Shown piece by piece: positions 1-64,000 of a stretch of DNA of 64,000 bases. Source of the stretch: a virus (Duplodnaviria > Caudoviricetes); IMG/VR virus record IMGVR_UViG_3300029286_000011. One strand, 5' to 3'. Both the position numbers and the translations under genes were made by a program. How positions within the stretch are numbered: the stretch's first letter is position 1; every line of letters starts with the position of its first letter. The notes under the pieces are model-generated. The model had not been told where the DNA came from. It ran no database searches and saw only the letters and a list, made by a program, of their open reading frames with translations.

Positions 1-8887: not shown

Positions 8888-9640
8888 CTAGTGCGCAGAA
8901 GACGCCAATGCCGGTTCGGTATCGTCGTCCGTGTCTTCATCATCATTGTCGTTCTCGACGGGGCCTTCGCCCAAGCTGTCGTCCAACAACGTCATAAGCA
9001 GGTCGGGACTCAGCGGAATGTCACGCAAGTAGCGCGTGAGCTGATGTACCATCATGCTGGCAGTGATGTTGGCCGCGTAGATGGTGCTACGCGCCGTGCA
9101 ACGACCCTGCTCAGCCTCTTCAGCCGCGAACAGCGTTGACTCATAGCGCGTGCGATCCATCGGCGTGCTGGTCAGCACGCGCAACGTTTCGCCGAGCATA
9201 CGGCCATCGATCATGGTGACATTGAACTGCTTGCAGCTCTCGTGCAGAAGTTCACGAATCTCAATGCTGTCCACACACGTAAACATGACGTGGATGGGCT
9301 TCTTGTTCGTACGAGCATTGAGAAGCAATACGTCACTGAAGCGGCCATCAACAGTGGCCACAGACAGCGAAGGATCCAAAGCTATCATATCGGAGGCCGT
9401 GGCTACAACCTTCTTCTGCTGCAGCTGATCGTACCGATAGCCCTGCGTTGTCACATTGGTTTCCTCGACAATGTCGAAGTCCACCAACATGACGTTAGAA
9501 GCGCCGATAGCCGCCAGCTGCAATGCAACTGAGCGACCGACAGCGCCAACGCCAACTATCATGATGTTCGTCTCAAGCAGCTTGTCATGCGGCACGAGCC
9601 CGGCTTGACGCTCAAAACGATCTTTTGCCTTTGTCGTCAT
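8888..9640 (-). CDS. ThiF/E1-like ubiquitin-activating enzyme
   Basis: DRFERQ, IVGVGAVG, VDFDIVEETNVTTQGY, TCVDS..R, IDGRM and a candidate catalytic Cys in GRCTARST. Confidence 0.92.
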   Translation of the reverse strand: MTTKAKDRFERQAGLVPHDKLLETNIMIVGVGAVGRSVALQLAAIGASNVMLVDFDIVEETNVTTQGYRYDQLQQKKVVATASDMIALDPSLSVATVDGRFSDVLLLNARTNKKPIHVMFTCVDSIEIRELLHESCKQFNVTMIDGRMLGETLRVLTSTPMDRTRYESTLFAAEEAEQGRCTARSTIYAANITASMMVHQLTRYLRDIPLSPDLLMTLLDDSLGEGPVENDNDDEDTDDDTEPALASSAH

Positions 9641-9673
9641 CAGAAATCCCTCATTCCTTAGGGGTTGTACAAG

Positions 9674-11086
9674 TTAGTCAATGGCCAGCGTTGCGGCACG
9701 GTCAAGTGCTTCGTTCATCTGCACATCTTCAACAACGGCAATGTCGTCAGGCTTTGGTGCCTCTACGTCTGCCGGTGCAACCTTGTCGTCAAACTGCTTG
9801 GTGTTCCAAATACCGTACATGGCCAACCAAGCTTCGGAAGTTCTAGACGGCACTTGCATGCCGTGTATGCGTGCCCACTCCTCGATGGCGCTGAGTTCGT
9901 AAGCACTGAGCCCAAGGCTCCACGCTCCGCGATTACCCGGCCACAGTGCCGGCTTTGTCTCATTACCGGTCACACGTGCGGAAGGCTGGTTTCGCCAGTC
10001 ACTGACGAGACCTGATGAGCCGGACGTAGGCTGACCGGTAACGAAATTCATAGCCGGTGTGGTCGAGGGAATTGCACTAACAGCGGCATGAGCCGATACG
10101 GGAGTAGGCGGGATAATTGCGTGGCCCGTATAGCCGGACACCATTGGTTCGGCAGCCCGTGAACGTGCAGCCTCTGCCCAGGCGTCATGTCCATGAGCCG
10201 TCTGCGAGCTGTAGGACGACTGATAGCCATAGTTGCCTTGGTTAACGCTATGATCGTGATAGTGCCGTGTGTAGTACGAAGACATACCGTCAGTGCTGTA
10301 ATTCGTTGGATACTGCACTACCGACGCGCACTTCGTAACACAGCGAGTGTACTCTGCCTGCCACGCGGCAACATCCTGGCTGCCACCAGTGGCCGACCAG
10401 TCAACCGACACAGGCAGCTCCGTAGAGAAGCCAGGGCCGACGTTGAAGCGCAATCGCGCATACGTTTCATGGCCACGACCGACAACCATCATGACGCCCC
10501 AGTGACACGGCCCGAGACATTCAAGGAACGTAGTCTCATCCGTGCCACTCGGAGTCACGCCACTGCCTGGATGCGTATGGATCCAGATACGGCCACAACG
10601 CTCAGGGCCAATGCCCTCAGCCCCGCAGTCGAGAAGATAGTCGGCCACGGCGTCATCATCAAACTTGGTCGAAGCCATGCTGACTCGCTGCTTGACCAGT
10701 CGTACCTCGCGGATCAACAACAACTGTGTAGCATCCGAAATACCCCACATGCCGACTTCGTCAGATGACGAGTGAAGCATGTGTAGCAACTTGGCCCAAG
10801 CGCTAGGTGCAAAACGCAAACCGGCCAACTTCGGCCAGTCATTACTAGTGCCCATAGGCATATAGGTGCTTGATGCAGCTGCGATAGACGGGCCTGCAAA
10901 ACCCGTCACAGTTCGAGGCTGAACAAGCGGCCCGTTGTTGGTTTGCCGGATGTTTGTGACCTTATTGATGATGCCGTCCTCTTTGGTTTTGTTGTTTCGC
11001 ACTCTGACTGTCGCATCGCTAAACCGCGTCTTCTTCCTTGACATAGCCATCCTCTGCAGGAGATTGAGTAATACCTTGAACATCAT
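9674..11086 (-). CDS. JAB/MPN-domain metallopeptidase with long low-complexity C-terminus
   Basis: LRFAPSAWAKL..DEVGMWG..RIWIHTHPGSGVTPSGTD (E, HxH and SxxD). The true start may lie downstream of the ORF-track start. Confidence 0.88.
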   Translation of the reverse strand: MMFKVLLNLLQRMAMSRKKTRFSDATVRVRNNKTKEDGIINKVTNIRQTNNGPLVQPRTVTGFAGPSIAAASSTYMPMGTSNDWPKLAGLRFAPSAWAKLLHMLHSSSDEVGMWGISDATQLLLIREVRLVKQRVSMASTKFDDDAVADYLLDCGAEGIGPERCGRIWIHTHPGSGVTPSGTDETTFLECLGPCHWGVMMVVGRGHETYARLRFNVGPGFSTELPVSVDWSATGGSQDVAAWQAEYTRCVTKCASVVQYPTNYSTDGMSSYYTRHYHDHSVNQGNYGYQSSYSSQTAHGHDAWAEAARSRAAEPMVSGYTGHAIIPPTPVSAHAAVSAIPSTTPAMNFVTGQPTSGSSGLVSDWRNQPSARVTGNETKPALWPGNRGAWSLGLSAYELSAIEEWARIHGMQVPSRTSEAWLAMYGIWNTKQFDDKVAPADVEAPKPDDIAVVEDVQMNEALDRAATLAID

Positions 11087-12456
11087 ACGCTCGCGGTTGA
11101 AGCTACTGCTGTCGGCAAGCAGTCAGGGCAGAAATAGAATCCCTCGTGCAATACCAGGTCAGATCTTAATCGTGATGCTTCGCAAGCAGCACAGATCATC
11201 ATGCCACGCGGCGCTGCGGGCTGAGTGGTACCACGCATCCGATCAGTAACAGGCGCTGTGGCGATAGTTGGTGCAACGGGCACCGCAGGTGTCGGATAAC
11301 CAATTGGCCGTAGTACCGGTGTCGGTGATGCCGGTGGAAGGATTTGCCACGTAACCTCGGACGCAGGGGCTGGCGTGGCTGGGACAGGTATTACGCTGGC
11401 AACCTGAGCAATCTGTGCTTCACGAGCTGCTCTTCGTGCAGCAGCCTCTGCTTGCAACACCCTGTAGCAAGACGGGCACTTGCATCCACTACGCGTGACG
11501 ATGACATCAGCACGAGCCACAGCACAGCCACACTTAGAGCAAGTGTGTATACAGCCTTGGCAATATCGATGCCCATCAACTTCTCGCAAGCCAGCTGCGG
11601 CATGAGTGGCGCAGAATACTTTGTTGCAGTTTTCACCTTCACAGCGAACAGCACAGCCGCCACAAAGATGGGTGCTGCACGTTACGCAACGACTATGCTC
11701 AGCCGGTACACGTCCACGGCAACCGGAACAACGCTCACCAAGCCACTGATCCAAGTTGCGATATGCCTGACCACGGGCGTAGGTGTGCAACACAGTGTCG
11801 GCTATTTCGACGATATCACCAAAGCGCAGCTCAGACGCGGCGCCGTTGAATGCCGTCAGGCCTTCGCCAAAACACAGACGATTGTGATTAACGTGCGGGT
11901 GTATGAGTCCATGCGACTCCACAGGCCAACGATCCTCGTCAGAAGTGTAGATGGACACATGTCCTCCAGGTGTAACTACAATCCACAGTTCGCCCATGAC
12001 GTACTTCTCGCTAGCCACGGTAAACGAGATTTCGTCTGTTCGAACTGCTATGCCTTTCATAGGCACGTTCCAAAATACGCGATTAGGCCTAGCTGAACGT
12101 AAGGCCAGCAGATCGTGAACTATGTCGACGCACGTAGCCTGAAACGTGCTACTGGTTTGTTGTTTGATAAATGGATTGCCACCACGCCACGTGGACACAT
12201 GGCTGATGACATTCGGCAACTTGTCAAGCAGCGCCTTCATGACGACAGGCACATCGCCGCTTGGATTACGTCGGCCAAATCGGCCAAGAATGCTTCGTGC
12301 CTCGGCGCCCAGCCGAGTGAGCTTTAGCAACGCTATTACGTCGTTAGTCTGCAATTTGAACTGACGACAACCGGCAGCCACCGCGCGCGTTGCAAATCGT
12401 ACGATCAATGATTCGGTAAGCGGCACATAATCCGTGGGCCGCACATAGTCACTCAT
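11083..12456 (-). CDS. E2-like (UBC-fold) protein fused to Cys-rich zinc-finger array
   Basis: LIHPHVNHNRLCFGEG (HPH..LC E2 signature), followed by multiple CxxC pairs (CSGC, CVTC..CGGC, CEGENC..FCATH, YCQGC..CSKC, CPSC, and terminal CAAC..CPDC). It lies between the Ubl and JAB genes. Confidence 0.75.
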   Translation of the reverse strand: MSDYVRPTDYVPLTESLIVRFATRAVAAGCRQFKLQTNDVIALLKLTRLGAEARSILGRFGRRNPSGDVPVVMKALLDKLPNVISHVSTWRGGNPFIKQQTSSTFQATCVDIVHDLLALRSARPNRVFWNVPMKGIAVRTDEISFTVASEKYVMGELWIVVTPGGHVSIYTSDEDRWPVESHGLIHPHVNHNRLCFGEGLTAFNGAASELRFGDIVEIADTVLHTYARGQAYRNLDQWLGERCSGCRGRVPAEHSRCVTCSTHLCGGCAVRCEGENCNKVFCATHAAAGLREVDGHRYCQGCIHTCSKCGCAVARADVIVTRSGCKCPSCYRVLQAEAAARRAAREAQIAQVASVIPVPATPAPASEVTWQILPPASPTPVLRPIGYPTPAVPVAPTIATAPVTDRMRGTTQPAAPRGMMICAACEASRLRSDLVLHEGFYFCPDCLPTAVASTASV

Positions 12457-12485
12457 CAGTTGACTCCTTTTTATTGCACAAACAC

Positions 12486-12523
12486 AAACACCCTGGGTGG
12501 CAAAATTACCACCCAGGGTGTTT
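12486..12523 (-). terminator. Strong hairpin / terminator between Ubl and E2
   Basis: 15-bp stem AAACACCCTGGGTGG / CCACCCAGGGTGTTT with T-rich flanks on both strands. Confidence 0.75.
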
Positions 12524-12575
12524 TTAGGTTAGATCAACAGGTCCGCAAAATGCGGACTGGTCTTACGACCCTGGC

Positions 12576-12863
12576 TTAGCAGGCGCCTTCGACCTTCGTC
12601 GGGGTAATGCTGATACGGTCGCCGTTCTGCAACACGAAGCCGGCTTCGATCGGGTTTTCGGGGCCACCGAAGGTGACCTCGGCGCGACGGATCCGCTTCA
12701 TGTAGTTGGCGGGGATCTGTCGGTCGCCGATCTGGGTGGCGAAGAAGGTGGCGATGGTCGTGCCTTCGGGGATGGAAATCCAGTTGGCATAGCCTTCGCC
12801 GCCGTTGTTGACGAACAGGACGCGGATGGCCGGGGTGGAAGCGCTGTTGATGTCGTTGGACAT
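12576..12863 (-). CDS. Ubiquitin-like (beta-grasp) protein, 95 aa
   Basis: IRVLFVNNGGEGYANWISIPEGTTIATFF..LQNGDRISITPTKVEGAC, a ThiS/MoaD-like pattern (L.dGD.I.I.P...G). First gene of the E2-JAB-E1 operon. Confidence 0.85.
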   Translation of the reverse strand: MSNDINSASTPAIRVLFVNNGGEGYANWISIPEGTTIATFFATQIGDRQIPANYMKRIRRAEVTFGGPENPIEAGFVLQNGDRISITPTKVEGAC

Positions 12864-13186
12864 GAGTCAAAACCTCTCATAGTAAGCAGTAATGTTTCCT
12901 CATCCACAGCAACCTTGCTGCAGACAGCTACAAACGTGTCGCGGGGGTGCTTGTCGAGCACCTCCTCTCATGGCAAGTACACTCACGATGCATCGTACTG
13001 GCGGCACATTACATAGGTCACGCAAGCTGAACGACTAACCGCAAGAACAGCTCAGACCTTCCATACACATACATCCATGTAGAAACATTACTAAGAGGCG
13101 GGCATGAGCCCAACCATAACACACATGCTTAGACCTGATGACAGTCTTGGCATAAATGGCAAAACGCAGGTGGTAACCTGTGTAAG

Positions 13187-13666
13187 TCACTGATCGTAGA
13201 CAACAACGGGACTTGCCTTTATGGCCAAGACAACGAACGGACAGAACTTTCTAGCTGTTTCAAAATCTCGTACTTCGTGTGAGATACGACAGCCTACTGG
13301 CGTATCACCAACACCACTTGCATGCTCGGCGACTATTCGACCGGAGCAGTTCCAACAGTCTGGCAAGGCATCAGGCATATACAGCTCCTTCGTTGTACTG
13401 TCTGCAAAAGCCAACAACGTGGCGGCCTTAATGCCCGCTGCCAAACTTTTTATGTAGCGTTCCAATCGTAGTGCGTCCCTGTGAGACATGCTACGGCTGG
13501 CAACAAGTAGATGGACCGGTCGCCTACTGCGTGTGTATTTGGCGCCGTGTCCAGAATTGTGTGTCATAACTCGCGCAGAGACATCCGTACTGATTCCACA
13601 GTAGCGTGTACCGTCACTGCAGACTAGTAGATATACGCGCCATCGTTTATCGATGGGGCAGTTCAA
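13187..13666 (-). CDS. GIY-YIG nuclease (UPF0213/YhbQ-like)
   Basis: WRVYLLVCSDGTRYCGISTDVSARVMTHNSGHGAKYTRSRRPV. Confidence 0.9.
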   Translation of the reverse strand: MNCPIDKRWRVYLLVCSDGTRYCGISTDVSARVMTHNSGHGAKYTRSRRPVHLLVASRSMSHRDALRLERYIKSLAAGIKAATLLAFADSTTKELYMPDALPDCWNCSGRIVAEHASGVGDTPVGCRISHEVRDFETARKFCPFVVLAIKASPVVVYDQ

Positions 13667-14525
13667 CTTTGTCTGATTGCCTTGGCATGAGTTCGCCTCT
13701 CAGCACTATCTGAAGATCAGGCAATGTGAAGTCGTTAGATGTCAACTCATGCGTTGTTTCGTTGTCTTCATAGCTGTCGCCGGGGATAGTCCTTTGCGCT
13801 ATGATTCGAAAATAAAAGGTGTAAATCGAATGCAGTTTATCTCGGTTGAGTCTTACGCGGGCTAAAATCTGATGATTGTAGACTTCCTCTTGGTATTGCC
13901 GCAAATCATTAGCGTGAATACCAAACGTATCAATAACGTTGACACCAGGTGGCAACGCCATGGTGTAGCCGTCTAGCAAGCGTTCGTGCCAGCTGTTGCC
14001 AGACATGAAGCCTTCGTCTTCAAATTCATCCAGCTGATTGGACAGACCTCTTATCAGCCTGGATGGTATGAACGTAATCTGCAAGTCCTCAAGGTTGTCG
14101 AAAACGATTGAGTCCGGCAACTCACACGTCATGTCTTTGTGCGCAGCTATGGCCAATGCCTGGGCTGTAGCACGAAACGCGCTAAATTTGGCGATAGCGT
14201 TGCTGGTCACAGGCAGCACGGCAAACATATCGCTGCGGACGTCGAACATAACGACAGGCTGGCCGTGTATCGAGTTGGCTACTTGGAACGTGGGCACGTC
14301 TTCGTCAGGACGTGCGAGTCGAGCATTGTAGCGCAAGCCAGTACTGTGCCCACAATAAGGGCATACAAGTCGGACTGCGGCTGAATAACCATCAAATGTA
14401 AACGCCGCGTCGTAAGCCTTGCAAAGGGTGGTAAAACACAGGTTACACGAAAAGATGGTGTCCGCTAACAGAAAATCGTTGGGATCTTCCATATCTGAGA
14501 AAGCAATCACAATCTTATTCGACAT
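13647..14525 (-). CDS. Hypothetical protein with zinc-ribbon-like CxxC pairs
   Basis: CNLC..CPYCG; overlaps both neighbours in an operon-like arrangement. Confidence 0.6.
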   Translation of the reverse strand: MSNKIVIAFSDMEDPNDFLLADTIFSCNLCFTTLCKAYDAAFTFDGYSAAVRLVCPYCGHSTGLRYNARLARPDEDVPTFQVANSIHGQPVVMFDVRSDMFAVLPVTSNAIAKFSAFRATAQALAIAAHKDMTCELPDSIVFDNLEDLQITFIPSRLIRGLSNQLDEFEDEGFMSGNSWHERLLDGYTMALPPGVNVIDTFGIHANDLRQYQEEVYNHQILARVRLNRDKLHSIYTFYFRIIAQRTIPGDSYEDNETTHELTSNDFTLPDLQIVLRGELMPRQSDKVELPHR

Positions 14526-15081
14526 AGTATGACCCGCCCACGTGTTGTAGTTTTGCTGTATCCTTTAGTGCAGACAACCACAGTTCATGGTCGCTGCCCC
14601 AAGCCGGATCCACTAGATCCAGTTCCTCTTCGCCAAACAGATGGCATCGAACATGGTGGCAATTGCCCAACACATTGGCAACGTCACCATGCCGCTCTAG
14701 CCGGAAGTACCGCAGGACTTTCCAGTTGCTTACGAACAACCGAATACATGCAAACACTTCGCGCAACGTAGGCGAGAATATCAACGGTGTTGAGAAGCCG
14801 TGAAAGGTCATGATGCGCGTGCTGTTAAGCCCGAACGGATAGACCTTTATCAGCCGCCCGAGTTTCGGATTGCTTGTATAGTCACAGTCAGGACTAATGC
14901 CTTGTGAGTTGACAAGACACAGTCTTGAGCGACCCTGACCTTTTATGTGCACAGGAAGCAGCGGATATATGGCCTCCTGTAAAACACGCGTCTGTGCATC
15001 GTTCAGCGTTGGCACTAACTTCAGTTTGCACCTGTCGCTGAACGATATGTTTGTTTGCTGATCTACCGTTGGTTGTAGCAT
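14515..15081 (-). CDS. Hypothetical protein
   Basis: 188 aa ORF with stop/start overlaps. Confidence 0.55.
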   Translation of the reverse strand: MLQPTVDQQTNISFSDRCKLKLVPTLNDAQTRVLQEAIYPLLPVHIKGQGRSRLCLVNSQGISPDCDYTSNPKLGRLIKVYPFGLNSTRIMTFHGFSTPLIFSPTLREVFACIRLFVSNWKVLRYFRLERHGDVANVLGNCHHVRCHLFGEEELDLVDPAWGSDHELWLSALKDTAKLQHVGGSYYVE

Positions 15082-16136
15082 CAGAGAAGTACAGGCCGAG
15101 TCAACGGGATTTTCAGAATCTTGACAGGCTCAGAACGACGCCAGCGATTCCAAGCCACGATGCACAGCCGAAACAGCATCTCATCTGACATCAGTCGAGC
15201 CGATTGCTTGAGCATAGCCGACTTGTTGTTGCGAGGATTGAATGTTCGTTCCAGCAGCTTACGTAGCTGGTAACGAGCATCTGAACGATCCGTTACGCCA
15301 ATACCCTCGGCCACTGGTCGCCAGAAGTCGTCTACGACGTCAGGAGCCTTGGCAAATGTGGCAAACATAGCCGCTGATACAGGCATCCTGTCAAAAGCGC
15401 GACTCTCTTTGGATAAGTCCTGTCCGAGACGACCCACGGCATTGAATAGGTCGGAATATTGCGATTCAACCTGCGCAGTGCCTTGTTCAGGGGTAAGCCG
15501 ATAGCGAATGTCCTCCTGAGGGTACATCCACAATCGAAATGCCGAGTACAGCTTAACCAGCCGGTTGATAGCAATACCTTCCGCACACGGCTGGCCTATA
15601 AGAATGTTCTTTGCACGCTGGGACAAGGTGCGCGGCTTGCAAGCGTCGTACGTATTGTACAGCTGTCGAAGCTGTTCTTCTTTCTGTACACGATACACGA
15701 CTTCACGAACACGTGCTGCAAAGCCCTCAGGCATATAAGCCACGGCCCAACACGTATGCTGTCCGTTGGTCTTGTAGCAAGTAGAACCAAGCCATGCCTT
15801 GGCAATGATGACGTTAGTCCAGTTGAACTCGTCGCGCTTCATCTTGTCCAGCAAGTCCTGCACATGTGCCGTGCTAACAGCTCGTTCGCCAGGCAAGATA
15901 GGCAGATCGATGTACTCGGCTGCCTTCTTCATATCGAGCCGTACGTGCTGGTCCGAGACTATCTCGTACTCAAGCGGAGTTGCAGGGCCGGTCATGATCG
16001 GCTCTGTGCGCACGGACGGTATCTTCTGATTGTTGTTCTGCAGATTGAGCTGCTCAGCCGTGTGTGTCGTCCTGGCTGTAACAGGTATCACTGTGCTGAG
16101 AATAGCTGCGCGTCTGGATGTGTTTCGTTTGGCCAC
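15081..16136 (-). CDS. ParB/Srx-like domain protein
   Basis: PGERAVSTAHVQDL..NGQHT resembles the NR..(D/N)GQHR ParB-like nuclease-fold motif. Confidence 0.5.
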   Translation of the reverse strand: MAKRNTSRRAAILSTVIPVTARTTHTAEQLNLQNNNQKIPSVRTEPIMTGPATPLEYEIVSDQHVRLDMKKAAEYIDLPILPGERAVSTAHVQDLLDKMKRDEFNWTNVIIAKAWLGSTCYKTNGQHTCWAVAYMPEGFAARVREVVYRVQKEEQLRQLYNTYDACKPRTLSQRAKNILIGQPCAEGIAINRLVKLYSAFRLWMYPQEDIRYRLTPEQGTAQVESQYSDLFNAVGRLGQDLSKESRAFDRMPVSAAMFATFAKAPDVVDDFWRPVAEGIGVTDRSDARYQLRKLLERTFNPRNNKSAMLKQSARLMSDEMLFRLCIVAWNRWRRSEPVKILKIPLTRPVLL

Positions 16137-16215
16137 TGTAATAGCCCTCGTTAATGCCCTAGTTTAGATATCGAAGCTTGACGTAGTGTTCATGTGAAAG
16201 TCGACGTACCCTGTG

Positions 16216-16710
16216 CTATACGGCCAATTCTTCAAGATCAAAGTCAAGCTTCAGCGCAGGAATGATGTCGTAGCAAATAGCACGCAACGTATGAATGAAC
16301 AGTGCTGGGTCACGTGTCGTTGCAAACTCTTGCAAATACGAGACACCTGATGCCTGGGCCTGTACGCAAGAGCGGCCAAGACGTTTTCGCACCGGGCAGG
16401 CGGTGCAGTACGGCAGATCCTGACACAGCGTACACCATCGGCATATGCCGGAGCCCATCGGGCTAAACGTACTGTTCTTGTCCCGAAGACAAAACGTTGA
16501 ACCGTAGCTGTACACTGCTGCTGAACACACAGAGGCTGTAAACTTGACATCATGCTTTTCAAGGTTTACAGGCAGAAAGCCCAGCCATTTTATCAGGGAG
16601 GCCTCTGCCGCGTGTTCTCGGCCGTTACGATTACCCGGCGTAGTGCCCATGAATGTCTGTCGCCACGTTGGTATCGACATGTTTTCGTCCTTAATCCTGC
16701 TCGTCCGCAC
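16216..16710 (-). CDS. Hypothetical Cys-rich protein
   Basis: CRWCTLC..CTACP..C pattern. Confidence 0.5.
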   Translation of the reverse strand: MRTSRIKDENMSIPTWRQTFMGTTPGNRNGREHAAEASLIKWLGFLPVNLEKHDVKFTASVCSAAVYSYGSTFCLRDKNSTFSPMGSGICRWCTLCQDLPYCTACPVRKRLGRSCVQAQASGVSYLQEFATTRDPALFIHTLRAICYDIIPALKLDFDLEELAV

Positions 16711-17104
16711 GAGCTAAGTAGTCCTTAACAGCCTTGCGCCATGTGCGCCAAGCAAAATGCGATACGGCGGGTATTTCTTCAGGCGGTAGACAAAACAGCT
16801 CCTCTAGTACTGCCTTACACTGCTGCACTGTGCCTCGCTCAGAAACAGCCTGCACCAGGTAGGCAATCAGCTGGACACTGTTCTTTGCCGGTAGTACTAG
16901 ACCACAGCTCTCGCAGCTGAACTGGTAAATCTTGTCTGAAGTAATCACAGGGCCATATCCAGTCAATAATGGATTGCCCTCCATGCGAGGCCAAGAACAG
17001 CTGTTCAGCAGGCTGTAGGACTCTATCGCATCCTCCGGTGTGCACTTTAGCCAGTGATAATTGCACACCGCGCAACGATGGATATCAGTAAGCGGTAAGG
17101 CCAT
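16691..17104 (-). CDS. Hypothetical protein with CxxC pairs
   Basis: CAVC and CESC; overlaps the downstream ORF start. Confidence 0.5.
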   Translation of the reverse strand: MALPLTDIHRCAVCNYHWLKCTPEDAIESYSLLNSCSWPRMEGNPLLTGYGPVITSDKIYQFSCESCGLVLPAKNSVQLIAYLVQAVSERGTVQQCKAVLEELFCLPPEEIPAVSHFAWRTWRKAVKDYLARADEQD

Positions 17105-17227
17105 ATGACCTGTGCTCCGTGCGCATCGGCAACTTTAGACCGTCTTCAAAGATTGCACGGCCTTTCGACACTCGTTTATCCTTCACTCGTGTATCCTTTC
17201 TGTGTGGTTTGTGAGACACACAGCCGA

Positions 17228-17893
17228 TTACAGCTGCGGTATGACGTTACGTTGTAAAAACTCTCGATTCGTCTCTAACCAGTCCCTTTGGAGGTCTTCG
17301 CCAACGATCCTATGGCCTGCCATGAACCACAGCTTCATGAAGTCTAGGAAGTGAACCCACGACCTATACGGTGCAGTACGGATAGCGCCTCCGGAATAAC
17401 AGACGTACGAACGTGTCATTAGATACGCGTAGAAACCGTGGCACCTTCTACTGTCATCCTCACACGGCAGTTCAAAACTAAGCCGCAACATGTCCATCAA
17501 CGCATCTGCCGTCAGTTCTGTGTAAAAAAGTTTCCAGTACTGTGTTAGCAGTGCTTGCACAGGTCGATGTACGACATACTTCAGATCGTATATTGAAGCG
17601 CCGGAACGCCGGTTAGCCGTAAAGCAAATTGCGGCAGGCCGCAACAGCTCTAGAGGGTAGTCGTCGTCAAAGCTAAACTTAGCATTGCCGTGCGAATCAA
17701 GGCTTTTAAGAATAATGGAGTGCCCATTGATACAAATCTTTTTCGAAGCTGCCTCAACCGTCTCTATGCCTAAGTTTGGAAAACGCTCGGCAAGCCACTC
17801 AGGCACATCCTTCATGCGGCTGGCTCGGCAATACGTCTCGCTGAGCGCAACTTCGTCGTACAAATTCAGCTGCTGAACATCAGCCACCGACAT
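17228..17893 (-). CDS. Hypothetical protein
   Basis: 221 aa co-oriented ORF. Confidence 0.55.
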   Translation of the reverse strand: MSVADVQQLNLYDEVALSETYCRASRMKDVPEWLAERFPNLGIETVEAASKKICINGHSIILKSLDSHGNAKFSFDDDYPLELLRPAAICFTANRRSGASIYDLKYVVHRPVQALLTQYWKLFYTELTADALMDMLRLSFELPCEDDSRRCHGFYAYLMTRSYVCYSGGAIRTAPYRSWVHFLDFMKLWFMAGHRIVGEDLQRDWLETNREFLQRNVIPQL

Positions 17894-18261
17894 CGGACAC
17901 CTCCTCTATCGCAGCCATGCAGTGTTCCTTGTGCTGGCCGATATGTGACAGCTCCATTAGAAGCTCTGCAAAGCTCATCTGTGTGAGAAGGAATTTCAGC
18001 TGCACCGGAAGGCCATGCCGCTCCAGTGATTCAGCAGCCTTAATCACGTCGCCGTCTGTTATCAGATTGTCGCTAGTGTTTTCGGCATTAGCCGCAACCA
18101 CGTCCAATTGCTCAAGTACTAGCGGAGACAAATCGGCGGCAGTGAGCCCCATTGCGTCCACACAGACTTGAATCGTGTCATCGTGAGACATAGCATGGCC
18201 CTCACTGGCTCTGATAGCCGTGTTGGAGTTAGCCGGGCTGTAATGATTTGACGACGAAAGA

Positions 18262-18723
18262 CTACGATCTACGACCGCGAATCTCTGCCGCTTCATCCAG
18301 ATTCCTGCGAATAACAGATGAAGCTTCAGAGACTGTGGCCGGACCACAAGCGTCGAAGAGAGGAATCAGGGCGGGCTCTAACAAGCGCACCGAGTCCAGA
18401 GGGCGTCGTTTCCTACGACGGGCGCAATACAGAATCATTCCAAGCCAATAGCGAATTGTAGTGCCTGTGCCTACAGCGTGCTTAACATCGGCTAGAGCCT
18501 TCAAGAGATCGTTAAGACTGTCGCTGGTGATTGGCTCTTTGTCTTCAGCCATCTCTGTGTACGGGTCGAATGGCACAAACGTGCTACCACAATAGAACGT
18601 GAACTCCAGTGTTCCGGCCGGGCCAACATTCCAGTCCAGATCACCCTGCATATTGGCTGATGCTGTTACCAGCAGCAGGTCATTGACAAAGTCGCTATCA
18701 GTGCGGGTCTTGCGAATTGTCAT
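18262..18723 (-). CDS. Hypothetical protein
   Basis: 153 aa co-oriented ORF. Confidence 0.5.
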   Translation of the reverse strand: MTIRKTRTDSDFVNDLLLVTASANMQGDLDWNVGPAGTLEFTFYCGSTFVPFDPYTEMAEDKEPITSDSLNDLLKALADVKHAVGTGTTIRYWLGMILYCARRRKRRPLDSVRLLEPALIPLFDACGPATVSEASSVIRRNLDEAAEIRGRRS

Positions 18724-19296
18724 CTTCGTTGTCCTCAGCGGCTGGTGTGATTAGGCCGCACAATACGGCCTTGTTGTAGATGTCATCCTTGTAACGTTCG
18801 AGACAGAACTCAAAGCTCAACTCGTCATCTGTATCAAGTTCAGACGACCACACCGGGAAGTCATCGATGTGGATTGCTGCCTCGAATCTGGACAGATGGA
18901 CTGTGACCATTGGAATGGCGCCTCGATAGGCGTTACGATCCAGCCAACTCTGCAGCATGTGCGCGATGGCGGCCATATGCTTGCTGTCAGCCTGTCCTAC
19001 ATACAGGTTGTCTATGCCGCGTCGATTGATGACTTCCTGAGCTTTCTCCGTCGGATAATCTGCATCGTTGTCGTAGGCCTCTGACTCTTGATTGTTCGAC
19101 ATGTTGGTGCTCCTGCCTATACGGAAGGTATGACGCAGAAAATCGTACCGGCAACGTCGCTGACGCACAGTACTCATTGTTACAGACAATCAGCGACACA
19201 GGTATAGCTACAGTGCTATTGCAGTGTATGACCAAAGAAAAGGCCCTACCGCCATCCGTGACGGTAGGGCCATCTGCGTTCCATCGCTCCACCCCT

Positions 19297-20337
19297 CTAG
19301 TCGACTCCGTCGACGCTTACACTTCGAAGGGCCAGATTCTCATGAACAGAGTACCAGCCCTTAATGTTCAGCGGGGCGTGCTGTATATGATGCACGGACG
19401 GGTTCAGCACAAATAGGCCGTTATCGCACAAAGCGATTTCGCTAGCCTCTAGGTTGTGTGCATTGCCGATCAGATTCTTTCTGGGCAAAATAGCTGCGTA
19501 AACCTTTAGAGTAATCTCAGGCGCAGCCTCAAACTCTATGAGGCGTCGCGTGAGGTCCGGCTTTTTGCACGGCACAAAGAACCACTCGCCCTGCCGTACC
19601 ACGCCGGCCTTGCCAATAGCCTGTGCCGGCATCAGCACCTTGTAAGCCTCGGCAATGGACGCTGCCGGTGCCGGAAGCTCACAGCCAAAGTACGTATCCT
19701 CGTCACGACCGAACAGGAAATGGGCTCCCTTGCTGTCGCGTACCAGCACACTGCCAGCTCTGTGCCATCTCGGTGTACTGCGTGAGCTAGAGCGAACAAT
19801 CGTGAAACCGGCCGCTGGAGGCTTCGGTATCTTGGCATCTGTGCATGCTTTGAATTCATCGTTTGTGAAATCAACGACGCGCAGCTTACCGCTGACGAGT
19901 GCATCATCAGCTTTGTACTTGAAGAATTGCTGCAGACAGTTCAACGACAGTGATGTTGCAGCTACACCGTCGATCGTAGTAAGGCCTACAGTGTCCGCAT
20001 TGTGCAAAAGCATACGACGATGGCCACAAGACTTGGGTGCCTTTACGACCACAAAGTCGGCACCCCAGCGTGGAAGACGATGCTCGACATCAAGCGCAGT
20101 AGCCCAGGGACGGTACATCATCCAACCACGACCGTTGTGAATAACAACACCCAGGCCGTTGTCAGAATAGACACCGACGTTACGACCAGCCGCCACAGGG
20201 CTTGTCATCGTGCCGTCAAGGCACTTTGCCAGTGTCATCCGCTGTGTGTACTTCTTGTGTAACGCAGCCGACAGCTTGTCGGCCTGAGCACGGCCGCGAA
20301 AAGTGCACAAATCAATCTTTGGTAATGCTCTTGGCAT
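19297..20337 (-). CDS. Conserved phage protein, RQGEW family, paralogue A
   Basis: WHRAGS..YFGCELP..RQGEWFFVP..H..H..H, ending LRSVSVDGVD. Confidence 0.75.
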   Translation of the reverse strand: MPRALPKIDLCTFRGRAQADKLSAALHKKYTQRMTLAKCLDGTMTSPVAAGRNVGVYSDNGLGVVIHNGRGWMMYRPWATALDVEHRLPRWGADFVVVKAPKSCGHRRMLLHNADTVGLTTIDGVAATSLSLNCLQQFFKYKADDALVSGKLRVVDFTNDEFKACTDAKIPKPPAAGFTIVRSSSRSTPRWHRAGSVLVRDSKGAHFLFGRDEDTYFGCELPAPAASIAEAYKVLMPAQAIGKAGVVRQGEWFFVPCKKPDLTRRLIEFEAAPEITLKVYAAILPRKNLIGNAHNLEASEIALCDNGLFVLNPSVHHIQHAPLNIKGWYSVHENLALRSVSVDGVD

Positions 20338-20367
20338 TTATATACCTGTTGGAGATGAGGTGATGGA

Positions 20368-21549
20368 CTAGTCAACGCCTTCGACACTGACGCTACGAAC
20401 AGCGGTATTCTTGTGGAACGACACCCAGCCGTTCTGCACATTAACAGTGCTATGATCCATGTGCCTTAGCATTGGATTGTACGCGTACACAACACCGTCA
20501 CGGCCAACCAACACGTTCCTTGACAAGATGCTGTGTACGTTGCCGCCAATGTCATCTCTTGGTAGTGACAAGAAAGCAGCTTCGGCGTTGTCTGGCGTAT
20601 GATAGCAGAGGGCGCACTCCGATTCCTCTGGCGGACGATCAACCGGCAGCATGAACCATTCGCCCTGACGAAGCACGCCTGACCGGTCTTGTACTGCCTC
20701 AGGCATCAGAACACTGAAAGCCTCGGATATGGTAGTAGCAGCTTCCGGCAACTCACAGCCAAAGTACTGCCCCTCATCCTGTCCGATCAAATAGTACTTG
20801 TCCTTCTTCTTGTGATGAAGAACAATGGAGCCAGACCTGTGCCAGAAGGGTGTATTGGCGTCGATCAATGTGAAGCCGGCATACGGCGGCTTGGGTTGTT
20901 CGGAGGCAGGTATTGGAGCCTTTTTGTACTTTTTCAATGTGGCCAAGGCCGATGCGGTCAAGTTGATGCGCTCATCGCTCGTGTAATCACGAATGATGAG
21001 TTCACCGTTGTACAGCAGTTTGTCGACTTTCTCAGATTCGATCTTCAACAGCTCGGCTACACACTGGAAAGACAGATAGACGTACGGCGTCGTATCCGAT
21101 AGCCAGCTGCCGAAATCGGCGTTATCGGAATCATCAGCGTCAAACACGCAGATGTACTTCCACGACTTGTGTCGTGCCGGCGCTAGAGCCACAACCCCGC
21201 AGGCGTTCATCCTGCCTTCTTTACTGATGTCACGAGCAAACTCGACGTCCAACCAGTGCGAATCGCCGAAGTGCAACGCTCCATCCGTATCGACATGAAA
21301 TGTCATAGCGTGCACAGTTTGCGAACTGGCAAACAAAGAATGTCGACCGGACTTGAGGGGGCCGCGTTTTCCCGTGCGTAGGAACTTGTAAAAGTCACAT
21401 GCCTCCTGGTAGTTGACTCGCTCACGTGCCGTCAGGTTGTCAAAGACCTTACAGGTTGAAAAGAGCCTGAGATCCATGTCGGCCAGCTTTGCTTTACTCA
21501 TCAAACATTCTCCCGTATAAACCCTTGTAGAACGACACCACATAATCAA
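20368..21549 (-). CDS. Conserved phage protein, RQGEW family, paralogue B
   Basis: WHRSGS..YFGCELP..RQGEWFMLP, ending VRSVSVEGVD. The likely start is the ATG at 21501. Confidence 0.75.
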   Translation of the reverse strand: MIMWCRSTRVYTGECLMSKAKLADMDLRLFSTCKVFDNLTARERVNYQEACDFYKFLRTGKRGPLKSGRHSLFASSQTVHAMTFHVDTDGALHFGDSHWLDVEFARDISKEGRMNACGVVALAPARHKSWKYICVFDADDSDNADFGSWLSDTTPYVYLSFQCVAELLKIESEKVDKLLYNGELIIRDYTSDERINLTASALATLKKYKKAPIPASEQPKPPYAGFTLIDANTPFWHRSGSIVLHHKKKDKYYLIGQDEGQYFGCELPEAATTISEAFSVLMPEAVQDRSGVLRQGEWFMLPVDRPPEESECALCYHTPDNAEAAFLSLPRDDIGGNVHSILSRNVLVGRDGVVYAYNPMLRHMDHSTVNVQNGWVSFHKNTAVRSVSVEGVD

Positions 21550-22262
21550 TGACTACAGATTTGTGCTGCCTGTGGCGTACTGAACAAATCCATATAGTCA
21601 CATTCGTAAATGTCATTGCCGGCCTTCACCCAGCAAATGTCCAACATAAGTGCGTGTATCCGCCAAGGGCCGTACACATTACCTTTGCTTAGGAACCACA
21701 CCGATCGATCCGGATAGGCTAGCTCGCCGTCGCCAAGCAACTTGTAGTACAGCTCGGACTTCTCGGTTATGTCCTTTATGGCGTCTACGTCGCTCAGATC
21801 GAGCGCTATGTCTTCCGGATAGTTGCCAAGCTGATTGTCATACATCAGCGTTTTCAGCTGTTCGATGTTGTCTGAAAAGCTGCGTAGACTACTCATTGAG
21901 GTCCAATCTATTTATGATGGTCAGCTTCATAACACCACCAGTCACTTTGACAGTGGCGTGACCCTCATGATCGTGTGGACAGCATTTACCAAGCTCGTAC
22001 TTGACTATCAACGTTGAATGGTGCTGTGGAATAACAGCACATGTGACGTAACGTCGACCACACTGCTTGCAGAATCCAGGCAACCGTGCCAGCCATCTAC
22101 GCCACAGAGACAGCGGCGCCTCTACGGGTACGAACTTCACGGGCTCAATAAGCCAGTTCATTGCATTGGCCGTGAAAAACACGAACACAGGTATCTCAGG
22201 ATCACGCAATCGCTGATTAACCTCGTACTGCTCTCTGCTCATGACGTACTCCTTGTTGTCAA

Positions 22263-22336
22263 TCGGACCGGGGGGACTCGAACCCACGACCAAGAAATTA
22301 TGAGTTTCCTGCTCTAACCAACTGAGCTACGGTCCG
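22263..22336 (-). tRNA. tRNA with CAT anticodon, most likely tRNA-Ile2 (Met not excluded); CCA not encoded
   Basis: CGGACCG TA GCTC AGTTGGTTA GAGC A GGAAA CTCATAA TTTCT TGGTC GTGGG TTCGAGT CCCCC CGGTCCG A folds as a cloverleaf with a 7-bp acceptor stem and TTCGA T-loop. The C1-G72 pair argues against fMet. Confidence 0.92.
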
Positions 22337-22341
22337 TGCTG

Positions 22342-22689
22342 CTAGCTAGTGTATGTGCCATCAGGCGATATGTGCGCATACATAGAGTGAACAGCCATGA
22401 ACTCGATATCGAAGCTTTCGTACACGTGTCCACGCAGTTCAGGGCCCATAGGCCCTGCAAACTCTGTCCGTATGCGTACGCATGTCAGACATGTGCGATA
22501 AGAATGGAAGTAGCCATCGAACTTACCTGCCGACCGTTCGTAGGTTTCTCCCGGCGCAATCATATTACGGCAGGCGCAGCATGTGTGAGGCTTACGGGCC
22601 TTAACAAGATCTGCATTGAAGAACTGCCACGATCCGTCATAATCCATCTGCATGCCGCTAACCAGCGTCTTCATACGACAGACTCGCAA
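22342..22689 (-). CDS. Small zinc-binding phage protein
   Basis: KARKPHTCCACRNMIAPGETY..YRTCLTC. The likely start is the ATG at 22674. Confidence 0.65.
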   Translation of the reverse strand: MRVCRMKTLVSGMQMDYDGSWQFFNADLVKARKPHTCCACRNMIAPGETYERSAGKFDGYFHSYRTCLTCVRIRTEFAGPMGPELRGHVYESFDIEFMAVHSMYAHISPDGTYTS

Positions 22690-23243
22690 TTAGCGCTAAT
22701 TAAATTGGCCACGGGTTCCACCTCGTGCAGTTCGCGGCCATTGTCGTCCCTGGCGGACAATATCGGCGCAGTGGTCATGGGCCACGAAATGTTCAGCAGC
22801 TTGTCATTCCAGGCAAGCACGCGTTCGAACTCGGCAAACTGGAAGTCCGTTGACTTGTAGTGCACGATTGACGGACAAATAGCGCAGAAGCCGTGTGCAA
22901 AGCCGGGCGGTACATATAGCTGATGTCTGTTTTCGCTGCTGAGTGTATAACCGACCCAGCAGCCAAACGACGGGCTGTTCTCACGCAGATCCACCACTAC
23001 GTCAAAGATGTGGCCCTGCAGCACTTGTACGAGCTTGCCTTGTGGTCGCTGTGTCTGATAGTGCAATCCGCGAATCACGTTGGCCTTGGACACGCTGATG
23101 CTGTCCTGTACGAAATGGACATTGAGACCCATGTCGCTATAGCGCTTCTCGTTATAGGTCTCAACAAACGATCCACGATTGTCCGGATATACATCCGGCT
23201 TGATAAGCAAGACGCCATCAAATTCCTTTTGCTGTACGATCAC
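22671..23243 (-). CDS. rmlC: dTDP-4-dehydrorhamnose 3,5-epimerase
   Basis: DNRGSFVETY, FVQDSISVS..VIRGLHYQ..QGKLVQV..G.IFDVVVDLR.SPSFG.W, QLYVPPGFAHGF. Confidence 0.96.
   Translation of the reverse strand: MIVQQKEFDGVLLIKPDVYPDNRGSFVETYNEKRYSDMGLNVHFVQDSISVSKANVIRGLHYQTQRPQGKLVQVLQGHIFDVVVDLRENSPSFGCWVGYTLSSENRHQLYVPPGFAHGFCAICPSIVHYKSTDFQFAEFERVLAWNDKLLNISWPMTTAPILSARDDNGRELHEVEPVANLISANCESVV
22688..22701. promoter_or_regulatory. Palindrome AATTAGCGCTAATT (copy 2)
   Basis: Within the rmlC 3' end, about 14 nt upstream of the next likely ATG. Confidence 0.5.
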
Positions 23244-23557
23244 TATTACTTACTCCTGCTGCAGACAATGCAGTCGTTAAGAACATGCGGAATGGGTCTG
23301 GCTGCGGATCTAACGGCTTACCGTCGTCTTCTATTAGGAAAGACGCAGGTATCAGTGCATCAGGGCAATGCCAGATATAACAGCGACCATTTTTATCCAC
23401 CGCCTTGCGCGGAGCTATCATCTCAAGCTGCTGTAGTCGCCGAGCTAGTTCATCAACAAGCGTCGATAATCCAACGACACAGTCCACAGTTGTGCCGCCT
23501 GCCGCAAGCAGCTGTCCGACGACGTTGTTGTGTTTTGCCACAGCCAGTAGCCTAGGG

Positions 23558-23941
23558 TCAGTCGCCATGCGGCTCTCCTTGTACAGCGTGATGCTCATCG
23601 TCCTGAGCTCTGAAGTGCCAGTTTGGATGTCTACGCTGCATCCAAGCAATCATGGCGTAGTTGGCAATATTGAGCAGATGCTCTGCATTGCCTGTTGTCT
23701 GGAATAGATTAGCCTCGTTGATGAGCGAAGCTATATTGTCGTTCCGTGACTCGGCCACGTAGCCGTAGCGCAAGAAGCCAAGTATCATACGCCGTAGTCG
23801 ATGTTCTTCGAACTCCAGCGACCACTCTGTTTTCTTTAGCTCGTCTATGTCCGACGACAACGGTGTGTACGGATAAGCGCATAAAGCGTTAACTGCGTGT
23901 TGTCGTAAGGCTTCTGTGACAGTTAGCGATGGTCTGGCCAT
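23558..23941 (-). CDS. Phage protein, possibly all-helical dNTP pyrophosphohydrolase-like
   Basis: RMILGFLRYG..TGNAEHLLNIANYAMIAW pattern seen in phage proteins; the function is a guess. Confidence 0.4.
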   Translation of the reverse strand: MARPSLTVTEALRQHAVNALCAYPYTPLSSDIDELKKTEWSLEFEEHRLRRMILGFLRYGYVAESRNDNIASLINEANLFQTTGNAEHLLNIANYAMIAWMQRRHPNWHFRAQDDEHHAVQGEPHGD

Positions 23942-25117
23942 TGATTGCCTCTGCTAGCTTGCTCGTAATCGTCGCACGGTTCGCCTGGAAACATACAAAA
24001 GCAATCTACAGCACCGAGCCTGACCATGTCAGCCAGGGCGTTAGGATGTGTGCAGCGCACAATAGGCAGCAGATCTGGACCCACATCGAGCTCAGACCAT
24101 CTACACGAACAGGCACCGTCAAGCATTGATGGCATTGTGTTGACCTAGAAAGCTGCATAAGCTGCCGAAAAGTCGCGCGTCAAAATGGCCTGCAGCGCCT
24201 CAGGTACGGTAAGGAAGAACATATATCGTTCGTCCCACACGTAGGCCTTTATAATGCCTTCAGCCGTACGATCCAAAGTATGATCAGCCACATGACGCAG
24301 CATACGATAGCCTTCCTTGCCGTGCCGTGTGTCACGGGTAAGCATGAAAGTCTCGTCATTGTTGTGGTCAACGACGTCCATATCTATATTCGGCACTGAC
24401 CCTATCACCGTCGGAATCGATTGCATATTGCGCCCTTGATGTTGAGTTGTCTTACAGCAGTAAGAGTGCCAACCACCACAACCAGGTCATATCGTCATCA
24501 GCGTCCCTTGATGATGCTGACGGTGTATCGTTGGCCTCCGGATAAAAGCACGACGGCGGAAGCGGCGGCGGTTTAGGTTTGACGAGGTTTTCTGGTGGAG
24601 GGCCGTTGATCATTTCTTGTACCTGTCGAACTGCTCGATAAGGTCGTCGTGTAGCTGTGCAGGGGAATCAGACCAGAAGGACTGAGGTTCTCCGGGTCTA
24701 GGAAATCTTCGTAGCCACAGGCATTCACGGCGACCGCAAATACTACACGCACGAATGCCAGTATCAGTCGAGAACCACCGGTGGACATGACGTATTCGCT
24801 TTACAGGCTCGACCATCAGGTACACGATAGTCACAACGGTAATGAAACCGAGCAGGACAAGACAGACAGCCACAAATGTGCTCATAGACGTTTCCTGTTA
24901 TTCTTCTGCTGCAGAATCTCAATGAGACGCTGCTTTTCTAACTCTGGATCAGGCACTAGCTTGCCGTCCTTGATCACATGTCCGCAACGACGAAGCTCAT
25001 CCAGTCGTTTCTTGGCCTGATCTGCCAGTCGTCGCTTTAAGACAGCCACAGAGACACCAGCCGCACGGGCCTGTTCAGCTATCGTAGTTTTGTAAGGCGG
25101 CGTATGCCATTTTGCCA

Positions 25118-25705
25118 TCATCGATCGTCATTCCTGAATCGGCAGTCGGCCTCCCACAACTGTAACAACAGTTCGTCTTTCTGCGCCTGATTCAACTTAT
25201 CGTCTGCCATTATCGACCGCTCATCAAGCTGCAATGCAAGGTGATCGCGAAACTGATAGCGCACAAAAGGCGCCACAACATAGCGACGCCACAATGACGC
25301 CCAGGCAGCCGCGTCATCAACGGCGCAGTCAACTTGCGGACGATACTTACGACGTACACGGGCCATTGCGCTATGCCAGTTATACGGCGTATTGCCTACG
25401 CAGTGCGCGTCACGGTCATCAAAGTAGACCTCGGCAATAGGCTTATGCGAACTATCGGCAGGATTGTGCGATGTAGAGTTGACCTGCAATTCCGGGAAGT
25501 TGTTATCTCTTAGCCATTGCTCGATAGCACTCTTGTTGCCGCGCGTTGTAAATATTACAACCTGCCAACCCCATTCGATCAATTCTAAGATTGCATCCAG
25601 AGCATACGGGACAGGTGGGCCGAGCACCTTGGGTCCGCGCCACTTGTCATAACCTGCGATTGTATTGTCAAAGTCCACGACTGCAGTTCTTTGATATGCC
25701 GTGAT
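25118..25705 (-). CDS. HAD-superfamily phosphatase
   Basis: DFDNTIA (motif I), IFTTR (motif II) and KPIAEVYFDDR (motifs III/IV). The frame extends upstream of the track's GTG to an ATC at 25705 preceded by GGAG. Confidence 0.8.
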   Translation of the reverse strand: MTAYQRTAVVDFDNTIAGYDKWRGPKVLGPPVPYALDAILELIEWGWQVVIFTTRGNKSAIEQWLRDNNFPELQVNSTSHNPADSSHKPIAEVYFDDRDAHCVGNTPYNWHSAMARVRRKYRPQVDCAVDDAAAWASLWRRYVVAPFVRYQFRDHLALQLDERSIMADDKLNQAQKDELLLQLWEADCRFRNDDR

Positions 25706-25934
25706 TAGTACTCCATGAGATTAGAAATGTCAAATACGGTCGGTAGCGACATCAGGTTGACTCTTTGCACGAAAACATGTCGGTTTGTCGAAGAACACAG
25801 CCACGGGCAGGTTCTCTTGTTCGGACGCAGCCTTTACTTCTGGTGTCAGCGCAGATTCACATTTCACACCGTCTATACACCGACTGTAGTGAGCGCAAAA
25901 GGTCCGATCACGATAACATAGCATCATTTACCCC

Positions 25935-26714
25935 TTACTCGCCGGAAAGATCATAACGAAGCTGGGTCTCTGTTATGGGTATAGCTGCTGTCCCTTTCAA
26001 TGCCGCTTCCGCCACCTCTCGGGAACTATAGCTATCGGCAAAAGCACAGCCCACGCCAGCTATATTGGTTGCGCCGAGTCCATTCTCCCAGATCGTTTCT
26101 CGGTTTACGCCAATAGAGTACAAAGGGAACTGGCCAGGGACGATCGCCCATACACGTAACACCGGACCACCGATAAACACCGGTGCCCCGTCTCTGGTAC
26201 GAGGCACAGCCTCAAGTCGCTCGACCTCGGCCCGCGCAGCCAACAACTCTCCCCAGTGCTCGCGATACACATCACGAGCCACCGTTATCCGCTCGATCTC
26301 GGCCTTGAGCTTGCATGGACAACCGGCCTCTACGCCAGTTGCAAGGTAATCGGCCCCGCAGTGCTCACAGTGGACTCGTGCTTTGTTCAATCGAGCATTA
26401 TCAGCCCTCAATCGACGTATCTCAGCAATCGCCTGCTGTAGCGCACAGTCGTTGTACACGTTCAGAATCGTGAACAATTGGAGGTCGCCCTCTGACCAGT
26501 AGGCATACGGCGTCTGCTCAAGTTTCTGCAGCCGACGATGCCTATCTTCGGCCTCTAGTTCCTTGGCCTTGTCCCAATCGCTCGTCGCTTTCATCGTCCG
26601 GTGCTGCGACTCGTCGCCACTCCAACACGGGAAGCCTGTCGGCCCTCCGCCACGCACCCTCTCGCAGCCAAGTAGACTGCGACATGTCGAACACTCTCGG
26701 ACGGTCCACCCCAT
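25935..26714 (-). CDS. Hypothetical mosaic phage protein
   Basis: 259 aa ORF with coiled-coil segments (AEIRRLRADNARL, AEVERLEA). Confidence 0.55.
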   Translation of the reverse strand: MGWTVRECSTCRSLLGCERVRGGGPTGFPCWSGDESQHRTMKATSDWDKAKELEAEDRHRRLQKLEQTPYAYWSEGDLQLFTILNVYNDCALQQAIAEIRRLRADNARLNKARVHCEHCGADYLATGVEAGCPCKLKAEIERITVARDVYREHWGELLAARAEVERLEAVPRTRDGAPVFIGGPVLRVWAIVPGQFPLYSIGVNRETIWENGLGATNIAGVGCAFADSYSSREVAEAALKGTAAIPITETQLRYDLSGE

Positions 26715-27096
26715 CGCTAACCACCTTTCTTTTCAAACGCCTTAATCAGGCATATGGCGATCACAAAGCCTAGAACGAGCCACTCCCACGTAGCACTATC
26801 CATCACTCACCGCCTTCCTTGCCCGCCCAATAACTACATCAGTCTTAGCAATCGCTTGTAGGGCTGCCGCCTGAATTGCTGCCGCTTCCCTTTTGGGTGA
26901 AACAAGCGAGGCCCAGTACACATCATTCTGTGTTCCCCGCACCTGTTCCGCGAACCGCAGCAGCTCGCGGATGATCGCGTTGCGGTCGGCCAGGGTGGCG
27001 AGCACGGCGCGGATGTCTTCCGTCGTCTCCCGGTCATGCAACCGGCCTACTCCGCACACGTCCATTTTCAGCCGCTCCACGGCGGCGGTCAGGTCG

Positions 27097-27630
27097 TCAG
27101 TCGGCATCGTCTTGCTCCTCCGCAACTACGACGTTGGCCCTGAGTAGATCAACCGTGTTAGCGAACGCCTTCCGCAACACTTCGTCTGGCAACTTCAACT
27201 CGTACACGTTCCCGCTGCGCGCCATGCCGGCCATCACGCAATCAACGATGTGCTCGATCACGTCGATCAGGTTCACGTCATAAGGCACACCATCTTCCAC
27301 GTTTAGATGGTGTCGGTTGATCTTGCGATGGCGTTCCCACCACACCGTTTCCTTGAATCCGGTCTGGAAGTCGCGGTGGAATCCATCGATGTCGCTGAGC
27401 TTGTCAGCGTCATGAATCAGTGCCGCACCTTGAAGCTGTCCACCGAAGAATAGTAAACCTTTATGCACGTCGTCGATGTGCATCTCGCTCGCACCTAGAA
27501 GTTGTTCCTTCGTGACCTTGCTCCAATCGCAGGTGCGCGTATCGGCTGTCGGACTCTTCTTAATTGTTATCATTGTCTTGCTCCTCGTCCTCGGGTTCAT
27601 AATCATCATCATCGGTACACTGACTGTCAT
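27097..27630 (-). CDS. HD-like phosphohydrolase (DUF5662-like)
   Basis: HIDDV..HDADKL..HRKINRHH..IDVIEHIVDCVMAG..RSG motif order. Confidence 0.5.
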   Translation of the reverse strand: MTVSVPMMMIMNPRTRSKTMITIKKSPTADTRTCDWSKVTKEQLLGASEMHIDDVHKGLLFFGGQLQGAALIHDADKLSDIDGFHRDFQTGFKETVWWERHRKINRHHLNVEDGVPYDVNLIDVIEHIVDCVMAGMARSGNVYELKLPDEVLRKAFANTVDLLRANVVVAEEQDDAD

Positions 27631-27926
27631 ACAACGCCTGCGCCGCTCGCACTCGTTGCGACTCCAGGCGGGTCCAGTTGGGTCGGCAGGTCATCGAGTA
27701 ACCTCGCAATTCGCTGGGTTGAATGGCTTGCCATCGAGGACCGCGCGCCAGTGCCGCATTTTCGTCTGCATGGTCAGGTTATCGCAGTCGATGTAGCGAA
27801 TGGCATCATGCAATGCGGCGTGTAGTTGGTCGATGTGCAACGTCAGAATGTCTACGTCGCGAGCATCACCTCTGGACAGGTCTTCGCTGCGCACCAACCG
27901 TCGCATCGCTGATGCGTGGTTCTTGT

Positions 27927-28916
27927 TCACGGCTTGGCCTCCTGCGGGTACTCGTTCGGCAGCGAGTCCACTAGCTTGCAAATTCGCTCCATTGCCTCTG
28001 CACTTCTGTCGTCTGGCTTCCATCCCGCGTAGATCGCCGCATCGCGTGCATCGCCCAGAATCTCCAAATCCTCCTGCGGCGTCGGCCTCCGATTCTGTAA
28101 CTCAGCCCATGCACGGGCTGCGGCGACTGCTGCGGCGAGGGTTGGCTCACTTGTGGTGAACAACTCATTGCATGTCCCGGCCTCATACAGAGTCACGATT
28201 TTGTCACCATCGATACAGGCCACGATGCTAGGCCCCCACTTCGACTGCACCTCGTCGCTCCCCAGCCAATCCCAGTCGCTGAGTCGCGGGGTGCCGGTGA
28301 GCGGTGGCTGTCTGTTGTTCAGCGCCTCAACGATTTCACGAGCGATTGGAGGGCCAGACTTCTCATGCGAGGCGTTGTTCTCGTCATAGCCGCACCACGC
28401 GATCCGGCAACCGCAACTGTCTAACACGTTCCACTCAGCGCCGGACATCGTTGAGACTGGCAGGCTAATAGCTCTTGTCGCTTCTGGCTGCACCGGCACC
28501 TCCTGCCGCGTCTCGGTGGCTGACGACTCGCGTTTGTGAAACCAACCTTTCTCGTCCACTTCATATGGTGTCGCGATGTTCTTCGTATCCGCAGCCTTCA
28601 CCCCGCACTGCCGCAGCAACTCGCGGATCGTGTCGCAGGCATTGCGGCCAGCCTCTGACGCCCAACTGGCAATAATACGTTCCTCGTCGTCCTGAATATA
28701 TCCAGCCCCGTCCCTGCACAGCACGACAGTCGGGAACGATCCATCGCAATCATGGAGTGCCTGCAACTGCTCGCACAGGTCATCCACCGTGGGCGACCGC
28801 AGGGCGGCGGCGATGGCCTCTAGTTTCTTTGCCAACGCATCCTTATACGCTGCCCACATACCTTTGGCTTCCATCTCGCACCACTCGGCCAGTTTCAGCC
28901 TATCTGCTTTCGTCAC
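27927..28916 (-). CDS. Mosaic hypothetical protein with shared modules
   Basis: Contains SPTVDDLC..L and TLAAAVAAARAW..RPTPQEDLE modules also found in neighbouring ORFs. Confidence 0.6.
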   Translation of the reverse strand: MTKADRLKLAEWCEMEAKGMWAAYKDALAKKLEAIAAALRSPTVDDLCEQLQALHDCDGSFPTVVLCRDGAGYIQDDEERIIASWASEAGRNACDTIRELLRQCGVKAADTKNIATPYEVDEKGWFHKRESSATETRQEVPVQPEATRAISLPVSTMSGAEWNVLDSCGCRIAWCGYDENNASHEKSGPPIAREIVEALNNRQPPLTGTPRLSDWDWLGSDEVQSKWGPSIVACIDGDKIVTLYEAGTCNELFTTSEPTLAAAVAAARAWAELQNRRPTPQEDLEILGDARDAAIYAGWKPDDRSAEAMERICKLVDSLPNEYPQEAKP

Positions 28917-29163
28917 GTTACTATCCTTTCAATCCAAGTAAGACTTAGCATCACGTGCATCCTTTGCCTTATCCGCGCGCTTCAACGAACGACGTGTAGC
29001 TTTCTTCGACGCCGAATTACGCGCATGCGACCGACACTCACCGTTCTTGCCTGGTAGATGGCTACAACAACTCTTACGACCCTCGGCCCGAATATCCCCC
29101 ATGTCTGGCCATTCTTCCAGTCGAATGTGCTTGTACGGTCGCATGCGCGTTCTCCTTGTCCAA

Positions 29164-30429
29164 CTAGTACGACTGACGTGAAGCAAGCAGCAGCGTCAGT
29201 CGCGCGATAGCACCTTTCGTCGCCTCATCGTCCTTGCCGATAGCTGCCCTTACGAGTTCAAGATCCTCGTTAGGCGTTCGTGTGCACTCACGATCTGCCA
29301 CCCAGTCGAGCACCCTGGCCACAGCCTTATCAAGATCGTTATCGTCTTCAGAGTAATCGATAGAGTTGCCCCTGTCCCTGAGCACGATACGAGCGCCGCC
29401 ATTTCCAAAGCTTAAGACCCCTGACCAGTTCTTCATCACGTTGCGAAGCTTCACCCAGTTAGCTACGACCGGGTCTTCCGTAGTTTGCGTGCCAGTTGAC
29501 GACTGCTCTGGCCCCCAGTACGGTACGCATTTAGCTTCGAGGCCAAATGAAGCGCACTTGAAGCTGGCACAATCCTCATTAGGCTTGTGCGGCACGCCAT
29601 GTTCTTTGCACACAACAGGGCATGGCTTCTGTGAGATGATATGCTCACAGATGACCTGCAACGACTTGACTGCAACTTCCACGCTATCGTCGCTAAGAAT
29701 TGCTCGCATGCGCTCGTCCATGTCACGAGGCTGGATAACTACGTTACGTAGCCAGTCGGTGACAACTGATGTTGCCAGGCCAAGCTTATCGGCCAGCGCT
29801 CTCTCCGACATGCCACGTTGCTTAAGCATGGCTTTGATATCGGTTGAGGTCAACAAGTACGCGTTCTGCCTGAACGTCTCGACAATCAAGTCCAGACTGG
29901 CATTCGGGATGATGAACTGACCGCAATGCTGACACGCCAGAACTGGCATCGACGGCATGTGCACGTCACACAGCTGCCCTTGGTAACTTACCTTAGTGCT
30001 GTAGGGTATACACTTACCCTTCACCGCGTCTTTGTTGCACCCAGCACAACGTAGAAGAGTCTCGGAGTCGGGTTGCTTAGATTCAGCCGATTTGACTGTC
30101 TTGTCACGGTGTGCCTCGACTGTCGCCTCATAGAACGCAAGCAGCGCATCGTACATCTTTATGTGCACGCCGTCCCACGCGCATATGTTATTGTTCTTCG
30201 GGCCAAGCAAGATACCGCCTCCGTCAGTAGCCAGCGTGATATGGAGATCTTCGACTTCCATTTCGTCGGCGATATCTCGCAGAAGCCAAAGAATGTCGTC
30301 TGCGGGCAGCTTGGCAAGTTCCTCTGCAATTTCGCGCATAACCTGCGTCGTGTTTGGGCTGCTGAACGTATGCAGCCTAGCCTGATCACGAGCATACTCT
30401 AGCAGCTCCAGTCTTGTGCGTGTCTGCAT
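29164..30429 (-). CDS. Mosaic protein with internal MqsA/YgiT-type zinc finger plus XRE HTH
   Basis: CAGC..VSYQGQLCDVHMPSMPVLACQHCG..LLTSTDIKAMLKQRGMSERALADKLGLATSVVTDWLRNVVIQPRDMD. Confidence 0.75.
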   Translation of the reverse strand: MQTRTRLELLEYARDQARLHTFSSPNTTQVMREIAEELAKLPADDILWLLRDIADEMEVEDLHITLATDGGGILLGPKNNNICAWDGVHIKMYDALLAFYEATVEAHRDKTVKSAESKQPDSETLLRCAGCNKDAVKGKCIPYSTKVSYQGQLCDVHMPSMPVLACQHCGQFIIPNASLDLIVETFRQNAYLLTSTDIKAMLKQRGMSERALADKLGLATSVVTDWLRNVVIQPRDMDERMRAILSDDSVEVAVKSLQVICEHIISQKPCPVVCKEHGVPHKPNEDCASFKCASFGLEAKCVPYWGPEQSSTGTQTTEDPVVANWVKLRNVMKNWSGVLSFGNGGARIVLRDRGNSIDYSEDDNDLDKAVARVLDWVADRECTRTPNEDLELVRAAIGKDDEATKGAIARLTLLLASRQSY

Positions 30430-30472
30430 CTGTTATCCTTTTTGTTACGTTGCTATACGAATGGCCCGATGA

Positions 30473-30856
30473 TCAAGACGCCAGCTCGGCGTTAGTGGCC
30501 GTAAGCCGTGCCTTGATCCTTTCGAACGCCGCAATAGTCTCCCCGTCGCCACCCTCCAGCCTTGACATTACTAGATCTACGTCGTCCTGTTGTTCATGCC
30601 AATTCAATGCGGCAACAATAGCCTGGGCTAAAGTTTTTCCGTGTATATTGCAAAGGCACTTTTTGTTCCAGTACAGTTGGACAGTCCAGCCCTTTGCCTC
30701 CGTTATGACAATCGACTCGTAGTACTCTTCAAGAGTTTCTAAGAGCTGCACCCAGCTACGATCACGGGTAGCCTTTGCTACGTCCTCCACCTCATTGGTT
30801 TTGGCTTGGTTCATTGCTTGCCCCTGCTGGTTGTGTTCTAGTGTCTTCCCACTCAT
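30473..30856 (-). CDS. Hypothetical protein with shared module
   Basis: TLAQAIVAALNW..DLVMSRL..IAAFERIKARL is similar to the C-termini of the two downstream ORFs. Confidence 0.55.
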   Translation of the reverse strand: MSGKTLEHNQQGQAMNQAKTNEVEDVAKATRDRSWVQLLETLEEYYESIVITEAKGWTVQLYWNKKCLCNIHGKTLAQAIVAALNWHEQQDDVDLVMSRLEGGDGETIAAFERIKARLTATNAELAS

Positions 30857-30882
30857 ACCACTTCCTTAGCCACGCCTGCCCG

Positions 30883-31749
30883 CTACGCTTTGTGACTGTC
30901 TGTCGGAGCTGCGTCAGGTAAATAGTCCATCGGTGGCTGCTCATTAGGCCGGTTAGGATCCACCACGACGATAAAGCACCAGTGGGTGATGGTGCCTCGA
31001 CTCGACCACGAAGTTCCACCCTCGCTAAATGCGGTGTTATTGCCGGCATAGTACCGAGCATACCATTGCGTGTGTTGGGAATTTCGAACCCACACCTTCG
31101 TATCGATCTTCGTGTCCTTGTTAGGTGCCCGCCACACTACAGGACGTACCACAAGGCTCTTAGTCCAGTCCTCCGGTACGTCTGTGAGCAGCAAGCCTGT
31201 CAACGTCCACCATGTGCAGCCGACGGCACGCCAGACAGTTGACTCCAGTTTTGGTTGCAGGTTGCAGCCATGAATCGCATCTGACTTGCTTTTGCACACA
31301 CATTGAATATCCGGATGCAGAATAGCCCACATATCGGGCCCGCCGTACTTCACGCCTTTGTTGCTCTGCGGGTCAAGTTGTACGGCAGGTTGTGCTGGCT
31401 GCGCATCAGGCTGCGTCAGAATAGCCTTATCGATAGCCATGTTGCCGATGCGGTACCGCATACCGCACAGCATGGCCCCGTAGTTTGAGCCCCAGAACAG
31501 CAACAGCGGCTCAATTTTCCTGTTGGACCTATCCATCTTCAGCGCCGGTTCGCTGTGTTTGTAGATGGTGTAGTTGATGATTTCGCCGGAGCCGTCTTCC
31601 TGCATCAAGGCCTTACAGCTGTCCACCAGCTCTTTCACCGTTGGCTCTTCGAGCATGTCGGCGGCTTTGTTGTATAAGGGCTCTTTGCAGGAGATAGCCC
31701 TTTGTCGTAGCCAGTTGCCCATCGACTGGTGTGTGTCAAACATCGTCAC
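30883..31749 (-). CDS. Mosaic hypothetical protein
   Basis: EPTVKELV module at the N-terminus; IDTKVWVR..WYARYYAG..G.TSWS phage module at the C-terminus. Confidence 0.55.
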   Translation of the reverse strand: MTMFDTHQSMGNWLRQRAISCKEPLYNKAADMLEEPTVKELVDSCKALMQEDGSGEIINYTIYKHSEPALKMDRSNRKIEPLLLFWGSNYGAMLCGMRYRIGNMAIDKAILTQPDAQPAQPAVQLDPQSNKGVKYGGPDMWAILHPDIQCVCKSKSDAIHGCNLQPKLESTVWRAVGCTWWTLTGLLLTDVPEDWTKSLVVRPVVWRAPNKDTKIDTKVWVRNSQHTQWYARYYAGNNTAFSEGGTSWSSRGTITHWCFIVVVDPNRPNEQPPMDYLPDAAPTDSHKA

Positions 31750-32971
31750 TGTCCTTTGCTTATGAGTTCGTATCGTAAACGCTACTGATCGTCGGCAGGA
31801 GTCTCGACAGGCGGTTGTACGCGAGCCTGCCTGGACTGCTTGGCATCTTCAGCAAACTTCCTGACCTTTGCCAGCATCCTGCCGAAGTCGTGTGCTTCGT
31901 TGAAGTCGGCGATTAGTCTTCCTGACGTACCCACGGGTATGAGCTCAATCTCTGCGCCCAGCTCCCCGCATTTTGTGCCATCCGGATTCTCGATGCAGCC
32001 GTACGTTGTCAGTGAGCACAAGCTGTCGGGGAACAGCGTTGCCAGCTCATCCATGACTTCCGCTACGTCAGCCATAGTTGGCTTACGAAGCTCCCTCAGC
32101 ACATCGGACCACACATCTGCCAGCAGCATGTTATGTGCGGCACGGCAGGCTGCAAGCTGCTTCTCAACCTTGGCCACAACGCTTGCTCGTCGCTCGGTAT
32201 GAACAGACACAGCGTGACTCCTTGTTGTTTGTAATGTTGGTATCACCAGCAATCTACACACCACACAGCGAATATGCCTGGCTTACGACAGACATAGCCC
32301 CATTCTCGAATCACTCTACCGCAACGGTTGCATCGTTCGCCGCTACCGCGACTACGATGTGCTGACAAAACTGCCAGATAGTAACCCTCTCTATCGGGCT
32401 CACATTGCCTGGGCCTTGCTGGCAGGATAGGTGGTGGTTCGTGTCCTAAAGGTGGGTACTTCATAACTACCAGCCAATTCCGTCTGCCAGTGTCTTGTGC
32501 GTTCCCACACAACCCGAACGACCGCACTTCCTACAATTGACATCAACATAACACACATCGCCATCCATCTCTGTAGACAGTGAAGCCCAATCAGGAACGT
32601 GTGGCTCACCATCAACAGAGCACACATCTGCGTCATCTTTATCTTTTGACATCGGCGGAATTACCGTCGGTACGTTGTTCTTGGCAAGCGCGTCTACGTT
32701 CCACCGAACTTCCCAGTCTGCACTTGGCAGCCACCACAGACAAACTCCCTCGTAGCCGGGATAGTAAAAGCCCGGCGTACCTTTCTGACTGATCACGTAC
32801 TCCAGTGACTCGTGTTTGAACTCATAGGGGTGAGGCGTCGACCCGTCCGGAGTCAAACACGCAATCTCGTGCAGCTTGGCATACTGTCGAAGTGTTAGCC
32901 CTGTTTCCTTATGAATGATGCCAAAGAGCTTCATCGCGCACCTTTGTTGAATGTAGTGACGTTAAATGCAA

Positions 32972-32994
32972 AAGGGACGCAACAAGCGTCCCTT
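32972..32994 (-). terminator. Rho-independent terminator
   Basis: AAGGGACGC-AACAA-GCGTCCCTT hairpin with TTTT on the minus strand, after the methyl/glycosyltransferase operon. Confidence 0.7.
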
Positions 32995-33016
32995 ACCGAC
33001 GGCGAACTATCGTGAC

Positions 33017-33688
33017 TCAATGATAGTAGTACTGCAACATCGTGCTCAGGCTCTTGGTCTCTTCTGTCATCATGCCGTGAAAGCCAAATGACTTGGACAG
33101 ATCGAAACCTAGCCGCATTGGCTGCTCTTGCGAGAACTCCCAGGCCAGCTCAGGTGGTGCAAATTGCATGCTTGGAAGATAGCTGCGAGCATCTACGCAT
33201 GTAAAGATATCGTCCACAGCGTGATGCCAGACACGTGCGTGCGCATCTAAGACTTCTTCAGGTATTCGCGACGTGGCTTCCAATAGCCTCTTTGATCGCA
33301 AGCAAAAGCCACTGTTGCCTACGAACTGCCCATGATTCCAACTGGCTTTCGGCCACGGTGCGCCTATGTAATCATAGGCCATGAACTCGTCTTGCCACTT
33401 CTGTGCGTCCAATACAAAGCCGTCGCTCTGTACGGTCAGCACATGCGGCGTATTGACGTACGCATGCAGGTCGCGCAGCATGAATCGATTGTACCCGTCC
33501 AGCGTCATCCGTCTGGTGGCACCGTATCTGACGCTAAGATGCAGCTGCTTCGGCGGCTTATCAGAAAGCAGGATGACGTCAGCGAAGTCGATGTTGCGCA
33601 GACTGTACAGCAAAGCCTTCTGCGCGAGATCCGGATCGACGCAATCGACAGCAAGCAGCGTGACGTACGGAAGATGAAGCTTAGCCAT
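33017..33688 (-). CDS. DUF5672-like glycosyltransferase-associated protein
   Basis: HVLTVQSDGFVL..W.DEF..YDYIGAPW..VGNSGFCLRSKRLL..ED-like DDIF..FSQE..SFGFHG. Confidence 0.85.
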   Translation of the reverse strand: MAKLHLPYVTLLAVDCVDPDLAQKALLYSLRNIDFADVILLSDKPPKQLHLSVRYGATRRMTLDGYNRFMLRDLHAYVNTPHVLTVQSDGFVLDAQKWQDEFMAYDYIGAPWPKASWNHGQFVGNSGFCLRSKRLLEATSRIPEEVLDAHARVWHHAVDDIFTCVDARSYLPSMQFAPPELAWEFSQEQPMRLGFDLSKSFGFHGMMTEETKSLSTMLQYYYH

Positions 33689-34430
33689 TTTTCTTAGCCC
33701 TTAGACGCTGCGCCAGTTCTCGCCCATCCGGCGTAGGATTTCCAGGCAGCAATGGAAGATAGTTTGGTTTTTGGTCAATCGTGGCAGGCTCAATGCATAG
33801 GTACGGCTTTGGAATACGTTCCTTGCATTCACCTTTTGGTTGCGACGCCGGATAGTTGCGAATCTCGGACGCATGTTTGTGTATGGCCTTTATCGTCAGC
33901 GCAGGATTACGCACGCTGTAGCCGGCCATTGCAGTGTCCCAGGCAAAGCGATTGTCGCAGCCTGGATAGCCAAACGGGAAGTCTGCAACGAGCTCCTCAC
34001 TAGGCGGTCCACGGAAGAACCATGCATCTTGTCCGTACGATATGTCCCACAGAACAATCTGGCCATCACGTCGAGTGTTCCATCTGCCGAGACAATATGC
34101 CTGCGTCTTAGTCAGACTATTGCAGGCTTCAAGGCTCTGATCAAAGTAAATGTCGCTGTTGCATATGACATTGATGTCATCGTCTGCACTAATCTCACGC
34201 AGCAACGCCAGTACCTGGCCGAAAGTTGGTCTGCCGCTTGGATGGCAACACGGCTTTAGTAAGACGGAAGACACGACAGTCAACTTGTCGTGCACAGGTA
34301 CTGGTACGTCGCTGATGACGACACAGCTATCGATAATAGGATTAGCCAGATTGGCCTGCAGGCAGTAGTCGATCTCTATCTGCCGTTCGATTTGTTTATC
34401 GACGTAGTACTGGCTGCATACGCGAATCAT
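33681..34430 (-). CDS. Putative glycosyltransferase
   Basis: RPTFG..NVICNSDIYFD (DxD-like), QDAWFF and GYPGCDNR motifs. Confidence 0.65.
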   Translation of the reverse strand: MIRVCSQYYVDKQIERQIEIDYCLQANLANPIIDSCVVISDVPVPVHDKLTVVSSVLLKPCCHPSGRPTFGQVLALLREISADDDINVICNSDIYFDQSLEACNSLTKTQAYCLGRWNTRRDGQIVLWDISYGQDAWFFRGPPSEELVADFPFGYPGCDNRFAWDTAMAGYSVRNPALTIKAIHKHASEIRNYPASQPKGECKERIPKPYLCIEPATIDQKPNYLPLLPGNPTPDGRELAQRLRAKKNG

Positions 34431-34433
34431 GTG

Positions 34434-35318
34434 CTACTCCTTGTCGCCCAAACGAAGAATCTTCTTCAAATCCTTGATCTCGAACTGCTCGTTCAGTATC
34501 TGGTATGCCGCAAGCGGAACGTTCACTCCGTTGTAGTCAACGAATGGCTTATCGCTCGCAGTTGTCGACCAATCAACTGCCTCGTCGTAGTTCATCTGCA
34601 CAGCGCCTGGTGAGTTCTGCCCGGCCAGCCATTTGTCGTCGTTGCCGAATGAAGATTCAGCACGACACGCCAAGCCCAGTCGCAACACGCCGTCGTGTAG
34701 ATAGCAACAATCTACAGGTCGAAGCCTAGCGCACCGACACAGATAGTGCAGGCATGCCGCCGACGGTAACCAGTAGTTGCCCTGCTCAGGGCGAGGATAG
34801 AATCGACCACGGGCATTGAACGACATGGTAATGTCTGGCATGTCAGTCGCCGCCGTCTCGATTATCATGATACCCCCATCACGGAGCATCGACCTGGCCC
34901 TCAGAAGACAGGCAAATGGGTCGAAAACGTGATAGAGAACCCCTGCGAAGACCACCACGTCGAATTTAGCCCGTCCCACGTCCTTCTGGATGTCACGGAG
35001 GCTGGTTCCCCTGACAAAGGGCAGCTTAACGCCCAGCGTGTCACGGAGGGCCTGTAAACGCGCCGCTGTGGCATTTGTTCCGTCAGGGTGTCTATCCCAG
35101 GCCAGGGCATTACCGCCATTACGCTCGACAAGAATCGAGACCATGCTTTCCATGGCTCCGATGTCTATACAGTCCTGGCCCTTGAGACGAATCTTGGACA
35201 ACAACTGCCGCACGACGGCAATGCTCGGGAAGCCGAAGCCGTTCGTGATGACGTTCGGCAGGACCTCAATCTTGTAGTACCACTGCTGTTTCCAAATTGG
35301 ATCAGATGCATCACGCAT
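34434..35318 (-). CDS. SAM-dependent methyltransferase (CmoB/DUF1698-like)
   Basis: CIDIGAMES, FDVVVFAGVLYHVFDP..L..ARSMLRDGGIMIIET. Confidence 0.85.
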   Translation of the reverse strand: MRDASDPIWKQQWYYKIEVLPNVITNGFGFPSIAVVRQLLSKIRLKGQDCIDIGAMESMVSILVERNGGNALAWDRHPDGTNATAARLQALRDTLGVKLPFVRGTSLRDIQKDVGRAKFDVVVFAGVLYHVFDPFACLLRARSMLRDGGIMIIETAATDMPDITMSFNARGRFYPRPEQGNYWLPSAACLHYLCRCARLRPVDCCYLHDGVLRLGLACRAESSFGNDDKWLAGQNSPGAVQMNYDEAVDWSTTASDKPFVDYNGVNVPLAAYQILNEQFEIKDLKKILRLGDKE

Positions 35319-35321
35319 GAC

Positions 35322-35975
35322 TTAACCTTGTTTGATAAGTGACCATATACAGTCAACAACACGGACGGGTAAATGCCCTTCACCTGCGAACTGCGTAACG
35401 GCTTGCATTACAGAAGCCATATCAGCATCGTGTCCGGCTAGTACTCCTCCAGTCTTCACCTTTGGATACCACGCCTGAATATCCGCTAGCACACTTGCAT
35501 ACGTGTGCTCAGCATCAATGAACACCAGATCAACGCTACGGTCCGGAAAGTCTTCGACCGCTTTCAGCGACATGGCCTGTCGCAATGTGACTGTCTGGCC
35601 TAGGTCATACACGGCTAGTATTTCTTCGAGGTTGTCTCTAGCGTCTCGCGCAACTGCTTGCCAGAACTTCAGGTCGAGCTTCTTAGAATGCGCATCAATG
35701 CCAGTCGTGCTAACTAGATCGTCCCAGCAGTCGATACCGACAATGCGATTGTTTTGGTTTCGACACAGTTCAGCTATGTGCAACAGCCCGACGCCGCCGT
35801 AGACACCGACCTCAACTATCAGTCCGTCACGAATAGGTCCTACAAGCTGTCTATAGTACTCGCCTTGCGACGGCGTAAACCAGCCGCGCAGCTTGTGACC
35901 TCGATAGTCGTAAGTCACACCGGCGCGAATGTCCGGAATCTTCAGTTCTGTCGGGTAAGCAGTCGGCTGCAACAT
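35322..35975 (-). CDS. Class I SAM methyltransferase (Methyltransf_24-like)
   Basis: IVEVGVYGG, VDLVFIDAEHTYASVLADIQAWYPKVKTGGVLAGHD. Confidence 0.9.
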   Translation of the reverse strand: MLQPTAYPTELKIPDIRAGVTYDYRGHKLRGWFTPSQGEYYRQLVGPIRDGLIVEVGVYGGVGLLHIAELCRNQNNRIVGIDCWDDLVSTTGIDAHSKKLDLKFWQAVARDARDNLEEILAVYDLGQTVTLRQAMSLKAVEDFPDRSVDLVFIDAEHTYASVLADIQAWYPKVKTGGVLAGHDADMASVMQAVTQFAGEGHLPVRVVDCIWSLIKQG

Positions 35976-35984
35976 GTGAGAATC

Positions 35985-36881
35985 CTAGCTGCCGTAATCA
36001 ATGTCCGGCTCTCGCGGTGTCTCTTCCACTAGGCGAAAATAGCGCAGTGGATCCCAGGTCTTGCGCATTTCCGCTTCGTTGTAGCTAGCTGTATCGAAGA
36101 CACGATAACGGCCATCAGCTACACGTGGGCTGTTAATGGCCCGCAACACAGCTAGATTGCCTGGAGATATGTCATCCACCTCGTCTTTGTCCAGGCGGCC
36201 AGGCAATGGTGCGCACATGCCACAACGATGGCACCACCTGTCGATCTGGTCCTGATAGTGGCCTATCTCGTGATCCCACATACCAGGTTCGATCGGTTTG
36301 CCGCCAGGGCCGTGAAACAGTGAATCCATGGCACCGGCCATCTCACAGAAGAAATAGCCTTTAGGCGTCACAGAGCTAGACCAGTACCGCTGCACAGGGC
36401 ATTGCTCAATCAGCTTGGCTTGGCGCTCAGCATCAACCAGTTCCTGTACAGCCACGAGCATCGGCTGGTGCATACAGACGAGGTTGTGTTGATTGACGCT
36501 GATGTAGCCGTGTGGCAGCATAACCCGCTGAATATCATCAGCAAACTTGTGCTCTTCCCGCACCATGCCGGTCCATAGCGCACGATGCTGCTGCGGGATG
36601 TTCTCTTCCTCAAACACCCGCAGCAGCTTATCAAGCTCTGGATGCATCAACGGGTCACCACCGAAGATTCCTATCTTCTTGATGCCCTTGCTCCAGTGCT
36701 CTGGATTGCCTGGTCGTAGAACGTAGTCGCGAAGTGATCGCACAGCCTGCCTGAACTGCTCGACAGACATAACACAAGGCTTGTCGTAGTGCGGTACAAG
36801 CCGATGACAGTTGGCACAGTTGCGTGGACAAGCCGTCGTTACGTCGACGAGTATGGCCCAATGGTCACGTGGCGAAATCAT
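35985..36881 (-). CDS. Radical SAM protein
   Basis: VDVTTACPRNCANC (CxxxCxxC), GIFGGDPLMHP, and C-terminal Cys cluster (FFCE..CHRCGMC). Confidence 0.9.
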   Translation of the reverse strand: MISPRDHWAILVDVTTACPRNCANCHRLVPHYDKPCVMSVEQFRQAVRSLRDYVLRPGNPEHWSKGIKKIGIFGGDPLMHPELDKLLRVFEEENIPQQHRALWTGMVREEHKFADDIQRVMLPHGYISVNQHNLVCMHQPMLVAVQELVDAERQAKLIEQCPVQRYWSSSVTPKGYFFCEMAGAMDSLFHGPGGKPIEPGMWDHEIGHYQDQIDRWCHRCGMCAPLPGRLDKDEVDDISPGNLAVLRAINSPRVADGRYRVFDTASYNEAEMRKTWDPLRYFRLVEETPREPDIDYGS

Positions 36882-36928
36882 GTTTTATCTCCTGTGACCA
36901 CACTATAGCTAACTGCGATGGTAGGTGC

Positions 36929-36956
36929 GAGATGTAATTAGCGCTAATTACATCTC
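36929..36956. promoter_or_regulatory. 28-bp perfect palindrome GAGATGTAATTAGCGCTAATTACATCTC (copy 3)
   Basis: Overlaps the stop of the upstream ORF, about 48 nt upstream of the radical SAM / methyltransferase operon. Confidence 0.65.
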
Positions 36957-37303
36957 CACGGCTGAACACTAGTGTTGTATTCGTCGTCGCCTTCGTACCG
37001 CGTGTGTGAGTGATGTTTGTACTCTACCGGCTCGTATGTGGCATGAGCCGCGCCGAGATATACTAGCCACCCGCACACACCGCACAGAAATATAGTGCCA
37101 TAGATCAACGTGTCGTAGGCACGATATTGTTCGCCGAAGGCTGTGTTGACCTGGGCGCGCGTAACGACAGTGTCGTTGACCGTCAGCGGCAGCTGATTGC
37201 CGTAGTGCACAACAACGGCCAGGCACACCAGTGACAACAGCGCAAGAATGCAGGAGATCAAGAATCGCTTCATGTTAGCAGTCCTTTCATGGTTGGTGGG
37301 CAT
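36944..37303 (-). CDS. Small membrane protein
   Basis: Two hydrophobic segments (FLISCILALLSLVCLAVVV; LIYGTIFLCGVCGWLVYLG). Confidence 0.6.
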   Translation of the reverse strand: MPTNHERTANMKRFLISCILALLSLVCLAVVVHYGNQLPLTVNDTVVTRAQVNTAFGEQYRAYDTLIYGTIFLCGVCGWLVYLGAAHATYEPVEYKHHSHTRYEGDDEYNTSVQPWRCN

Positions 37304-37590
37304 AGCCGAATACGGGCTACAAGCTCCTCAACGAAGAGATTGTAGCCCGGCCCCTCACGAGCTGTCACCAAGTGAGAGGCTGTCGGCCACGCCTGTCTCA
37401 AGGGAATCCCGTTGGATACCTCGTACAGCCTTTATTCCCGGCTAAGGGGGCTGCGGACGATTCACGATCCCGATAAATAGGGAAATCGTCCTCAATGGCC
37501 TTGCTGCAATCACAGTAGCTGAGTGACAGCGCTACTGCCAGCAAGAGGATACAGGGCCAAATCATGAAGCACCTCGTTTGGGAGAGGCTG

Positions 37591-38076
37591 CTACTGCGGT
37601 AAACCACCCAGCATGATCGTTGAGTGGATATTGAAAATGACAGTCCCGCCGTTCACGGCCCGTTTGCAACAGCGTCCGATGGCGAACAGGTGGTGGTCGC
37701 ACAACGTATCAACGAACTGGTTTAACAGCCTCGTCGGATCTGGCAAGACGTGCGGCCCGATCAGCTGGCCAATCAACAACGGGTAAAGATCGCAATCGAA
37801 TTCGAATGCGCCGGTTGTGGCCACTCGTAGATCGTCATACTCACCGGCTCGACTACGCTGCATGGCCACGCCAAGGAAACGCTTGACGAATTCAGTGCGA
37901 AGATCAATCTCTTCCCCTGCATGGTGCAACATAACATCCACAAGCTGTGACGCTGGCTTTACGTTATCAACGTCCTGCCACACCAGGTCACCAATCTCGA
38001 TGACCGTATCAGCGCGTACGGCCGCCACAACGGGGTTCGTATCACCCCGCCTCCACCGCATCTTGTCTGCCATCAC
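37591..38076 (-). CDS. Capsid-cement/decoration-like protein
   Basis: MRWRRGDTNPVVAAV..IEIGDLVW..FLGVAMQRSR.GE...RVATTG.FEFDC resembles DUF2190-like cement proteins. Confidence 0.55.
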   Translation of the reverse strand: MMADKMRWRRGDTNPVVAAVRADTVIEIGDLVWQDVDNVKPASQLVDVMLHHAGEEIDLRTEFVKRFLGVAMQRSRAGEYDDLRVATTGAFEFDCDLYPLLIGQLIGPHVLPDPTRLLNQFVDTLCDHHLFAIGRCCKRAVNGGTVIFNIHSTIMLGGLPQ

Positions 38077-39072
38077 ATCTCCCTTTGTGTTACGTGTACG
38101 GCTAGTAACCGCTAGTCAGTAGCAGGAACAATATGACGACTAGCAGCAAGGCAACGATTGTTGCGTCGAACCACCACAAGAATCTCTCCACGCCTCACCT
38201 CCGTGTTTGGATGACTACTTTGTATACAGATGGCTGAACTCTTCGACTGTTGGTTTCTTCCTAAGCCGGCGCAGCGGCCATTTGATTGGATTGAACAACA
38301 CAGCATCGTTTTCGGGCACTTGTCAATCAAGATCTGTCGTATCTCAGCCTCCTGCTCAAAGCACATGCCGACGTAGGTGAGTAGGTAGCCGCACGTGGCC
38401 TCGTTACGCTGATCAAACCATGACAATAGAAGCCACATCGTAATGAAGCCAACAAAGATGAGTGAAAACGCCAGGTACATACGGGTATCTCCGTAACTGT
38501 TGTGGTGATGACTGTAAACAAAACGACGAGCCAGTACAACGGTGCGACTCTCAATATCGCCCAGCCGTACATCTACGAAACAGCTGTTGACCGTTGTACT
38601 GGCTACGTCACACACGCACACTCAAGGAGCTTCGCAATTGCTAACTGTCAAGGAGCCGTTCGCCCAGTCAGCGGAGGAGCGAGATGTCCGACTTTCGTCG
38701 GCCTGCCATTTGTGAAGACGGCTCTACGCCGCACAAGCAGCAGGGAACTTCCGAAGACTAATAGTTAGTGGAGCGTGTCAGCCTCGATCTGACTGCTGAA
38801 TTGTCCCTCGCCTGTACTTTCGCCTTGGGCTTCTCTCCTCAGCCGTGCCATGCTGGCAACAATAAGCGCATTGCGGCTGCGCTTGCCGTGTTACCAACAC
38901 CCACTCCGCTCCATAGGAAGCAACAACCGCGTGCAGAAGGATGAGCCATCCCCACGAGTGCCCGGTTTATCTCGGCAGTGGTGATCAGTCCACATAGCCT
39001 GGGCTTTTCTACTATACGCCCTTTTGGTCGTTCCACGGTTGTTGCTTTTCGGCTTACTTGTACTTCGTAAGC

Positions 39073-40134
39073 CTATCCGCCTACCCGACTGGGCACTTTC
39101 GTTTCTGTCACGTAAGTTTCAGGGTCGGGCAACGGTGTACGTGCCCACTCGATCGCCCTGTTAAACGCCTTTTCCGCTGCCAGCTTCTGCGCATCGGTGC
39201 ATTCACTCCACACACCGGATTCGAAGAAGTACCACTTGTCGGCTTCCTCTTCTCCGACGACACGTGTGACACGCTCTAGAGCCTGCTCACGTGACCTACC
39301 AATCTGCACAGTACTGGCCTTGGCTCGCACCGTAGAACCATCGCCAAAAACCTGAACAGAGCAACGTCCGATCGATAGCACTGAACGATTACCGGCCCTT
39401 TGCGAAGAATCATTGCCGGCTATCTGAACGGATTCTGACGCTGCATGCTGACATGCGTAATTACCCGCAACCTGTGTTGCGCTATAGCCTGCTCGCTGCA
39501 TTGCATACTCGTTGGCAACTTGCAGACCTCTATCGTGCGCACTTTGCAGGGCGTAATGAGTGGCAATCTGAACAGAAGACTGTGATGTCCTCTGCATTGC
39601 CTGGCTGCCGGCGTGTTGAACGGACAGCCAGCCTGATGACTGAACAGCCTGGTCAGCAGCCTGTTGGTACGAGCAGTCGCTAGACTGTTGCATGGCATAT
39701 TCGCTTGCGCACTGGACAGACGATTGTCTGGCGACCTGCGTAGAATTCCAGCCACAAGACTGCAGGGCTGATTGTGCGGCAACTTGTATCACATAGTCTC
39801 CACCGGACTGCCGCGCGCTTTCAATCCGATTATCCATCGAACAGCAGTGGTACTTGCGCCACTCAGGCAGCTCTGCACGCACACGTTGTTCAGCATCAGC
39901 TGCGTTGTACCAGTCAGGTAGATCGATCTCGGCCTGGTCTGTTCGGAACAACCAGCTATCAATCGGTAGGTCATACTGCCAGTCCTTAGGAGACAGCTCG
40001 ACACTGACGGTATTAGCGCCTCGTACGCCGGCTGAGTGCAGGTCGAACTCTTCGATAATGTCGGAGTGCCTATTGGTCTTCTTCGACCAGAACACACGGT
40101 CTTTAGTCAACACAAAGGATGCAGGGTTACACAC
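39073..40134 (-). CDS. Octapeptide-repeat beta-solenoid protein
   Basis: 17 consecutive Q-initiated 8-mers (QVAAQSAL ... QRAGYSAT QVAGNYAC QHAASESV QIAGNDSS QRAGNRSV). Confidence 0.8.
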   Translation of the reverse strand: MCNPASFVLTKDRVFWSKKTNRHSDIIEEFDLHSAGVRGANTVSVELSPKDWQYDLPIDSWLFRTDQAEIDLPDWYNAADAEQRVRAELPEWRKYHCCSMDNRIESARQSGGDYVIQVAAQSALQSCGWNSTQVARQSSVQCASEYAMQQSSDCSYQQAADQAVQSSGWLSVQHAGSQAMQRTSQSSVQIATHYALQSAHDRGLQVANEYAMQRAGYSATQVAGNYACQHAASESVQIAGNDSSQRAGNRSVLSIGRCSVQVFGDGSTVRAKASTVQIGRSREQALERVTRVVGEEEADKWYFFESGVWSECTDAQKLAAEKAFNRAIEWARTPLPDPETYVTETKVPSRVGG

Positions 40135-40186
40135 AGTATTATCCTTGTACTGTTGATGGCTGTAGCTAGAGAATGTGCGTAGAAGA

Positions 40187-40993
40187 CTAGCGCTGCCAGT
40201 ATGCAGCTAGCTTATCTTCGTAGCCTTCGCCCTGAGCGAATGGCGGCTGCATGGATTTAGAGCACCACACGATGTCCGTATTGGCGCGCATGTACATATC
40301 CGCATCGATGACCCATTCGCCTGTGCTCAGTCCGCACCAAGACAGGGCAGTATGTGCCATCGTGGGTGTACGTCTGCGTTCCAATTGCAGCGTGCTGATG
40401 AAGTCCATGTAACAGAAGTAGGGTATCTCCGTGCAGCAGAAACGGACGCCATGATCTTTGGCGTCAGGTCCGTACTGTGCAATCAGCTCCCTGTGCTTCG
40501 GCCCGTTGAAGTCGAAGAAGTAGTCGTAGGGAAAGCCTACGAGCTGATTAGCTGTCTCGACAGCCTTTTCTTTAGCTATCGCAGGCAGCAACGGACGCAG
40601 TACACACGAGTAATCGCTCCAAAGCAAATGTGCAGCAGATCGCCGCACAACGCCTTCGGAGATAGCTTCCACGCACATACCATCTTCAACGGCTAGCCCC
40701 GCGTGGATAAGGGAGCCGCCTATGGCCAGATTGCTCAGATAGCCTTCGTCACGGTGCAGCAGTATGTCGCCAGGCTCTACAAGCGAGTTCGTGACATGTA
40801 GAGCCTCATCCAGCGACACCTTGTTACGCCACGAATACCATCCAAGCATGAATGGGAACTTGTCCCAGCCCAGCCAACGAAGATCGCCAGGCAGGAAGAC
40901 AAGATAGCGGAAAACCCTATGCAACAACGGCAGTTTGCTCTCAGAGTAACCTGTGCAAGCCTCAGCCAGTGTCGTAAGGGTTTTCATCTGCAT
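40187..40993 (-). CDS. Permuted papain-like NlpC/P60 (YiiX/YebB-like) enzyme
   Basis: EPGDILL..HAGLAV..VEAISEGV..GFPYDYFFD..FCCTEIP (His before Cys, permuted order). Confidence 0.85.
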   Translation of the reverse strand: MQMKTLTTLAEACTGYSESKLPLLHRVFRYLVFLPGDLRWLGWDKFPFMLGWYSWRNKVSLDEALHVTNSLVEPGDILLHRDEGYLSNLAIGGSLIHAGLAVEDGMCVEAISEGVVRRSAAHLLWSDYSCVLRPLLPAIAKEKAVETANQLVGFPYDYFFDFNGPKHRELIAQYGPDAKDHGVRFCCTEIPYFCYMDFISTLQLERRRTPTMAHTALSWCGLSTGEWVIDADMYMRANTDIVWCSKSMQPPFAQGEGYEDKLAAYWQR

Positions 40994-41005
40994 GGTGCGT
41001 CCTGC

Positions 41006-41473
41006 CTATCGAATGTCTTCCAGGTCGTACACAAACCACTTGTCGATGCATACGCCACACTTAGCCGCAGAGTCAGCTATGTCCTTCTGCCATGTCGAGC
41101 AGCATGTGACAAACGTCTTACCGTACTTGCGAATCAGGGAATAGTCTGAACCGTACTTAACGCGTTCATCGGCCAGCATGCGCTTCATAGACGCTATCGG
41201 ATCTTCGTCAAGCGCAACAGCCTCAGGCAACTGTGAGTCGGCTGGTGCGTAGCAAGATATAAACACAACCAGATCGCCATCTTCAAGCTCAAAGTCCCTG
41301 GCAACGTCTTGAAACGTCTTATCGACACCACGGCGTACAGTCACATAGAAGTCAGAGAACTTGTCACTCTCTGATCGAAGCATGTCGAACTTGAATCCGA
41401 CCGTCGAGATGATATCGGACTTATAGGCATGACAGCCCTTGACACCGTACCAAGCAATTCCGATCCCGGTCAT
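41006..41473 (-). CDS. Hypothetical protein immediately downstream of the array
   Basis: 155 aa ORF starting 13 nt from the last repeat. Confidence 0.6.
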   Translation of the reverse strand: MTGIGIAWYGVKGCHAYKSDIISTVGFKFDMLRSESDKFSDFYVTVRRGVDKTFQDVARDFELEDGDLVVFISCYAPADSQLPEAVALDEDPIASMKRMLADERVKYGSDYSLIRKYGKTFVTCCSTWQKDIADSAAKCGVCIDKWFVYDLEDIR

Positions 41474-41486
41474 TAGTACCCCTCAA

Positions 41487-42733
41487 TTCTGTTGTCCGAG
41501 TGTGTGGTTACTAGCAGTGGTTGATGTTATCGAGACTGATGGTTACTAGCGCGAAGTGATGTTGTCAGTGCCAATGGTTACTCACGGTGCATGCTGTTGT
41601 CTTGTGGTTTGGTTACTCGTTCTGCCTGATGTTGTCTTGTTTTTTGATTACTTGCATCCCATGCAGTTGTCAATGGCTGTGGTTACTCACACTTATTGCT
41701 GTTGTCGCCATCAATGATTACTTCCGATGACTGCGGTTGTCTCAGGTGCTGATTACGCGTGGGGATTCAATTGAGTGGATGTTGTCAGCGCTAAGGATTA
41801 CTCGACGAGGATGCTGTTGTCTGGGGGCATGGTTACTCGTGGACGATGCTGTTGTCCGGTAGGTTGATTACTCGTTTGACCTGCTGTTATTGGGTCCAAT
41901 GATTACTCGCACGGGTTGATGTTATCTTTCTTCCTTGGTTACTCGCGGTACTTGAGGTTATCGTCGTCGGTGGTTACTCAACGTCGGTGATGTTATCGAC
42001 TTGATTGGCTGTTCTGCGTTAGTGCTGTTATCGGTTGATCTGATTACTCGGACATTGTGATGTTGTCTGGGAGCAGTGGCTACTCTCGGAGGGTGCTGTT
42101 GTCTGGGAGCATGATTACTAAACAGTCGTGCTGTCGTCGCTTGGCTTGATTACTCGCTGTCAATGATGTTGTCTGTGGGGCTGATTACTCGGACATTGTG
42201 CTGTTGTCTGGGAGCATGATTACTAAACAGTCGTGCTGTCGTCGCTTGGCTTGATTACTCTCGGAGCATGATGTTATCGATGCGTTTGGTTACACGAGTG
42301 TAATGCTGTTGTCACGGTCTTTGGTTACTCGGACAGCGTGATGTTGTCTGGAGCAGTGGTTATTTGGCCTGCGTGATGTTGTCTGGACCGATGATTACTC
42401 GCCACCAATGCTGTTGTCGTAAGGTGTGATTACTCGTGGACGGTGATGTTATCCGGTAAAGTGGTTACTTCAGGGGTCTGCTGTTGTCACGGCATTTGGT
42501 TACTCAAACTATGTGATGTTATCGTGGCGTGTGATTACTCAAGTCGCATGCTATTGTCTGAGACTTTGATTACTCCGGGTGCGTGCTGTTGTCTGGGACA
42601 TTGGTTACTCCGGGTGCGTGCTGTTGTCTGGGACCTTGATTACTCTCTGAAGATGCTGTTGTCGTATCAACTGGTTACTACAGCGTGGTGATGTTGTCTC
42701 GGGCCTTGGTTACTCCTGGCGACTGATGTTGTC
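41487..42733 (-). repeat. TIGR-like dual-repeat guide array: 35 units of 35 nt
   Basis: Plus-strand consensus TGMTGTTRTC-N8-TGRTTACTC-N8; 36 copies of the 10-mer and 35 of the 9-mer, mapped by hand. The period is not a multiple of 3 and there is no ORF through the region. The strand is inferred from gene orientation. Confidence 0.9.
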
Positions 42734-42765
42734 TTAACGCGTGAGTGCTCAAACCTAATGCAGTT

Positions 42766-42771
42766 ATCATA
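42766..42771 (-). promoter_or_regulatory. Possible -10 box (TATGAT) for the array transcript
   Basis: Lies in the short leader about 32 nt upstream of the first repeat; no convincing -35. Confidence 0.3.
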
Positions 42772-42795
42772 GTGTGTGAATGCTTAGGGAAAGTA

Positions 42796-45762
42796 TCAGG
42801 CGCTCGGGGCAACGGTTGTTGCCTGTTGCGATTTAGCTCGAATCTGTGCCAGAGCAGGCTTAAGCTGCTTAAGAATATAGTTCTGCATTGTTTCGCTCTT
42901 ATTAGCCCGCTGCAGTAACGCCAGGGTCTTCTCAGGCGTGTAGCCATACTTGGCCATGGATGTCATCAACTCCTTGTATTCCTCTGGTGTGACCTTCAGA
43001 TCATTCATGAGCCAGGGGAATTGCTGCTGAGCGGCAATGAATTCAGGCGAACCTACAGCCGCCGCAGGTGCAGCGCTGGGCACCGGACTTTCAGCGCCTG
43101 GAACTGGCACAGCTGACGGAGTAGGCGTCTCTTCACCACCCGCGCTAGCAGGCACAGCAGCTGCCTCAGGCGGTACGGCAGGAGCCTCAGGCTGCTTGCC
43201 GCCGAGGTACTGTCCGATTGGGCCGGGTATGTTGTGGCCAAACAAGCCTAATGCACCAAGGCCGAGGCCGGCTGCCATAGGCAATCCGCCACCTTCGCCT
43301 GATGCAGCTTGGTATCCGCCGTACAGCAACGGCAGTATAGCCATCGTCGTCATCCACTTCTGCTGTGGGGACAAATGGCCATATCCAAGCATCTCGAATA
43401 TCGGATCGAAAGGCGTTGTCTGTGCGGGTTGCTCAGGTGTTACCGTGCCCGTCACGTTAGCCTTGGGCAGCTTCTCCAACGGTGCGGCAGGCTCTGGCGA
43501 TGCAGGCTGCGCTGAAGGCGCATTGCTGCCAGGTACACCCATATCTGGCATAGGCACCGGAGGAACTGCACCCTTGGGCATAGGCATCTGAGGCATTGGT
43601 ACTGGCGGTACAGCGCCCTTAGGCCCAGGGTATTGAGGCATAGGCACTGGCGGCACCTTGCCAGGCGTCATGGGATTTGTCTGGGGGTTAGGCTGCGCTG
43701 GAGCTGCAGGCTCAACTCGAAGGGCGTTGTCTGCTGGAGTACCGGCCTGCTCTTCATGATGTTTGATTATCGCCTGTACCAATTCGTTATTGGGATCTGA
43801 CGCCATGTCATCAACAAGCTTGTTAGCGCCTACATCATGCGCCCTGTCGATCAATGCATCGGCTGTGGCTAGACCAGCGCCCATGCTCAATGTCTTGTTG
43901 GCCATAGGTCCGACAACAGGCGTTTGCGGATGCAGGCTCAGAGCCTTCAATCCCTTATCCACTATGCCATTTCTGCTTATGAGCTGCCTGCCCTTACCTG
44001 CGCGAAGAGAAGCACGAAGTCCACCGGCACTTCCACCAACCAATCCGCCGGCAAGAGCCATATCGCTGTCTTCACCTGTTATGGCCTTATTGCCAACGTC
44101 ATAGGCAAAGCCGGCGCCACTACCACGAATTGCACCGCCCAGCGTGTTATCGACTATCGTTCGCGGTACACGCGGCAGGGACTTCGTTATGCCCTTCACA
44201 GCGCCATGAGCTGCACCAAGACCGCCGAGCGTATTGGCAAACGTGCCATCTTCTTTGCCAGTAATCTTGTCTAAGCCGGCACCCAAGGCATAACCACCAG
44301 CGCCCTGTGCAACAGGCTTAACGACAAGGTTCTTCACAAGGCCGGGTGTTTTATCGGCTACAGACTTGGTTGCTTTGACAGTTGCCGACGGTATGGCTTT
44401 AATGGTTCCTTTAACGATATCAGTAAGGCCGCTGAGCTTGATCAATGGCATGAGATCATCGGCAGACTCAGGCGTGACTCGTATGGCCGTTTCAGCGGCC
44501 TTGATGATGTCTGCATTCATGTAGCCCTTGTCAGTCAGCGTGAACAGGAAACTGAGGGCAAAGTCGGACAGTTCAGCCAGCTTCTCTGTGCTGTCATCGT
44601 CCTTGCACACACAAGGCGACAGATTGCACGTTTCACACAGATTGCGATCAACAGGGATCGTCTTATGTTCACTGGCTTTGGCAAGCATGGCAGAGTTCTC
44701 CAAGTCTTTAGGTTTAACGAGCGACTTGTACAGTTGGCGGCCTATTTCACCGGCACCTACCAGTGAGCCACCTATTCCAAGCCGTCGAAGACCGCTAGGT
44801 AATTTACGAATGAACGGCAGCGGATTGAGTCCGGTGAACGTATTGATAGCTGATGGCACCATCTGGATTGCTGTGGGCGCTGCAGCTACAGTCTTAGACA
44901 AACCCTTGCGTGCCACAGGGCTAGTCATGACGTCTGCAAATAGACTCATAAGCTGGCGGCGACTGATCGGCTCGTTGTGGCTGACACTGGCCAGCGTGCT
45001 GATCATAGTTGGTGATATACCCTTAAAGGCCTTGCGACCTATCAAATTCTGTACAGCGCCTATAGCTGCCCTTGGTATGGCTGCTGACTTCTCGGCAGCC
45101 CTCACAGGCAATTGATTAGACGCAAGCAATGTACGCAACACAGCTCTACGCGCCTTTGTAGCCGCAGGATTCATGCCACGATTTATTCGGGTGTTCTGTA
45201 GGGCTGTGATCAGAGAACGAAAGCGTATATTCTGCAAGGCTGATCGTGTGTCTGTACCTCGCTCTTCATCCGATACAGGATCACCGACCTCACCAGTGCC
45301 GAAGTATGTGCGACTGCCACGATACTTAGCTCGACGTGCATCGTTAGCCTGATTAGTCCATTCGAATGTAACCGGATCAATAGGCAGCAAACGAGGATTG
45401 TGCAGCTTGTAGCCTGCCTCTTCTATGAACTCACGAGCACCCGCCTGCTCCAACGTCTCACCGTCTTCAACGCCGCCACCAAATGCACCATGGTTCTTGT
45501 CCTGATCGTAATAACCGCCAAGAACTTTGCCCGCCTGATTAAGGCCGAACATCTCTATTCGATCACGGTACGGACGCGAGTCATCAGCCTTTTTCTTAGC
45601 TTTCGGAGACTTGATCTTCTTGATCACGTTGGTGTCCTTCTTCGACTTGTCGATAGGCTTGCTAGGCTTGTCGATACGCAGCTTGCCAGGCACGCTGTCC
45701 TGCAGCTTACCAATAGGCTGCATGCCCTGCGTCATCAGCGCTATGAGCTGGCTTAGTGTCAT
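42796..45762 (-). CDS. Large multidomain protein: Nudix hydrolase, Gly-rich hydrophobic helices and Pro-rich linker
   Basis: Canonical Nudix box GGVEDGETLEQAGAREFIEEAGY; glycine-zipper-like AGGYALGAGL / LAGGLVGGSAGG; PVPMP repeats. Confidence 0.8.
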   Translation of the reverse strand: MTLSQLIALMTQGMQPIGKLQDSVPGKLRIDKPSKPIDKSKKDTNVIKKIKSPKAKKKADDSRPYRDRIEMFGLNQAGKVLGGYYDQDKNHGAFGGGVEDGETLEQAGAREFIEEAGYKLHNPRLLPIDPVTFEWTNQANDARRAKYRGSRTYFGTGEVGDPVSDEERGTDTRSALQNIRFRSLITALQNTRINRGMNPAATKARRAVLRTLLASNQLPVRAAEKSAAIPRAAIGAVQNLIGRKAFKGISPTMISTLASVSHNEPISRRQLMSLFADVMTSPVARKGLSKTVAAAPTAIQMVPSAINTFTGLNPLPFIRKLPSGLRRLGIGGSLVGAGEIGRQLYKSLVKPKDLENSAMLAKASEHKTIPVDRNLCETCNLSPCVCKDDDSTEKLAELSDFALSFLFTLTDKGYMNADIIKAAETAIRVTPESADDLMPLIKLSGLTDIVKGTIKAIPSATVKATKSVADKTPGLVKNLVVKPVAQGAGGYALGAGLDKITGKEDGTFANTLGGLGAAHGAVKGITKSLPRVPRTIVDNTLGGAIRGSGAGFAYDVGNKAITGEDSDMALAGGLVGGSAGGLRASLRAGKGRQLISRNGIVDKGLKALSLHPQTPVVGPMANKTLSMGAGLATADALIDRAHDVGANKLVDDMASDPNNELVQAIIKHHEEQAGTPADNALRVEPAAPAQPNPQTNPMTPGKVPPVPMPQYPGPKGAVPPVPMPQMPMPKGAVPPVPMPDMGVPGSNAPSAQPASPEPAAPLEKLPKANVTGTVTPEQPAQTTPFDPIFEMLGYGHLSPQQKWMTTMAILPLLYGGYQAASGEGGGLPMAAGLGLGALGLFGHNIPGPIGQYLGGKQPEAPAVPPEAAAVPASAGGEETPTPSAVPVPGAESPVPSAAPAAAVGSPEFIAAQQQFPWLMNDLKVTPEEYKELMTSMAKYGYTPEKTLALLQRANKSETMQNYILKQLKPALAQIRAKSQQATTVAPSA

Positions 45763-45820
45763 GCTACTTGCCTTCTAGCACCCGTCACGCGAATGTGGTT
45801 GAGGACCCGCATATGCGGCC

Positions 45821-46522
45821 TCACATTGTCACTACTACTTCCCATTGAGCTACCACATCGGGGTTCAAGTCGCGGATCGGTTTAGGCCCGAGCTTCTCAT
45901 CGTACTTGACAGTGTCTACTGGGGAATCAATGGGTACCACACACGGGTCATCGGTGGACCGTACACAGCGGCCAGCCAGGAGCTTCATCGCAATCGACGA
46001 GCGTCCAACGCCACTCTTGTACTCGTTGATGACTTGCACCACGTCTGAGACGAGCACGTGGCATTTGTGTCCGTGCCATACGGACCAAGAGAATCGCAGG
46101 CCCATGGCCCTGAGAACACCCTCGCCGGTGTCCTTGTCCTGCTCGAAGCTGGGCATTCTGATCCACACGCCCTTCCTGGCCTTGCGAAGCATGACCTGAA
46201 TCACCGCGCTAACCCATTCCATGTTGGGCAGGTGCTCCAAGAAGTCCCAGGCCAGATAGTAATCCGCCTCGGGCAGCTCTTCCAAAGCACCGTCTGCCGT
46301 GAGATCCAAGCACCGAAAGCGCAACCTACGAGACTCAAGATCCGCTCGAAAGCGTTCCTGTATGTCGATTCCCAGGCACTCGGCCGGGTCGATGCTGCGT
46401 ACAAGCGGTCCGTAGTACATCGACCCGCGACGGATGAACTCAGTAATGCCGTTGCCCAGTTTGCATCCCAGTTCAACCACCTTCAGCGTCGTTTCCGTCA
46501 TTGATTGCTGTGCATATGCCAT
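45821..46522 (-). CDS. Methyltransferase-fold protein
   Basis: VVELGCKLG..LGIDI..DYYLAWDFLEHLP. Confidence 0.7.
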   Translation of the reverse strand: MAYAQQSMTETTLKVVELGCKLGNGITEFIRRGSMYYGPLVRSIDPAECLGIDIQERFRADLESRRLRFRCLDLTADGALEELPEADYYLAWDFLEHLPNMEWVSAVIQVMLRKARKGVWIRMPSFEQDKDTGEGVLRAMGLRFSWSVWHGHKCHVLVSDVVQVINEYKSGVGRSSIAMKLLAGRCVRSTDDPCVVPIDSPVDTVKYDEKLGPKPIRDLNPDVVAQWEVVVTM

Positions 46523-46524
46523 CG

Positions 46525-48399
46525 TCAGCCTCCGTTGACCAGCCTTGCATATGCGCAGCAGAACTTCATCGAGGCCTGCTTGTCGTCCAGCCCCAGCGTC
46601 TTGACCTTCTTCTTAGGCCGCATGGCTTTGTACGCACCAATGCCGCCAAGACCAACCAAGCTAGCTGCACCAAGCCCTGTAGGCCACGGATACTTCTTAG
46701 CGAAGTCCATAGGTGCCTTAGTGAACTCACCCCAGCTTGCGCCAGGATTCTCAGCCAGCTCACTGAACTGTGATACAGGGGCCTTACGCCACTCTGCCAA
46801 CAATTCGTCGTACGCCGTCTGATCCTTAGCGCCAGCCAGCGTAGATTGCAGTATCGACTGCGGTGTAATAGGCCGCTGACTAACAGCCGTCGTGAACTCG
46901 GGGCTATGCTCAAACACAGGCTTAACCGGTGCAAGCATATTGCGGATTTCTTCCAAGCTAGGCAATGCACTTTTGACTGCAGCAGTCTTCTTCTTTGCCT
47001 TGGGCTTTGCCTTGGACTTGGCTTTTTCCTTTGCTACCTCGTCCGCTTCGAATTCGTCTGTAAGCCGCCACGACTCAAACTCATCTGCCGGTGTAGCAGG
47101 ATCGGCAGCATCAGAGTCCGTATAACGTGATGGATTCATATCCCGTAGCGCCATGGAGGCAAGCATCGAACGCAGATAAGGGTTGTTCACCTTTGTCGGA
47201 GCATAACTACGATCTATCGCCCGTCCAACAGTGGCATAGTCACGTGCCGGAGATGAGAACAATCGCGTTAGCATTCGCGGCTCTTTTGTACGTGCTGCAT
47301 CCAGAAAGATCTGCCCCAAACCGCCGGCAGAGTCATGAATGTTGGATGCAATGGGCACAGGCTTGGCGAGATCCTTCCAGAATATACCGGCCGCTTTCTC
47401 TTTAGACTCTTCAGACTCGTCAGGCGTCATATAGAGGCCACCTAGATAACCACCAAGACCACCCAATGCACCGCCAAGAGCACCGGCATGCGGATTGTCA
47501 TTGGCAGCCAGACCCAGGTTGCTACCGACATTAAATCCAAGGCCAGCCAGCAATCCACGAATGGAACCCTTACGCCCATTCGCCAATGCACCAACGCCTG
47601 CACCGATCATAGGCGCAGCCGCCATGCTACCGGCAGCACCAGCCGGGCCTGAATGCAACAATGCATCATTAGCACTTACAGCCTCGTTGCCGAGTGTGCC
47701 TATCAATGCGCCCAATGCACCACCGCCAATCGAAGCGCGTTTGCACGATACAGCAGCACGTTTTCCTAGCGATGATACCTTCATAGTATCTTCCTGCGTT
47801 TTTTGGGTTTTCGACTTCCTGTTCTTACCCGGTTTATCTGGCTTAACACCAGCAGGCGGACGCTTGTAACTATCCGTGGCCATACCTGCCAATGAAGCGG
47901 GCGTTAAACCAACGGAGACGCATGTAGAGGCCACCTTAGGCCCTGCAGGCGTAATTGGGCGCTTAAGTCCCTGAGAGCCCTGTGAGGGCCCACCGGGCCA
48001 ACCTGGAATTCCTGTAGGCTGACTATGCACTTCAGGCATCATATTGATATCCGGCACCTGTTCAGTAACCGGACCTTGCCCAGGAGCATACGTAACACTG
48101 CCCTGTGAGTTAGGCATGAATCCCTTCGTCGGTGCCTGCGGAGGCATAGGTGCGGGTGCAGCCTGCGGAGGTGGAGCCTGAGGAGCTTGCTGTGGTTGAG
48201 GAGCAGCTGGCTGAGGAGTAATCGTCCTCTGCTGCTGTATAGCCGCTGCCTCCTGCACACCCTGTGTCGTAGCTGCACCACCAGGACCACCAGGACCAGA
48301 TGTAGCGGCAGCATTAACACCCATAGCCGTAGCCGTAGGCGTTGCAGGCCTAAGAGTCATATTCTGCATAGCTGGTTGCGTGCCAGGTGCAAGTGACAT
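46525..48399 (-). CDS. Low-complexity Pro/Gln/Ala protein with glycine zippers (candidate virion protein)
   Basis: GGGALGALIG, GALGGALGGLGGYLGG and a C-terminal hydrophobic GLGAASLVGLGGIG segment. Confidence 0.65.
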   Translation of the reverse strand: MSLAPGTQPAMQNMTLRPATPTATAMGVNAAATSGPGGPGGAATTQGVQEAAAIQQQRTITPQPAAPQPQQAPQAPPPQAAPAPMPPQAPTKGFMPNSQGSVTYAPGQGPVTEQVPDINMMPEVHSQPTGIPGWPGGPSQGSQGLKRPITPAGPKVASTCVSVGLTPASLAGMATDSYKRPPAGVKPDKPGKNRKSKTQKTQEDTMKVSSLGKRAAVSCKRASIGGGALGALIGTLGNEAVSANDALLHSGPAGAAGSMAAAPMIGAGVGALANGRKGSIRGLLAGLGFNVGSNLGLAANDNPHAGALGGALGGLGGYLGGLYMTPDESEESKEKAAGIFWKDLAKPVPIASNIHDSAGGLGQIFLDAARTKEPRMLTRLFSSPARDYATVGRAIDRSYAPTKVNNPYLRSMLASMALRDMNPSRYTDSDAADPATPADEFESWRLTDEFEADEVAKEKAKSKAKPKAKKKTAAVKSALPSLEEIRNMLAPVKPVFEHSPEFTTAVSQRPITPQSILQSTLAGAKDQTAYDELLAEWRKAPVSQFSELAENPGASWGEFTKAPMDFAKKYPWPTGLGAASLVGLGGIGAYKAMRPKKKVKTLGLDDKQASMKFCCAYARLVNGG

Positions 48400-48440
48400 A
48401 AGACAATGCTCCCTTCCTGGGAAGAAAAGACGTATAGATG

Positions 48441-50804
48441 TTACTTGCTGCCAGTGCAGTAAGCACGCACACCAACCTTAGCCAAGCGAATGGAAAGCTC
48501 AGCCTGTTGAGAAGCTGTCTTCTCTGGGTACGTTAGACCTACAGCCGTACGTACGTCGTTCAGATCATGTATGCGCTGTGCAAGCTTTACGAGTGTGACA
48601 AAAGCCTGCTGCTTCCTGTACGGCCATGCACGCTTGATAATAGTCTCTGCCAATGCGTGCAAGATGGCCGTCTTCTCTGCGGACAAGTGCATACCGTACT
48701 TACGACGTGACTGTATGAAACGACGAATCGGGCCATTGCCATTAAATATGCGGCGACGGCCATAGGACGCAGGATAACCACTCGCAGGCGTAGCAGGAGC
48801 CTGTACGGGTTCCTCTATCGTGTCCTTTATGTTGGCCATAGCCGATGCAGGAGCCGCGTCATCCATAGTGAAATTGGCTGCAGGATGCTCAGGTGCAGCT
48901 GCAAGCATATTGCCACCGTTAGGCGCAGGTGCTGATGCAGGAGATGGAGGAGCCATCATAGAAGCTGCACCTATGCCAAGCCTAGAAGCCAGCGATCCGC
49001 CATAAAGCGATCCAGCAGGTGCGGCAGCATTCGCAGCAGCCATACCTTCTATGGGCGCAGATGCACCAATAGAGATAGGCGGCTTGGGAACACTGGCACT
49101 CATAGAGGCCATACCAGGTATAGGCGCAGATGCACCAACAGACAAAGGCTCAGGAGTCGGCGCAGGAGCCTGCGGTGCAGCCATAGGCCTGGGCGCATAC
49201 ATAGGAGCCTGCCTACGGAAACCAAAACGAGCGCTAGTCTTCATCGATAACGGTTTCGCAGGCTTGGGTAGGCTAGATGCAGTTACAGGAGAAGGCTTAG
49301 GCTTGTATCCACCCTGCCACATATTCGTCGGGAAATCCGGTGCCGCCATGGGCTTCGGTGCCGAAGGTGTTACAGAGATCGAACGCTTAGGCGCTTGCGC
49401 AACAGGTGCAGGTGCAGGAGGAGGCTTAGGTACAGATCCGTACGTATCGACATTAGCACTAGGTAGCGGTGTAGACGCTCCTGGGGCCAGCCTAGCACCA
49501 GGAACCGTAGGAGCAGGAGCAGCCGGTTGAGTCGCTTGAGGTGCCGGTGCTGGAGGTTTCGGTAACGGCGGCGGCGCTGGAGGCGGCACAGTGTCTTTCA
49601 CATTAGCCATTGCTACAGGAGCAGGTGCAGCCTGCGGAACAGGCCTTTGTACATAAGTGCTGCCCATCTGATTACGTGCATTGTTGCCCGTGACGTTAAT
49701 GGCCGCAGCCGTACCAAGACCAGCCACATCAGGCATAGGGCCAGCTGTGGGCATAGGATTGGCAGCAGCTATATCCGCAGGTATCGGAATAGCTCCAGGT
49801 CCGTTGTACGAAGGCATACCAGGAGCTGTGCCAGACATGACAGTAGACTGACGAGGACGGTACGCAGGGCCACCAGCATTAGCAATGGCCCGTGTTTCAC
49901 TCTGTAGCTGCCTGAACGCTGGGTCAGACTGCAAACGACCTCTCGTAGCTGCGTGCAAACCATTGGCAGACGAGTCCACAGACGGCGGTGGGCCAGAGAA
50001 TGTCTTCTGAGCAATAGGTGACTCTTGACCACCCATAGCACCACCAAGATCGGCTGTAGACTTAGCCTGTGCATACTCGCGTGTAGCTGCACGATCAGCC
50101 TGCAGCTGCTGTATCTGCTCCGGTGTGAAGCGATCACTCACATTGCCGCCATAACGCTTCAATGCCTCAGGGCTGGCATTACGAAGCGTACTGCGCATGT
50201 AACGACGCTCACGAGCAGCCATCTCTTCACCACGATTGCCAAGACGACCCCAGTTGGCCGGCAAAGGCTCTGCTTGTCCCTTAGCCTGAACAGGCGCAGG
50301 TGCAGGGGCAGGCTCAGGTGTCGGCTCAGGAACAGGATCTTTGATGTTGGCTACGGCCGGTGCAGGAGTTGGCTCAGGCGCAGGTGCCGGAACCGGAGGA
50401 GGCGGCGGTGTAGACACGGGCTGCCATGACGGCGTGCCAAAAAAGGCCGAGGCCGCAGATTGGCCAAGCATTGCGTCGGATAAGCCACGATCTGTATTGC
50501 CAGAAGAGCTTAGTCCAAATAGCGGTACGCCGTTGGCAGGACCGACAGTGAACTCAGGCGCAGGATTGGCTCGCCTGGCATCCAGCTGCGGTGTATTGCC
50601 GCGTGCAGGTCCTGGCTGAGTCAAAGGCGTGTACGGCCGATTGGTAGACAGCGAGTTAGCAATGCTGTCCAATGCCGATGAGGTTGCCTTTGAGCTATCG
50701 GGCAGCGAGGCAGCGAGCTGACCTAGATCCGACACGTTGACAATTGGCATTACTAAGCTCCTACGGGATCCGTCCCCGAAATGTTGTTCAACAGAGCAAC
50801 GCAC
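48441..50804 (-). CDS. Pro/Ala-rich low-complexity protein (candidate virion protein)
   Basis: PAPAP tracts and a recurring ANIKD/ANVKD motif. The likely start is the ATG at 50750. Confidence 0.65.
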   Translation of the reverse strand: MRCSVEQHFGDGSRRSLVMPIVNVSDLGQLAASLPDSSKATSSALDSIANSLSTNRPYTPLTQPGPARGNTPQLDARRANPAPEFTVGPANGVPLFGLSSSGNTDRGLSDAMLGQSAASAFFGTPSWQPVSTPPPPPVPAPAPEPTPAPAVANIKDPVPEPTPEPAPAPAPVQAKGQAEPLPANWGRLGNRGEEMAARERRYMRSTLRNASPEALKRYGGNVSDRFTPEQIQQLQADRAATREYAQAKSTADLGGAMGGQESPIAQKTFSGPPPSVDSSANGLHAATRGRLQSDPAFRQLQSETRAIANAGGPAYRPRQSTVMSGTAPGMPSYNGPGAIPIPADIAAANPMPTAGPMPDVAGLGTAAAINVTGNNARNQMGSTYVQRPVPQAAPAPVAMANVKDTVPPPAPPPLPKPPAPAPQATQPAAPAPTVPGARLAPGASTPLPSANVDTYGSVPKPPPAPAPVAQAPKRSISVTPSAPKPMAAPDFPTNMWQGGYKPKPSPVTASSLPKPAKPLSMKTSARFGFRRQAPMYAPRPMAAPQAPAPTPEPLSVGASAPIPGMASMSASVPKPPISIGASAPIEGMAAANAAAPAGSLYGGSLASRLGIGAASMMAPPSPASAPAPNGGNMLAAAPEHPAANFTMDDAAPASAMANIKDTIEEPVQAPATPASGYPASYGRRRIFNGNGPIRRFIQSRRKYGMHLSAEKTAILHALAETIIKRAWPYRKQQAFVTLVKLAQRIHDLNDVRTAVGLTYPEKTASQQAELSIRLAKVGVRAYCTGSK

Positions 50805-51019
50805 AGCTGATTAAGGCTTGTGCGCCGTTTGTGCGATTCGTCCTTGAGCGCCTGATGCAATGCGGCAGGTATACGCAATGATACCGGCCGCATGTCCATG
50901 GTCTGTAATTGACCAAAGTCGACAAGCTGCCGAGTGGACTGTAGTTCGTAGAGTTCGTTTATGGCGTTGGCAATCTCTTGCAGACGCCCTTCCGTGTCGT
51001 CGGAACGGAATACAAACAT
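50753..51019 (-). CDS. Ribbon-helix-helix (HicB/CopG-like) DNA-binding protein
   Basis: VSLRIPAALHQALKDESHKRRTSLNQLCVALL. Confidence 0.8.
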   Translation of the reverse strand: MFVFRSDDTEGRLQEIANAINELYELQSTRQLVDFGQLQTMDMRPVSLRIPAALHQALKDESHKRRTSLNQLCVALLNNISGTDPVGA

Positions 51020-51110
51020 TGTTGCTGTTTCCCTGTGGATTCCGTTACTGCGCTAGCTAGTTTTCATTATACGGAAGGGCGTCTGCATTACCTAGGCGGC
51101 TAGATAACGG

Positions 51111-51740
51111 CTACCATGACGACGAAGGCGTAGAGCCTGGCGGCGGGTCAGCTCGGATGACATCAGGCGAGTCGTTAGCAGGCGTATCAGATACAGCCAC
51201 CCAATGAAATAGGTCGTCTGATGCGTTTTCCTCTTCATCCTCTGACTCGTCCTCTGGCTCGTCCTCTGGCTCATACTCTGACTCTTCGTCATTAGACTCG
51301 TATTCATCTTCATCTTCATCTTCTTCTTCGTCGTCATCATCACGGTAGCCATCAAGCTCAGATTCTTCTTCATCGTCCAACCGCAGCTGATCGTAGTAGC
51401 CGTAGTTGAACGAGAAATATATGAGCCTAATGCCTACAGCATAAAAGCCTAACAATATTCGCTGTAGCGCTGGACTGAAGCCGGCAGCAGTAAGCATGGC
51501 TACTGACATGCTTCGACCAGAAGCCATATCGATCAGTACGACCATGTCAGACGTGAAAGCTACGCTGAAACCAGGTGCGCTATAGCCTAGTGTTGCTCGA
51601 GCAGATAAACGCCTACGGTCCTCAGACGTTATATGGTCGAAATGCACAAAGGCCAGCTTGCTTGACTCATTAGCTATGAACCGACAAAAGTCTTCAGGAA
51701 GATCAAAGGCCATCAGTCTCGTGCTCCTGCTGCAGTTCAC
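51111..51740 (-). CDS. Hypothetical protein with highly acidic C-terminal tract
   Basis: DDEEESELDGYRDDDDEEEDEDEDEYES. Confidence 0.65.
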   Translation of the reverse strand: MNCSRSTRLMAFDLPEDFCRFIANESSKLAFVHFDHITSEDRRRLSARATLGYSAPGFSVAFTSDMVVLIDMASGRSMSVAMLTAAGFSPALQRILLGFYAVGIRLIYFSFNYGYYDQLRLDDEEESELDGYRDDDDEEEDEDEDEYESNDEESEYEPEDEPEDESEDEEENASDDLFHWVAVSDTPANDSPDVIRADPPPGSTPSSSW

Positions 51741-52290
51741 GCTGTATAGAGGCTATGGGTCCTTTGCCCATAGCAACAGCCTGCTCGTCCCTGAGCCTGT
51801 TGAATCCCATCTGACGAACAAGATCCATTAGGCCTTCCGTGGCAAACTTGATCTGTGTGCACAAGAAGCCTTCAGTCAGCCGCTCTTCAGGCTTGAACTT
51901 CGTGCTCGTTTGCACCTGCCAAGCCTTCTCACCAGCGTAGCCCGCCGTTACGGCTACGTGTAGAAACATTGGTGTTTCTTTCACAGGCGGCTGCGCAGAA
52001 CGGCTGATGCTATCCCAAAAGCTGAGCAGCATTGCAAACGCATCGTAGTTGTCGCTGAATATAGCCTGTAGATATGCGCACTCGTCCGCGCCCAAAGCCA
52101 GGCCCTCTGGCGGATCTCTGGAAAGCAAAGCAAGACTGACACCTGGCTGATCATGCGCCAGGCACCAACGAAGGAAGCGTTTGACCTCGACCGATTTGAC
52201 CTGCTCGCTGTCCAACGACATTGCAGCGGTGTACTCGCGAAACAGGTACTTCAAGACTTCGATGATAAGACGTGCGTCAATTTTGGCCAT
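51703..52290 (-). CDS. Hypothetical protein
   Basis: 195 aa ORF following a terminator and palindrome copy 4. Confidence 0.6.
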   Translation of the reverse strand: MAKIDARLIIEVLKYLFREYTAAMSLDSEQVKSVEVKRFLRWCLAHDQPGVSLALLSRDPPEGLALGADECAYLQAIFSDNYDAFAMLLSFWDSISRSAQPPVKETPMFLHVAVTAGYAGEKAWQVQTSTKFKPEERLTEGFLCTQIKFATEGLMDLVRQMGFNRLRDEQAVAMGKGPIASIQRELQQEHETDGL

Positions 52291-52301
52291 CCGGCACCTG
52301 T

Positions 52302-52323
52302 GAGATGTAATTAGCGCTAATTA
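52302..52323. promoter_or_regulatory. GAGATGTAATTAGCGCTAATTA (palindrome copy 4)
   Basis: Between a terminator and the next ATG at 52290. Confidence 0.6.
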
Positions 52324-52335
52324 AATTCACCAATG

Positions 52336-52359
52336 AAAAAGGGCCACCTGAGTGGCCCT
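52336..52359 (-). terminator. Rho-independent terminator
   Basis: AGGGCCAC-TCAG-GTGGCCCT followed by TTTT on the minus strand. Confidence 0.8.
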
Positions 52360-52707
52360 ATCGTCCGCAAACTGTTACTGGCTAACCGCTTACGCGAACT
52401 TCGCCAGCGGGCGGCAAACCACCGGTCACAGACGGAATACGCCCAGTGACCGCGCAAACGCCGCTAACAGGCGCACTGACGCCCTGAACAGGTGCCAATG
52501 CAAACTGCTGACCGTTTGCCAGCTGAATCGTGTAGTTGCCAGTGCCTGGCCCGTAGGAAAGACCCACAGGACGAACCCTGGACAGATACGCGTCAGCGCC
52601 GCTACAAAAGCTGCGCACATCCGCCGGGATGTCGCCGTTCGGATATAGCAGATTGCACAAAAACTCTGTAAAGCACTTCTGCATGATCACTCCTTCAGAA
52701 TGACTTG

Positions 52708-53310
52708 TTACTGTTTGTAGATCTTCGGCTCAACGGCAGCACCGGCTAAGCCATTGATGTCGTTCTTCACTGCTGATCGCAAGTCGTTGAGTTCGCGTAT
52801 ACGCATAGACGTACGAATGTACTCTAACGATTGCTGCATTGTGAACTGATCAGGATCGTACGTGTACTTGCGTATCTTTGTCTCTAAGACCCACAACTCC
52901 AAATGGATCTTGTCCAACTTATTTATCGGCTCGGCCAGCTTGGCATGAGTGCGCAACAAGAAATTGACGTTACTGCCATTTTCCTTATAGTCTAGCCACG
53001 TCTGCATATCAAAGGCCTTGAGTAGGCTACAACTGCAGTTGTTCGCCAGCTCGGATACGGCTGCGTACTTTGACGACAGCTCGTCATCGCTCAGGCTGAG
53101 AAGCTTAAGCCGCAATATGATCCAGCGATCAATCATCTCAGCAAGAGTCACCGTCATCTTGCCCGAAGCAGGAAGCTTAGGTGGCTCCGTGGACTTAACA
53201 CGCAGAACTGCTGACCTTTCTCGGACAGAAAAGGTCTTCCACGCATCGCGCAAGATAGTGGCAAAACGCCCGCTCATGTCTTCGGCTTCCTTTTCTGACC
53301 GTACAGCCAT
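52708..53310 (-). CDS. DUF6165-like helical protein
   Basis: TLAEMIDRWIILRLK..LWVLETKIR..ELNDLRSAVKNDIN..EPKIY matches the DUF6165 pattern often found near glycosyltransferases. Confidence 0.55.
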   Translation of the reverse strand: MAVRSEKEAEDMSGRFATILRDAWKTFSVRERSAVLRVKSTEPPKLPASGKMTVTLAEMIDRWIILRLKLLSLSDDELSSKYAAVSELANNCSCSLLKAFDMQTWLDYKENGSNVNFLLRTHAKLAEPINKLDKIHLELWVLETKIRKYTYDPDQFTMQQSLEYIRTSMRIRELNDLRSAVKNDINGLAGAAVEPKIYKQ

Positions 53311-53428
53311 GGCGGCTGCGAATTGGTTGGTTTGTCCGTCAGCGCTTTATTGACTTCATCGCGGTGCTCCTGTGTAGCTACGGGTAGTAACGAGGTACGT
53401 CTGGCCACTCTCTTAGCGGCCTGTTCGC

Positions 53429-54490
53429 CTAGATCTTTCGAGTCCATACGTTGTCTCCTATGGCTTCTTCCAGTCTAGGCGAGATCAGCGACGACAGCAA
53501 TTCACGCGATTCCGATTGCTTACTAAGCAGTTTGCTGCGTACTTCTGCTGCCATAGCCCTGAGCCTGGAAAACCTTGCACGAATGTGGAACATGCCGTGA
53601 ACTATCTCACGTAACACATCCAGGTTCGGGCTCATGCTGTGTATGTCGGGCCACAGCACAGTAGTTTCGCCTTTCAGCAGCACCTCAGGAATGTCCGCAT
53701 ACAGCTCAGCAGTCTGTACACAGTTAGGTGCAATCACAGGCGTACCGCTAAGCAGCATCTCTGTTAAGTACAGCTGCAGGGACGATACACCGGCATAATA
53801 GATGGCCTGATGTGAAAGATACAAGTCGTGCCTTACATCTTCAGACGGGCCAGAGACTATAGTCACCCTGTCTCCATACTGATTCAGTTGAGGACAACGC
53901 AATCGTTTGGAGCTGTATTCATCCAGCCACAACGTGACACGAATAGGTTCGTCGTCTAGCAGCATGGAGATGACATTGAAGATGGTTGAAGCCTGTGTGC
54001 GCATGGTATACGAATCGGCATACACCAGTATGCTAGGCTCCGACGCCATGTTCGCTGTGGCTACATCAGGAATCCACTGTAGCACAATGGGATTGAACAT
54101 CGGGCTTTCACGCAGAAACTCAGCAGCAGTTGCCGAGCTGCCGCATAGTATACCCGTGCAGAAGCGTAGGAACTCCCAATGCCTATCTTTCATCCTGTCT
54201 GGCGTGAATATGGCGAATTCTCGTTGCCATGGCTCAGCCTTCAGTTCCTTGTACAGATCAGTAACACCTGTGAAGATCACCTGTTGTTCTTTGTGCCACT
54301 TCTTCAGTGTGTCTAGCTGATCGCCATAGTTCACGCGTACGTCCCACACCGAGTATGAGTTTCGTCGTGACGGCGTTGGTGACATCCAGCTCACTTCGTG
54401 TCCAATAGTCACCAGATAGTCTGCAACCGACTGCAGCCAACTTCTTGTCTCTGTACTGCTGTAGTCAGCCAAGATGCCAACCTGACTCAT
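53429..54490 (-). CDS. Glycosyltransferase-like (GT-B, divergent)
   Basis: C-terminal LYLSHQAIYYAG..LYLTEMLLSGTPVIAPN resembles the GT4 E-x7-E / G.PV region. The start is set at the ATGA overlap at 54490. Confidence 0.5.
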   Translation of the reverse strand: MSQVGILADYSSTETRSWLQSVADYLVTIGHEVSWMSPTPSRRNSYSVWDVRVNYGDQLDTLKKWHKEQQVIFTGVTDLYKELKAEPWQREFAIFTPDRMKDRHWEFLRFCTGILCGSSATAAEFLRESPMFNPIVLQWIPDVATANMASEPSILVYADSYTMRTQASTIFNVISMLLDDEPIRVTLWLDEYSSKRLRCPQLNQYGDRVTIVSGPSEDVRHDLYLSHQAIYYAGVSSLQLYLTEMLLSGTPVIAPNCVQTAELYADIPEVLLKGETTVLWPDIHSMSPNLDVLREIVHGMFHIRARFSRLRAMAAEVRSKLLSKQSESRELLSSLISPRLEEAIGDNVWTRKI

Positions 54491-55143
54491 CTGTGCGCTC
54501 TCCCTTGGAAGTAAGGACAATGCAAACGATCCTGTGAAAATGTCGTGTAGTGCATTCCTTGCCTCCACACACAGTAATCAAAGCTGAGCTGGTCCCTGAC
54601 ACTGTTGTTAGACAACTCATGCCACCACAGCTCATTGAACACACGCACTTGGTCTGAATGTCGTCTAATCAATGCACAAGTCTCAGCCAGACCGTTGTTG
54701 GCAGGATAGCCTTCCTGCTTGTATCCGAAGATCTGACGCTGCATAACAACAGGGTCATCTTTCTTCAGACGCAGACATGCGGATAGTTCTTCGTACACGC
54801 AGCTACGTTGACGATGCTTGAACACGGCAATATCTGTGCTTGTCAGATAGCGCTGCACAAGCTGTTCTGGATCACACAACGGTGTGAAGTTGCCATCCAC
54901 CCATAGCGTGTAATCGGCAGATGGAAACACAACATGAGACAGCAACTTGTGCTGTCTGGCCTTACGCTGGGCATTCACATGGCTGAATACAGAAGGCAGA
55001 ATCTCCCAGCCAGATAGTCGTTGTGGCGTCTTCACATCCATGAAGGCAACACAACGAGTACCGGGTGAGACAGTGGGCAGATACAGATGATCTTTAGCCA
55101 CCATTGGGCCGAAGATTGCTGTGTAGACTACGGTACCGGACAT
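54487..55143 (-). CDS. DUF616 / TOD1-MUCI70-type glycosyltransferase-like protein
   Basis: VVYTAIFG..D..KLLSH..TLWVDGN..FKHRQRSCVYEE..RDQLSFDYCVW. Confidence 0.85.
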   Translation of the reverse strand: MSGTVVYTAIFGPMVAKDHLYLPTVSPGTRCVAFMDVKTPQRLSGWEILPSVFSHVNAQRKARQHKLLSHVVFPSADYTLWVDGNFTPLCDPEQLVQRYLTSTDIAVFKHRQRSCVYEELSACLRLKKDDPVVMQRQIFGYKQEGYPANNGLAETCALIRRHSDQVRVFNELWWHELSNNSVRDQLSFDYCVWRQGMHYTTFSQDRLHCPYFQGRAHR

Positions 55144-55910
55144 TGCCTAGGCTCCTCAGCACTAGACGCTCTGTACCAGCCCGTATGCTTGTGTTTGTCG
55201 CCACGCGACACAGCTCTGTAGTGGAATACAAAACTAGATGGCACAAAGCCTATCCTGAAACGTCTAGTTAGCCAGCGTGTTTGAAGCTCGTCCTCATTGC
55301 CTGTCAGCTTGTACTTAGGGTCAAACACGTACTGCTTATTAAACGCTCCAGCCCACCACACGTCTGTTCTAGCTACTGTGCAGTAGCCATTGATCTTGCT
55401 GGAGACTATGCCTGTCCTAGCGTGCCTAGACTGTAACTCTGCGGCTACCGTTGCCAGGTCTGCAGGATCGTCAGATGTGACATAGCCGGGCAGATAACGT
55501 GTAACTGATTGACGCTGCCTATTGGTTCTTCCAGGCGCGTTAGTTATCGGGCCCAACAAATGCCAGCCACCAGCCAGTCCTGCTCGCACAGGTTCCCACC
55601 AACCCGGTGTGAATATGATGTCTGAGTTACCCGCTATGGCGTATGTGAATCCATGCGACCTTGCGTAGGTCAGGCCGTGATTCCACGAGCGAGTAAGGCC
55701 GTCTTGTCGACCAAACCTATAGATCTGAATACGGTCGCGCGGTAGGTCATGAGCCCAGGCAGCCCAGTTCTGCTGATCAAAGCCAGGAGAACAATCATCA
55801 ACAACCAGCGCAAAAGAGTCTGGTGGAGAATGTTGCAGAAAACTGGCCACAGCACGACGACTGTATACGAACTTGCCGTAGCTTGGGCAGATAAACAGTA
55901 AGCGGCCCAT
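55128..55910 (-). CDS. GT2-family glycosyltransferase
   Basis: LVVDDCS..GLTRSWNHGL..GNSDIIF..GPITN..INGYC..GNEDE..SSFVFHYR. Confidence 0.85.
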   Translation of the reverse strand: MGRLLFICPSYGKFVYSRRAVASFLQHSPPDSFALVVDDCSPGFDQQNWAAWAHDLPRDRIQIYRFGRQDGLTRSWNHGLTYARSHGFTYAIAGNSDIIFTPGWWEPVRAGLAGGWHLLGPITNAPGRTNRQRQSVTRYLPGYVTSDDPADLATVAAELQSRHARTGIVSSKINGYCTVARTDVWWAGAFNKQYVFDPKYKLTGNEDELQTRWLTRRFRIGFVPSSFVFHYRAVSRGDKHKHTGWYRASSAEEPRQCPVP

Positions 55911-55919
55911 AACACGCCT

Positions 55920-57815
55920 TTATTGCTGGGCTGGCTGCTGACCAAGCAGCATTGCGCCGCCGGCTGTTTGTGCACGAGAGCGAATCTCTTCCATCTTCTC
56001 CTGCACGACAGCGTGAAGCATGTTGTTCTTCTGCTTCAGTTGTCGCAGCTCACTGTCCTTCTGGGACTCAGGCAGCGCTAGTAATTGATTGGCCAAGCTT
56101 TCAGCCTGAGCCATTATATCCTGCGGCGACATAGGCACGTTAGCCGATGACAGCATCGCAGACACAGGACCGCCAGGCATACCGGCTGCACCGCCAGGAC
56201 CAGCAGGTGCGCCGCCTGGGCCGGCTGGAACGCCGCCAGGAGGCATTCCGCCGGCCGGTGCTGGCATTTGTCCCTTGGCAATCTGCTCACCAAAGGCAGA
56301 CTGATCCATCTCCTCTTGAACCCTGGCCTGCGTCTCCTGCTGGAATCGAGACTCTTCGGCAATGCCGCGAACCTCGTCCTTGTATTCGATACCCAGCGCA
56401 CGCAATGCCGTGGTTTGACTTATGACACCGCCCATGGACAACTGCAGTATCATCATCTGCTTCTGTACGTCGTCGGCGTATGTAACGCGGCGCATACGGG
56501 CAGATACACGCTCCCAAGACAACAACTGGCTGACCTGCTCTACAAACCAGTACAGGAAGCGATTGTTGCTGGCCGGTAGATGGCTCCACGTAGCCTCTAG
56601 CAGCCGCAGGGAAATGGGCATGGCATCAAGACGCATTGTTCCCTGGTGGAACTCAACAGGCGCACCTGAGCCATTAAGCAGCGTGTTGTTAGCTTGTTCG
56701 ATCTGATCACGCGGTGCCAGGTTGGCAGCCTCGCCACCAACGAGATGGTATCGAATAGGATGCGATACCACATGCCAGCTGGCAGGGTCCTGTCGACGTC
56801 GGCGCAAGGCATCGAGCATCTGATACGTGAAATCACTACCAGACATCCCTATGAGCGGATCAGTTAGAGCGCCCTGACTCATAGGATTTCCGTTACGCAC
56901 TTCAGGCGTGATGATACGCAAAGGCACAATGAAGTCCATGGCAATGGCTTCATTCATCCTGCGCAGAACCTGGCAGTGAAACACGTCACGGAAGTTAATC
57001 AACGACCTGGGCAGGCCCCATCCACGATTGGGTATGCCTGATAACGTCGGCTCCATCATATGGAACAATACGTTAGGCCCAAACATGAACAGCTGGTTTT
57101 TGCTTATGGCGTCGATAACAGGCAGCGGCGTACGCTCGAGAATGAACATATCGCCATTGGTGACCTGCTGCTTATAGTCCTGCGGAATCTTCCACAGGTA
57201 AGCGCGTTCACCGGTATACGGATCTGTGAGTATCTCTATCTCGTGCGGGGACCAGTGCTTGAGACTGAGCGACTGCTCCAGATTGACAGGCTGGTCATTA
57301 ACGATCCACTCACCACGATAGCCGCTGCCTGTCTTGCAGTTCGGGCATGTGGCAATGAACTTGAACCTGTCCCACTTGAACTTGAACTGAGAATGCCCGT
57401 CAACCTCTCGCAGCAAGTACTGGTTGTAGCATTTGGGACATACCAGAAAGCGCTGGAACGGTACGACAAATGACGTAAAGCCGTTGCCGTAGGCGATACA
57501 GTCGCGGTCTAGTGACTGTATGTCGTCCAGTATGTGGATTCGGTCCTCGCAGAAGCTTCTATACTTTTCTTTCTCGTCATCGCCTAGACGCGAGATAGTA
57601 TCCACAGCGCCTATCTCAACGGCTGTAAGAAAGTAGGCAATGATCCGCTCCATTGCCATTCGATATGTCGAGTTGTTCTGGAATATGAACTCACCCCAAC
57701 GCAGCATTTCACGAATGCCGGTAGGCATCATGCTGCTGGCAATGTCCTGCCACGGATTGGGGAAGGCCCCGCTGCCTGAGCGTGACCCAAACATACCTTG
57801 CATATAGTCAGCCAT
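55920..57815 (-). CDS. Putative portal protein with zinc-ribbon insertion
   Basis: Size and helical character are portal-like: LKHWSPHEIEI..YLWKIP, FHMMEPTLSG..WGLP, and a Gly/Pro/Gln-rich tail. It carries a CPKC..CPNC insertion. The assignment is by resemblance only. Confidence 0.45.
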   Translation of the reverse strand: MADYMQGMFGSRSGSGAFPNPWQDIASSMMPTGIREMLRWGEFIFQNNSTYRMAMERIIAYFLTAVEIGAVDTISRLGDDEKEKYRSFCEDRIHILDDIQSLDRDCIAYGNGFTSFVVPFQRFLVCPKCYNQYLLREVDGHSQFKFKWDRFKFIATCPNCKTGSGYRGEWIVNDQPVNLEQSLSLKHWSPHEIEILTDPYTGERAYLWKIPQDYKQQVTNGDMFILERTPLPVIDAISKNQLFMFGPNVLFHMMEPTLSGIPNRGWGLPRSLINFRDVFHCQVLRRMNEAIAMDFIVPLRIITPEVRNGNPMSQGALTDPLIGMSGSDFTYQMLDALRRRRQDPASWHVVSHPIRYHLVGGEAANLAPRDQIEQANNTLLNGSGAPVEFHQGTMRLDAMPISLRLLEATWSHLPASNNRFLYWFVEQVSQLLSWERVSARMRRVTYADDVQKQMMILQLSMGGVISQTTALRALGIEYKDEVRGIAEESRFQQETQARVQEEMDQSAFGEQIAKGQMPAPAGGMPPGGVPAGPGGAPAGPGGAAGMPGGPVSAMLSSANVPMSPQDIMAQAESLANQLLALPESQKDSELRQLKQKNNMLHAVVQEKMEEIRSRAQTAGGAMLLGQQPAQQ

Positions 57816-57980
57816 CTACGACCTCCGTGTGTTGGGCCAGCTTAGCAGCTTTCCTTAGCCACTTTAGATGCCCTAGCAACAACATGCTCTTCCAGCTGTT
57901 CCGCAGTCTTATCTGCAGGTCGCTCTGCCGGTGTGATGCCAGGTTCAATGACTCCGCGCTTTTCCATGCGCTCGGCAGTG

Positions 57981-59117
57981 TCAGGTCGTTCCATCGTCCA
58001 CCTCGGTTTCTGCAGGTACGATGATAAGGTTGATGATCTCAAGACAACCTATCGTCTGATGGAACTCTGGCACAATGACACAGAAAGCCTGCCGGGACAG
58101 GGTGGGCACTGTTACCATTATACGATTCCTACCAGTAGGCGCTGGAGCGAACCTGCTACCTTCTTTGTATCTGTCGTCGTAAATAAGCGATAGACAGATA
58201 CCTGATTTGACCACTTTGTGGAATCGATAACGATGCAAGCCGGCAACACCAAGATCGAACACAGCGTCGTATGTTGGGCTTACAGGGTCAGCTGCCAAGA
58301 ACTCAAGGCCCGTTCTAGAGTTGTCCACAGGCTCTGGAATCTCTACGGATTCGACAGGCGCTTGTGACGGCCTAGGGGCTTTGACCAAGGCGGTGACAAC
58401 AGAGGTCAACTGCTGAATGCTGTCTTCAATGGCCTTGATGCGCTGGCTTTTGACCTTCGGCCGTGAAGCCTGTTTAACAGGCCTTCGCTTGACTGGCCGA
58501 GCTCGCACCGGCTCTTGCACCTCTTCATCAACGTCGTCGGCATACTCTTCAACTTCCTCACGTCGCGCCGGCTTACGTTGTACCTTCTGAGGTTGCCATT
58601 TGCTGCCACGATTGGCCGCAGTACTTCGAGAGCTACTACGCTCAGCTTGTTCAGCCTGTTCTTCCTCGGCACCGTCGTCTTCGTCCCACATAGACTTCAT
58701 GGGTGTTACCTCTTGCATCTGCTCAAAGTCAGGTACGACCTGCAGGGTTTTGTGTTTCACACGTCCCTGTGCGTTACTGGCTTCCATGGCCAACAGAAAA
58801 GCTTCTTCCGGATCGTCTGTTTTCATGGCTGCCTGCTTACAGGCGGCTTTAGTCAACTTACGCAAGTCAATAACGGTGCCGCCTTCGCCCGTTATTGGAT
58901 TGGTTGGATCGATTATGATCACACCAGCGCGGCTGTGATCGATGACCTTGGAAGTGCCGCCGCGAGTAGCCCTGGGCAACATGACTCTACCAGAGGCGTG
59001 CTTATGATATTTGCTCGGATCAGGTGTATGTGCCATTACACCTGCCTTATCCGGGGGTTGTGCGATCGGTGACCAGTCTGATCGACTACTAAAATCACGC
59101 TTAGCTTTTGCTAACAT
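57981..59117 (-). CDS. Hypothetical protein with charged linker
   Basis: 378 aa ORF. Confidence 0.6.
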   Translation of the reverse strand: MLAKAKRDFSSRSDWSPIAQPPDKAGVMAHTPDPSKYHKHASGRVMLPRATRGGTSKVIDHSRAGVIIIDPTNPITGEGGTVIDLRKLTKAACKQAAMKTDDPEEAFLLAMEASNAQGRVKHKTLQVVPDFEQMQEVTPMKSMWDEDDGAEEEQAEQAERSSSRSTAANRGSKWQPQKVQRKPARREEVEEYADDVDEEVQEPVRARPVKRRPVKQASRPKVKSQRIKAIEDSIQQLTSVVTALVKAPRPSQAPVESVEIPEPVDNSRTGLEFLAADPVSPTYDAVFDLGVAGLHRYRFHKVVKSGICLSLIYDDRYKEGSRFAPAPTGRNRIMVTVPTLSRQAFCVIVPEFHQTIGCLEIINLIIVPAETEVDDGTT

Positions 59118-59171
59118 AATGACCTTTTACCTCCGGCCACTAGTCTAGCATTCAGCATAGCTAAAGGAAAG

Positions 59172-59207
59172 GGAACAAGGCAGGCCGTTTCGCTCCTGCC
59201 TTGTTCC
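59172..59207 (-). terminator. Hairpin, probable terminator
   Basis: 13-bp stem GGAACAAGGCAGG / CCTGCCTTGTTCC followed by CTTTCCTTT on the minus strand, right after the ORF stop at 59226. Confidence 0.6.
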
Positions 59208-59225
59208 TTCCCCGCACAGTTGAGC

Positions 59226-60848
59226 CTACGTCAACTGTGTTGCTTTGTTCTCTCGATAGGAATCGACGTTCACGGCCCCGCCCCCAAGGTGATATCCGAC
59301 GCCATTGGCTACGAACTCCCAGTCAGCTTGCTGGTTATTCGCCAATGCGCCGAACACAAACACCTTGAGCTCAGGCACGTAAAAGCGTTCGAGACCACGA
59401 AAGTCAAGCAGTACGTCGTATGCGAGGGAGCAGGCGGATGGCGGTAACCACTTGGCAGGAACCAAGTAATTGTTGCCATTCGAATTGGGTTCGGCGAACG
59501 AGTCGCGGATGTAGGCAGCCGCCATCACGGGCAGCAACGAACCCAATGCTCTGATCTCGCTACGTGTCCACAGGCGCCTCGGCATCCAGTTGCATACTGG
59601 TTCGCCCGCCTGAAATTCCTTATCCAACATCCCAAGATCAGGCGCATAGGCCCGAGGGATGTACACTACGCTACCGTCGGGCCATTGCGCGACGTACACT
59701 GTGGGGTCCGTGTCAATAAATTCGACAATCGCCCCGGCGGCCGGCGCACGCACGGTAAACGGTTTTGCACTGAGCGCCCCGGCAGGGCCCAGTACACGAC
59801 GAAGTTCGTCGACGAGCGAATCCGACACTGTCATATCGGAGATAACATGCTCAACCGATTCAGCCGTCATGCGGAGATATGCCGCCGGCAGTTGTCCGTA
59901 ATCTGCCATCGGACCAGTTTCATGGTTGATCAGCCGCCTGGTCATAAGATTGCCAGTGCGGAGCAGATCTTCCCTATCAAGCGGTACCCAGTTCTTCGTG
60001 GGCTGGCGCACAAACATGGTTCTTCCATTCTCCACGCGTATGCGCCCATACTTGCAGGCTTCCATTGCCTGCACAACTGGTTGGTCGGCGGTGACTTGCT
60101 CACCTTCGGCCACCAGCAGCTTGAACTCCTTGTTACGCGGCAGCCGCAAGATAGGCAGCTTTCCCGCGTCGTCCTCCAACCACACTTCCAGCCTGACGGG
60201 TGTGTCAACAAACGTGACAAACCCAGCACCCGGCGAACGAATCATAGCCGGATTCTTTGCGCTGGCGATGGCATCACACAGCGCCGCCCCTACTGTGCCA
60301 GGACGATACTCGCACAGTTCGTAGCGGTAGTCGGATTGGCGTGGACGCTCCAGCGTATCCCACGTCACCGGCCGCCTTGGCAGCACTGTCTCAACGCCTC
60401 CGTCAGCCATTCGATGCAACTCGTGCAGCGTCACGTCGAAACGATAGGGCCGAGCCCAAGTCTTCTTCTTGTGTCCACCTGAGAAACTCACTTCAGGCGG
60501 AACGTTCAACATACGCATAGCCAACACGTCCACGTGGTCGTGTGGCAGTAAGCTGGGATGTAGCCCGCCCGACCTAGATCGAGCTTTGTAGGCCAGTATC
60601 CCAAAGCCAGCGCGAGCACCGCTGTGGCCTTCAGTGGCATTCGCCCACTCCTCCTGCACCGGGGTTAGATTGTGCCTGGTTCCCGGCCCATAGACTTCCT
60701 TGTGAAGCAAGTTTTCCATCGATGTCGCTCCATTTGTCCTACCCACCGGAACGTAAATTCGTTCTACGCGCCTATCGGCTGTCCACTCCAACAGCCAATA
60801 CGTAAAGAAAAAGGTCTTCAGCTGATAGCAACTGAAGACCCATTGCAT
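59226..60848 (-). CDS. Hypothetical protein with two sandwich-barrel-hybrid-like motifs
   Basis: LPRNKEFKLLVAEGEQVTADQPV and VRAPAAGAIV..YIP..EFQAGEPV. Confidence 0.55.
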   Translation of the reverse strand: MQWVFSCYQLKTFFFTYWLLEWTADRRVERIYVPVGRTNGATSMENLLHKEVYGPGTRHNLTPVQEEWANATEGHSGARAGFGILAYKARSRSGGLHPSLLPHDHVDVLAMRMLNVPPEVSFSGGHKKKTWARPYRFDVTLHELHRMADGGVETVLPRRPVTWDTLERPRQSDYRYELCEYRPGTVGAALCDAIASAKNPAMIRSPGAGFVTFVDTPVRLEVWLEDDAGKLPILRLPRNKEFKLLVAEGEQVTADQPVVQAMEACKYGRIRVENGRTMFVRQPTKNWVPLDREDLLRTGNLMTRRLINHETGPMADYGQLPAAYLRMTAESVEHVISDMTVSDSLVDELRRVLGPAGALSAKPFTVRAPAAGAIVEFIDTDPTVYVAQWPDGSVVYIPRAYAPDLGMLDKEFQAGEPVCNWMPRRLWTRSEIRALGSLLPVMAAAYIRDSFAEPNSNGNNYLVPAKWLPPSACSLAYDVLLDFRGLERFYVPELKVFVFGALANNQQADWEFVANGVGYHLGGGAVNVDSYRENKATQLT

Positions 60849-60880
60849 AATATTATGACACCGTGTGGTGTCTTTTTTAG

Positions 60881-61387
60881 CTATCCGTCATCATCGTCAA
60901 AGTCGTCCTCAGGTTCCTCGTCGGGAGTGTCTATTTCACCGTCGTCAGTCATCACTGACGCTGACGCATCTGCGGCCACTACAGAAGAATTGCCTGAGGC
61001 GTCGGCTATGTTGATATCCTCTTCACCAAAATAGCCCTCCTCATTAACTGTTGGCATCAACGAGTCAAACAACGGCAGCATCTCGCCTGTGGCTAGCACA
61101 AGATGATGTGGCCATGTTGTCAACTTAGATTGAACGCCATAGAACACAAACAGCCAGCCCTTGCGCGATAGCGCCTGCTTCAAGAATGTTCGCAGTGCGC
61201 CTATATCGGCAAATCGGCTGAGAGAAGGCTTGGCGTAATCCAGCACCTCCACAACCCACCACGCTGGAGTTGCCGATATATCAAACGGCTCTTCAGGCAT
61301 ACGAACAGGCGCTGGCAGGCCCAACGAGGCCCACAGATCTTCAATCTGCTGTTTAAGCTGATCTGTTGATTTGATTATCTCTGACAT
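60881..61387 (-). CDS. Hypothetical protein with acidic tail
   Basis: 168 aa ORF. Confidence 0.6.
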   Translation of the reverse strand: MSEIIKSTDQLKQQIEDLWASLGLPAPVRMPEEPFDISATPAWWVVEVLDYAKPSLSRFADIGALRTFLKQALSRKGWLFVFYGVQSKLTTWPHHLVLATGEMLPLFDSLMPTVNEEGYFGEEDINIADASGNSSVVAADASASVMTDDGEIDTPDEEPEDDFDDDDG

Positions 61388-61701
61388 GACTCAGACAACC
61401 TATCAGTGACGTAGGCTCAGGACAACATAGTACGAGTACTGACAGCCGGTGCCGGCTCATCCTTAGCCACAGGATAGTCAATCGCCACACGACCATTGCT
61501 GCCACGCACGCTAAGCAAAGCCGTCGTATTGGCCTTATCATCGTCGATACGAATATAGGCCAGTGTTGCCGAGTCACGGCTGCGGAAGAACGTGGGCTCA
61601 AAGACAAGCTTCGAAACTTCCACCTCGTTACCGGCCTTATCGTACGCTTTGATCTTGGCCGAAAAGCCATCAGCAACGGGAACCAGTGTAACAGTCTTCA
61701 T

Positions 61702-62547
61702 CTAGCTCTCCTTCTTTGAGTTGCGCCAGTCTTGTTGATAGTACTGCTGGAACAACTGTTTTTGATCCAGTGACATTTCCTGTTCCGTTACATCATGATA
61801 CGTGGATGGATCGCTAATTTGAACTCTACCCTCTTTCTTAGCTGTAGAGTAGCGATCACCAAGTTCAATCATTCGTATGTCGCCTGGGTAGCATTTGGCA
61901 ACTGCCACATACGGATCTTCGCCAGCAAACAATGCTCGTGCGAAGATCTGAGTATGATGAAAAGCCTTGCCCTTAACTAACTGCGGCAGATGAATTATAG
62001 GGTTACGACCGGTCTGGAAGAACAGGTTACCCTTGTTAGTCTCCAGGTCGAACATGGTTATTGGCACAACAGGTGCCCGTACAGGTATGACTGACGACCT
62101 CTCAAGGAATAGTGGGTCGGCGATCATAATGGGCTGCCATCGAACCCGAGTGATCAGACGCAGGTCCCAATCTTGAAAGGCCAGCGTGCCCATCCATTCT
62201 CTATAGGCAGCCCAAGGCGCTCTCTCCATGCCATACAAGACGTAGTTCCACGTTGGGTCTGTATCTACGTTTATGCCACGGAAGATAGGCTTAGTGAACT
62301 TCAGTGTTATGGGCGTTACCTGCCTACCATACACCTCCAGAAAGTCCATAAAGGGCTCTCGGCCCATCAGACGGACAAATGCGTATATCAGCGCCGGACT
62401 GTAGAAGTGGTATTCATCGTTTAGCGACGCAAGCGTCGTGGCACGGCTGATACGTAACTGCACCGTCTCCGCGCGCTCGCGCGGAAAAGCCTGTCCACCC
62501 TCTGTAAAACCAGATCGAAAGAGCTTAGGTAGCGGGGGAAGACTCAT
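61702..62547 (-). CDS. Hypothetical protein
   Basis: 281 aa ORF. Confidence 0.65.
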   Translation of the reverse strand: MSLPPLPKLFRSGFTEGGQAFPRERAETVQLRISRATTLASLNDEYHFYSPALIYAFVRLMGREPFMDFLEVYGRQVTPITLKFTKPIFRGINVDTDPTWNYVLYGMERAPWAAYREWMGTLAFQDWDLRLITRVRWQPIMIADPLFLERSSVIPVRAPVVPITMFDLETNKGNLFFQTGRNPIIHLPQLVKGKAFHHTQIFARALFAGEDPYVAVAKCYPGDIRMIELGDRYSTAKKEGRVQISDPSTYHDVTEQEMSLDQKQLFQQYYQQDWRNSKKES

Positions 62548-62573
62548 GTGGCGCTACTTGTAGTTAAGGTGCT

Positions 62574-62615
62574 TATACTCTCAGGGCGGCAAACTAAGTC
62601 CGCCCTGAGAGTATA
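62574..62615. other. 16-bp inverted repeat in an intergenic gap
   Basis: TATACTCTCAGGGCGG-N10-CCGCCCTGAGAGTATA with no clear U tract. Confidence 0.7.
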
Positions 62616-62649
62616 GCTTGGTGACCATTTCCCGTACAGTGGTCAAGTA

Positions 62650-63405
62650 CTAGCTTGGCAGCAACGCCGCCATGATGTCATCAGCCTGCGGAACAGGAAA
62701 CAACTGGAACCTATTGGCCAGTTCAAGTGTTAGCCTGAGATCTTCTTTGAGATTGATGTGCGCTGAATAGCCGCCACCATCAAACAACAGCTCTGGCAGT
62801 GTTGTCAGACCGGCCCGAGTCAGTAACTTCTGCATAGACACAGGTCCGTATGAGCCGTTCTCCTTAGGCCTGCGCACCTCAGCTTCAACAAGCATTTCAA
62901 ACGGATCGTATGCGTCTGTGTTGGCGTACCAGTAGCCTATCGGCACACGCAGACCCGTCTTCCGTTGTACATTGGCTTCTATAGCCTCGATGCCACTCAC
63001 ACGGGCGAACGACTTTGTATCAAAGCCATACAGCCACACGCCACGACTGCCCTCACCAGTGACTGAGAAGGCACGAGGAAACATGCTCAACAACCAGGTG
63101 ACAAACGCATGCGACGGATTGACATAGCCAGCAGGCCCGTAGTCAAGCGTCGATGAATCAAACAGCATAGAGGCGTTGGCATCAACGGCCAATATGCTGG
63201 TGATAGTGCCGGTCAGCTTCATGAAGGCAAGTTCACTAGCCAGCTTAGCCTTCTTGGTCTGAATATCTATAGCCTTCTTGAGTTCGTCCTTGAGCCGGCC
63301 ATCAGGAGCCGGATCCTCGATACCGATTACTGCGTCAGTTCGAGGCGATGCCGTATAGGCGACAACCACGGAGCTAGGTAGGGTCACAAAATTCCCCGAT
63401 GTCAA
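62650..63405 (-). CDS. Possible degenerate DnaQ/PolB-type 3'-5' exonuclease
   Basis: LAFMKLTGTITSI, LYGFDTKSFAR and NLKEDLRLT loosely echo the Exo motifs. Confidence 0.3.
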   Translation of the reverse strand: MTSGNFVTLPSSVVVAYTASPRTDAVIGIEDPAPDGRLKDELKKAIDIQTKKAKLASELAFMKLTGTITSILAVDANASMLFDSSTLDYGPAGYVNPSHAFVTWLLSMFPRAFSVTGEGSRGVWLYGFDTKSFARVSGIEAIEANVQRKTGLRVPIGYWYANTDAYDPFEMLVEAEVRRPKENGSYGPVSMQKLLTRAGLTTLPELLFDGGGYSAHINLKEDLRLTLELANRFQLFPVPQADDIMAALLPS

Positions 63406-64000
63406 ATAGGAGTAACAATGTCCGTCAACAACTCATGCACGCTACCATCCTTCATACGTCGTGCGCTAGCTGACCAGCACGGACGATCCTCTGTGGTCTT
63501 GAGAAACCACACTTCATGATGCGCAAGCAATTCGGTCCACTCCGCATCAGGCGTTTCGTATATCTCATCAGACAACTCAAACGGCAGCATACCAAGCACG
63601 GCACAACCGGCGGCATCTGCCCATTTGCACAGCTGGCGGGTAAGCGCCGAAACAAGTCGCACAGGCCCGAGTATCTCCATGCCATCAGCCAGTGCCACCA
63701 TGTCCTCTATAACCAACAGATCAACACGATTCTGGTGTGTCTGCTTGAGCCATGGGTTTATGCAATCGGTCAGCGTTTTGACCGATCGACCCTGCTTAAT
63801 CCATCGATTAGCCGGTATAGCTAATCGTCGTTTGTCCTTGCCGGCAGACACATTAGCCACCAGCTGCATTCGATTACTCAGCGTGACAACGACTGGATTG
63901 AACTCACCTGTAGGTGCGTTGTATGCGTTGACAGCGCTGACCACATGCGACAGTACGGCAGCAGGCCCAACAACAACATTGCATGTGCCACGGGTCAAGC
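63402..64000 (-). CDS. C-terminal part of a P-loop/RecA-fold-like protein, truncated by the window edge
   Basis: VDLLVIEDM..LCKWADAAGCAVLGM resembles the DnaB/RecA Walker B region. Confidence 0.3.
   Translation of the reverse strand, partial: LTRGTCNVVVGPAAVLSHVVSAVNAYNAPTGEFNPVVVTLSNRMQLVANVSAGKDKRRLAIPANRWIKQGRSVKTLTDCINPWLKQTHQNRVDLLVIEDMVALADGMEILGPVRLVSALTRQLCKWADAAGCAVLGMLPFELSDEIYETPDAEWTELLAHHEVWFLKTTEDRPCWSASARRMKDGSVHELLTDIVTPI

Follow-up and report, generated by a model that had tools for sequence, protein, structure and literature searches.

The Array and Its Genomic Setting

The stretch of viral DNA analysed here (the window) is 64,000 nt long, and all of its long ORFs lie on the minus strand. 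It contains an array of two alternating short repeats and a gene for a Nop-domain protein of the Tas family, the only Tas homologue that hmmsearch detected among the six-frame ORFs of the window. The features of the locus are collected in Table 1. The array and the tas gene share one strand, on which the repeats of the array read GA...CA.

The gene upstream of the array has its stop codon 28 nt before the first edge repeat. Its 988-aa product gave no match to the Tas profile and is not Nop-like, and beyond the NUDIX domain it has no recognisable fold. On the downstream side, the ribosome-binding site of the 155-aa ORF, GAGGGG, occupies the spacer position past the final, 3'-degenerate edge repeat. 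No intrinsic terminator was found between the array and this ORF, and neither a sigma-70-type promoter nor an intrinsic terminator was found flanking the array on the minus strand. The simplest reading of this arrangement is that the array would be co-transcribed with its neighbour genes.

This DNA also occurs in lake-water metagenomes, in contigs of up to 209,573 bp; among the sequencing runs listed for it, none is of RNA. Nearby genes along the 209-kb record (ENA ERZ27250635 k141_2774619) include those for DNA polymerase A, SbcCD, and a helicase. Most proteins of the phage have no PHROG match, and the viral contig collection held no relatives of the genes that flank the array. Judged from these sequences, the source looks like a large, very novel phage.

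Table 1. Coordinates of the features at the locus, in window positions
Feature	Position	Strand	Basis
tas gene, 443-aa nuclease-free TasA-like Nop-domain protein	1399..2730	minus	PDB profile match, AlphaFold model, Foldseek
Putative vestigial single TIGR unit at the 5' end of tas	2730..2774	minus	sequence reading, repeat-pattern scan
Downstream neighbour, 155-aa ORF	41006..41473	minus	ORF; domain searches without function assignment
Dual-repeat TIGR array, 36 units	41487..42768	minus	repeat calls, composite-pattern scan, same format as L008 array
Irregular stretch of the array: degenerate repeats GAGTAATCC and GACAACATCC, and a 45-nt unit with a 10-nt insertion	41741..41803	minus	repeat calls
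Internal tandem duplication, 105-nt block (3 units)	42094..42313	minus	Tandem Repeats Finder, repeat calls
Upstream neighbour (988 aa), NUDIX domain at the N terminus (about aa 56-216)	42796..45762	minus	domain searches

Anatomy of the Array

Each unit of the array consists of the edge repeat GAYAACAKCA (10 nt), spacer A (8 nt), the loop repeat GAGTAAYCA (9 nt), and spacer B (8 nt), in that order. The 10-nt repeat is present in 37 copies on the minus strand, with first bases running from 42768 to 41496, and these bound 36 head-to-tail units, of which 33 are 35 nt long, two are 36 nt, and one is 45 nt. There is one 9-nt repeat per unit; 35 of the 36 copies are within two mismatches of GAGTAAYCA, and the remaining one is degenerate (GAACAGCCA). 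The 72 spacers are similarly regular, with 69 of 8 nt, two of 9 nt, and a single one of 18 nt, which owes its length to a 10-nt insertion. A first-pass annotation of this DNA had described alternating repeats that start with GA and end with CA, with nearly all spacers of 8 nt, and this description holds. Its tally of 36 and 35 repeat copies and about 70 spacers was essentially right, the counts here being 37, 36 (one degenerate), and 72. The span it gave, 41487-42733, is correct at the 41487 end, and the array extends about 35 nt further 5', to 42768.

The repeats are well conserved and the spacers are not. The information content reaches at least 1.59 of 2 bits at 14 of the 19 repeat positions; the lower values belong to the two-base positions Y, K, and Y (1.0-1.2 bits) and to the first base of the 9-nt repeat (0.84 bits), and each spacer position carries at most 0.6 bits. 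A composite pattern made of the 10-nt repeat, eight arbitrary nucleotides, and the 9-nt repeat gave 28 matches with at most one mismatch, all on the minus strand between 41505 and 42733, when 0.00 were expected from 100 shuffles. Both repeats are within one mismatch of the consensus, with exact 8-nt spacing, in 28 of the 36 units. Tandem Repeats Finder reported periods of 35, 70, and 105 nt, the last of which corresponds to the internal duplication of three units. A custom periodicity scan found no second array in the window. The array encodes 34 regular two-spacer guides in its 36 units; 33 of them are unique.

Because the 35-nt period is not a multiple of three, the array is not a coding repeat. 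No long ORF crosses it, only short chance ORFs, and a coding tandem repeat was rejected, as it had been in the first-pass annotation. CRISPR arrays are built on a single repeat of 25-36 nt with spacers about as long, and are accompanied by cas genes. The present array alternates two repeats, 9 and 10 nt long, with spacers of 8 nt, and no Rfam match was found at the array (40500-43500, both strands); a CRISPR array was therefore rejected as well, again as previously proposed. What is found is the pattern of a dual-repeat TIGR array, that is, two alternating repeats of 8-12 nt with short variable spacers of 8-12 nt. The edge and loop repeats both start with GA and end with CA, as expected for box D and box C.

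The assignment of the 10-nt repeat as the edge repeat has three observations behind it. The upstream arrays of relatives terminate in their own conserved 10-nt repeat, truncated. In the window sequence, the main array and the tas-proximal remnant described below both end in the 10-nt repeat, and Faure et al. describe arrays that end in a truncated edge repeat (PMC12045711). In its A-rich GUAA core, the 9-nt repeat resembles the loop repeats of relatives. The same authors describe box C/D covariation between the two repeats (PMC12045711). In related arrays the dinucleotides of the edge and loop repeats agree at the ends in 41 of 46 cases and at the starts in 40 of 45. Between successive edge repeats of the window array, no covariation of position 8 with position 3 of the next copy was seen (Fisher p 0.47).

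Array Format in Related Loci

For comparison, we used 80 viral loci that encode the nearest relatives of the Tas protein. The flanks of 73 of these loci contain arrays with periods of 34-38 nt. The clade typically has 10/8/10/8 units, 36 nt in all, built from repeats like GAGCGAGCCA and GAGAGnACCA. Its spacers are as a rule 8 nt long, a 35-nt period occurs in 5 of the 73 related arrays, and array size reaches 30-37 units. The unit length, spacer length, and array size of the window locus all lie within the normal range of the clade. The earlier view of the unit and spacers as non-canonical is not upheld by this comparison, and the size of the array, called large there and now put at 36 units, is matched by relatives with 31-37 units. 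SpTIGR already has 16 variable nt (PMC12045711).

The closest relative of the Tas protein, with 36% identity, is encoded at locus L008 (IMGVR_UViG_3300037247_000962), where an array directly follows the tas gene. This array is built from GAGCGAGCCA, 8 nt, GATTGAGCA, and 8 nt, a 10/8/9/8 unit with a 35-nt period that reads GA...CA on the tas strand. The window shares this unit and orientation, and both loci encode a solo Nop-domain Tas protein that is free of nuclease domains. The repeats themselves differ, being GAGCGAGCCA and GATTGAGCA at L008 and GAYAACAKCA and GAGTAAYCA in the window. Since the layout of L008 is that of the window, the format of the window array is as expected for this Tas lineage. 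With the dual-repeat anatomy, the identical format at L008, and the Tas-family Nop protein found by profile and fold, the assignment as a TIGR-type array is borne out.

The Tas Protein

The Tas protein is predicted to have a disordered N terminus (residues 1-57) and a coiled coil (about 59-144), followed by a Nop domain that is interrupted by insertions at residues 194-248 and 334-365. The N-terminal extension (2-57) and the two insertions set it apart from L008 and the other relatives, as does a histidine at the position of the loop tyrosine. The ORF has no Pfam match of its own. It matches PHROG 4285, labelled "transposase," with an E value of 3e-13. IS110-family transposases combine an N-terminal DEDD RuvC-like domain (PF01548) with a C-terminal PF02371 domain. 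We rejected the transposase label, because the model of the Tas protein is all-helical without RuvC and no member of the alignment matches PF01548. Database searches returned 39 relatives with 25-37% identity, most of which contain PF02371 and none the IS110 RuvC domain.

A profile made from 32 of these 39 sequences matched TasR (9mty) in the PDB with an E value of 1.2e-25 and TasH (21kl, 9w03, and others) with 2e-14; IS621 and ISCro4 were reached at only about 1e-7. Structure prediction from the single sequence gave an AlphaFold model with a pLDDT of 38, and the alignment-based model was used instead, which has a pLDDT of 87 and a pTM of 0.80; it is helical throughout and contains neither a RuvC nor an HNH domain. 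When this model was compared with the PDB by Foldseek, the ten top matches were all TasR or TasH, each with a probability of 1.00. On the strength of the profile and the predicted fold, the ORF is a true Tas-family Nop protein, and as it is predicted to have no nuclease domain it is TasA-like. No match to the protein was found in the GenBank phage collection, and a look through the supplement text of Faure et al. did not turn up the accessions.

In SpTasH, cutting of the edge repeat is the work of Tyr-289 and His-296 on the C-terminal Nop loop (PMC13421893). In the corresponding loop of the present family, His-414 is invariant, and the residue seven positions upstream is tyrosine in 25 of 32 sequences, phenylalanine in five, tryptophan in one, and His-407 in the window protein. 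His-407 and His-414 were equated with the SpTasH residues by spacing and position, not by direct alignment. The histidine at the loop-tyrosine position is a peculiarity of the window protein, and processing by a His/His pair is putative.

A candidate for a second Nop-like gene, L090:4569-5552 (327 aa), follows sbcC some 22 kb outside the window and is not supported, with an hhalign probability of 0.1% against the Tas profile. In these single-sequence tests its product also matched nothing in Pfam or the PDB, and the 156-aa gene behind it had no Pfam match.

Distance between the Array and tas

The window has 38.8 kb between the final edge repeat (41487) and the ATG of tas (2730). The ENA record has 41.2 kb there, the two sequences differing by about 2.5 kb over this interval. 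In the relatives, the distance between array and tas is at most 300 nt in 62 of the 80 loci, at most 1.5 kb in 69, and 2.2-9.5 kb in four. Thus, whereas L008 and most relatives have their array 0-300 nt from tas, the window array lies far upstream among unrelated genes, well outside the distribution of the relatives, and the two are not adjacent. By its sequence, the locus has the structural features of dual-repeat TIGR-TasA except for this adjacency. Adjacency is how the TIGR-Tas family was found; it is not a mechanistic requirement.

Five large phage records in which no array had been found near tas were scanned with a generic 10/8/10/8 GA...CA pattern. Distal arrays were present in three of the five, 10-60 kb from tas and on the tas strand only, and a reversed control pattern gave 0 matches. 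In a complete phage genome of 141 kb, a 2.2-kb array lies about 10 kb away from tas. Another complete genome, of 88 kb, has arrays roughly 10-75 kb from tas in addition to a short adjacent array, and a 161-kb genome has an array 33 kb from tas as well as adjacent ones. No homologues of the genes that flank the window array were found beside these distal arrays. The distance between array and tas is the outlier feature of the window locus, yet it is not unique. The first-pass annotation, which had called it unusual that the array does not adjoin its tas gene, was right about the outlier; it did not have the degenerate single unit that sits on the tas start codon.

A Putative Remnant Unit at the Start of tas

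What appears to be a vestigial unit at the 5' end of tas consists of an edge-like TGTAGCATCA (2774-2765), an 8-nt spacer, a loop-like GCCAAAACCA that ends in CCA, a 7-nt spacer, and an exact edge repeat GACAACATCA (2739-2730). The final A of GACAACATCA is the A of the tas ATG, and the 7-nt spacer contains the ribosome-binding site AAGGA. The edge-like TGTAGCATCA agrees at 7 of 10 positions and lies exactly 35 nt upstream of GACAACATCA.

Outside the array, the edge-repeat pattern occurs twice in the window; the copy at tas is the only one on the sense strand, and the other is on the opposite strand. About 1.2 extra-array copies are expected for both repeat patterns together, and by calculation a sense-strand copy would fall a few hundred bases or less from one or the other end of tas with a probability of about 0.005. 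The tas-proximal repeat is not significant alone in a window-wide nhmmer search with the unit profile (E 1.4). As far as the sequence tells, its weight comes from the position on the start codon and from the 35-nt phasing. In relatives with upstream arrays, the final repeat likewise extends into the ribosome-binding site or the ATG of tas.

The simplest history suggested by this arrangement is that an ancestral array-tas junction was split by a rearrangement or an insertion. The edge repeat on the tas start may be either a relic of that junction or a site where Tas binds or cuts its own mRNA, and an autoregulatory role is possible.

Spacers, Targets, and Population Variation

A search of paired spacers against the phage itself had been proposed in the first-pass annotation. 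It was done in both tandem geometries with gaps of 0-2 on about 113 kb of the phage's own DNA, made up of the window and about 50 kb of further phage sequence (L001, L089, and L090). No target site with at most one mismatch in the correct register was found for any of the 34 guides. Single one-mismatch matches were all in the other register and at chance level. For a 16-nt pattern, calculation puts the random matches in the large public collections at hundreds.

Near-identical spacer pairs (Hamming distance of at most 2) are more frequent than in shuffled controls within each class, with 10 A-A and 13 B-B pairs against about 3.5-3.9 expected. Between classes there are 10 A-B pairs against about 6.9 expected, an enrichment that is not significant. 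The 105-nt duplication and the similarity of spacers of the same class indicate that the array grew by duplication of units followed by divergence. On the RNA strand, the spacers contain 37% C, a composition unlike that of the arrays of relatives.

Three other, independent assemblies contain the array altered at 3 bases only. One lake metagenome contig from another study skips 42092-42198 and thus does not have the 105-nt duplication, a weak observation; the duplication is either polymorphic or collapsed in that contig. In a low-depth contig, five of six substitutions fall within two spacers, which is also a weak observation.

The window has four exact intergenic copies of a 14-nt palindrome, AATTAGCGCTAATT, where 0.02 are expected. 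A guide matching this palindrome was considered and rejected, since the composite site has 2-3 mismatches and about 25 such matches are expected by chance. The matching spacers lie in the degenerate 45-nt region and, having an edge repeat between them, are parts of different guides.

Comparison with Known Systems

With the phage dual-repeat TIGR-TasA systems (Faure et al. 2025, PMC12045711; e.g. FpTIGR-TasA), the locus has in common two alternating short repeats and 8-nt spacers. SpTIGR-TasH of Salicola phage CGphi29 (9W03, 9W04, 21KL; PMC13421893) is likewise a phage-borne dual-repeat array with 16 variable nt per guide. SpTasH shares the Nop domain with the window protein, as the profile match above suggests, and its Tyr-x6-His dyad has the same spacing as in the window Tas family. 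It differs in its N-terminal HNH nuclease, with which it cleaves DNA, whereas the window protein has no nuclease domain and has His-407 at the tyrosine position. TaTIGR-TasR (9MTY) is the best match to the coiled coil and the Nop domain in both sequence and structure, but it has a RuvC nuclease, 36-nt units, 9-nt spacers, and UG...CCA boxes, in all of which the window differs. The RNA-binding domain is distantly related to that of the IS110-family transposases with bridge RNA (IS621 and ISCro4), as the PF02371 matches of the relatives and the profile match at about 1e-7 suggest. Unlike these transposases, the window protein and its surroundings show no DEDD RuvC, catalytic serine domain, bridge RNA, or element ends.

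Discussion

Taken together, the locus is very probably a functional dual-repeat TIGR array that is served in trans by the sole detectable Tas, the nuclease-free TasA-like protein encoded near the other end of the window. This reading starts from the observed anatomy and orientation of the array, its format shared with L008, the homology and fold of the Tas protein, and the distance between the two. Transcription, processing, DNA binding, and targets are deduced by homology with characterised systems. The array would be read from the minus strand within a long co-directional transcription unit, with tas 38.8 kb downstream. A Tas dimer would bind the repeats at their box D (GA) and box C (CA) ends. 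Cleavage of the precursor would fall within the 10-nt edge repeat and would probably be carried out by the C-terminal Nop loop with His-407 and His-414. The predicted product is a 35-nt tigRNA with half an edge repeat, spacer A (8 nt), the GAGUAAYCA loop, spacer B (8 nt), and half an edge repeat. By homology, the TasA-like dimer would then bind 16-bp DNA sites, with one spacer for each strand. As no nuclease domain is predicted in the Tas protein, the expected outcome is binding and bending of DNA, not cleavage, which would block transcription or replication and so act as steric repression or interference. TasA was shown to act as an RNA-guided repressor (bioRxiv 10.64898/2026.09.09.750476).

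It is also conceivable, though unlikely, that the array is an orphaned and decaying relic, which a rearrangement split from tas and whose guides no longer work. The distance from tas would fit such a history, given that 69 of 80 relatives have the two within 1.5 kb, and so would the irregular stretch with its degenerate repeats and 45-nt unit, the internal duplications and related spacers, the absence of any target hit in the roughly 113 kb of phage sequence searched, and the replacement of the catalytic tyrosine of the Tas family by histidine. However, in 28 of the 36 units both repeats stay within one mismatch and the 8-nt spacing is exact, and the tas ORF is intact with a confidently predicted fold. 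The array is retained, with 3 base differences only, in three independent assemblies. Other large phages keep long regular arrays 10-60 kb from tas on the same strand, so that distance alone is no sign of decay.

We regard it as quite improbable that the array works with another effector, either a second tas in the unread part of the genome or the 988-aa NUDIX-domain protein. About 95 kb of the 209-kb genome lie outside the sequence that was read, and the 988-aa gene, mostly without recognisable fold, stops 28 nt short of the array. Yet its product fails the Tas profile, and no homologue of it occurs beside the distal arrays of other phages. The array, moreover, has the format found with the nearest relative of the Tas protein in the window, and the start codon of that very tas gene carries an exact array repeat. 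That the repeats are protein-binding DNA sites, such as iterons, a centromere, or an operator array, and not an RNA array at all, is extremely unlikely. Short phased repeats can act as binding arrays, but here two distinct repeats alternate with variable fillers of strictly 8 nt on a fixed strand, in a format identical to that of arrays adjoining homologous tas genes, and a Tas protein is present.

The separation of the array from tas could itself be functional, within a trans-acting circuit that ties the making of guides to expression of the operon and to autoregulation of Tas. We offer this suggestion tentatively and think it rather doubtful. Were it true, cuts by Tas at the edge repeats would also sever the polycistronic mRNA of an unrelated phage operon, and Tas would be able to bind or cut its own message through the single edge repeat at the tas start codon.

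TIGR-Tas systems have been known since 2025, and apart from the distance and the repeat at the start of tas, the locus is an ordinary example of TIGR-TasA. It shows that an array of full size and in good condition can lie about 40 kb away from the only detected Tas gene. TIGRFinder annotates arrays "surrounding tas loci" and reports them at 6,685 of 20,096 loci. Given the distal arrays in large phages, genome-wide array searches would recover guides that tas-proximal searches now miss, adding spacers for the question of natural targets. If such arrays are general in large phages, they would account for some of the tas loci, roughly two thirds of the total, at which no array turns up close to tas. 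The repeat on the tas start codon is in turn a concrete lead for autoregulation, which may be possible for this Tas protein.

Distal arrays in related phages

Long TIGR arrays lying 10-60 kb away from tas are also found in further large phages whose Tas falls in this clade, and in every case these distal arrays of the other phages are on the tas strand. The arrays are listed under the IMG/VR records (G001, G003, and G004) from which the loci of the Tas relatives L013, L026, and L035 come. Two of the distal-array phages carry short tas-adjacent arrays as well, which were overlooked by the first array detection.

Comparison of the window with a lake-metagenome record of the same phage DNA (ENA ERZ27250635 k141_2774619, 209,573 bp) reveals a length difference of ~2.47 kb situated between window positions 2730 and 41473, the distance between the two start codons being 38,743 bases in the window and 41,211 in the ENA record. 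Phage populations differ here by an indel, somewhere in the stretch that separates tas from the array.

Composition of the array and its surroundings

On the RNA-sense strand, C makes up 37% of the spacers of the array at 41487-42768, with G, A, and T at ~21% each (spacers only), and the 3' end of spacer B shows a CCCA-like bias. Neither the C-rich spacer composition nor this bias is shown by the arrays of 50-odd relatives. Some called genes of the same phage contain tandem repeats, whose periods are 39 and 42 nt; these are probably coding repeats with no relation to the TIGR array.

Beside the array is a gene for a protein with an N-terminal NUDIX domain, the remainder of which (~770 residues) had no match in Pfam, PHROG, a PDB sequence search, or the ESM Atlas. 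The gene directly downstream of tas encodes adenylosuccinate synthetase (Pfam E 2e-53). Further metabolic genes lie upstream of tas, namely a ThiF-like E1, an epimerase, and a nucleotidyltransferase.

Two genes after sbcC, ~21-22 kb past the window end, were considered as candidates. A Nop-like identity is not supported for the 327-aa protein, which in single-sequence tests had no Pfam or PDB match and did not resemble the Tas profile. The product of the 156-aa gene behind it, proposed as RAMP-like, had no Pfam match either.

A recurrent palindrome at gene boundaries

The sequence AATTAGCGCTAATT, an exact 14-nt palindrome, is present in four copies in the window, where 0.02 are expected, and all four are situated at a gene boundary. 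More copies are found in other pieces of the phage (L001, L088, L089, and L090). A regulatory role for the palindrome in the phage is probable, as a promoter, an operator, or a site of another kind.

Coordinates of the features described in the text
Feature	Location	Strand
Palindrome AATTAGCGCTAATT	window 8121-8134, 22688-22701, 36936-36949, 52309-52322	
Adenylosuccinate synthetase	window 3-1379	minus
988-aa protein, NUDIX domain at ~aa 56-216	window 42796-45762	minus
327-aa gene	L090:4569-5552	
156-aa gene	L090:5580-6050	
Tandem repeats	L088:2385-2731; L089:7524-7956 (= L090:16690-17122)	
Distal TIGR array	G001:C1:74360-76576	tas strand
TIGR arrays	G003:C1:12710-15195, 27443-27650, 86927-87944	tas strand
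Distal TIGR array	G004:C1:90232-91841	tas strand
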